Shown: positions 1 to 37,259 of the stretch, piece after piece
Layout of the letters: every line of letters begins with the position of its first letter
How positions within the stretch are numbered: position 1 is the stretch's first letter
DNA from: an uncultured archaeon
Lineage (GTDB): Archaea; Aenigmatarchaeota; Aenigmatarchaeia; CG10238-14; SCSR01
DNA length: 37,259 bases
Assembly: GCA_964423085.1 (NCBI GenBank)
Contig: CAYRDB010000003.1
Location: 1 to 37,259 of the forward strand
Reading direction: 5' to 3'
Notes under the pieces: generated by a model
What the model was told of the DNA's origin: nothing
Seen by the model: the letters and a program-made list of their open reading frames with translations, nothing else
Database searches by the model: none
Translations under genes and position numbers: made by a program

Positions 1-1344
1 GTAGTTTTCAGGCCTTGGTCAGTTATGTCAATGGAGCTCATGTACGACCTGATGGAAAATGAGCTCCAGTCCAACGGGCACAGCCCGGCGTGGTTCCCGG
101 CTTTGATACCAGAGTCTAATTTTAAGAAAGAAAGCTCGCATGTGGAGGGATTCGCGGCAGAAGTCTTCTGGGTCAATGAAGCAGGCAGCGAGAACAAGAA
201 GCTGGAGGAGAGACTCGCGCTCAGACCGACAAGCGAGACTGCGATGTACAAGATGTACTCGATATGGGTTCGCAGCTGGAGGGACTTGCCTCTGAAGATA
301 TACCAGCGCTGCCCGGTTTGGAGGTACGAGGGGAAGGCGACAAGGCCGTTCATAAGAAGCAGGGAGTTCCACTGGATAGAGGCGCATGATGTTTTTGAAA
401 CAAGGGAAGAGGCGGAGAGGCAGGTTCTGCAGGATATGGAAACTACGGAGAAGGTTCTCCACGACCAGTACGCTGTGCCTTTCATTTTCTTCCAGAGGCC
501 TGAGCATGACAAGTTCCCTGGAGCAGTGCACACATATGCGGCCGACGCCCTGATGCCTGATGGGAAAGTATTGCAGCTTCCGTCCACTCATCTCCTTGGC
601 CAGAACTTTTCCAAGCCGTTCGAGATAAAGTTCACTGACAAGGAAGGTAAAGAAAGCTACGCATGGCAGACATGCTACGGCCCAGCGATATCCAGGATAT
701 TCGCTGCAGTCGTAAGCATGCACGGCGACGACAAAGGCTTGGTGATGCCGCCCGCAATAGCGCCGAAGCAAGTAGTCATAGTTCCCATATTCAACGACTC
801 GAACAAGGAGAGCGTGCTGAAGGAAGCGAACTCGCTGAAGAGCATGCTAAAAGATTTCCGCGTGGAATTGGACGGCAGGGAAGGGTGCACTGCCGGATGG
901 AAGTACAACCACTGGGAGATGAAGGGAGTGCCAGTTCGCATAGAGATAGGGCCGAGGGACATCGAGAAGGGGCAGTTTGTGATTGTAAGAAGGGACACTG
1001 GCGAAAAGAGCTTTGTCCAAATAAGCAAAGCCAAGACTGCTGTGAAATCGGCGCTGAAAAGCATACAGAAATCGCTGATAAAGAAGGTTGACAGGGAGCT
1101 GAAGAAAAACATCAGGCAGGCGGGAAGCATGGACAAGCTGAAAGACATTATCAGGGAGAAAGGCGGGCTTGTAAAGGTCCACTGGTGTGGAAGCGTAGAA
1201 TGTGCAGAGCTGATAAGGGCCGAGACAGACGGCGGGGTTATACGGGGGATGTCGCTTAAGGATAATGATTCTAAGACGGCTGGCAGGTGCATACAATGCA
1301 AAAAGGAAGCCGGACAGGTAGTGTACGTCGCAAAGCAGTATTGA
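1..1344 (+). CDS. proS: Prolyl-tRNA synthetase, archaeal/eukaryotic type (5' end cut by window edge)
   Basis: Frame 1 is open from nt 1 (VVFRPWSV precedes the tracked ATG at 25). Class II aaRS/ProRS-like motifs are present (LRPTSET, SREFHWIEAH). A C-terminal Cys-rich domain (HWCGSVEC...CIQC) ends in the Tyr typical of archaeal-type ProRS. Confidence 0.85.
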   Translation, partial: VVFRPWSVMSMELMYDLMENELQSNGHSPAWFPALIPESNFKKESSHVEGFAAEVFWVNEAGSENKKLEERLALRPTSETAMYKMYSIWVRSWRDLPLKIYQRCPVWRYEGKATRPFIRSREFHWIEAHDVFETREEAERQVLQDMETTEKVLHDQYAVPFIFFQRPEHDKFPGAVHTYAADALMPDGKVLQLPSTHLLGQNFSKPFEIKFTDKEGKESYAWQTCYGPAISRIFAAVVSMHGDDKGLVMPPAIAPKQVVIVPIFNDSNKESVLKEANSLKSMLKDFRVELDGREGCTAGWKYNHWEMKGVPVRIEIGPRDIEKGQFVIVRRDTGEKSFVQISKAKTAVKSALKSIQKSLIKKVDRELKKNIRQAGSMDKLKDIIREKGGLVKVHWCGSVECAELIRAETDGGVIRGMSLKDNDSKTAGRCIQCKKEAGQVVYVAKQY

Positions 1345-1427
1345 GGAAAACAAACATATTTAAAAGCAGGCACATAATTAATGTATCATCCAAATTCTAT
1401 CTGGTCCTGGATGAGAAAGTGATTTAA

Positions 1428-2066
1428 TTGGCAAAATTAGAACAACCCGACATAAGGAAAACCGGAACAACGACAATGGGAATAATATGCAAGGACGGTC
1501 TTATCCTGGCTGCCGAGAAAAAGGCAACAATGGGGTACTTGGTCGCCAGCAAGGACACTGAGAAAGTTTACGACATAAACGATTATATTGCAATGACAAT
1601 TGCGGGAGCAAGCGGCGACGCCCAGAGTCTGGTAAGGTACATGAAGGCCGAAGTAAAGCTTTTCGAGATACAGAACCAGAGGAAGATAACTGTCCGAGGA
1701 GCGGCCACGCTGCTGGCAAACATTCTCCAGAACGGTAGGTGGACTTACCAACCTTACATGGTTCAGTTGATAGTGGCTGGGTACAACGGAGGCGCTCACA
1801 TATACAGTCTAGACGCCATCGGTTCAATAGAGGAGGAAAGAAAGTTTTTCTCCACCGGCTCTGGATCTCCGATGGCGCTGGGAGTGTTGGAAGACAGTTT
1901 CACTGAGAACATGACAGTAGAAGAGGCTTCAAAGCTCGCGCAGCGCGCAATAAGGGCCGCAGTCGAAAGAGACATCGCATCCGGCGGAAATGCGATAGAC
2001 GTGATAGCGATAACAAAAGATGGGATAAAGAGAAACACATATCCTATGAGACCTAAGGAGAAGTGA
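1428..2066 (+). CDS. psmB: Proteasome beta subunit (Ntn hydrolase)
   Basis: Short propeptide followed by the catalytic Thr context RKTG|TTTMGIICKDG. The TTG start at 1428 is required to include the active-site Thr, because the first in-frame ATG lies after it. TATA-like ATATTTAAAAG at about 1356-1366. Confidence 0.9.
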   Translation: MAKLEQPDIRKTGTTTMGIICKDGLILAAEKKATMGYLVASKDTEKVYDINDYIAMTIAGASGDAQSLVRYMKAEVKLFEIQNQRKITVRGAATLLANILQNGRWTYQPYMVQLIVAGYNGGAHIYSLDAIGSIEEERKFFSTGSGSPMALGVLEDSFTENMTVEEASKLAQRAIRAAVERDIASGGNAIDVIAITKDGIKRNTYPMRPKEK

Positions 2067-2106
2067 ACTGATTCGAATTGTAAAGCCTGTATTCTGAATT
2101 TATAAG

Positions 2107-3984
2107 TTGATTTTAATGGAAATATTGGACAAAGTTAGGAGCAGTTTGCCAAAGCAGGCGATAAGCAGGGTCGAACTCGAAGGTTCTGAAATAATAGTGT
2201 ACACAAAGAGCCAGGACTTTTTCCGTTCTCACGACTCCGAGATAAAGGAAATAGTGAGCACAATAAAGAAAAGGATAGAAGTCAGGCCTGAAGGCAACCT
2301 GACAATCGACCAGGACGCCGCAAAGAAAATGATAATGGATATTGTGCCGCAAGAAGCGAGCATAAAGGACATCTACTTCGAGCCCGAGAGGAGCATTGTA
2401 ATAATAGCCGCGGAAAAGCCTGGAATTGTCATAGGCAGGGGAGGGGAGACCTTCAGGAAGATAAGGTCGGAGACCATGTGGGTCCCGAGGATAGAAAGGG
2501 TTCCATCAATAAAGTCCGAAATAATAGAAGGTATAAGGAAGGTGATACACAAGGAAGTAAAGTTCAGGAAAAAGTTCCTTAACGACATAGGCACTAGCAT
2601 TTTTACGGAGAGAAAAACAAACCGCGACTGGATAAGGATAATACCGCTAGGCGGATTCAGGGAGGTCGGACGCTCTTGCTCGCTTATCGAGACTCCGAAA
2701 TCAAAAGTTATAATCGATTGTGGGGTGAGCATAGGCGGCACAGACCAGAACAGATATCCAATACTCCAGACGAAGGAATTCGATCCCAGCGAGCTTGACG
2801 CAATCATAGTCACGCACGCACACCTGGACCACTGCGGCATGGTTCCATACCTTTACGAATACGGGTACGAGGGGCCGTTTTACTGCACAACTCCGACAAT
2901 GGATCTTTTTGCAATGCTCTGTCTCGACTATATTGATGTCATGCAGAGGAACGGCGTAAAGCCTCCGTACACAGCCAAGAGCGTGAAGGAGGCTGTAAAG
3001 CACTCTATACCGCTCGAATACGGCGAGGTGTCGGATGTTGCTCCGGATGTGAGGCTGACATTCCAGAACGCAGGCCACATACTGGGCTCAGCGCTTGTGC
3101 ACCTGCATATAGGCGAGGGCATGCACAACATAGTATGGGCGTCAGACATGAAGTACGCGCGCACCACGCTTTTCGAGCCGGCGTTCACAAACTTCCAGAG
3201 GGTGGAGACGCTTGTCATGGAGTCCACGTACGGAGGGGAGGACTGCATTATGCCGCACAGGCAGGAAGTAGAGAGCCAGCTCATGGAAATTATAAACAAG
3301 ACCATGGCCAGGGGAGGGAGTGTTGTAATACCGACATTCTCTGTCGAGAGGTCCCAGGACGTAATGGCTATACTGGCGCAGAACGACTTTCAGTATCCAG
3401 TGTTCATAGACGGAATGATATGGGACGCCACCGGGATATTCACTGCTTATCCTGAATATATGTCAAGGAACATACAACGCGACATATTCAACAACCAGGA
3501 TCCGTTCGTGAACAAGATATTCAAGAGAATCGCATCCCAGTCTGAAAGGGAGAAATGCTGGGACGAGAAGCCTTCGGTCATACTTTCAACTTCTGGAATG
3601 TTGCTTGGAGGCCCTATCATGGAGCATCTTAAAGCGCTAGCTGAGGACCCGAAAAACACTCTTGTACTAGTGTCATACCAAGCAGAGGGAACTCTTGGAA
3701 GAAGGATACAGCGCGGCTGGAGGGAGTTGCCAATTTCAAGCGACAATGGAAAGACCAACACAATACCAATAAACATGGAGGTCTACACGCTTGAAGGTCT
3801 CTCCGGACACAGCGATAGGAACCAGCTTCTCAGCTTCATAAGCAGGCTGGGATCAAAACCCAGCAAGGTTCTGGTGTGCCACGGAGAGGTTAAAAGGTCC
3901 CTTGACCTGGCGAGAAGCATACACAGGATATTCAAGATAGAGACATGCGTGCCTAAGAACCTCGAAGGAATTAGGCTGAAATAG
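2107..3984 (+). CDS. fttA: aCPSF1/FttA-type beta-CASP metallo-beta-lactamase ribonuclease with N-terminal KH domains
   Basis: KH-like GxxG (VIGRGGETFRKI), MBL motif HAHLDHCG, and beta-CASP C-terminal histidines (GHSD, CHGE). Length is about 620 aa. The first ATG is at 2116; the tracked start at 2107 is TTG. Confidence 0.85.
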   Translation: MILMEILDKVRSSLPKQAISRVELEGSEIIVYTKSQDFFRSHDSEIKEIVSTIKKRIEVRPEGNLTIDQDAAKKMIMDIVPQEASIKDIYFEPERSIVIIAAEKPGIVIGRGGETFRKIRSETMWVPRIERVPSIKSEIIEGIRKVIHKEVKFRKKFLNDIGTSIFTERKTNRDWIRIIPLGGFREVGRSCSLIETPKSKVIIDCGVSIGGTDQNRYPILQTKEFDPSELDAIIVTHAHLDHCGMVPYLYEYGYEGPFYCTTPTMDLFAMLCLDYIDVMQRNGVKPPYTAKSVKEAVKHSIPLEYGEVSDVAPDVRLTFQNAGHILGSALVHLHIGEGMHNIVWASDMKYARTTLFEPAFTNFQRVETLVMESTYGGEDCIMPHRQEVESQLMEIINKTMARGGSVVIPTFSVERSQDVMAILAQNDFQYPVFIDGMIWDATGIFTAYPEYMSRNIQRDIFNNQDPFVNKIFKRIASQSEREKCWDEKPSVILSTSGMLLGGPIMEHLKALAEDPKNTLVLVSYQAEGTLGRRIQRGWRELPISSDNGKTNTIPINMEVYTLEGLSGHSDRNQLLSFISRLGSKPSKVLVCHGEVKRSLDLARSIHRIFKIETCVPKNLEGIRLK

Positions 3985-5277
3985 CTAGTAAGGATATCCC
4001 AGTCCTAGGCTGAACTTGTATATTTCCATCATGTCCCTGCTTTCCACGTTTATGTAAGACGTGAGGTACCCCACATTAAGTCCGGATACTTCGCTTGTTT
4101 CCTCGTGGTTGGACGCCCATAATATCAGAGAAGTTGCCAACGCTCTTTCGTCGTCTTTCCAAACATCTAGGGTGGGCGCCCATGCTATTCTCGAGCCGGC
4201 AATCTGATCAACTATTGCGCTTGGGTACAGTGATTTTAAGAGAATTCTCGAATCGTCGCCGTTCACAGGCTCTATGTGAGGGCTCTTCCAAGTTCCTCCA
4301 GACATGAAAGAAAGAAATCCGTCAAAGACATAGTCGGGCCTGAAGGATGCCATCATTACAGTCTCGCCCTCGACATAGTTTAGAAAGAAGTTGTAGCCGC
4401 CTAGAGAAAATCCTCCCATCTCTTCTACCAGCTCATCTCTAGTCCCGTCGCCGTTTGTATCGAACCATACCGAGTCGTTGTCGCATATCCAGAATGTGTA
4501 GTTTACTCCCCTTAGTGCTATTGCGCCTCCTGACACTGGATTGTATGAGCAGCCGTCTATAGACTCTCCTGAGCGGTCTGTGATGAACGGCATCGGGATG
4601 TGGTAAAAGTATTTGTGAATCGAGTGAGTCACTTGTGAAGAGCTAGAAGGATTGTTGAAAATAGTCGAACTCATTTTATTGCTTGAGGAGCCAACCCACT
4701 TTAGACCGAAAGTGCCCGACTGCACTGAGTCAACTTGGCTTTCTACGTCAAAGTCCACGAATTCGACAATCCCGTTGCCGCTGGATATATATTCTGAGAT
4801 GAGCTGCGAATATGGAACCAGATTGACATAACCGTATATCACAAGCGCGTCCGAATTTGTTATACACGGACTCGGAGAATCCAGGTCCGCCTTGCAATAA
4901 GATATGTTGATGTTCCTTTCGTTCAGCTTAACTGAAGAGGCCCTCTCGTAGAGGTCGTGAATCACGGAATCGCTGCATACGCACGCGACTCTAACATCGG
5001 ACTTTATGGTACCGTCTGTCTCGCTCCAAAGTATCACATTCTCTTCTGGAAACAATATCGAGAAATATTCGTCAATCATGCTGTCGTCGAAAGCGTAGCT
5101 GTGCAAGTCCCCTGTTCTTTCCAGGAGCACGGTAGTGTCCCTAGCCTTCAGCACTGTATACGCGTCACCCCACTTGTTCTTGTAGTCTGTGTCCGGAAAG
5201 AATATGGCGAACGAGACGAAAAGAGTTATGACTACTGCCACCAGCTCGATTATGTTTATGACACCTTTGCTTTCCAT
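3985..5277 (-). CDS. Large pilin-like protein with class III (type IV prepilin-like) signal peptide; possible adhesin or minor pilin
   Basis: N-terminus MESKG|VINIIELVAVVITLFVSFAIFF has a short charged leader, K-G, then a hydrophobic helix. It is followed by about 400 aa with no family I recognise. Its ATG directly follows the stop of the upstream pilin gene (5278-5280). Confidence 0.6.
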   Translation of the reverse strand: MESKGVINIIELVAVVITLFVSFAIFFPDTDYKNKWGDAYTVLKARDTTVLLERTGDLHSYAFDDSMIDEYFSILFPEENVILWSETDGTIKSDVRVACVCSDSVIHDLYERASSVKLNERNINISYCKADLDSPSPCITNSDALVIYGYVNLVPYSQLISEYISSGNGIVEFVDFDVESQVDSVQSGTFGLKWVGSSSNKMSSTIFNNPSSSSQVTHSIHKYFYHIPMPFITDRSGESIDGCSYNPVSGGAIALRGVNYTFWICDNDSVWFDTNGDGTRDELVEEMGGFSLGGYNFFLNYVEGETVMMASFRPDYVFDGFLSFMSGGTWKSPHIEPVNGDDSRILLKSLYPSAIVDQIAGSRIAWAPTLDVWKDDERALATSLILWASNHEETSEVSGLNVGYLTSYINVESRDMMEIYKFSLGLGYPY

Positions 5278-5802
5278 TTACCACACCTGCACTATTAGCT
5301 CCCCATACTCGAAACTTCCGTCAGCGTCCGAGTCGAACGCCACGAGCCTCTTTGTAGAGGCCACTGAAGCGCTTGTCACAGGAGTTCCGCAATCTATGAG
5401 GACCTCTCCTGTAGGCTTTTCAACCAGCATTATAGAAAAGTCGTTGTCCGCGCCTATCAGGGATTTTATTTTAGCATAGTTTGAACCGCTGCCGCACATT
5501 TGCTCGAGCTTTGTTATTTTGGAAAATGAAACCATATTAGTCTTGTTGTAGGACATGTCCAAAAGCCCGACTTTTTTCACTACGCTAGATGACAGGGTCT
5601 CCCAGTTCTCAGGATAGCCATAATCGTTTATGATGGCCTCGCTTATCCTGTAAGACTCCGACCTTATTATGGCTTGATTGACCTGAGCGGTATACGACGG
5701 GGTGACGTCCAAAATCCTCAATGAAAAGTATGACGCGAAAGCTATGAAGAGTATGAGCACTGTGAAGAATTCTACATTGAACTGCCCCTTAGCGGATATC
5801 AA
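5278..5802 (-). CDS. Type IV pilin-like protein (class III signal peptide), re-annotated TTG start
   Basis: The tracked ORF 5278..6075 overlaps the upstream platform gene. The only start that keeps the hydrophobic N-terminus is TTG at 5802-5800, forming a TTGA overlap with the upstream TGA stop (5801-5799). This gives (M)ISAKG|QFNVEFFTVLILFIAFA, with Glu at +5 as in bacterial type IV pilins. Confidence 0.6.
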   Translation of the reverse strand: MISAKGQFNVEFFTVLILFIAFASYFSLRILDVTPSYTAQVNQAIIRSESYRISEAIINDYGYPENWETLSSSVVKKVGLLDMSYNKTNMVSFSKITKLEQMCGSGSNYAKIKSLIGADNDFSIMLVEKPTGEVLIDCGTPVTSASVASTKRLVAFDSDADGSFEYGELIVQVW

Positions 5803-6776
5803 ACTCCCAACACCCCGAAGTATACAAGGAAGTAGAACGCACCGAATGTTATTGCAACCAGTACTAGGCTGTGCTTTATACCGGCTGTAATTGAATTCTC
5901 GCCTATCTGACCAGCCACCAGCCCGGAGAACATCGACTGTATTATGCTCATGAAAAAGAACAGGGAGACGTAGTATGAGGCTATGGTGTCCGCCTGTATT
6001 GAGAAAATATATGCCGAAACCCAGTTGAAGAGCCCGCATACCGCGCAGTCCGCTGGGCCGAAGCAGCTCGCGCACGGATTGCTTATGCCTATTGAAGACA
6101 TTCCTCCCATGCTTCCTCCGGAGACCTCGAATATAGGTATCATCATGTTGTTTATCGCCACAACTATTCCTATGAATATGAAAGAGAGCGCGTACATCAG
6201 GACCACATACTGGTTTAGCATGCTCCTCCTTTCCTTTTCGGCATCCTCGAGTATGTTCGAGTTGTTCGACACTGTTTCCAAAGTGGATACTACATCTCCC
6301 CCTGAAAGGTGAGCTTCCCTTATTATCTTGACGCTGGTGTAAAGCCTCTTGCTTCGCTTTATCCTTTCGGCGAACTGGTCGAGAACCTTTTCGAGAGGTA
6401 TTCCCCAGGTGAGCTGGTTTGCCATTTTCTGCACTTCCTTAGACAGTTTGCCGTAGTCGAACTTGCTTATTATCACTATTGCCTTGTGCAGCGGCATGCC
6501 CGACCTAACCGACTCTATCATGTCCCTGAGGAAGACGGGGAACTTTTCCTCCATGTATTTCAGGTTTCTGAACTTTTCGTATATGAAAAGGAACTGAGGA
6601 ACCGAAACCATTAGCGTGGAGAGGAGTATGGCGTTTGCTGTGACTCCCATGTTTCCGCTCACAATTCCAAGAGTTACGAACAGCACTGAACATACTGAAG
6701 TGAGCAGAAGCACCTGCCTGTCCTTTCTCATCTTAGAGAAGGGGTTTGACTTTTTTGAAATTTTGTTAGTCATCAT
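5799..6776 (-). CDS. FlaJ/TadC-like polytopic platform protein, single T2SSF-type domain (second half-size paralog)
   Basis: Has an FPVFLRDMIESVRSGMPLHKAI...WGIPLEKVL...HLSGGD pattern typical of GspF/TadC/FlaJ domains, flanked by TM helices. Overlaps the upstream gene by 4 nt. Confidence 0.75.
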   Translation of the reverse strand: MMTNKISKKSNPFSKMRKDRQVLLLTSVCSVLFVTLGIVSGNMGVTANAILLSTLMVSVPQFLFIYEKFRNLKYMEEKFPVFLRDMIESVRSGMPLHKAIVIISKFDYGKLSKEVQKMANQLTWGIPLEKVLDQFAERIKRSKRLYTSVKIIREAHLSGGDVVSTLETVSNNSNILEDAEKERRSMLNQYVVLMYALSFIFIGIVVAINNMMIPIFEVSGGSMGGMSSIGISNPCASCFGPADCAVCGLFNWVSAYIFSIQADTIASYYVSLFFFMSIIQSMFSGLVAGQIGENSITAGIKHSLVLVAITFGAFYFLVYFGVLGV

Positions 6777-7648
6777 TCTCCACCTGGCGTTATCGACTTT
6801 ACCATCAAAATGAACAGTATGGATATCAAAGGCATGAACGCGAATATGAGTATGAACTGGAGCACTACCGTGTCGGACGTGTTGGCTGTGGATGATATTC
6901 CTGACATTATCGAAGTCAGTATTGTGAAGAATATTGTTCCAAGCACTATAGAAGTCAGGTACACCTCTATGTAGATTGTGAGTTGGTGGGCGAACTCGTA
7001 CAGCTTCCTTTTGTAGTCTCCGACCATGCCCACTGCAGTCTCCTTTAGGTACACGCTAAGGTCGCTTCCAGTCCTCATGGTTGAAAGCATTCCCCACAGC
7101 ATCTCCTTGAGCATCTTAGACGGAGACCTCTCGACAGCCTTCTCCAAAGCGGTGTTCACATCAAGTCCAAAAACGTCTATATCGTTCTGTATGAACTGTA
7201 TCTCCTCGGTCAGCTCCCCGTACTTGCTGAACTTTGCAAATATCTCGAATATCTTGTGTACAGGAAGCTTCGCGCTGGCTACTGTGGAAAGGTAAAGCGC
7301 CGCGAAAGGCAACTCGTTGTCTATCTTCTTCGCCCTCTCCCTTATCAATATCTTCGGGTAATTCATCATCAGCAAAAAGCATCCGACTGTCACCAATATG
7401 CTTAGAGTGAAGGATGTGACAAAGCTGAAAAGAAAGTTCTGGAACACGAAACCGAAAACGAACGAAAGTGCGGGAAACGATGAAAGGAAAACTATGAAGC
7501 ATGTCATTATTGAGATGCTTATGTACTCCTGGAGTGAGAGCTTTATCCTGGCCCGCTTGAGATCAGACTTGAGGCCGTCGAAGTAGAAAGCTACGCTGTC
7601 GCTAAACTGGCTGAACATTCTAAAAGATATCTTTGTATAAAATCCCAT
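6773..7648 (-). CDS. FlaJ/TadB-like polytopic platform protein, single T2SSF-type domain (first half-size paralog)
   Basis: N-terminal TM helices, then ELPFAALYLSTVASAKLP...GLDVNTALEKAV...RTGSDL, then C-terminal TM helices. Lies 21 nt downstream of the ATPase gene. Confidence 0.75.
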   Translation of the reverse strand: MGFYTKISFRMFSQFSDSVAFYFDGLKSDLKRARIKLSLQEYISISIMTCFIVFLSSFPALSFVFGFVFQNFLFSFVTSFTLSILVTVGCFLLMMNYPKILIRERAKKIDNELPFAALYLSTVASAKLPVHKIFEIFAKFSKYGELTEEIQFIQNDIDVFGLDVNTALEKAVERSPSKMLKEMLWGMLSTMRTGSDLSVYLKETAVGMVGDYKRKLYEFAHQLTIYIEVYLTSIVLGTIFFTILTSIMSGISSTANTSDTVVLQFILIFAFMPLISILFILMVKSITPGGE

Positions 7649-7669
7649 TCAGACACCTGGCTCTGCGAA

Positions 7670-9427
7670 TCACATCTGCTCCATTATCATGGAGATGACG
7701 CGCTGCGGATAATTATAGTACATCGTTATCACCTTGTTCACATTCTCAAAGTCCTTGATATTCTTGTCCTGCATCCACTTGAGAACAAGCATCCTTCTCT
7801 GAAGTTCGTCCTGTATTTCCTTCTCCTTCATGCCGGTTCTTTCCATTATCTTTTTCAGCATAATGCTCTTCTCTGCAGAATCGAACTTGTCGTTCGCAGA
7901 GTTCCACTTGAAGACGGAGTTGACAAGAGGCTTTTTGCTGTCGCTGTCAAACTCTATCATCTCGACAACCTCGCTTGTCCTCCTAACGAACTTGTTTTTG
8001 TACTTCATTCTTGCCAGGAAGACCATCAAATCCAGGCTGCCTATGAGTCCAGGCGGAAGGGATATCGGCTGCGTTGTAAGCCTGTCCATAAGCTTAGGCA
8101 TGTTCTCTGCGTGTATGGTGGCTAGCGACGGGTGGCCAGTAGCCATCTGCTGGAATAGTATGTACGCCTCCCTGCCTCTTACTTCGCCCACTATGATGTA
8201 GTCCGGCCTCTGTCTGAAGCTTTCTTTCAACAGGTCGAACAAATCCACACCCCCCTTCTCTCCGGAGCCGGCGTCGTCTATGCTTGTCCTTGCTACAGTG
8301 GGTACCCAGTGCGGATGCGGAAGCTTGAGCTCGGCCGTGTCCTCTATGCTGACAATCTTCTTGTCAGGCCTTATGAACAATGACAGAACGTTCAGCAGAG
8401 ACGTCTTTCCTGACGCTGTGCCTCCTGAAACAAGTATGCTCGCGCCGTTGTCTATCACAAACCAGAGGTATGCCATGGTCTTGATGTCTATGGTGTTGTA
8501 CTCCAATATGTGGACTGGAGTAAGCGGCTTGCTCGTGAACTTTCTTATTGTGAAATTGCTTCCCCTCCTAGCTATGTCAGTGGCCAGTGTGGCCTGAAGC
8601 CTGCTCCCATCTGGAAGGGATCCGTCTATGAGAGGCTCTGCAACCGATATTGTCTTGCCACAAAGCTGCGAAAGCCTTGTTATAAAAGAGTCGAGCTTTA
8701 GGTCGTTGTCGAAAGACACGTTTGTGCTCAGGGAGCCCAGCGAAGAGTTTCGATGGAATACGAATATCGGTATGTTCACGCCGTCGCAGCTTATGTCCTC
8801 TATGTTCTCGTCCCGCATGAGCGGCTCTATCTGGCCCATGCCTACAAAATCCCTCTCGATATAGTACTTGAGCACCTGCTTCTCGGACTCGTTAATCCTA
8901 AATCCGAAATAGTCCACAAGCTCGTCCATCTGCTTGTGAAGATACCCCAAAGATTCGAACTTTTTCAGCTTTGAAAAGTCAACATCAAGCCTCTGTTCCA
9001 GAAGGTCTTTTATCTTCACAAGTATCTCGCTCAGTTTTGGGGACAGCTCAGGTTCGCTGAGAGAGTACACGTACTTGTGAGCCTTGTCGTCCCAGTATAT
9101 CCTGGCGTACGCGAAAACCGGCTCGCCTTTCTTCGGTTTTGAAGGTATCAGCGGGTACACTATGTCCTGCAGCCTCTCCTCTTCTTCCTCCATTTTGGAC
9201 AGGTGGACGCCTTTGAACTTCATAGTAGGAAGGGCTATTCCCTTTTCAGATATTAGAGCTTCCGCAGTACCGGAGAACTTTTGAACGGCCGGTTCCTGAG
9301 AAGTCTGGACAGCGGCAATAGGCGGCTGCTCCACCACCTTCACTGGGAGGGGCTGCCTGGATACTGTCTTCTGGTTAAGCACCTTGTACCCCTTCACCAA
9401 TTTTGTCAAAACTACTTTGCCTATCAT
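7670..9427 (-). CDS. FlaI/TadA/PilB-family secretion ATPase (type IV filament assembly ATPase)
   Basis: Walker A SGGTASGKTSLLN, Walker B-like DYIIVGEVRG, His box TGHPSLATIHA, and the archaeal FlaI-like N-domain (VYPLIP...YSLSEPEL). Confidence 0.9.
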   Translation of the reverse strand: MIGKVVLTKLVKGYKVLNQKTVSRQPLPVKVVEQPPIAAVQTSQEPAVQKFSGTAEALISEKGIALPTMKFKGVHLSKMEEEEERLQDIVYPLIPSKPKKGEPVFAYARIYWDDKAHKYVYSLSEPELSPKLSEILVKIKDLLEQRLDVDFSKLKKFESLGYLHKQMDELVDYFGFRINESEKQVLKYYIERDFVGMGQIEPLMRDENIEDISCDGVNIPIFVFHRNSSLGSLSTNVSFDNDLKLDSFITRLSQLCGKTISVAEPLIDGSLPDGSRLQATLATDIARRGSNFTIRKFTSKPLTPVHILEYNTIDIKTMAYLWFVIDNGASILVSGGTASGKTSLLNVLSLFIRPDKKIVSIEDTAELKLPHPHWVPTVARTSIDDAGSGEKGGVDLFDLLKESFRQRPDYIIVGEVRGREAYILFQQMATGHPSLATIHAENMPKLMDRLTTQPISLPPGLIGSLDLMVFLARMKYKNKFVRRTSEVVEMIEFDSDSKKPLVNSVFKWNSANDKFDSAEKSIMLKKIMERTGMKEKEIQDELQRRMLVLKWMQDKNIKDFENVNKVITMYYNYPQRVISMIMEQM

Positions 9428-9855
9428 CTAATCTCTAATTTATTTTGTATTCTGTCGTATGTTAAATTTATTGGTTGCACAGAAGGAGCAGACCCTTCTA
9501 TCGAATCGAATGTGTAATTGAGGTTGTTTATTGAAGATATCATCCCTCTCTCCGGAGGAACTGTCTCCACAGCCAACCCGCTCTGATTCAGGCTGAACTC
9601 GAGAAGGTATCCAGCTGTCCTGTCGCTTATTTTCACTATGTTCTCCACAGAGCCGCACTGGTGGCATCCGTTGACCGAAGCAACAACCATTGATGAAAAA
9701 TAGCCGTTAATCATTTCGATTGATATGTCAGCAGCGTCCCTGCGCATAGTCTCGTACTGGTTCGTGTAGAAGGATCCTATGCCTATGAAAAGGCCTATGC
9801 CTATTATGAAGAACAGTATGAACTGTATTATGTAGGACTGGCCTTTCTGTTTCAT
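9424..9855 (-). CDS. Small pilin-like protein (class III signal peptide)
   Basis: MKQKG|QSYIIQFILFFIIGIGLFIGIG N-terminus. Overlaps both neighbours by 4 nt. Confidence 0.55.
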   Translation of the reverse strand: MKQKGQSYIIQFILFFIIGIGLFIGIGSFYTNQYETMRRDAADISIEMINGYFSSMVVASVNGCHQCGSVENIVKISDRTAGYLLEFSLNQSGLAVETVPPERGMISSINNLNYTFDSIEGSAPSVQPINLTYDRIQNKLEIR

Positions 9856-10520
9856 GAGAAAAGCACCCTTATCTCGGTTATTACTATTGTCTTGCCGTCG
9901 CGGACCTCGGACGTTATCGGACCCCTGGACAAAATAACACTGTTCGAACCCGATGAAAGCTCTCCGCTAGGATTCATCACCAGCCTTATCTGATGGCCCT
10001 TTGTCTCTGTGGACTCGTACAGTGTCCTGAACCACACTCTATACTTTATGTCATAGCCATCCGAAATCGGGCTGGCTTTTGCGCATACTACATAGGAAGG
10101 ATCAATGCCAACATACCCAGACTCTGGAGGGCAGCTGCCTCCCGCAGTCAGAGATATCCAAGATATTCCTGAAGCAGCGTTCTCTATCGCTATGTTGGAT
10201 ACCCTGCCGAAAGATGAAAATTCCAAAGAGTTGTTGTTTGGCGACGACTCGTCCCATTCGTGAAGCAACCATCCGCCCGGAACATCGGATGTGAAAACAT
10301 CTTCGCCTCCGTTCTTCGCTATGAACTCTATCTTCTTTACCAGAGAATTCGTGTTGCCCCTGTCGAAATAACTGTAAGCGCGCTCCATGTTGCTGGTGTC
10401 CTGCTGCTTGACTATTATCGGCATCCCCCACATGTATGCTGTCCCGGCCAAGGCTATGCCCATCATCACTACAAGCACAGCAGATATGACTTCGGACACC
10501 GCTTTTCTTCCGATGCTCAT
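9852..10520 (-). CDS. Archaeal type IV pilin-like protein (Pilin_N-type N-terminus)
   Basis: MSIGRKA|VSEVISAVLVVMMGIALAGTAY resembles the archaeal pilin/archaellin N-terminal consensus (R/K-G/A then VSxVIxxxLxxxIxIAL). Confidence 0.65.
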   Translation of the reverse strand: MSIGRKAVSEVISAVLVVMMGIALAGTAYMWGMPIIVKQQDTSNMERAYSYFDRGNTNSLVKKIEFIAKNGGEDVFTSDVPGGWLLHEWDESSPNNNSLEFSSFGRVSNIAIENAASGISWISLTAGGSCPPESGYVGIDPSYVVCAKASPISDGYDIKYRVWFRTLYESTETKGHQIRLVMNPSGELSSGSNSVILSRGPITSEVRDGKTIVITEIRVLFS

Positions 10521-10551
10521 AATCTAAATTAGAATCAGGACAATTTAATGC

Positions 10552-11022
10552 TCACATTTGCCTTCTCATTGGCGGAAGCCTGGACGCCATGTACGGCTTT
10601 ACAGGAGGCTTTCTGACTTTTGACATGCTGTCTATGGTCTCCATGACCAGCTCGTTGCTTTCCACTATTTTCTTGTTCCCTTCTATGAGTGCGTCCATTT
10701 TCTTCAGCAGCGGATCCAGATTATTGGAAGAAGCCTCTCCTGCTTCAGCGCCCGCAGACGCCTTTATGAAAGCCAAAAGCTCGTTCAAATCATTTATCAG
10801 TTCGTCCAGCTTTCCAGGAAGCTTTGATATTTCTATCCTCAAAGAATCGTTCGCCTTTGCCAGCTCGTCCACAAGCTGCTGATTCATCCTTACGATGTCA
10901 ACAAGCTGTCCGAAGAACTCCTTCACGTCCACTCCTTTGGTGGACTCCATTTTTTCAAGCCTTCTTTCCAGCCTCCTCATCGGAGATATTGGAATAAGCT
11001 CAAACTCTTCTTCGGACGGCAT
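10552..11022 (-). CDS. Coiled-coil protein of unknown function, first gene of the pilus-like operon
   Basis: Heptad-rich, acidic, no TM segment or signal peptide. TATA-like AATTTAATATAT lies upstream on the minus strand (about 11055-11070). Only 31 nt separate it from the following pilin gene. Confidence 0.45.
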   Translation of the reverse strand: MPSEEEFELIPISPMRRLERRLEKMESTKGVDVKEFFGQLVDIVRMNQQLVDELAKANDSLRIEISKLPGKLDELINDLNELLAFIKASAGAEAGEASSNNLDPLLKKMDALIEGNKKIVESNELVMETIDSMSKVRKPPVKPYMASRLPPMRRQM

Positions 11023-11099
11023 TTTATCACTGAATATATTCTGAACACTGGATATATTAAATTTCTCTGGCTGGGTAATAAAGGTTTCCCATGCAGAAA

Positions 11100-12752
11100 T
11101 CAGTATTCAGGCATGCCACCTGGCGGCATGTTTGGCATGCCACCAGCGCCCTTTGAGAGCTTCGTCGCGGATATGACGTCGTCTATCCTCAATATCATCT
11201 CTGCCGCCTCTGAAGCGGACTCCATAGCCTGCGTCTTTACCTTCAGTGGCTCGACCACGCCTATTTTCACAGCGTCCCCGACCCCGCAGTCCTCTATCGA
11301 TACTCCGTAGGTCACATTGCCTTTTTCATGGGCTGCCCTAAGTTCAACCAGAACGTTTATCGGATCCAGGCCTCCGTTCTCTGCGAGCGCCCTCGGTATC
11401 ACTTCCATCGCATCTGCGAACGAAAGTATGGCCAGCTGCTCCCTTCCAGAGAACCCGTCAGCGAACTTCCTTATCCTTCTCGCAATCTCCGCTTCTGGCG
11501 AGCCTGCTCCGTAAACTATCTTTCCGTCCTCCAGTGCGGACGCAACAGCGCCGACAGCATCCTCAACCGAGCGGTCGACCTCGTCGACCACATGGTCAGT
11601 GCTTCCGCGCACCAGTATTGTGACCGCCTTTGGGATTTTGCACTCCCTCACGAATATCATTTCCTCGCCGCCTATCTTCTTCTCCTCGACGACTTTCGAG
11701 TATCCGAGATCCTCCGAATTCAGCTCGTCCAGGCTCGTGACTATCCTCGCGCCTGTAGCTTTTGCAAGCTTCTCCATGTCGGACTTTTTGACGCGCCTTG
11801 CTGCGAGTATGCCCTTCTTTGCCAGAAAGTGCTGGGCAACATCGTCTATCCCCTTCTGCGAGAACAGAACTGTCGCACCGCTTGCTATGACCTTCTCCAC
11901 CATCTGCTTTAGCATGCGCTGCTCCTGCTCGACGAAAGCCTGCATCTGCTCAGGCGAAGTTATCCTGATCTGCGCATCCGTCTCCGTTTCCTTGACTTCC
12001 AATGCAGCGTCTATCAGCGCTATCTTCGCGTCCTTCACGAGCTTCGGCATTCCAGGATGAACGACCTCCTTGTCCATCACTATGCCCTTTATCAGCTCGG
12101 TGTCCTCTGCGGAACCGCCGTGCTTCTTCTCCCTCTTTATGTCGGTTTTGTCTATCGATATTTTCCCATCTTCCTCTGTTGCAACCTGCTTGACCGCGTC
12201 CACCACTATTTTTGCAAGTATAGGCGTGGCGCGCTCCATGCTCTTGCCGCTCATTGACGTGAGCGCTATCTTCTGCAGCATAGCGTCGTCCTTCAGAGTA
12301 ACTGGGACAGCTATCTCGTTCAAAATCTTCAAGGACTCGTCCCTGGCAAGCTTGAAGCCCCTGGTTATCACTGTCGGGTGTATGTCCTGCTCCAAAAGCT
12401 CGCCCGCTTTCTTCAAAAGCTCTCCCGCAACCACAACCGCTGTCGTGGTGCCGTCGCCGACCTCCTCGTTCTGGGTCTTTGCCACATCCACCATCATCTT
12501 CGCCGCCGGGTGCTCTATCTCCATCTCGTCGAGTATTGTGACCCCGTCGTTCGTTATAACAATGTCCCCTATGGAGTCGACCAGCATCTTGTCCATTCCC
12601 TTAGGACCTAGAGTTGTTCTTACTGCGTCAGCAACTGCCTTTGCCGCCGCTATGTTGCTGCCCTGAGCTCCCTTGCCCTGCTGCCTGAGAGTGCCCTCGG
12701 GCAAAATCAAAATCGGTTGTCCCCCTATGTTTCCCATTGTTGGTTGCGCCAT
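11100..12752 (-). CDS. ths: Thermosome subunit (group II chaperonin)
   Basis: [31 protein letters not shown] and VEPLKVK motifs, plus a C-terminal GGMPxxPPGGM tail. GGAGGT lies 9 nt upstream of the ATG. Confidence 0.95.
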
Positions 12753-12790
12753 GTAACATCTACCTCCATTTTTTAATTATGTGTATGTGG

Positions 12791-12798
12791 GTATATAA
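12791..12798 (-). promoter_or_regulatory. TATA-box candidate for the thermosome gene
   Basis: The minus strand reads TTATATAC about 40-46 nt upstream of the ATG. This places a predicted TSS just upstream of the GGAGGT at 12762-12767. Confidence 0.45.
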
Positions 12799-12877
12799 GA
12801 ATTTAAAGATTACGGAAGATTTATTTTGATCAATAAATTTTCGTTGTGTCGTTTTGAATATGTTGACAAAACACAAT

Positions 12878-13471
12878 TCAACCAACTATACCACTCAAAA
12901 CTTCGTAAGTTCTCAGCGCGTCTGCGCGATTCACCACTATTATTGTATCTTCGAAACATGAGAAAAACTCGAGCACGTTTATGTTCTGCTCCGCTAATAT
13001 GGAAGCCTGAAGTGCAGCGACTCCAGGAATTGATTGTACGTCGGTAGGTGAATTGAGAACTATAACAGAACAGTTTTCTTGTGAATTGACAATGCTTCGT
13101 TTGTTTTTCCTCAAGGCTTCCTTGAACATATCTTTGTTCACTATAATTATGTGCTTTGACCCAAGGGAAACGCTAGCAACCTTTTTTACTTGTATATCCT
13201 TGTCAGTTACCAGCAGCGAGGCGTTGTCGAAAAGAGTTAAACTGCTTCCCTTCAGCACCTTCATTATCCCCTCCTCCCGCCTGCGCTTGGACTTGGAAAG
13301 CTGATCGGAATACCTCCTTACAGCGCCCTTTATCGCGTACAGCTTCCTTATGCCTAGCTCCTTGCCTATCATCCTAGAAAGCTGGCTGGTGTTGACCAGC
13401 CCCTTCTCAAGGTTGTCGAGCACGTACGGCCTGTTCTTCAGGTACAGCCTCACATCTTCAGCCACTGACAT
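12878..13471 (-). CDS. Putative regulator with N-terminal HTH-like region and C-terminal ACT-like domain (COG2150-like)
   Basis: The N-terminal NTSQLSRMIGKELGI is HTH-like. The C-terminal segment (VIVLNSP...GVAALQASILAEQNINVLEFFSCFEDTIIVV) looks like an ACT fold. The ATG is at 13471; the tracked start at 13477 is TTG. Confidence 0.45.
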   Translation of the reverse strand: MSVAEDVRLYLKNRPYVLDNLEKGLVNTSQLSRMIGKELGIRKLYAIKGAVRRYSDQLSKSKRRREEGIMKVLKGSSLTLFDNASLLVTDKDIQVKKVASVSLGSKHIIIVNKDMFKEALRKNKRSIVNSQENCSVIVLNSPTDVQSIPGVAALQASILAEQNINVLEFFSCFEDTIIVVNRADALRTYEVLSGIVG

Positions 13472-13478
13472 AATCAAG

Positions 13479-13496
13479 ATGTGTCATTTGACACAT
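13479..13496. promoter_or_regulatory. Perfect palindrome ATGTGTCA-TT-TGACACAT, candidate operator
   Basis: Two 8-bp arms with a 2-nt spacer. It lies 8 nt upstream of the regulator-like gene start, within the 90-nt divergent intergenic region shared with the LysW-like gene. Confidence 0.5.
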
Positions 13497-13561
13497 TTAA
13501 GTCTTATTTTGTGGCATAAAAACCGGAACAAATAAGCCGTTTTCAAATCATAGATAATGTT

Positions 13562-13816
13562 ATGGAATCGATGGAATTGTACAAAATCGATAAAGAGCTG
13601 CCGTGCCCGGACTGCGGATTGAACCAGTACATCAAGTCTGCGGCAGTAGGCGAGATACTCCAATGCCCGGGTTGCGGGCAGGAAAACGAGATAGTATTCA
13701 TAGGAATGGACGACCATCCCATGAAGGGAAGCCCGTATTCAAACGGAAAGCAGTTATACAAGGATGTTATGCTGAAGCAGCTGGTTCTCGAGGAAAAGGA
13801 CGACTGGGGAGAATAG
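13562..13816 (+). CDS. LysW/ArgW-like amino-group carrier protein (Zn ribbon plus C-terminal DWGE)
   Basis: CPDCG...VGEILQCPGCG Zn ribbon and an acidic tail ending EEKDDWGE. This matches the LysW signature (xCPxCG...GExxxCxxCG...EDWGE). About 25 extra residues separate the ribbon from the tail. Confidence 0.6.
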   Translation: MESMELYKIDKELPCPDCGLNQYIKSAAVGEILQCPGCGQENEIVFIGMDDHPMKGSPYSNGKQLYKDVMLKQLVLEEKDDWGE

Positions 13817-14026
13817 TCATTTACCGAACTTTAAATTCTCCACATAGGGCTTTTGCAGTTCCTTCTTCACCTTCTCTATCCACCCTTCCAGAATTATGAC
13901 AGCCTCGGCCAGAGGTATCCCCTCGCCCCTAGTCTTGACCTGGACCTGCATCTTCTTGGTCTTCCTGTCCACCTTCCTCTCGATGGCGAACCCGAACCTC
14001 TGCTCGACTATGTCTTCGTCTGCCAT
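13817..14026 (-). CDS. Hypothetical 69-aa protein, last gene of the GNAT-ogt operon
   Basis: Its start is 1 nt after the ogt stop, and its stop abuts the LysW-like stop (13816/13817). No recognisable motif. Confidence 0.4.
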   Translation of the reverse strand: MADEDIVEQRFGFAIERKVDRKTKKMQVQVKTRGEGIPLAEAVIILEGWIEKVKKELQKPYVENLKFGK

Positions 14027-14027
14027 G

Positions 14028-14333
14028 TTATCTACCGAACTTGAACATCACGTTGTCAAGATTGTTTATCTTTCCATTCTTTATATCTATTCCTTCGCTT
14101 CTCAGAATTTTAGCTTTGAGCAAGCTTCCTCGATTGAAGCCGCCCAGCTTTCCGTCCGACCTGACCACTCTGTGACATGGTACATCCGAAGAGCGGTTGC
14201 GATTGCACGCATTGCCAACAGCTCGATAAGCCTTGCTTCCGATATGATTAGCAATAATCATATATGTCGTAACTTTTCCTTTAGGAACTGATTTAATCAC
14301 ATCCCATATCCGCTCGCAGAATTCCATAATCAT
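14028..14333 (-). CDS. ogt: Methylated-DNA-protein-cysteine methyltransferase, catalytic C-terminal domain only (101 aa)
   Basis: Active-site PCHRV and helix-turn-wing region (TYMIIANHIGSKAYRAVGNA). The start ATG at 14333-14331 overlaps the GNAT stop TGA as ATGA. The longer tracked ORF (to 14471) overlaps the GNAT gene. Confidence 0.8.
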   Translation of the reverse strand: MIMEFCERIWDVIKSVPKGKVTTYMIIANHIGSKAYRAVGNACNRNRSSDVPCHRVVRSDGKLGGFNRGSLLKAKILRSEGIDIKNGKINNLDNVMFKFGR

Positions 14334-14881
14334 CCTTTGTAGTCCATAACTATCTCGTCTACCAGCTTGCCTTTGAATTGTATCCTGTTCTTCAGCCTGG
14401 CGACCGGCCTGAACCCCATCTTCTTGTAAAGGTTGTAAGCCTTCTTGTTGTGCTCGCACAAGCTGAGCCATATGACCTTTATCGACTTGTCCTTCTTCGT
14501 GATTTCGAATATTTTTTTGAACAGCAAGGTCGCTATGCCCAGTCTCCTATAGTCCTTAGCAACGCTTATACCGATTGAGGCGCAGTGTGAACTTCTTCCT
14601 ATCTCCTTTCTAAAATCTATGCCGCCCACTATGCGGCCGTCCATCTCGGCCACCAGATAATTGCCGGAACCGTTTTTTATTTTTTTCAGAATGCCACCAA
14701 GCCACTCCTTCTCATCTTTCAGGCTCATCTTCTTCGCCATTAATATCGGCGCGTCCTCTTCCACCAGGGAGTTGATATAATCTCTAAGCTCTTTGGCATC
14801 GGACATCTTAGGGTTGCGTATGACAACTGTACTGCCGTCCTTAATTTTGACCTTCACGGGCTCGAAAAATTTCATGTGCAT
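14330..14881 (-). CDS. GNAT-family N-acetyltransferase
   Basis: Acetyl-CoA-binding motif A (VAKDYRRLGIATLL) and C-terminal NKKAYNLYKKMGF. Confidence 0.8.
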   Translation of the reverse strand: MHMKFFEPVKVKIKDGSTVVIRNPKMSDAKELRDYINSLVEEDAPILMAKKMSLKDEKEWLGGILKKIKNGSGNYLVAEMDGRIVGGIDFRKEIGRSSHCASIGISVAKDYRRLGIATLLFKKIFEITKKDKSIKVIWLSLCEHNKKAYNLYKKMGFRPVARLKNRIQFKGKLVDEIVMDYKG

Positions 14882-14942
14882 CTAATACCTCTGTATGTGG
14901 TTCTAAAGATAAGATTAATTACATCGCTGCTAAAATAAATTT

Positions 14943-15923
14943 ATGATTGTTCCTTCAAAGTTAAAAAACGGCGATGAAATAAGAGTAATATCTCCTGCTA
15001 GGAGCATGGGAATTATAAAGGATCCGTTCAGGGATATTGCAAAATCAGTGTTTAAAAAAATGGGCTTGAACATCTCTTTTTCAAAGAACGTGGAAGAGAT
15101 AGATGATTTCAATTCATCGTCCATAGAATCCAGAATAGAGGATTTGCATGAGGCGTTTTCAGACAGAAATGTCAAAGGAATTATCACAACAATCGGAGGA
15201 TTCAACTCAAACCAATTGTTGAGATACATCGACTACGACCTGATAAAGAGGAATCCGAAGGTGTTGTGCGGCTACTCGGACATAACGGCGTTGCATTCGG
15301 CTATACTAAAAAAGACCGGAATGGTCGCATATTACGGGCCCCACTTTTCATCTTTCTCAATGGAGAAAGGCATAGAATACACTATCGAATATTTTAAAAA
15401 ATGCCTTATGAAAGAAGAACCGTTTGAAATAAACCCGTCTGATGAATGGTCAGACGACAGGTGGTACGAATCAAAAGATAAAAGAACTTTCATTAAAAAT
15501 AACGGGTTTGTTATAATGCAGGAAGGCGAAGCTAAAGGAACTGTTATAGGAGGCAACCTTTGCACTTTGAATCTTTTGCAAGGAACTGAATTTATGCCGT
15601 CTATTAAGAACAGCGTACTCTTCATAGAAGACGATCACGAGTCAAAGCCTCATCATTTTGATAGGGATATTCAATCACTAATCCATCAACCAGATTTTGA
15701 AAGCGTCAAAGGTTTGGTAATAGGAAGGTTTCAAAAGGAATCGAATATGACCGACAGCATGCTTGAAAAAATCATTAAAAGCAAAAAAGAGCTACGAGGA
15801 ATTCCTATAATATCTAATGCGGACTTTGGCCACACCTCTCCAATAACAACTTTCCCTCTGGGCGGTAAAGTAGAGATACATGCATATGATGAAAACTGCA
15901 AGATAGTTGTGGTTGAGCACTGA
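14943..15923 (+). CDS. Peptidase S66 family (LD-carboxypeptidase / MccF-like)
   Basis: GDEIRVISPA N-terminus, nucleophile context CGYSDITAL, and C-terminal IEDDHE and ADFGHTSP (Ser-His-Glu triad pattern). Visibly AT-rich relative to its neighbours. Confidence 0.75.
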   Translation: MIVPSKLKNGDEIRVISPARSMGIIKDPFRDIAKSVFKKMGLNISFSKNVEEIDDFNSSSIESRIEDLHEAFSDRNVKGIITTIGGFNSNQLLRYIDYDLIKRNPKVLCGYSDITALHSAILKKTGMVAYYGPHFSSFSMEKGIEYTIEYFKKCLMKEEPFEINPSDEWSDDRWYESKDKRTFIKNNGFVIMQEGEAKGTVIGGNLCTLNLLQGTEFMPSIKNSVLFIEDDHESKPHHFDRDIQSLIHQPDFESVKGLVIGRFQKESNMTDSMLEKIIKSKKELRGIPIISNADFGHTSPITTFPLGGKVEIHAYDENCKIVVVEH

Positions 15924-15928
15924 CCGTT

Positions 15929-16822
15929 CTAGTCCTCGTTCTCGTCTATAAGCTTTTTCAGATCCTTCGGAGTCTTTATCTCGGGCAGATCGCCCTCCTG
16001 TATCACAGGCACGCCCTCCACCTTCTTCGGGCCAGACTTTGAAACGAAGAACGCGGACGAGGAAAGTATGCCGGAAAGCTTCTTTATCGAAACAGCCCTC
16101 TTCTCCATGTCCTTCTCCACGCACGCCATTAGAGAGAACTTTTCCCTTCCTAGAACGTCGAACGGCGAATGGCCGACAGGCGAGTTCTCCACTCCCATCC
16201 TGCTGAGCTCCCTGCTCACAACCTTCTGCATGCTGCTTGCGGGCTCTGAGCAGGACTGGCCGGAAACCTTGGGCTCGTAAACCTTCCTCAAATCTATTTT
16301 AAGCGTACGCTCGAGCATCTTGACAGTCTGCTCTGTCGGATTCGTCCTCTTGTTCTCTATCTCGTACAGAGCCTTCTTCGAGACGCCCACCAGATCGGAA
16401 AGCTCCTCCAGCGTGAACTTTAATTCATACCGCTTCTCCCTCATCGATTCGGCGTCTATCTCCACCGACCTCCTGCCCTTCGCGGAGCTGGCAGGATAAG
16501 CCTCGCCCTCGATTATGTCGTCGAACATCTTCGGGGTAACCACGGGCAGATCGAACCTCTCGTAGACCATGCCGTCCTCCATGGGCCCGCGGTTGCTGCG
16601 AACAGACACAACAAACGGGCATGCGGATAGGAAATAAGAAGCGGTGCGCAGGTCCCTGGCTATCTCGCTGTTCAAGCCGTCCACGTTGACCATCGACTTT
16701 ACCAGCAGTAGCCTCTCCCGCTTGGCCGCTATGTCAAAGCACCCCCTGGTCAGTAAAACTTCAAATTCTTGCTTCAACAAACTATTTACCACTCGGGTTG
16801 TGAGCACGTTTCGGCTTAACAT
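15929..16822 (-). CDS. Conserved archaeal XRE-type HTH transcriptional regulator (COG1395-like)
   Basis: Central HTH FTLEELSDLVGVSKKALYEIENKRTNP is flanked by domains typical of the archaeal COG1395 family. Confidence 0.6.
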   Translation of the reverse strand: MLSRNVLTTRVVNSLLKQEFEVLLTRGCFDIAAKRERLLLVKSMVNVDGLNSEIARDLRTASYFLSACPFVVSVRSNRGPMEDGMVYERFDLPVVTPKMFDDIIEGEAYPASSAKGRRSVEIDAESMREKRYELKFTLEELSDLVGVSKKALYEIENKRTNPTEQTVKMLERTLKIDLRKVYEPKVSGQSCSEPASSMQKVVSRELSRMGVENSPVGHSPFDVLGREKFSLMACVEKDMEKRAVSIKKLSGILSSSAFFVSKSGPKKVEGVPVIQEGDLPEIKTPKDLKKLIDENED

Positions 16823-16885
16823 AAGGATCTATAAACTATTGCCTATGCGAAGAGATATAAATAATGTGTTTGTGGGTATACGGGG

Positions 16886-17338
16886 ATGCGAATGGTGAAG
16901 GAAAAAAGCGCTGGCGCTGTTATTTTCAGGAGGGAGGAAGGGAAGATTTACTACCTACTGCTCCACTACCACTTCAAGGGAGAATACTGGGACTTTCCCA
17001 GGGGGAAGATGGAGGAAGGGGAAACAGAAGAACAGACAGCGATCAGGGAGATAGGGGAGGAGACTGGAATATCGGGAATAAAGTTCATACCAGGATTCCG
17101 CGAGACCACCTCATGGTTCTACCGCTTCGAAGGCGAGAACGTATCCAAGGAGGCCGTCTATTTCCTGGCGGGCACAGACGTGAAGGACGTAGTAATATCG
17201 GACGAGCACATCGAATACCTCTGGCTGGACTACAAGGATTCCATGTCCACGCTGACATACGCCAACACTAAAAAAATACTCGAGGCTGCCGACAAGTTCC
17301 TGAACGCGAACCTTGAAAGGTTTTTAAAAGACAAATGA
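16886..17338 (+). CDS. Nudix hydrolase (Ap4A-hydrolase-like)
   Basis: Nudix box GKMEEGETEEQTAIREIGEETGI. Confidence 0.85.
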   Translation: MRMVKEKSAGAVIFRREEGKIYYLLLHYHFKGEYWDFPRGKMEEGETEEQTAIREIGEETGISGIKFIPGFRETTSWFYRFEGENVSKEAVYFLAGTDVKDVVISDEHIEYLWLDYKDSMSTLTYANTKKILEAADKFLNANLERFLKDK

Positions 17339-17352
17339 GTAATACATATCAC

Positions 17353-17467
17353 GGGCCATTAGCTTAGCCTGGAAGCTCTATGAGCTGGGCAATTAGAGCA
17401 ATCGACTTATAGGTCAGCTAAGCGCTAGGAAATCGATAGGTCGCCGGTCCGAATCCGGCATGGCCCA
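17353..17467 (+). tRNA. tRNA gene with two introns, probable tRNA-Ile(UAU); atypical T-loop
   Basis: Acceptor GGGCCAT/ATGGCCC with discriminator A73. The T-arm is GCCGG-TCCGAAT-CCGGC. The anticodon arm is ATCGA-CTTATA[intron 17412-17431]A-TCGAT, with a canonical 3-nt bulge / 4-bp helix / 3-nt bulge at 37/38. A second insert of about 21-23 nt lies in the D-arm region (about 17374-17400). Confidence 0.6.
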
Positions 17468-17521
17468 CTTCTTTCTTATCAGAAAAGCTAAAAATTACCG
17501 TCGCCATATATTATTGATAGG

Positions 17522-18301
17522 ATGACTGCTAAGCCCGAACCAAGCAACGAGAGTTCTAACTTCATAGTAACCGAGATTAATGAAATACTGAAAAATCTAG
17601 AAAGGGACTCTTTTTTCATATTAAGCTACTCCACATATTGTAAAGCCGACAAAAATGGAAAAGTCCATTATTACGAAATAAAAGGCGACAATTATATTTC
17701 TGATACTGGTATAAACATCGATTATCATTGCAGTAACATAACAAGAAACTTGACAAAGCTTGCAACTATTTTTCCTGGAATAAAGATGAAGGAAAGATTC
17801 AAAACAGCAGTCTACAAATCAATATATTACGACAACAGACGCAAGATCGATTGTGATGAAAAAGAAGCACTAAGATCACTCTATGACGATTTGGGAGCAA
17901 TAACTGTATATGCTAAAATGCTAAAAAAGAAAGCACTGGAGTATGAAGATGCGAAGGATTCATTCCACAAGTTGAATATTAACGAAATCACTGAATCTCT
18001 TGTTGAAAATCAAAAGCCCATGAATAACATAAAAAAATATCTAGCAAATGTAAATGAAACCATAAGAAGAGACGGTCAGCTGCAGTTCTTGTGGGACGAT
18101 TGGAACAAATTGACTTCTGCGCTCGAACTCGCTAGCATGTACAGAGCATCAGAAATGCTCAGAAGGTGTATGGATGTTTTCAACTCAAGATACGAAGATA
18201 AGACAACAATTGGAGAAATGGAAAAAATCAACAGGGAAGAAATCAACAGCATTTTGAACAAATTAAAAATGGCATTGGACGACTGTAGCATAGAATGCTA
18301 A
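17522..18301 (+). CDS. Hypothetical protein, AT-rich orphan ORF
   Basis: 259-aa ORF, predicted helical, with no TM segment and no recognisable motifs. Sampled 60-nt lines give about 30% G+C, versus about 50-60% in flanking genes. Confidence 0.5.
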   Translation: MTAKPEPSNESSNFIVTEINEILKNLERDSFFILSYSTYCKADKNGKVHYYEIKGDNYISDTGINIDYHCSNITRNLTKLATIFPGIKMKERFKTAVYKSIYYDNRRKIDCDEKEALRSLYDDLGAITVYAKMLKKKALEYEDAKDSFHKLNINEITESLVENQKPMNNIKKYLANVNETIRRDGQLQFLWDDWNKLTSALELASMYRASEMLRRCMDVFNSRYEDKTTIGEMEKINREEINSILNKLKMALDDCSIEC

Positions 18302-18375
18302 TGCTTTCGCTTCCTCTTCTTCTGTCGCCTTCTTTTCGTCTTCTTCCTTCTCGCTCTCTTTTCTCCGTGAGCCAT
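18298..18375 (-). CDS. 25-aa highly basic micro-ORF, eL41-like ribosomal protein candidate
   Basis: Hand translation gives MAHGEKRARRKKTKRRRQKKRKRKH then TAG. It lies 32 nt downstream of rps10 on the same strand. Length and K/R content (17 of 25) match eL41 (25 aa in eukaryotes). It is absent from the ORF track because it is under 60 aa. Confidence 0.4.
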   Translation of the reverse strand: MAHGEKRARRKKTKRRRQKKRKRKH

Positions 18376-18407
18376 GGAATAGAATTAGCTGGAATAGGAT
18401 TTATACC

Positions 18408-18737
18408 TTAGTCCTTGAGCTGTATGCTCATGTGGACTCCCTGCGGAATGTTGACTCTCATTATCTGCCTTAGAGCGCGGTCGTCTGCCTGCACGTCTAT
18501 TACCCTCTTATGTATTCTCATTTCCCATCTTTCGAATGTGGCGTTGCCGTGACCGGTTCCGTCACCGCATGGCGTCTTCAGCGTGGTAACCTTCATCACT
18601 TTTGTCGGAAGTGGCACAGGACCTTTGTATCCGACACCAAATGTCTTAGCAATTCCTCTAATATCTTCGCATATCGTGCCGAGCTCCTTAGAGTCCTTGC
18701 CTGAAAGTTTTATCCTCGCAACTTGCATTTCAATCAA
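18408..18737 (-). CDS. rps10: 30S ribosomal protein S10 (uS10)
   Basis: RIKLSG...PLPTK...HKRVIDV pattern, in its canonical position after tuf. Confidence 0.9.
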   Translation of the reverse strand: MIEMQVARIKLSGKDSKELGTICEDIRGIAKTFGVGYKGPVPLPTKVMKVTTLKTPCGDGTGHGNATFERWEMRIHKRVIDVQADDRALRQIMRVNIPQGVHMSIQLKD

Positions 18738-18870
18738 CTATGATTTTATTCTTCAAACAATTTAATTCTATTGAACTGTCTGTCTTTAAATCCTTTTTGA
18801 TGGGCGAACTATAGGATGGGTCGCTGTTTTGTAAAAAAAAATATTTCAAAAAAAACTCTAGACAAAAGTA

Positions 18871-18942
18871 GAGGAAAAATAAAAGATTAGAAATGGGGAA
18901 AATGAAAAAGAAAAGATTGGGCGTGAAAGCCTAAGCTTTCAC
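18871..18942 (-). terminator. Hairpin plus oligo-U tracts after tuf
   Basis: The minus-strand RNA reads GUGAAAGC-UUAG-GCUUUCAC (18942-18923, including the UAG stop). It is followed by UCUUUUCUUUUUCAUUUU...UCUUUUAUUUUU. Oligo-T runs are archaeal termination signals. Confidence 0.5.
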
Positions 18943-20208
18943 AATATCCAAGCAGACGCCCGCTGCCACAGTCGAACCCATGTCCCTTACCGCGAACCTC
19001 GCGAGCTCCGGAAAGTCGCCCTGCTTCTCTATCACAAAAGGCTTGCTAGGGATGACCTTTATCCTGGCCGCGTCTCCGGTCTTGATAAAGTCTGGCTTTT
19101 CCTGAACAACCTGTCCGGTCTTCGGGTCAATCTTCGCGATTATCTCCTCGACCCTGCACGCGACCGAAGCCGTGTGGCAGTGGAACACTGGTGTGTATCC
19201 AGCTGTTATGACAGTCGGGTGGTTCAGCACAACTATCTGCGCTGTGAACTCTTTCGCAACTGTTGGCGGATTGTCAGGATGACCGGCAACGTCTCCCCTG
19301 TGAACGTCGGTCTTTCCGATTCCCCTAACGTTGAATCCGACGTTGTCGCCTGGTATCGCCTGCTCTATCTGCTGGTGGTGGACTTCGATTGTCTTGACCT
19401 CACCCTGAGCGCCCGAAGGCATGAAGACCAGCTTGTCGCCGTTCTTCAGAACGCCTGTCTCTACCCTACCAACCGGGACTGATCCTACTCCTGTGATGGT
19501 GTAGACATCCTGTATCGGCAGCCTGAGCGCTTTGTCCGTAGGCTTTGGTGGCTCCACAACGAACTGGTCGAGTGTGTCAACCAAGCTCTGGCCTTTGTAC
19601 CAAGGCATGTTCTCGGATTTTTTGGCGATGTTGTCTCCCATGAAACCAGATGTTGGTATCATTGGTATTTCGTCCATCTTGTATCCTATGCCTTTGAAGA
19701 GCTTCGTTACTTCGTCTTTTACTTCGTTGAACCTCTTCTCGTCATAGTTTGCAGCATCCATCTTGTTTAGCACTATAATAATCTGGCCTACACCCAGAAC
19801 TTTCAACAACCAAGCGTGCTCCTTGGTCTGCTCTTGTATTCCCTCACCGGGTTTTGCAGAGACCACGAACACTGCAACGTCGGCCTGCGACGCTCCTGTG
19901 ATCATGTTCTTGATAAAGTCCCTGTGTCCTGGCGCGTCTATGACAGTGAAGAACCATTTCTTGGTCTCGAAAGGCCTGTGCATGACATCTATTGTCAGAC
20001 CCCTCTGCCTTTCCTCCTTCGTGCTGTCTACTGCGTAGGCATATTCGAAAGTTTCTCTCTTGTAATCTTTCGCCTGGTCCTTGAGTTTCCTCATTTCCTC
20101 TTCCCTTATGGCGCCAGAGTCGTATAACAATCTACCCAACAGTGTGGATTTTCCGCTGTCTACGTGCCCAGCTGTCATTAGGTTTATGTGTGGTTTTTTA
20201 TCTGCCAT
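18931..20208 (-). CDS. tuf: Translation elongation factor 1-alpha (aEF-1A)
   Basis: [17 protein letters not shown] and NKMD GTPase motifs. GGAGGT lies upstream of the ATG. Confidence 0.95.
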
Positions 20209-20303
20209 TTGTTTCTTACCTCCGAATTTATCTTTTTAAGTTATTGGATAACCGCCAATATACTACTATACTAATTATTGTAAAATATTTAAATACGTTC
20301 GGC

Positions 20304-22505
20304 TTACTCCTCTTCGTCTGAGCCCGAGTCTTTTATTCCCTTCCTCTCCCTGACTTGCTCTATTGTCTTCTCCCTCAAATCCTTAGGCAACTTCTCGAAA
20401 GCTATCTCGATCGTGCTATAGAATCCTCGCCCGCTGGTCGATGACTTTAGAGATGTATCGAATCCGAAAATGTCCGAGACAGGTATCTTCGCTGTTATCA
20501 CAGCAGAGCCGCTGTCGGTCTGTATGTCCATAACCTGCCCTCGCCTGTTCTCAACTTCCCTTGTCGCAACGCCTATCAATTCCTCTGGCAGGTCTATTCT
20601 CACAACCTGCTTAGGCTCCAAAAGCGTGATGTCAGCTTTCATGAATCCGTTCTTCAGCGTCCTTCTCATCGCCGGTATTATCTGCCCCGGACCGCGGTGC
20701 ACTGGATCCTCGTGCAGCTCTGCGTCTAGGAGTTTGACTTTTACTCCGTTGACAGGTTCGCGACAGAGCGGGCCTTCGTCAATAATGTTCTGGAAGGCCT
20801 GCTTGACCAGCTCCATGACTTCGTTCATATACTGAACTCCTTTTGTCATGTCCAGCAGCATGCTGCCGTTGTAAATAAACGTTACATTCTTCGCTTCGTC
20901 GTAGTCCATGCCGTACTCGCTGAGCTGCTTGGCTATGTCCGTCTTCTTCTTCTTTATTTCAAAGTCGCTCGGCAATTCGCCGCTCTTCATTGCAGCATAC
21001 ACTTTCTCCTCAACAGGTTCGACTATGATCTGGAATCTGTTGTGCTTGTTCGGCGACCTGCCCTCTACTTCAGGCGACTTTCCAAACACTGCCTCCCTGT
21101 AAACAACTATTGGCCTGGACATTTCAGCTTCTATACCCATGGCTTTTAGTTTCCTTTCAACTTTTGCTTCAAGGTGGAGCTCTCCCAGTCCAGAGACCAG
21201 ATACTCCCCAGTCTCCTGGTTTATCTTTATCTTCAATGTGGTGTCCTCCCTTCCGAGCCTCTTCAGCGCGTTCACCAGCTTTGTCAAATCCATTGTGTTC
21301 TTAGGTTCAATCGATTTTGTGACAACCGGCTCGAATATGTGCTTTATCTCCTCGAAAGGCTCCATCACATTTCCAGCATTGGTCACAGTCTCGCCTGTGA
21401 AAGCCTCGGGTATTCCTACAATTGCTACAATGTTTCCGGACGATATCTCGTCCACCTGTATCCTCTGTATTCCCTTGTATATTGCCACCTGCTGTATCTT
21501 TTCGTTCTTGTTCTGAGTGACCAAAGATACATCCATTCCCTTCACCAGCTTTCCAGAAAAGAGCCTTCCTGTAGCCACGAAGCCTACGTGCGGATCGGTT
21601 ACCATCTTTGTAATTACCATGGACAGCTTTCCGTTTGAATTGCAGTTCATCATGTCCTTTCCCATCTCGGTGGTAACGTCGCCCTTCCATATCTTTTCCA
21701 ACCTATACTGCTGCGCCTCCTTCGGGTTGGGAAGGTGCTTTATTATCATGTCCAAAACTACCTTGTGCATAGGCGCTATTCTCGCAAGCTCGTCGTCGTT
21801 TCCGGAGTTTGCCAAATCTATTATCTGCTTGAAAGTTATTCCGGTCTTTTGCATGTACGGTATTGATATAGCCCATTTCTTTACTCCAGAGCCGAATGCA
21901 ACGCTTCCGTCGCCGACCTGTACCGCCCACTTGTCCTTGTACTCGTCGTCCGCATACTTTCTTATCAACAGGTTGACATCACTTATGATTTTCGCAAACC
22001 TTTCCTGCATCATTTCTGGCGTAAGCTTTAGCTCGCGTATGAGTCTGTCAACCTTGTTTATGAAAAGCACCGGCTTGACCCTTTCCCTGAGCGCCTGCCT
22101 GAAAACTGTTTCGGTCTGAGGCATTATTCCCTCGACCCCGCAAACAAGAACTATTGTTCCATCCACTGCCCTCATTGCCCTCGTTACGTCACCGCCGAAG
22201 TCGACGTGGCCTGGAGTGTCAAGAAGGTTTATTATATAGTCCTTTCCTTCGTACTCGTGGACCATGCTAACATTTGCGCCGTATATAGTAAGCTGCCTCT
22301 CCCTTTCCTGTTCGTCGAACCATGTGAACATACCCGTGTCCCTGTCACCGACCACCTTCTCAGAAAGCATTCCAGCTCCTCCCATCAGGTTGTCTGTAAG
22401 CGCGGTTTTTCCGTGGTGCACGTGGGAGCTTGTGGCAACATTCCTTATCTGCTCGACACTGTTCATCGTGTCGGTTATCCTTTCTATAAGATCTTTTTTC
22501 GCCAT
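20304..22505 (-). CDS. fusA: Translation elongation factor 2 (aEF-2)
   Basis: HGKT, DTPGHVDF and NKVDR motifs, and the diphthamide-loop HEDPVHRG. The likely start is MAKKDL at 22505; the tracked 13-codon extension runs into rps7. Confidence 0.95.
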   Translation of the reverse strand: MAKKDLIERITDTMNSVEQIRNVATSSHVHHGKTALTDNLMGGAGMLSEKVVGDRDTGMFTWFDEQERERQLTIYGANVSMVHEYEGKDYIINLLDTPGHVDFGGDVTRAMRAVDGTIVLVCGVEGIMPQTETVFRQALRERVKPVLFINKVDRLIRELKLTPEMMQERFAKIISDVNLLIRKYADDEYKDKWAVQVGDGSVAFGSGVKKWAISIPYMQKTGITFKQIIDLANSGNDDELARIAPMHKVVLDMIIKHLPNPKEAQQYRLEKIWKGDVTTEMGKDMMNCNSNGKLSMVITKMVTDPHVGFVATGRLFSGKLVKGMDVSLVTQNKNEKIQQVAIYKGIQRIQVDEISSGNIVAIVGIPEAFTGETVTNAGNVMEPFEEIKHIFEPVVTKSIEPKNTMDLTKLVNALKRLGREDTTLKIKINQETGEYLVSGLGELHLEAKVERKLKAMGIEAEMSRPIVVYREAVFGKSPEVEGRSPNKHNRFQIIVEPVEEKVYAAMKSGELPSDFEIKKKKTDIAKQLSEYGMDYDEAKNVTFIYNGSMLLDMTKGVQYMNEVMELVKQAFQNIIDEGPLCREPVNGVKVKLLDAELHEDPVHRGPGQIIPAMRRTLKNGFMKADITLLEPKQVVRIDLPEELIGVATREVENRRGQVMDIQTDSGSAVITAKIPVSDIFGFDTSLKSSTSGRGFYSTIEIAFEKLPKDLREKTIEQVRERKGIKDSGSDEEE

Positions 22506-22515
22506 GAAAAACAAC

Positions 22516-23109
22516 CTATCTAGCGCCCTCTGCCTCTCTTTCAACGCGCTCCTTTTCCTTCACAGCTTCGGAGTTGCTTGCGTCATTCTCGCTGGCTGCG
22601 AGTATCTCCTTTGCCAGAGCTGCGGCCATGCCTTCCTTTTTACCGAAGCTCTTCCTGTAAGCAGACTGTGTTATGCTTCTCAGCGCGATGTCAACCCTTC
22701 TCTGCGGACTTGTAACAACAGCCCTTCTGACTATTATTCCACCCATCTGGTAGCCCGCAATCTCTTCCCTGAATGCAGAATTTTCTATAGCTTTTACAAG
22801 AACTTCTATTGGATTCTTTTTAGTCTTGCTCTCTATAATCTCCATCGCTTCCTTTACTGTATAAAAATGCTTTTCGAACTTTCCTGTCGCGCGCCCGGAT
22901 GATATTACATGCTTCTTGCTCCTGTGTCCAGGAACCATCAGCTTCGTAATCAGCCTTTCGACTATGTTAATCTTCCATTTGGACGCTCTCTTCGTCGAGT
23001 TCCTTCCGCCCGTCTTCGGGACTATGACAGGCTGCAGGCATATGTACCTTTCCAGACCTGCGTCTGCGACCTTCACTTCTCCCATGTCCCATTTGTCAAA
23101 GACTTTCAT
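22516..23109 (-). CDS. rps7: 30S ribosomal protein S7 (uS7)
   Basis: Canonical position between rps12 and fusA. uS7-like sequence (LITKLMVPG...KAIENS...REAEGAR). Confidence 0.9.
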   Translation of the reverse strand: MKVFDKWDMGEVKVADAGLERYICLQPVIVPKTGGRNSTKRASKWKINIVERLITKLMVPGHRSKKHVISSGRATGKFEKHFYTVKEAMEIIESKTKKNPIEVLVKAIENSAFREEIAGYQMGGIIVRRAVVTSPQRRVDIALRSITQSAYRKSFGKKEGMAAALAKEILAASENDASNSEAVKEKERVEREAEGAR

Positions 23110-23116
23110 AAAATCA

Positions 23117-23542
23117 CTATCTTGCCGGTTTCTGCTTCTTTCCAGCGACTATTTCTGGAAGGGAGATTCCATTTACTTTTGAAACTTTAAACTTTATACC
23201 AACCATGGTTCCTTTTGGGCCTCCCTGAGCTCCTCCTATCTTCTCGATTGTGACCTCATCATGCTCGTTCACATGATCAATGGAGTGGTTTCCTGGAACG
23301 TGCGCGGTTACCTGTATGTTGTTCTTTACCAATTGCACTCTAACACATTTCAGCAAACCAGAAGTAGGCTTTCTCTGGTCCACCACCCTCTTGTCAAGAA
23401 CTATTCCCTTGGCCTGAGGAGATCCCTCGAGTGGGTCCTGTTTCCAAAGCTCAAGCTGACGCCTCTTGTACCTTATGTCCTTCCACCTGAGCTTTTTGTG
23501 GCTCTTGCTAAGCTTCCTTGCTGCAAATTCTCCTCTTGCCAT
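23117..23542 (-). CDS. rps12: 30S ribosomal protein S12 (uS12), divergent decoding loops
   Basis: KCVRVQLVKN...EHDEV...KFKVSKVNGISL matches uS12. The near-universal PNSA and PGVR motifs read PTSG and MVGIK here. Confidence 0.9.
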   Translation of the reverse strand: MARGEFAARKLSKSHKKLRWKDIRYKRRQLELWKQDPLEGSPQAKGIVLDKRVVDQRKPTSGLLKCVRVQLVKNNIQVTAHVPGNHSIDHVNEHDEVTIEKIGGAQGGPKGTMVGIKFKVSKVNGISLPEIVAGKKQKPAR

Positions 23543-23551
23543 TACAATCGC

Positions 23552-24004
23552 CTAATGCACCAACAAATCATCTACGCTGTGGTTTCTCTTAAACAATTCT
23601 TTATAAATCTTTATATTTCTTCCCCCTCTCCCTATAACAATAGGGCGGTTCTTCTTTTCTATGCCAACTTCGATTGTCACCTTGCTGTCCTCGTTTCTAA
23701 CCTTTATCGCATTCGCCTGCGGTATCATGTTCTTCACGAACACCACAAGGTCGTTCGAGAACTCGAAGAGCTTTATGGTCTTCCCTATCACATTCTCCGC
23801 GTGCTTGACGCTGCTGCCGTTCTTTCCTATGGCAACGCCTATCTTTCCCTCTTCGACTATAAAGTACACAGTGCTTGTCTCGTCGTCCACAAGGCAGTCC
23901 TTCACAGGAGCGTGCGTTATGTTCTCAAAAAGGGTTATCAACCTTATAGTGTCGGTATCCAAAGTTAGCTTCATTTTATCCCCCAGATTTGTTACCTCTA
24001 GCAC
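23552..24004 (-). CDS. nusA: Archaeal NusA-like protein (two KH domains)
   Basis: GxxG motifs (AIGKNGSSV, VIGRGGRNI) and canonical position between rpl30e and rps12. An alternative start is MKLTLD at 23974. Confidence 0.85.
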   Translation of the reverse strand: MLEVTNLGDKMKLTLDTDTIRLITLFENITHAPVKDCLVDDETSTVYFIVEEGKIGVAIGKNGSSVKHAENVIGKTIKLFEFSNDLVVFVKNMIPQANAIKVRNEDSKVTIEVGIEKKNRPIVIGRGGRNIKIYKELFKRNHSVDDLLVH

Positions 24005-24005
24005 A

Positions 24006-24269
24006 TCATTTCGTTATCACTAGCAGCGAGATAGGGAACGGTTTTCCGCATATGACACCCAAGTCCTTGCTGCTGCCGTCGAACACTTCCACCTTCGTTC
24101 CAGACAGTTTGGCATCGTGTTCGACTTCGTCTCTCTTGGTTTCTGGGATGTTGTTCGCCATCACTATCAGCCTAGGAGAATTGTTTTTTATAAATTCCAA
24201 CGACTTGTTGTATCCAATTACAACGTTTCCCGCTTTCACCGCAGATTGTATTTCATTCGCAACGCTCAT
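24006..24269 (-). CDS. rpl30e: 50S ribosomal protein L30e (eL30)
   Basis: KAGNVVIGYNKS...LIVMANN...DLGVICGKPF pattern and canonical position after rpoA''. Confidence 0.85.
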   Translation of the reverse strand: MSVANEIQSAVKAGNVVIGYNKSLEFIKNNSPRLIVMANNIPETKRDEVEHDAKLSGTKVEVFDGSSKDLGVICGKPFPISLLVITK

Positions 24270-24274
24270 TCAAA

Positions 24275-25393
24275 TCAATCCTCGAATTTCGCGACAAGGT
24301 CAAACATTCCTGTACCCGAAGGTATTACTTGTCCTATCATTACATTCTCAAATATACCTTTAAAGTCATCTTTCTCTCCCTTTATGGTCGCTTTTACAAG
24401 ATGCTTTATCGTCTCCTCGAAAGCCGCCCTTGCGAGTATAGAGCTCTTCGATCCAGCGACACCGTATCTTCCAATAGACTTTACATCCCCAGACAGTGTC
24501 ATGATGTCGCTTACGAGCATCACGTGCCTTATGTCAACGTTCAGACCCTGGCCTTGCATTGTCTTGAGCGACTCGTCTATAATCACACTTCTTACAGCTT
24601 CGACGCCGAGTATCTTCTTTATTTCGTGTATGTCGTTCGATATTGTCCTGGTTTCGTCCACTTCTTTGATTTTGAGAACTTCCTCAAGGTTCGTCCCTAT
24701 GGTGTTTATCAGCCAGTTGTCGCCTTCCCTCCTGACTACGGCATTGCTTACCCCTTCCATTCCGCTGACATGCACTACCATTATCTTGTCCTTGAGCTTC
24801 TGCAATTCCTTTATGTCAACCTCTTCCTTGAACGAGACTGAAACCACATGAGTCGTGCTTGTGATTTTCTTCTTCTTGTCGTCCGCCATCTTAGACTCTA
24901 TGGCGCTCTTTATCGAGCCAAGCTTCCTCAAATCCTCGGGTTCTATGTCAATCGAATTGTTGTTGAGGTTTATTGATATGCTCTTAGAAAGGTCTGCTAC
25001 GTTCTTCTCTATTATGTCCTCTGCGACCTTTTTCGCGCTCTCCATATTGTCAAACTTTGAATCCAGATATATTGTCATGACCGGAGTCTCCGGCTTCCTT
25101 TTAGCGTCGAAAATTTCTATAAGCCTGGGGAGTCCATAAGTGACTTTCAAACCCGCAGAAGCTGCTACGTGATAAGTTCTCATTGTCATTTGCGTGGCAG
25201 GCTCTGATATGCTCTGAGCGGCTATTACGCCTATTGCTTCCCCTGGCTCGAAGCTGCTCTTTATGAACTCTTTCCTTACTTCCGATATCAGCTTCTCCCT
25301 CTGCGCGGCTGTCATCTTCTTTTCCCTCGCAGCTTTCTCCACGCGCTCCATCAGCGATGCTGGCAAGTCGTTTGCGTTTTCTGCTCCTTCCAT
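24275..25393 (-). CDS. rpoA2: DNA-directed RNA polymerase subunit A'' (Rpo1C)
   Basis: GEAIGVIAAQSISEPATQMTMRTYH trigger-loop region, and position after A'. Confidence 0.95.
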   Translation of the reverse strand: MEGAENANDLPASLMERVEKAAREKKMTAAQREKLISEVRKEFIKSSFEPGEAIGVIAAQSISEPATQMTMRTYHVAASAGLKVTYGLPRLIEIFDAKRKPETPVMTIYLDSKFDNMESAKKVAEDIIEKNVADLSKSISINLNNNSIDIEPEDLRKLGSIKSAIESKMADDKKKKITSTTHVVSVSFKEEVDIKELQKLKDKIMVVHVSGMEGVSNAVVRREGDNWLINTIGTNLEEVLKIKEVDETRTISNDIHEIKKILGVEAVRSVIIDESLKTMQGQGLNVDIRHVMLVSDIMTLSGDVKSIGRYGVAGSKSSILARAAFEETIKHLVKATIKGEKDDFKGIFENVMIGQVIPSGTGMFDLVAKFED

Positions 25394-25397
25394 ATAA

Positions 25398-28300
25398 TCA
25401 CTTTATCTTGTTCGCGATGTCCTCGACATCTATCTCTGCCTTTGTTATTTTCGACGGGTCTAGTCCATCCTCTCCCGCTATGAACTGTACTATGTGGTTT
25501 GCGCTGTCCCTTACAGTTCCGTCGTATTCGACTTTCAAGTCCTGCAGCGCTCCCACTAGCCTGCGCTCCATGTACCCGGAGTGCCTCGTCTTCAATGACT
25601 TATCCATCAGCGACTCTCTGCTGTTGATTGCGTCGAAGAAGAACTCGAAAGGAGTTAGGCCATCCTTGAAGCCTCTGCTTACGAATCCCCTCGCCTCTAA
25701 GCTTATGTCGCCGCGCTTGAAGTGCGGGAACGTCCTCTCGTAGTAGCCCCTTTCCATTCTTTCACCCATTATCATCTCTTGTCCTACGAGCGCGGATGTT
25801 TGTACCAGGTTTACAAAGCTTCCCCTGGATCCGCTCTTCGCCATTATAACCGTGAAATTGTCGCCTATATGGTTCACCAGAACTCCTTCCACTTCATCAA
25901 TAGCTTTGTTCAGCCTTCTCTTTATGTGGCTCTCCAGGCTCTCGCTGGCGCTCCTTCCCGGAAGCAGTTTTATTGTACCTTTGTCACACTCGTCTATCAA
26001 CAAATCCACATCCTTCCTAACATTGGATATTATATTTTCTATTTCCTTCTTCGCGTCCTTTGGTATGTCCTGATCGGATATGCTTATTGAGAACGCCGAA
26101 AGCATCAGCACATTTATCGAAAGCCTCGTTATATTGTACAGGAACCTTTTCGTTTCGTACGGGCCGCACTCGTGTTCTATCTTGTCTATAAGCTTGCCTG
26201 AGAACGCGCCCATCGAAGATGTGTCTATGCTTCCCTTGACTAGCTTGCCGTTTTCTATAACAACATATGCTTCGTGCTCGCACCCGGCTTTCTTGCACTT
26301 TTCGCACCCCATGCACGACTTTGTCTTGTGCTCTATGTTCAATCCTTTAGGCAGGAACACGCTGAATATCTCCTTTCCTGTCATTGTCTTCTTGTTCGGT
26401 ATTTCAATATCCTTGTCCACCGACCTTATGAGTTGCACGAATTGGTCTCTGGTGAATGTCTTTTCACCAGAAGTGAGATAGTATAGACCTGATATGTGGT
26501 CCCTGTGCGCTCCTATTATCGGCCCTGAGAACCTCGGGCTCCTTATGTTCTTAGGAACAATCATGAGTGTGTTCGCCTCTACCTGAGCTTCCTCTGTCTG
26601 GAGTACGTGCAGGTTCATTTCATCTCCGTCAAAGTCCGCGTTGTAAGGCGGGCATACCGACACGTTGAGCCTGAATGTCTTGTAAGGCATTACGCGAACC
26701 TTGTGAGCCATAAGGCTCATCCTGTGCAGACTCGGCTGCCTGTTGAAAAGAACAATGTCCCCGTCCCTTATGTGCCTCTCTACAACTGCACCGTTTTCGA
26801 CCTCCTTCACAATTTCTTCTTTGTTCAATTCGGTTATTTTCTTCCTTCTACCGTCAGCCCTTATAAGATAGTTTGCGCCAGGATACTTTGAACCGTTCAT
26901 AACTATCTTCTTTAATTCTTCGACATTGCCTTTGTGTACACGCACGGGTATTGTCAGTTCCTCTGCGACAATCTGCGGAACGCCTACTTCGTCTATGTCT
27001 ATCATCGGATCCGGGCTAACAACTGTTCTGGACGAGAAGTTGACCCTCTTTCCAGCAAGGTTTCCCCTGAACCTTCCTTCCTTTGTCTTAAGCCTCTGCG
27101 ACAGCGTCTTTAGCACTCTGCCCGACCTGTGCCTTGCTGGCGGCACGCCTGATATTTCGTTGTCGAAATACGTAGAAACATGATACTGCAAAAGCTCCCA
27201 GAGGTCCTCTATGATAAAGTCCGGAGCGCCAAGGTCTATGTTCTCCCTAAGCCTCTCGTTTATCCTAACTATGTCGACAAGCTTATGTGTCAAATCATCC
27301 TCAGACCTTTCTCCTGTTTCCAGCGTTATTGACGGCCTGACTGTGACCGGCGATATCGGCAGTATTGTCATGACCAGCCACTCCGGCCTCATGTTCAGAC
27401 CAATCAGCTTGAGGTCCTGAGTCTGCATCTTTTCAAGCCTCTCCCTGAGCATGTCTCCGCTTAGCGTCTTTTTCTCTTCGACAAAAGTGTAAGGCTTTAT
27501 GAACTTGTATTTTTTCTGCTGCTCTCCGCAGTGGGGGCATTTTTTCTTAGCTTCCTTGGCTATGTCTTTTAGCTTTATTTTCTTGCTCTTCGCCTGGTCT
27601 ATACCTGAGTCGTCCATGAGCAGCCTGCCACACTTTGAGCAGAACAACTTTAGCAAGCTGAATATGAATTTTGCATAATGGACATGCACAATTGGCTTCG
27701 TAAGCTCCAAATGTCCAAAGTGACCGTAGCACTCGCCGACACTGCCTCCGCACACCCTGCACCTTATTCCCGGATCAACCACTCCTAGCCTCGGATCCAT
27801 CAGGCCACCCTCTATAGGATAGCCTTCCTGGTCATAGAGCTCTGTTTTTGTGATTTTGGCCACGCTCATTTTGTTTATCATTTCTGGTGTGACCACTCCA
27901 AAAATTATGCTGTTCACCATGTTGTCTTCCCTGTTCACAACAAGCTTCGGATAAATCAGCATGCTCTTGAGCTCGTCAAGCATGAGCTTGAACGCATAGC
28001 TCATCTCCACGTTCATAATTTTCGAATTCCCGCAGACAGTGCAGTACTTTCTGTTCTTTATGCGGTCGTGTATGGCAAGCATGCCGCACTCTGCGCATAT
28101 CGGTATGATGGACTTGTCCGAGTCAAACCTTTCTTTGAGCGTGAGCGCAGCCCCGTGAGCAACCAGACAGTCCTTCTCCATCTCTCCCAACCTCAAGCCT
28201 CCCTCCTTGCTCCTTCCTTCGGTTGGTTGTTTTGTCAGAAGAGCCACAGGACCTCTGGACCTAGCATGTATTTTGTTCGAAACCAGATGATCTAGCTTTT

Positions 28301-29732
28301 GATAAAAGCAGCTTCCTATGAACACCTGCGCATCGAACCTTGAACCTGTCCTTCCGTCGTACATTGTTTCCTTTCCGTCGTTCCTGAATCCGTTGCTGTG
28401 TAACATGTCCCTTATTTCTGTTTCTTTAAGCGAATTGAATGCCGGAGCGTCGATGTATTTTCCAGACAGCGCAGCCACCTTTGCCCCCACGAACTCCAGG
28501 AGCTGACCCATAGTCATTCTCGACGGAATGCTATGAGGATTGAATATGATATCGGGCACGACACCATCCTCTGTGAAAGGCATGTCCTCCTCAGGAACTA
28601 TAAGTCCTATTACTCCTTTTTGCCCGTGCCTGCTTGCGAACTTGTCGCCTATCTCCGGAATCTTTGTGTCCCTTATAACTACCTTTATGAGCTTAGTTCC
28701 GTCAGTGGTTTCGGTTAGGAAAACCCTGTCAACTATTCCTTCATCACCATGCCTCAGCTTGACCGAAGTCTCCCTTATGTTCTCTATTCCTGTGATGAAC
28801 TGGTCCATAGTTCCCAAGAACCTCAGAGGGGACACCCTGCCCACTATAACATCATCCGACTTTACAATTGTCTCAGGGTCTATTATCCCGTCTTCTGGGA
28901 GGTGTTTGTAGACGTCCTCGCCTGCATAACCCCTGACACCGGCTTCGGGTATTCCTATTATGTCCTCTTGGCCACCCATGTACCTTTTCTGAACAGCTTC
29001 GTAGCTCCTCATCATCATGGACCAGAACAGGCCGCGCTGTATTGAGCTGGCGTTTACAATTATAGCATCCTCCATGTTGTAGCCGTCGAAGCACGCAACC
29101 GCTATTACGATGTTGGATCCGTTAGGATGGCTCGCATAGTTTATTATCTGGTGGCCTTGCGACTGGACCAACGGTCTATGAGCATAGACCATTACATTGG
29201 ATTTTGTGTCAACCCTGTTAAAATAATTAGTAGAGAATATTCCTATGCTCTGGCCTATCATCTTCGCTCCGTAGTTTACTCTGTCACCCCTGTCGAACTC
29301 TGGGAAAGGTATGAAAGACGCGGAGAGTCCGAGTATTATTGACGGATCTAGCTCAACGTGCGTGTGCTCAGGAGTTATGTCCTCAGGCTTTATTGCGATA
29401 TACGCGCTCTCCTCCTCTTCGGAATCGAGATACTCTATGATTCCGTTCTTGAACAAGTCGCTCCAAGAAAGTTCGCCGGATCTGACTTTGACCATTATCT
29501 CAGGAGTGAGCATTGACTTGCCGTCATTTACAATAATCGCGGGCCTCCTGACCCTTCCAGAATCGGACAGTATTTTGATTTCGTTAAGATGAGGATAATA
29601 GCAAACGTTGATTTGTTCTGAAATCTGGCCAGACCTTCTTTTTTCCTTTATGTCACTGACAAGACCTTCGGGATCTTCGGACCTTCCTAGGTACCTTCCA
29701 TCAATGTACACATCAACTGAATTTTCTGGCAT
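25398..29732 (-). CDS. rpoB1/rpoA1: Fused DNA-directed RNA polymerase subunits B' (Rpo2C, aa 1-604) and A' (Rpo1N, aa 605-1444) in one reading frame
   Basis: The B' part has GDKFASRHGQKG, LGEMEKDCLVAHGAA, the CAECG...CTVCG ribbon and YAFKLMLDELKSM. The A' part starts at Met605 (27920-27918) with IIFGVVTPEMINKMSV, CRVCGGSVGECYGHFGH and NADFDGDEMN. The junction codons AGG GAA GAC AAC ATG GTG contain no stop. Confidence 0.85.
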   Translation of the reverse strand: MPENSVDVYIDGRYLGRSEDPEGLVSDIKEKRRSGQISEQINVCYYPHLNEIKILSDSGRVRRPAIIVNDGKSMLTPEIMVKVRSGELSWSDLFKNGIIEYLDSEEEESAYIAIKPEDITPEHTHVELDPSIILGLSASFIPFPEFDRGDRVNYGAKMIGQSIGIFSTNYFNRVDTKSNVMVYAHRPLVQSQGHQIINYASHPNGSNIVIAVACFDGYNMEDAIIVNASSIQRGLFWSMMMRSYEAVQKRYMGGQEDIIGIPEAGVRGYAGEDVYKHLPEDGIIDPETIVKSDDVIVGRVSPLRFLGTMDQFITGIENIRETSVKLRHGDEGIVDRVFLTETTDGTKLIKVVIRDTKIPEIGDKFASRHGQKGVIGLIVPEEDMPFTEDGVVPDIIFNPHSIPSRMTMGQLLEFVGAKVAALSGKYIDAPAFNSLKETEIRDMLHSNGFRNDGKETMYDGRTGSRFDAQVFIGSCFYQKLDHLVSNKIHARSRGPVALLTKQPTEGRSKEGGLRLGEMEKDCLVAHGAALTLKERFDSDKSIIPICAECGMLAIHDRIKNRKYCTVCGNSKIMNVEMSYAFKLMLDELKSMLIYPKLVVNREDNMVNSIIFGVVTPEMINKMSVAKITKTELYDQEGYPIEGGLMDPRLGVVDPGIRCRVCGGSVGECYGHFGHLELTKPIVHVHYAKFIFSLLKLFCSKCGRLLMDDSGIDQAKSKKIKLKDIAKEAKKKCPHCGEQQKKYKFIKPYTFVEEKKTLSGDMLRERLEKMQTQDLKLIGLNMRPEWLVMTILPISPVTVRPSITLETGERSEDDLTHKLVDIVRINERLRENIDLGAPDFIIEDLWELLQYHVSTYFDNEISGVPPARHRSGRVLKTLSQRLKTKEGRFRGNLAGKRVNFSSRTVVSPDPMIDIDEVGVPQIVAEELTIPVRVHKGNVEELKKIVMNGSKYPGANYLIRADGRRKKITELNKEEIVKEVENGAVVERHIRDGDIVLFNRQPSLHRMSLMAHKVRVMPYKTFRLNVSVCPPYNADFDGDEMNLHVLQTEEAQVEANTLMIVPKNIRSPRFSGPIIGAHRDHISGLYYLTSGEKTFTRDQFVQLIRSVDKDIEIPNKKTMTGKEIFSVFLPKGLNIEHKTKSCMGCEKCKKAGCEHEAYVVIENGKLVKGSIDTSSMGAFSGKLIDKIEHECGPYETKRFLYNITRLSINVLMLSAFSISISDQDIPKDAKKEIENIISNVRKDVDLLIDECDKGTIKLLPGRSASESLESHIKRRLNKAIDEVEGVLVNHIGDNFTVIMAKSGSRGSFVNLVQTSALVGQEMIMGERMERGYYERTFPHFKRGDISLEARGFVSRGFKDGLTPFEFFFDAINSRESLMDKSLKTRHSGYMERRLVGALQDLKVEYDGTVRDSANHIVQFIAGEDGLDPSKITKAEIDVEDIANKIK

Positions 29733-29734
29733 TT

Positions 29735-31243
29735 TTACACCTTGACCGGCTTTACATGCTTTGAAAGCGTCTTCTCAAAGCTTTTCGAATCTTTCTCCTC
29801 AACACCCTTGGTAACCTCTGCCATTATGGCAAGATACTTTCGTAGTCCTATTGTAGCTCCTTCTGGAGTTTCGCTGGTACACAACTTGCCCCAATGGGTA
29901 GGATGAAGCTCTCTGGCTTCAAAGTGCTCCTGAGTGGATGTCAGCGGGGATAGCACGTTCCTCATATGAGATACCGTCTTTATGTAGCTGCTCCTTTCCA
30001 GCCTTTGGCTCACACCAGTCCTTCCGCCCACCCAGCTGCCTATAGCAAGAGCGGAGTTCAGCTGGTTGGTCAGCACATTGGACTCTACTATTGCCTGCAA
30101 AGGCGGCATCCTGCCCCTCTTTGTAAGCTTTTGATAATTGTAAGTTATCCTTGTTATCAAGCCCCACTTTCCGAGTAGAATCGACCTCAAAAGTATCTCC
30201 AAAAGGTCGCCCGAAAGCTTCAGCCTCTTGTTGGAATAATGGTCCAAATCATCCTCATCTATCTTCTTTAGATGCAGCCTTATAACTTTTCCAATCGCCT
30301 TTGCCAAAAATATTGCCTTTTGCATCCTGTCTGTCGGTTCCTGCCCGAGGTGCGGCAGCAGATACCTGTCGACCAACCTAGTGGCGCGCTCCATCCTGTA
30401 CTGCTCCTGCGGTATTTTTATATGCTTGCCTATCGCATCAAGCCCTTCAGTCTTAGTGGACACGTCCACCTCGTATAGGTTGGAATAGAACTCCTCCTGA
30501 ACAGCAGGGTCGTCCGACATAACCGTTATGATATCCTTGTCGCTTTCCAGGCCTAGAGCCTTCAAAAGTATTGCAACAGGCAGCTTCTTTATGTTGGCGA
30601 AGCTTATGGTCATTATGCCATTGTTCTTCCTTTCAATAAGGTGCCTCTGGACATAGCCGTCCTTCTCGGAGTGTATCCTGGCTATCTCTCCTATGTTCCC
30701 AGACTCGACTTTGGCAACTATAACCCTGTTCTGAGCTATCTCCTCAACAAGAACCAATATCCTCTCGGTGCCGTTTATAACAAAGTATCCGCCGGTGTCA
30801 TCTGGGTCTTCACCAGCTTCCACAAGCTCGCTCCTGCTCATATTAGAAAGGGGGCATATCTTTGACTTTAGCATGACAGGAAGGTCGCCAAAATTGACCC
30901 ACATACCCTCGCTCTCTATGCCGTTCATCACTGTAGACATCTCGATGAACATTGGTGCGCAATATGTTAGGTCCCTTATCCTGGCTTCCATCGGAAGTAT
31001 TTTCCTTTCGGATCCGTCCGCCTCCTTGACCCAGGGACCCCAGTTTTCCTTTCCTATCTTAAAGTCACCAAGTTTTATCTTGAACTCCCCGAGCTCTGGG
31101 ACATCCGGCTTAATTTCCTTTATCTCGCGGATAATCTTTGGTATTCTGTTAGTCACAAAGTCGTTATAAGAATTTATGTGGAAATTCACCAAGCCGCGCT
31201 CCTTCTTGAAAGCCTGCATCATGTCTATGAAATTCTGGTTCAT
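29735..31243 (-). CDS. rpoB2: DNA-directed RNA polymerase subunit B'' (Rpo2N)
   Basis: N-terminal half of the RNAP second-largest subunit (HINSYNDF, GYFVINGTERI, ETPEG). Ends with TAA at 29737-29735, 2 nt before the B' ATG. Confidence 0.95.
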   Translation of the reverse strand: MNQNFIDMMQAFKKERGLVNFHINSYNDFVTNRIPKIIREIKEIKPDVPELGEFKIKLGDFKIGKENWGPWVKEADGSERKILPMEARIRDLTYCAPMFIEMSTVMNGIESEGMWVNFGDLPVMLKSKICPLSNMSRSELVEAGEDPDDTGGYFVINGTERILVLVEEIAQNRVIVAKVESGNIGEIARIHSEKDGYVQRHLIERKNNGIMTISFANIKKLPVAILLKALGLESDKDIITVMSDDPAVQEEFYSNLYEVDVSTKTEGLDAIGKHIKIPQEQYRMERATRLVDRYLLPHLGQEPTDRMQKAIFLAKAIGKVIRLHLKKIDEDDLDHYSNKRLKLSGDLLEILLRSILLGKWGLITRITYNYQKLTKRGRMPPLQAIVESNVLTNQLNSALAIGSWVGGRTGVSQRLERSSYIKTVSHMRNVLSPLTSTQEHFEARELHPTHWGKLCTSETPEGATIGLRKYLAIMAEVTKGVEEKDSKSFEKTLSKHVKPVKV

Positions 31244-31252
31244 GCAATCGCC

Positions 31253-31513
31253 TTAAATAAACTCCCCTTTCACCACAACCCTATAGTAGGATATCGATCC
31301 TGCTATCGAGCTGTCCCTCGTTATCTTTATCACATCCCCTACCTTTGCGCCCAGTTTCTGAACCATCGGATCGGATGTCAGTATCCTTGGGAGCTGGTTG
31401 AGCGTTATGTTGTACTGCTGTAGCAGTTCGCCAGTCTCCTTATCGTTCAAAATTACATGTTTTGGCACAGCTTTGTGCTTTGAGATGTCAACTTCCTTCA
31501 ACATTACCACCAT
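31253..31513 (-). CDS. rpoH: DNA-directed RNA polymerase subunit H (Rpo5)
   Basis: VPKHVILNDKE...LPRILTSDP...GDVIKITR matches RpoH. Start candidates are 31519, 31513 and 31504. The tracked 122-aa ORF is an artefactual extension reading through tRNA-Asp. Confidence 0.85.
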   Translation of the reverse strand: MVVMLKEVDISKHKAVPKHVILNDKETGELLQQYNITLNQLPRILTSDPMVQKLGAKVGDVIKITRDSSIAGSISYYRVVVKGEFI

Positions 31514-31521
31514 TCCCATTG

Positions 31522-31619
31522 CGCCTCGGACGGGATTTGAACCCGTGTCACAAGCGATCTGCATAGCGCAGGTCGCGCCATTGACAGGCTTGTATGCTAG
31601 GCCCCTACACCACCGAGGC
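31522..31619 (-). tRNA. tRNA-Asp(GUC) with a 25-nt intron at 37/38
   Basis: Acceptor GCCTCGG/CCGAGGC with discriminator G73. The anticodon arm is CAAGC-CTGTCA[intron 31581-31557]C-GCTTG. The BHB comprises a CUGU:GCAG central helix and 3-nt bulges CAA and AUC. The T-arm is ACGGG-TTCAAAT-CCCGT. Confidence 0.8.
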
Positions 31620-31787
31620 ATTTCGCCGATGGGTAGTCAACCATAATACAACACTAATGTTTATAAATCAACTCCTCACTCCATCTCTAATCCATGGAAG
31701 ACTCTGACAGGCTGTTGAAAGCCAAAGAAAATGCTTTTTACTGACAGACTCAAAATTTCACCTTGGGTTGGATGGAAATTATAAATG

Positions 31788-31908
31788 TAGTTGGCAGCGT
31801 CCTGGGTTTTCCGAGCTTGTGGCTCAGTACAGTCCAGATCGTTAAGCATCTTAATTACTGTGTTCGAGATGGGAACAGATGTTTCATGCTTGCTTTGGCC
31901 GCCAACTA
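31788..31908 (-). rRNA. rrf: 5S rRNA (free-standing)
   Basis: The minus strand reads TAGTTGGCGGCC...CCCATCTCGAACACAG...TTAAG...GTACTG...GGAAAACCC...GCTGCCAACTA. The terminal helix I pairs 31908-31898 with 31798-31788. TATA-like ATTTAAGA lies about 25-30 nt upstream. Confidence 0.85.
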
Positions 31909-32019
31909 AATTATATTTTAACTATTATGATTCTTAAATCTTTTAAACTTAAGCTTTCGCCTTTTCATGGCAGAAAATAAGCGACCGAGCCCTTAGGGCA
32001 CAATCATCTGCTAATAAAG

Positions 32020-32134
32020 TCCCGTCGGGGAGAGTCGAACTCCCAACCCCCCGGTTTCTGTCAGAGCAAGAGCTACCAACAAGCGCAGTTGCGCTCGTCT
32101 ACAGCCGGATGCTCTACCATTGAGCTACAACGGG
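32020..32134 (-). tRNA. tRNA-Tyr(GUA) with a 43-nt intron at 37/38
   Basis: Acceptor CCCGTTG/CGACGGG with the C1-G72 pair characteristic of archaeal and eukaryotic tRNA-Tyr. The D-arm is GCTC-AATGGTA-GAGC. The anticodon arm is TCCGG-CTGTAG[intron 32098-32056]A-CCGGG, with central helix CUGU:ACAG and 3-nt bulges. The T-arm is GGGAG-TTCGACT-CTCCC. Confidence 0.85.
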
Positions 32135-32193
32135 ATAACGCTCATGGACTAAAGAATTAATTCGATTGGGAATATAAAAGCGTTTGCAAAAGC

Positions 32194-33636
32194 CTACTTT
32201 ATTTCAATAGACCTTGAAGAGACCGTCTTCCTGTCCTTCTTTTTGGTGTCGAACGACATTGTCGCTCCAGGCATGCGCATGCTTCCTATTATTTCAACTT
32301 TCGGCTTTATCCTGTACGTAAGAACTCTCTCCTCCAGAGGATTGAGCGACTTTATTTTCCATATCAATGAAGTTCCTGCCGCAGTCTTCCTTATCTGAGG
32401 TGGTATAGTGTCGAACCTCTCCACAAGAGTTGCTATCGGAGAAACTGTGTCTTCTATTATAACATTCTTGATTTCCTTAAGGGTGGAGTTCTTTATTTCC
32501 AAAAGAACTACCGTTTCCTTGCCTTTCTTCATTTCTCCCATGAACCTGACGCCCTTCCTTATCTTAGGCCTGTAAACATACGAGAACGCCAGGAACACAA
32601 ACGCGGCTATGCCTATGCCGGCGACCCAGATTATTATGAACCTTATCTCATACTTTATTTCCAGGCTCTGACCAGGAGCCAGGGCGTCTACATTCCAAAC
32701 ATAAACAGTGTTTCCGTTGACAACATAAGTTGAAGTCGGCTGGTCTATTGGGTGGAAGAAATTAGCTGTGAACTCGGACACGCTTTCTGTTACATTGAAG
32801 TTGGTCTCTACAACGTTACCCTCGTTTTTAACGGTTATCGTCTGCATCTGAATGAAAGGCGTATATACTCCTGACTTTTTGAAAACCAAATCAGACAATT
32901 CGTTTACAACCAGAGACTCCTTTCTCGAATCCATGAACTTGTTTATCTCAGTCCTCAGTGTTATCTCGACCGAATAAGTTCCAGCTTCGGTATAATTTTC
33001 AAAGCAATATGTTTTTTCCAAAGTCTTTATTGACTTTGACCCTATCTCGAACACATCGTCCTCAAACCTGTTCACCACGCTATTGCCTTTTGTTATGGAT
33101 GTCTGAAGCCTGTATGTGCCTGCTTCAAACCCATCGTTTGTAATGCTCGGTCTTATCAAAATACAAGACCCTGGGGATATCGAAGTTTTGTCAATGGCGA
33201 AATCGGATATGTAAACAAGAGTCTTCCTCTTGGTCCTTACGTTTATGCTCGAAGAGCTGGAATCGTCAGTGTTCCCAGATTTTACTGACATTAAGAATGT
33301 GGACACCACTTCTTCTGCGTTAGAAGAAACTGAAAAATACAGTTTGACCGAAGCGTTGTTTCCTGCACCTATGGTGACCTTGTCCTTTTCTAAATCGGGT
33401 GTTATTCCGGACCATGTCGTAGAAGGCCATATCGATATCTGGAATGTGTCCGAAACCAGCTGGTTGTTTCTTATAACAACATCAACCGCCCCTATTTCGG
33501 TGTTGTTGACAGTTATCTCGTTGTGAGAGACAGATACATCAAAGCCAGTTTGCGCTTCTGATATCATTGGCGTAGCCAGAAAAAGAGCTGCAAACGACAG
33601 TGCCAGCACAAATATTTTTGACAATCCTTTCATCAA
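32194..33636 (-). CDS. Secreted, membrane-anchored protein with repeated beta-sandwich (CARDB/DUF11-like) modules
   Basis: Signal peptide MMKGLSKIFVLALSFAALFLATPMISEA. About 330 aa of beta-rich, N-x-S/T-rich ectodomain, one TM helix (IIIWVAGIGIAAFVFLAFSYVY), then a beta-rich domain of about 115 aa on the other side of the membrane. Confidence 0.5.
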   Translation of the reverse strand: MMKGLSKIFVLALSFAALFLATPMISEAQTGFDVSVSHNEITVNNTEIGAVDVVIRNNQLVSDTFQISIWPSTTWSGITPDLEKDKVTIGAGNNASVKLYFSVSSNAEEVVSTFLMSVKSGNTDDSSSSSINVRTKRKTLVYISDFAIDKTSISPGSCILIRPSITNDGFEAGTYRLQTSITKGNSVVNRFEDDVFEIGSKSIKTLEKTYCFENYTEAGTYSVEITLRTEINKFMDSRKESLVVNELSDLVFKKSGVYTPFIQMQTITVKNEGNVVETNFNVTESVSEFTANFFHPIDQPTSTYVVNGNTVYVWNVDALAPGQSLEIKYEIRFIIIWVAGIGIAAFVFLAFSYVYRPKIRKGVRFMGEMKKGKETVVLLEIKNSTLKEIKNVIIEDTVSPIATLVERFDTIPPQIRKTAAGTSLIWKIKSLNPLEERVLTYRIKPKVEIIGSMRMPGATMSFDTKKKDRKTVSSRSIEIK

Positions 33637-33724
33637 ACATTCACCAAACGCAGACTCATTTGCATAACGGGGATTTTCTAATATAACATTAGGATTGGTA
33701 TATATTAAGTTTAATTGGGTTTAA

Positions 33725-34432
33725 TCAGGAGGCTAGCCTCTTAAGGAACTCGCTAAATGTCATTTTCGCCTTTTTATTGCTCTTCTGCCTGCTATTTGCG
33801 CTGTCTTTAAGCACGTCCTCAATGTAGTTTCCTATCTCCTTGAACTTGTATTCCTTGGTTTTGTCTCCTGGGGCAACTGCGTATGAGATGTCGTACTTGT
33901 TCCCATACTTGTCAACCGAAGTTAGCTCCTCGAAGGGTATTCTTGCTGGTTTTTTAGGAGTTTCGTCTGAATATCCAACCGGCATTATGACAACTGGCCT
34001 CAGCTGAGTGGGAATTTCTAGGACATTGCCCACGTTCTCCTCGTCGAAGGCGCCAATCCAACACGTCTTAAGACCGAGACCTTCGGCTGCTAGCATAGCC
34101 ATGGTCGCTGCGTTCGCAGTGTCCTGAACGCTGTAGAAAGCCTCGCTCCTCTTCCCATATCGCATCAGACCTTTTTCCTTGTCTATGCAGAAAACTATTA
34201 CGACTGGAGCGTCCTCTATAAATCTCTGCCTCAGAGCAGCCTCTGCCAACTTGTGCTTGACTTTCTTGTCTTTGACTACTATGAACCTCCAATCCTGCAC
34301 ATTACCAGAGGAGGGAGCTTGAGTGGCAGAATACAGCATTACTCCAATCAGCCTGTCCTCAACGGGATCGTCTCTGAAGCTTCGCGTGCTTCTCCTGTTG
34401 AACATACACTCGAAAACGTTCATAATACCCAA
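33725..34432 (-). CDS. Nitroreductase-family flavoprotein
   Basis: RRSTRSF, APSSGNVQDWRF and TCWIGAF motifs typical of the NfnB/NADH-oxidase-like nitroreductase fold. Has a basic C-terminal extension. Confidence 0.8.
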   Translation of the reverse strand: MGIMNVFECMFNRRSTRSFRDDPVEDRLIGVMLYSATQAPSSGNVQDWRFIVVKDKKVKHKLAEAALRQRFIEDAPVVIVFCIDKEKGLMRYGKRSEAFYSVQDTANAATMAMLAAEGLGLKTCWIGAFDEENVGNVLEIPTQLRPVVIMPVGYSDETPKKPARIPFEELTSVDKYGNKYDISYAVAPGDKTKEYKFKEIGNYIEDVLKDSANSRQKSNKKAKMTFSEFLKRLAS

Positions 34433-34467
34433 AGAATAATTGGAGACTAAACGATTAAACTTTTACA

Positions 34468-34659
34468 TCAGAGCCTTCTAGAATAGCCGCACTTTGGGCA
34501 AACCCATATTTCAGATTCGTATCTATATTTGGCGTCTGGGTCTCCAGAAACGAGCCCCTCCTTTATCATGCTTACTTTCTCAGGATTTTTGCCACAGTTT
34601 TCGCATACGCCGAAAGTCCAAGATTCCTTTATTATTCTGTTCTTGTCTATGACCGTCAT
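34468..34659 (-). CDS. Small zinc-ribbon protein, unknown function
   Basis: CENCG...CPKCG four-Cys arrangement in 63 aa. Confidence 0.45.
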   Translation of the reverse strand: MTVIDKNRIIKESWTFGVCENCGKNPEKVSMIKEGLVSGDPDAKYRYESEIWVCPKCGYSRRL

Positions 34660-34763
34660 TTAAACCATCAATCATCTGGTCAGATTCTAAACATGTAACC
34701 CAACTTTTATAGAAAGTTATAAGCGTGCTTTGATTTAAATCTTAAACTGTAAAGGATGATTGA

Positions 34764-36437
34764 ATGAAATACTCTAAGCTCGCCGATGTATACGAAAGAT
34801 TGGAATCAACTTCATCGAAGCTTGAGAAGAGGGACATACTATCATGCCTTCTTTCAGAGACTGAAGACAGCGAACTTGAGAAAATAGTTCTTTTGGCAAC
34901 TGGAAAGGTATATCCGATTTCTTCAGAAGACGACCTTGGAGTGGCGTCAAAAATGATAGAAAAAGCCATATCAAAATCTACCGGATTCTCGGAAAAGTCT
35001 ATAATCGAGGAGCTGAAAAAAACTGGCGACCTCGGACTGGTGGCTGAGAATTTCGTAGGGTCTAAAAAGCAGTCTACGTTGATGAAGAGGAGCCTGGATG
35101 TTGAAAGGGTGTTCAGTTGTCTGAAAAAGCTACCGGAAATAAACGGAAAGGGATCTCAGGAAAGGAAAATTAGCATAGTCGCAGAGCTTCTCTCATCAGC
35201 AACTCCAAAAGAGGCCAAATACATTGCCAGAACTGCGCTGGGCACGCTAAGGATAGGTGTTGCAGAAGGCACGCTCCGAGACGCAATTGCCAAAGCTTTC
35301 GATGTTAAAGCAGAGAACGTTGAGAATGCATGGAACATGATGCCGGACTATGCAAAAATAACAATGATAGCAAAGTCGGATGGAGACGATGGCCTCAGCA
35401 AAGTGAAAGCCAAAGTCGGAACTTCGATACAAGTTTTGCTTTGCGAAAAGGCTCCGAACCTAGAAGAAGCTTTGAAAAAGTTCGACGAGCCTGCGATAGA
35501 AGTGAAATACGACGGGGCGCGGGTTCAGATACATAAAGAGAAAGGAAAGATAACCGTTTTTACAAGAAGGTTGGAGAATGTAACAAGGCAGTTCCCAGAC
35601 CTTGTCAAAATGGCGAATTCTTCGATTAGAGCAGAAAGCTGCATATTGGACGGGGAAATGATTGGGACAGACAGCAAAACTGGAAAACCCTTGCCATTCC
35701 AGCTACTTTCACAGAGGATACAGAGAAAGTACGACGTGGATAAGATGGTGAAGGAAATACCGATACAGATAAACCTTTTCGACATTGTCTATGCGGACGG
35801 AAGGCAGCTTTTCGACATGCCTCTAAGAGAAAGGCGAAAAGTTCTTGAGGACTCGGTGAAACCTATTCCGGAAAAGTTCCAGTTCGCCAAGTGTCTTGTG
35901 AGCAATGATGTTAAAAAGGCTCAAATATTTTACGAAAATGCGCTAAAAGAAGGGCAGGAAGGGGTGATAGTAAAGAACCTCAATTCTAACTATCAGCCCG
36001 GAAGAAGAGTTGGATACTGGCTAAAGGTCAAACCTATAATGGACCCGCTTGACTTGGTGATAATAGGCGCTGAGTGGGGAACTGGCAAAAGGGCGAACTG
36101 GCTCAGCAGCTTCACTCTAGCATGTCTCGACGAAAACGCAGGGGATTTTCTGGAATGTGGAATGATGGGAACGGGTCTGACAGACGAAGAGTTCAAATCA
36201 ATGACAGAAAAACTCAAGCCTCTAATAACTGCCGATGACGGAAGGAGCGTCAAAATAGAGCCTAAGATAGTTTTCGAGATAGGATACGAAGAGATACAAA
36301 AATCGACAAAGTACAGTTCCGGATTCGCGCTTCGATTTCCTCGACTAATAAGGGACAGAAGCGCTGACAAAAGTCCGGAAGACGCCGACACAATAAGTAG
36401 GCTAGAAGAGCTCTACAAAGACCAGAAAGGCAGGTAA
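34764..36437 (+). CDS. lig: ATP-dependent DNA ligase
   Basis: Motif I EVKYDGARVQIH (adenylated Lys), EGVIVK, YWLKVK and an OB-fold C-terminal domain. Length is 557 aa. Confidence 0.95.
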   Translation: MKYSKLADVYERLESTSSKLEKRDILSCLLSETEDSELEKIVLLATGKVYPISSEDDLGVASKMIEKAISKSTGFSEKSIIEELKKTGDLGLVAENFVGSKKQSTLMKRSLDVERVFSCLKKLPEINGKGSQERKISIVAELLSSATPKEAKYIARTALGTLRIGVAEGTLRDAIAKAFDVKAENVENAWNMMPDYAKITMIAKSDGDDGLSKVKAKVGTSIQVLLCEKAPNLEEALKKFDEPAIEVKYDGARVQIHKEKGKITVFTRRLENVTRQFPDLVKMANSSIRAESCILDGEMIGTDSKTGKPLPFQLLSQRIQRKYDVDKMVKEIPIQINLFDIVYADGRQLFDMPLRERRKVLEDSVKPIPEKFQFAKCLVSNDVKKAQIFYENALKEGQEGVIVKNLNSNYQPGRRVGYWLKVKPIMDPLDLVIIGAEWGTGKRANWLSSFTLACLDENAGDFLECGMMGTGLTDEEFKSMTEKLKPLITADDGRSVKIEPKIVFEIGYEEIQKSTKYSSGFALRFPRLIRDRSADKSPEDADTISRLEELYKDQKGR

Positions 36438-36594
36438 AATCTTACCAGCGTCACTGCTAAAATCTTTAAGACGTTGACGAAGAACCGCCATAGTTGAGCC
36501 AAGCGGCTTGACTACTTCACAGATATAAAACTTATATATTAAATCACTAATTAGTTAAAACATAGAGACATGTTATATATTGAAGGAGATTGAA

Positions 36595-37259
36595 ATGATT
36601 GCCTCATCGAAAGTAATGGACGCCCTTAAGGGAATAGGCCTGAACCTTTACGAAAGGAGGTTGTGGGTCGCATTGCTTGCGAGAGGAACTTCTACTGCTG
36701 GGGAGCTTTCTGAGATAGCTAACGTTCCAAGGTCGAGGACGTACGACATACTCCAGAGCCTTGCGGACAAGGGATTTGTTGTTGTTCAGACAAGCAAGCC
36801 GATAAAATATGTTGCTGTAACTCCGGACGAGTCGCTTGAACGCGTGAAAAGGAAGCTCGAAGAGGACGTTATTGCAGTGCAGACAAGGATAGACGAGCTT
36901 AGGGCTTCTCCGGCGATGAGCGAATTGAACGAAATATTCAAAAAGGGCATGAAGATGACTACGCCAGAAGAGCTGACCGGATCGCTGAAAGGAAAGTATT
37001 CCGTCCACCAGCAGATGAACACAATGTTCAGGGAAGCCAGCAACAGCATAAACATAATAACAAACCCAGAGGGTCTTGACGAACTTGCCTTGAATCATTT
37101 TGATGCGCTGAGAAAAGCGAAGGAGCGCGGAGTCAACATAAAGATAGCTGCAAATATGCCAACTAAGATAGGAGACTCTGTAAAGACGTTCAGCAACATA
37201 GCAGAAATCAGGAATGTCAGCAGGAAGGAGCTCCCGATGGGAGGAAAATTCTTCATAGT
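36595..37259 (+). CDS. TrmB-family transcriptional regulator (3' end cut by window edge)
   Basis: Not in the ORF track because the frame stays open to the window end. GGAG lies 8 nt upstream of the ATG at 36595. The N-terminal winged HTH LGLNLYERRLWVALLARGTSTAGELSEIANVPRSRTYDILQSLADKGFV matches the TrmB consensus. Confidence 0.8.
   Translation, partial: MIASSKVMDALKGIGLNLYERRLWVALLARGTSTAGELSEIANVPRSRTYDILQSLADKGFVVVQTSKPIKYVAVTPDESLERVKRKLEEDVIAVQTRIDELRASPAMSELNEIFKKGMKMTTPEELTGSLKGKYSVHQQMNTMFREASNSINIITNPEGLDELALNHFDALRKAKERGVNIKIAANMPTKIGDSVKTFSNIAEIRNVSRKELPMGGKFFI

Follow-up and report, generated by a model that had tools for sequence, protein, structure and literature searches.

The window, a stretch of 37,259 nucleotides of archaeal DNA, encodes RNA polymerase (RNAP) subunits B' and A' as a single polypeptide, and loss of the stop codon of an Aenigmatarchaeota rpoB' gene, giving a natural and tolerated B'-A' chain, is very probably the best explanation of the evidence as a whole. 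The explanation is built on direct observations, namely the ORF and how reproducible it is, its distribution over the phylogeny and the count of linker residues. The fused rpoB'-rpoA' gene occupies 25398..29732 on the minus strand, starts with ATG and encodes 1444 aa followed by a stop. No stop codon lies inside the translation, which reads through the junction as ...IYPKLVVNREDN-MVNSIIFGVV.... A Pfam search placed Rpb2 domains 4, 5, 6 and 7 at aa 8-598 and Rpb1 domains 1-4, with the N-terminal part of domain 5, at aa 605-1423; Rpb2_7 (aa 511-598) passes into Rpb1_1 (aa 605-892) in one uninterrupted frame, as in a fusion of the rpoB-rpoC type. The B' portion (aa 1-604, Rpb2 domains 4-7; 27921..29732, minus strand) aligns with Pyrococcus furiosus B up to residue 1113 of 1117, while the A' portion (aa 605-1444, Rpb1 domains 1-4 and the N-terminal part of domain 5; 25401..27920, minus strand) aligns with the A' subunits of P. 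furiosus and T. kodakarensis starting at residue 4-7. The ORF, its translation and the Pfam domains thus bear out an earlier, sequence-only reading, which had proposed an in-frame fusion of 1444 aa without insertion or deletion; the linker exceeds the summed termini by a single residue. The fused length is also, as had been claimed, the sum of the normal sizes, since unfused relatives have a B' of approximately 598-612 aa and an A' of 823-849 aa.

The fused gene lies in an archaeal split-B operon with the order H-B''-B'-A'-A''-L30e-NusA-S12-S7-EF2, in which the splits fall between Rpb2 domains 3 and 4 and within Rpb1 domain 5. The operon begins with the rpoH ORF (31253..31621, minus strand; Pfam Rpb5_C at aa 44-116). 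Codons 1-33 of this ORF overlap an intron-containing tRNA (Rfam match at 31522-31619, at the 5' end of the ORF), and the true rpoH start is therefore probably near codon 35-40. Rfam identified two intron-containing tRNAs in the window, and ARAGORN run on the window returned zero tRNAs. rpoB'' (Rpb2 domains 1-3; 29735..31243, minus strand) is a separate gene of 502 aa identified by its ORF and Pfam domains, as is rpoA'' (24275..25393, minus strand), which encodes 372 aa containing the rest of Rpb1 domain 5. Both flanking boundaries keep their stops, as had been noted from the sequence: B''/B' (29733..29737, minus strand) has a TAA at 29737-29735 plus a 2-nt spacer, and A'/A'' (25394..25400, minus strand) has a TGA at 25400-25398 plus a 4-nt spacer. 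Genes for L30e, NusA-KH, S12, S7 and EF-2 follow downstream in canonical archaeal order (20304..24269, minus strand), based on Pfam and on gene calls in loci L054-L058.

More often than not in this phylum, B' and A' are separate genes with 0-4 nt between them; a one-base consensus error that erased the B' stop or shifted the frame could therefore make two truly separate genes look like a fusion. We regard this explanation as effectively refuted. The identical 1444-aa protein is found on at least nine contigs, and five of these loci come from five separate sequencing runs (SRR29050545, SRR23426533, SRR8925737, SRR10812145 and SRR34170095), so that the read-error check advised in the earlier reading is answered by independent assemblies. 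Its second check, a search for a junction stop in sister genomes, gave the same answer: the 26 sequences that make up the window's clade have diverged by up to 26% at the protein level, yet every one of them is fused. In addition, the Shine-Dalgarno (SD) motif and start codon expected of a separate A' gene have been replaced in the window. Assembly error was ruled out by the independent assemblies together with this clade-wide conservation; the fusion is genuine, and it is inherited reproducibly across related genomes.

The matches that carry a name are almost all to a "Candidatus Aenigmatarchaeota/Aenigmarchaeota archaeon", placing the window in this DPANN phylum on source-given labels, and the 53 syntenic species-representative loci are titled Aenigmatarchaeota archaeon, uncultured archaeon or archaeon by their sources. 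All of the 120 best full-length matches are fused, in a list biased to fusions because fused proteins score twice as high against a full-length query. A phylum-wide synapomorphy was rejected as an artefact of that query, since both the GTDB loci and a search with A' only show separate genes to be commoner. The A'-only query, which does not favor fusions, returned 18 closest clusters (≥74% identity), all with a fused junction, and beyond these approximately 90 separate and 30 fused; no separate A' with >73% identity to that of the window was found in this search. A second, separate rpoA' gene may formally lie elsewhere in the window's genome, of which 37 kb is visible. Among GTDB species-representative loci, 14 were fused versus 34 separate, and about two-thirds of the Aenigmatarchaeota representatives have separate genes. 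A search of 50%-identity cluster representatives, which may hide fused members, gave one junction-spanning representative of the Aenigmatarchaeota type and two unrelated junction-spanning proteins.

In a Neighbor Joining tree the window falls inside a clade of 26 fused tips with 100% bootstrap support, and the minimum pairwise identity over B' plus A' among 24 members of this clade is 74%; the fusion is old and fixed in the window's lineage. Elsewhere on the tree fused and separate states interleave, with two clear cases of a fused group nested within a separate clade, and at least seven transitions are needed, a lower bound given without polarity from Neighbor Joining trees that carry no outgroup from another phylum. 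Deeper lineages, which were sampled only through the fusion-biased full-length match list, have full B-A' fusions of approximately 1911 aa, and a single 2214-aa B-A'-A'' chain occurs in one unrelated reduced archaeon. The fusion is thus a genuine yet evolutionarily easy variant that has been gained or lost repeatedly among related species. The B''|B'-A'|A'' arrangement, which had been called unusual for an archaeal RNAP, is confirmed, but it is no one-off, as it recurs in many lineages of the Aenigmatarchaeota.

The sequences at the junction suggest how the two genes became joined. At separate junctions, B' ends in ...KEE followed by the stop, with the SD motif AAGGAGGAG within the last B' codons, and the spacer from stop to ATG is -4 to +4 nt in 32 of the 34 separate loci. 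The linker is 12 aa long in 13 of 14 fused loci, versus 11 aa (termini summed) in 26 of the 34 separate loci, and ranges from 10 to 14 aa among the fused lineages. A fused linker one residue longer than the summed separate termini fits a stop codon that has turned into a sense codon, as illustrated by the pair L048 (separate, KED*MLVERIEF) and L011 (fused, KEDKMSVDRIEF). In the window, the 12-residue junction L597-S608 (LVVNREDNMVNS; 27909..27944, minus strand) lies between the conserved YPK of B' and IxF of A', and the junction-spanning peptide of the fused chain is ...LVVNREDNMVNSIIFGVVTPEMINK.... When the sequences are aligned by length, D603 (27926-27924) falls where the B' stop used to be and N604 (27923-27921) where A' used to start; the former start codon now encodes Asn in the window and Thr in relatives. 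The window's clade shows erosion of both the SD motif and the start Met: the corresponding codons are GAA ACG TTG in L001 and GAC AAC ATG in the window.

The codon for Met605 (27918..27920, minus strand), located where the earlier reading had placed it, is an ATG followed by a GTG at the beginning of the A' homology, with a weak purine-rich AGGGAAG 12 nt upstream. Some recently fused lineages (e.g. L009-L011) likewise keep a Met together with a KE[ED] SD-like stretch. The fused ORF might then have two products, with initiation at Met605 or at the next GTG yielding free A' beside or instead of a functional B'-A', as had been proposed. We consider this quite improbable. Within its clade only the window has Met605, its relatives having L, S or T there, and almost no fused homologue carries this Met; it is a lineage-specific substitution where Leu formerly stood, one residue after the ancestral start codon, which length alignment places at Asn604. 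The starts of other genes in the window are preceded, at a distance of 5-8 nt, by AGGTG, AGTGAT or AGGCGAT; Met605 is not, and no SD of the GGTGAT type, seen ahead of other window genes, was found ahead of Met605. On these grounds of conservation, position and SD, Met605 was discarded as a relic start or internal initiation site; moreover, initiation there would leave production of the fused chain running.

Stop-codon loss would have required little: no more than 0-4 nt separated the stop of rpoB' from the start of its neighbor beforehand, and once that stop had become a sense codon, ribosomes would pass directly from B' into A' to make one 1444-aa polypeptide. The junction would form a four-residue turn joining the last beta-strand of B' to the first of A', two strands that are side by side in the RNAP clamp in any case. 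An AlphaFold2 (AF2) model of aa 540-960 (mean pLDDT 77) agrees with this, as it predicts a beta-hairpin across the junction (strand 593-600, turn REDN 601-604, strand 605-613) with a pLDDT of 86-94, and so supplies the structure prediction that the earlier reading had recommended. The top Foldseek match of the junction fragment was 3qqc_A (TM 0.72/0.80, rmsd 2.7 Å), and its best sequence match was also the 3QQC chain (E value 7e-61). 3QQC is an engineered P. furiosus fusion of B(1053-1115), A'(3-318) and A''(334-371), a clamp that folds and binds Spt4/5 (PMC3094117). The linker is short, free of any inserted domain and placed between structurally adjacent termini; because these termini are adjacent strands, the fusion is mechanistically unsurprising. 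RNAP should assemble as usual, with the architecture H | B'' | B'-A' | A'', and the sole change would be that the clamp halves are covalently tethered and produced in a strict 1:1 ratio. We infer that the fused chain is the working subunit and that the trait is near-neutral. The change costs little in mutational terms and the structure tolerates it; as a consequence it has arisen, and probably reverted, many times in the phylum.

A fused precursor that is cut at the linker after translation, giving separate B' and A', is highly improbable. The linker is modeled as a four-residue turn inside a confidently predicted hairpin and offers no exposed loop. Its sequence also differs among fused lineages (REDN, RGET, KPGS, EEER and others), and this lack of conservation implies that no cleavage motif is shared. 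Pfam found only RNAP domains in the 1444-aa protein, neither intein nor protease, and there is no conserved junction motif, so that nothing marks it as a processed polyprotein.

Alternatively, the fusion may be adaptive rather than near-neutral, the tethered clamp halves being selected in genome-reduced symbionts, for example for assembly or stoichiometry. The retention of the fusion across 26% protein divergence in the window's clade, its recurrence in many lineages with different linker lengths and the more extreme B-A' and B-A'-A'' fusions of other reduced archaea would all agree with selection. On the other hand, close relatives alternate between separate and fused genes, with separate the majority, and the separate genes are already translationally coupled, their stop overlapping or abutting the start. 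Helicobacter pylori engineered with split rpoB and rpoC is reportedly viable, which we also count against an adaptive role, and we judge selection rather unlikely. In a broader form of the idea, which we advance tentatively, the Aenigmatarchaeota B'/A' boundary may be a natural evolutionary toggle, with joinings and separations at least as numerous as the seven transitions above, independent origins marked by linker length and an extension to the 1911-aa and 2214-aa chains, favored in genome-reduced symbionts because it secures clamp assembly and stoichiometry. If so, these lineages would serve as a natural experiment for asking why RNAPs with several subunits are divided at all.

The literature reached by full-text search of the searchable library, including PMC5484517, PMC13257274, PMC8407392 and a preprint about DPANN insertions (bioRxiv, 2026), yielded no account of a B-A' fusion in archaea. 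Archaeal phylogeny uses the splitting and fusing of large RNAP subunits as rare-event markers, and such events are described as rare in PMC5484517, whose curated dataset left out DPANN, including Aenigmarchaea. Since the B'/A' junction changes state repeatedly in this phylum, the assumption of rarity fails here. In automatic annotation the fused proteins carry just the name "subunit A'" or "subunit B", which can distort both the counting of marker genes and estimates of completeness. For work on the structure and assembly of archaeal and Pol II-like RNAPs, the fused proteins also offer single-chain clamp variants that are natural and full-length.

The B'-A' fusion is the archaeal counterpart of the bacterial rpoB-rpoC (Helicobacter beta-beta') fusion, which is found in Helicobacteraceae and Wolbachia (PMC7483510, referring to Lane & Darst 2010 and Zakharova et al. 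1999). The analogy, drawn already from the sequence, is apt, as in both cases the C-terminus of the second-largest subunit is joined by a short linker to the N-terminus of the largest at an orthologous clamp position (neighboring strands in the AF2 hairpin and in engineered 3QQC), and both arose from adjacent or overlapping genes. No common descent is indicated: the Rpb2/Rpb1 domains are of the archaeal type, unfused archaeal genes are among the closest relatives and the origin lies within Aenigmatarchaeota, so the archaeal fusion is an independent event, analogous and not homologous to the bacterial one. It differs further in that the archaeal partners are themselves split, leaving B'-A' between separate B'' and A'', and in that the trait alternates within one phylum instead of being fixed family-wide. 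The P. furiosus rClamp (3QQC; Martinez-Rucobo et al. 2011, PMC3094117) makes the same join of the B C-terminus to the A' N-terminus, running from B 1053-1115 through a short linker into A' 3-318, and its folding and Spt4/5 binding show that a B-A' join is compatible with both; however, this artificial domain construct has Gly/Ala/Ser linkers and an added A'' segment, and is not a full-length natural subunit. The rpoH-rpoB''-rpoB'-rpoA'-rpoA''-L30e-nusA-S12-S7-EF2 operon of methanogens and halophiles shares the gene order and the B''/B' and A'/A'' split points, and the window departs from it by having no B'/A' stop codon. Finally, a secondary A'-A'' re-fusion has been described in Pacearchaeota, and an unsplit A in Thaumarchaeota/Bathyarchaeota (Da Cunha et al. 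2017, PMC5484517). The Pacearchaeota case resembles the present one as a split/fused change of large RNAP subunits in fast-evolving DPANN, but it lies within the largest subunit, whereas the junction in the window joins two subunits.

A single ORF of 1444 codons occupies 25398..29732 of the reverse strand in the ORF listing, and its translation has no internal stops, passing from B' into A' at ...AFKLMLDELKSMLIYPKLVVNREDN-MVNSIIFGVVTPEMINKMSV..., which confirms the run-through proposed in the sequence-only reading; the stops that it described at the two neighbouring boundaries, TAA plus 2 nt at B''/B' and TGA plus 4 nt at A'/A'', are likewise present. Pfam placed Rpb2 domains 4-7 at aa 8-598 of the fusion and Rpb1 domains 1-4, with positions 1-66 of domain 5, at aa 605-1423. 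The surrounding gene set is that of the canonical archaeal operon by Pfam: rpoH comes first, then rpoB'' (Rpb2 domains 1-3), the fusion, rpoA'' (the remainder of Rpb1 domain 5), L30e, NusA-KH, S12, S7 and EF-2, in that order. Judged from its sequence, the gene very probably encodes a covalent B'-A' chain that would serve as one subunit of an otherwise standard archaeal RNA polymerase, and its junction would yield the tryptic peptides LVVNR and EDNMVNSIIFGVVTPEMINK.

Two start codons in the operon deserve comment. The EF-2 ORF at 20304-22544 (-) opens at TTG in the mechanical call (746 aa), while gene callers applied to identical DNA from other assemblies give 733 aa, which makes a start 13 codons downstream more probable. 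Rfam located tRNAs on the reverse strand at 31522-31619 (50.8 bits) and 32020-32134 (54.1 bits), with anticodon-loop insertions of 27 and 46 nt, respectively, that are presumably introns; ARAGORN reported no tRNAs in the window. A 5S rRNA lies at 31789-31906 (-). The tRNA at 31522-31619 overlaps the rpoH ORF (122 aa) in codons 1-33, and Rpb5_C is confined to aa 44-116, so translation of rpoH probably starts at Met35, Met37 or Met40 (MGMVVMLKEV...).

That an assembly error created the fusion by removing a stop has a negligible probability. Independent assemblies, used in place of read mapping, contained the exact 1444-aa protein on at least nine contigs, and the five loci shown came from five sequencing runs (SRR29050545, SRR23426533, SRR8925737, SRR10812145 and SRR34170095), each with the same operon around the fusion.

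The junction region aligns to Pyrococcus furiosus B up to residue 1113/1117 and to A' from residue 4-7, in agreement with the earlier view that nothing is inserted or deleted. Its top PDB sequence match was 3qqc_A, an engineered P. furiosus clamp in which B 1053-1115, A' 3-318 and A'' 334-371 were joined by short linkers; this chain is soluble, folds correctly and binds Spt4/5 (PMC3094117). AlphaFold2 was run on aa 540-960 with an 88-sequence alignment (mean pLDDT 77, pTM 0.74), and gave the junction a pLDDT of 86-94; DSSP of the model assigned a strand at 593-600 (IYPKLVVN), a turn at 601-604 (REDN) and a strand at 605-613 (MVNSIIFGV). A Foldseek search of the PDB also returned 3qqc_A first (E value 2.8e-34, TM 0.72/0.80, rmsd 2.7 A over 365 columns), followed by archaeal Rpo1N chains. 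The predicted hairpin and the 3qqc_A match together indicate that the joined termini would be neighbouring antiparallel clamp strands, for which a four-residue turn would suffice. Post-translational cleavage at this linker is very improbable. The fusion is real, inherited and structurally sensible.

Some rivals are compatible with a joined B'-A' chain, and even with initiation at Met605 (nt 27920-27918) the fused chain would still be made. Additional internal initiation there, which had been suggested as a source of free A', is unlikely. Within its clade this Met is found in the window alone, the relatives having L, S or T; by length alignment it is a TTG-to-ATG change one position after the ancestral start; and upstream of it there is only AGGGAAG at 12 nt, compared with AGGTG, AGTGAT or AGGCGAT at 5-8 nt for other genes of the window. 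Internal initiation as a conserved mechanism is thus unsupported.

The best 120 matches listed for the whole protein were all fused (53-100% identity), in a list biased toward fused proteins because a fused target scores twice. Approximately 90 of these are B'-A' proteins of ~1420-1460 aa, while 28 (P0083-P0116, about 28 clusters) are ~1910-1930 aa long and also carry Rpb2 domains 1-3, and are therefore complete B-A' fusions. Nearly all named matches are from 'Candidatus Aenigmatarchaeota archaeon' MAGs, where they are annotated merely as subunit A' or subunit B. Less biased samples came from an A'-only query and from 53 loci of GTDB species representatives (titled Aenigmatarchaeota archaeon, uncultured archaeon or archaeon), found with a junction-spanning query. 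The 18 A' clusters closest to the window (>=74% identity) all had a fused junction; one 862-aa protein, P0297, is separate by appearance, yet begins MLDELKSMMIYPK..., the B' tail. Below 74% identity, the matches listed comprised ~90 separate A' proteins (823-849 aa) versus ~30 fused. Comparison with sister genomes therefore bears out the fusion throughout the window's own clade; in other Aenigmatarchaeota the genes are mostly separate, reading-frame analysis of the scorable GTDB loci giving 34 separate and 14 fused.

Two proteins nested among Aenigmatarchaeota sequences, P0362 and P0071, are 62-69% identical to the window's protein and are labelled 'Candidatus Heimdallarchaeota archaeon' and 'Candidatus Woesearchaeota archaeon' at NCBI, probably because contigs were mis-binned or MAGs mislabelled.

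Neighbour-joining trees were built with 100 bootstraps from A' alone (256 tips) and from B'+A' with the junction columns removed (157 tips). The window fell in an entirely fused clade with 100% bootstrap in both (26 and 24 tips, respectively). The minimum pairwise identity among the 24 tips is 74%, as deep as the 73-75% between the window and the nearest unfused species, so the fusion is old in this lineage and has been maintained. Outside this clade the two states interleave in the A' tree: L009/L010/P0034 are fused within an otherwise separate clade (100%), P0028 is fused among separate sequences (96-100%), and L038/L041 are separate within an otherwise fused clade of 20 (100%). A lower-bound count gave at least seven state changes even with nodes below 70%, 90% or 95% support collapsed, and the resolved tree gave 14-16, both being counts of changes in either direction on neighbour-joining trees with no outgroup and biased sampling of deep lineages. 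Depending on the clade, the linker has 10, 11, 12, 13 or 14 residues, which also points to several origins.

The separate loci suggest how such fusions could arise. Their B' ends in ...IYPK-x3-K-E-E-stop, the last codons, AAG GAG GAG, being the Shine-Dalgarno sequence of A', and in 32 of 34 the A' ATG lies at -4 to +4 nt from the B' stop, often overlapping it as TGATG or ATGA; separate B' and A' are thus translationally coupled already. From YPK of B' to IxF of A' there are 11 residues, summed, in 26/34 separate loci and 12 in 13/14 fused loci, so the fused form looks like the separate form with one amino acid in place of the stop codon. The separate L048 (KED-TAA-ATG, KED*MLVERIEF) and the fused L011 (KEDKMSVDRIEF) represent the two states one substitution apart. 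The young fusions L009-L011 retain KE[ED] and the Met, both of which have decayed in the window's clade, where L001 reads GAA-ACG-TTG (E-T-L) and the window GAC-AAC-ATG (D603-N604-M605). Fusion would accordingly arise when a B' stop becomes a sense codon in a pair already coupled. The proposal that fusion is adaptive rather than near-neutral concerns selection and not the gene product; it is possible but doubtful, near-neutrality being favoured because the states alternate frequently and coupling preceded fusion.

Other architectures were also encountered. Some Aenigmatarchaeota lineages have a split B subunit (B''|B') and others an unsplit one, as in L047 with its separate, stop-free B frame of 1091 codons, and complete B-A' fusions sit in deep lineages, so at least four large-subunit architectures coexist in this phylum. 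An 18.7-kb contig (L059:4732-11376 (+), Logan SRR24908257) encodes a 2214-aa ORF with Rpb2 domains 1-7 and then Rpb1 domains 1-5, so that B, A' and A'' are united in one polypeptide. Its setting is archaeal, with tightly overlapping genes (S19e upstream; S12, S7 and EF-2 downstream); the protein is 36% identical to that of the window and had no close relative in a 5.8-billion-protein search. A 1665-aa ORF on 13 contigs (P0202; L060/L061:6001-10998 (+)) fuses complete Rpb2 to Rpb1 domains 1-2, followed by a stop; here the same junction seems to have been joined independently once more, together with a new Rpb1 split; its neighbours (DOT1, GIY-YIG, DnaJ and many ORFans) look like those of a giant virus. 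P0124 (1658 aa), P0123 and P0128-P0131 (1158-1383 aa) are distant full-length A subunits with an A'-like start and A'+A'' unsplit, one with a LAGLIDADG-containing intein inside Rpb1 domain 5.

Da Cunha et al. 2017 held RNA polymerase split and fusion events to be rare, left DPANN out of their curated dataset, and mentioned as sole fusion an A'-A'' re-fusion in Pacearchaeota (PMC5484517). Large-subunit fusions are not mentioned in a 2026 survey of archaeal RNA polymerase subunit evolution (PMC13257274) or in a DPANN comparative-genomics paper (PMC8407392), and an archaeal B-A' fusion was nowhere described in the literature covered by our full-text searches, although the sequences are publicly available. 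The nearest analogue is the rpoB-rpoC fusion of bacteria, noted in PMC7483510 for Helicobacteraceae and Wolbachia (with Lane & Darst 2010 and Zakharova et al. 1999 as its sources). The likeness drawn in the sequence-only reading holds as analogy: the structural junction is the same, but the event is independent, so there is no membership by descent. The B'-A' protein adds an archaeal variant to a known type of RNA polymerase subunit fusion, notable chiefly because it has been gained, and probably also lost, repeatedly in a single phylum and because its one-codon mechanism is clean.
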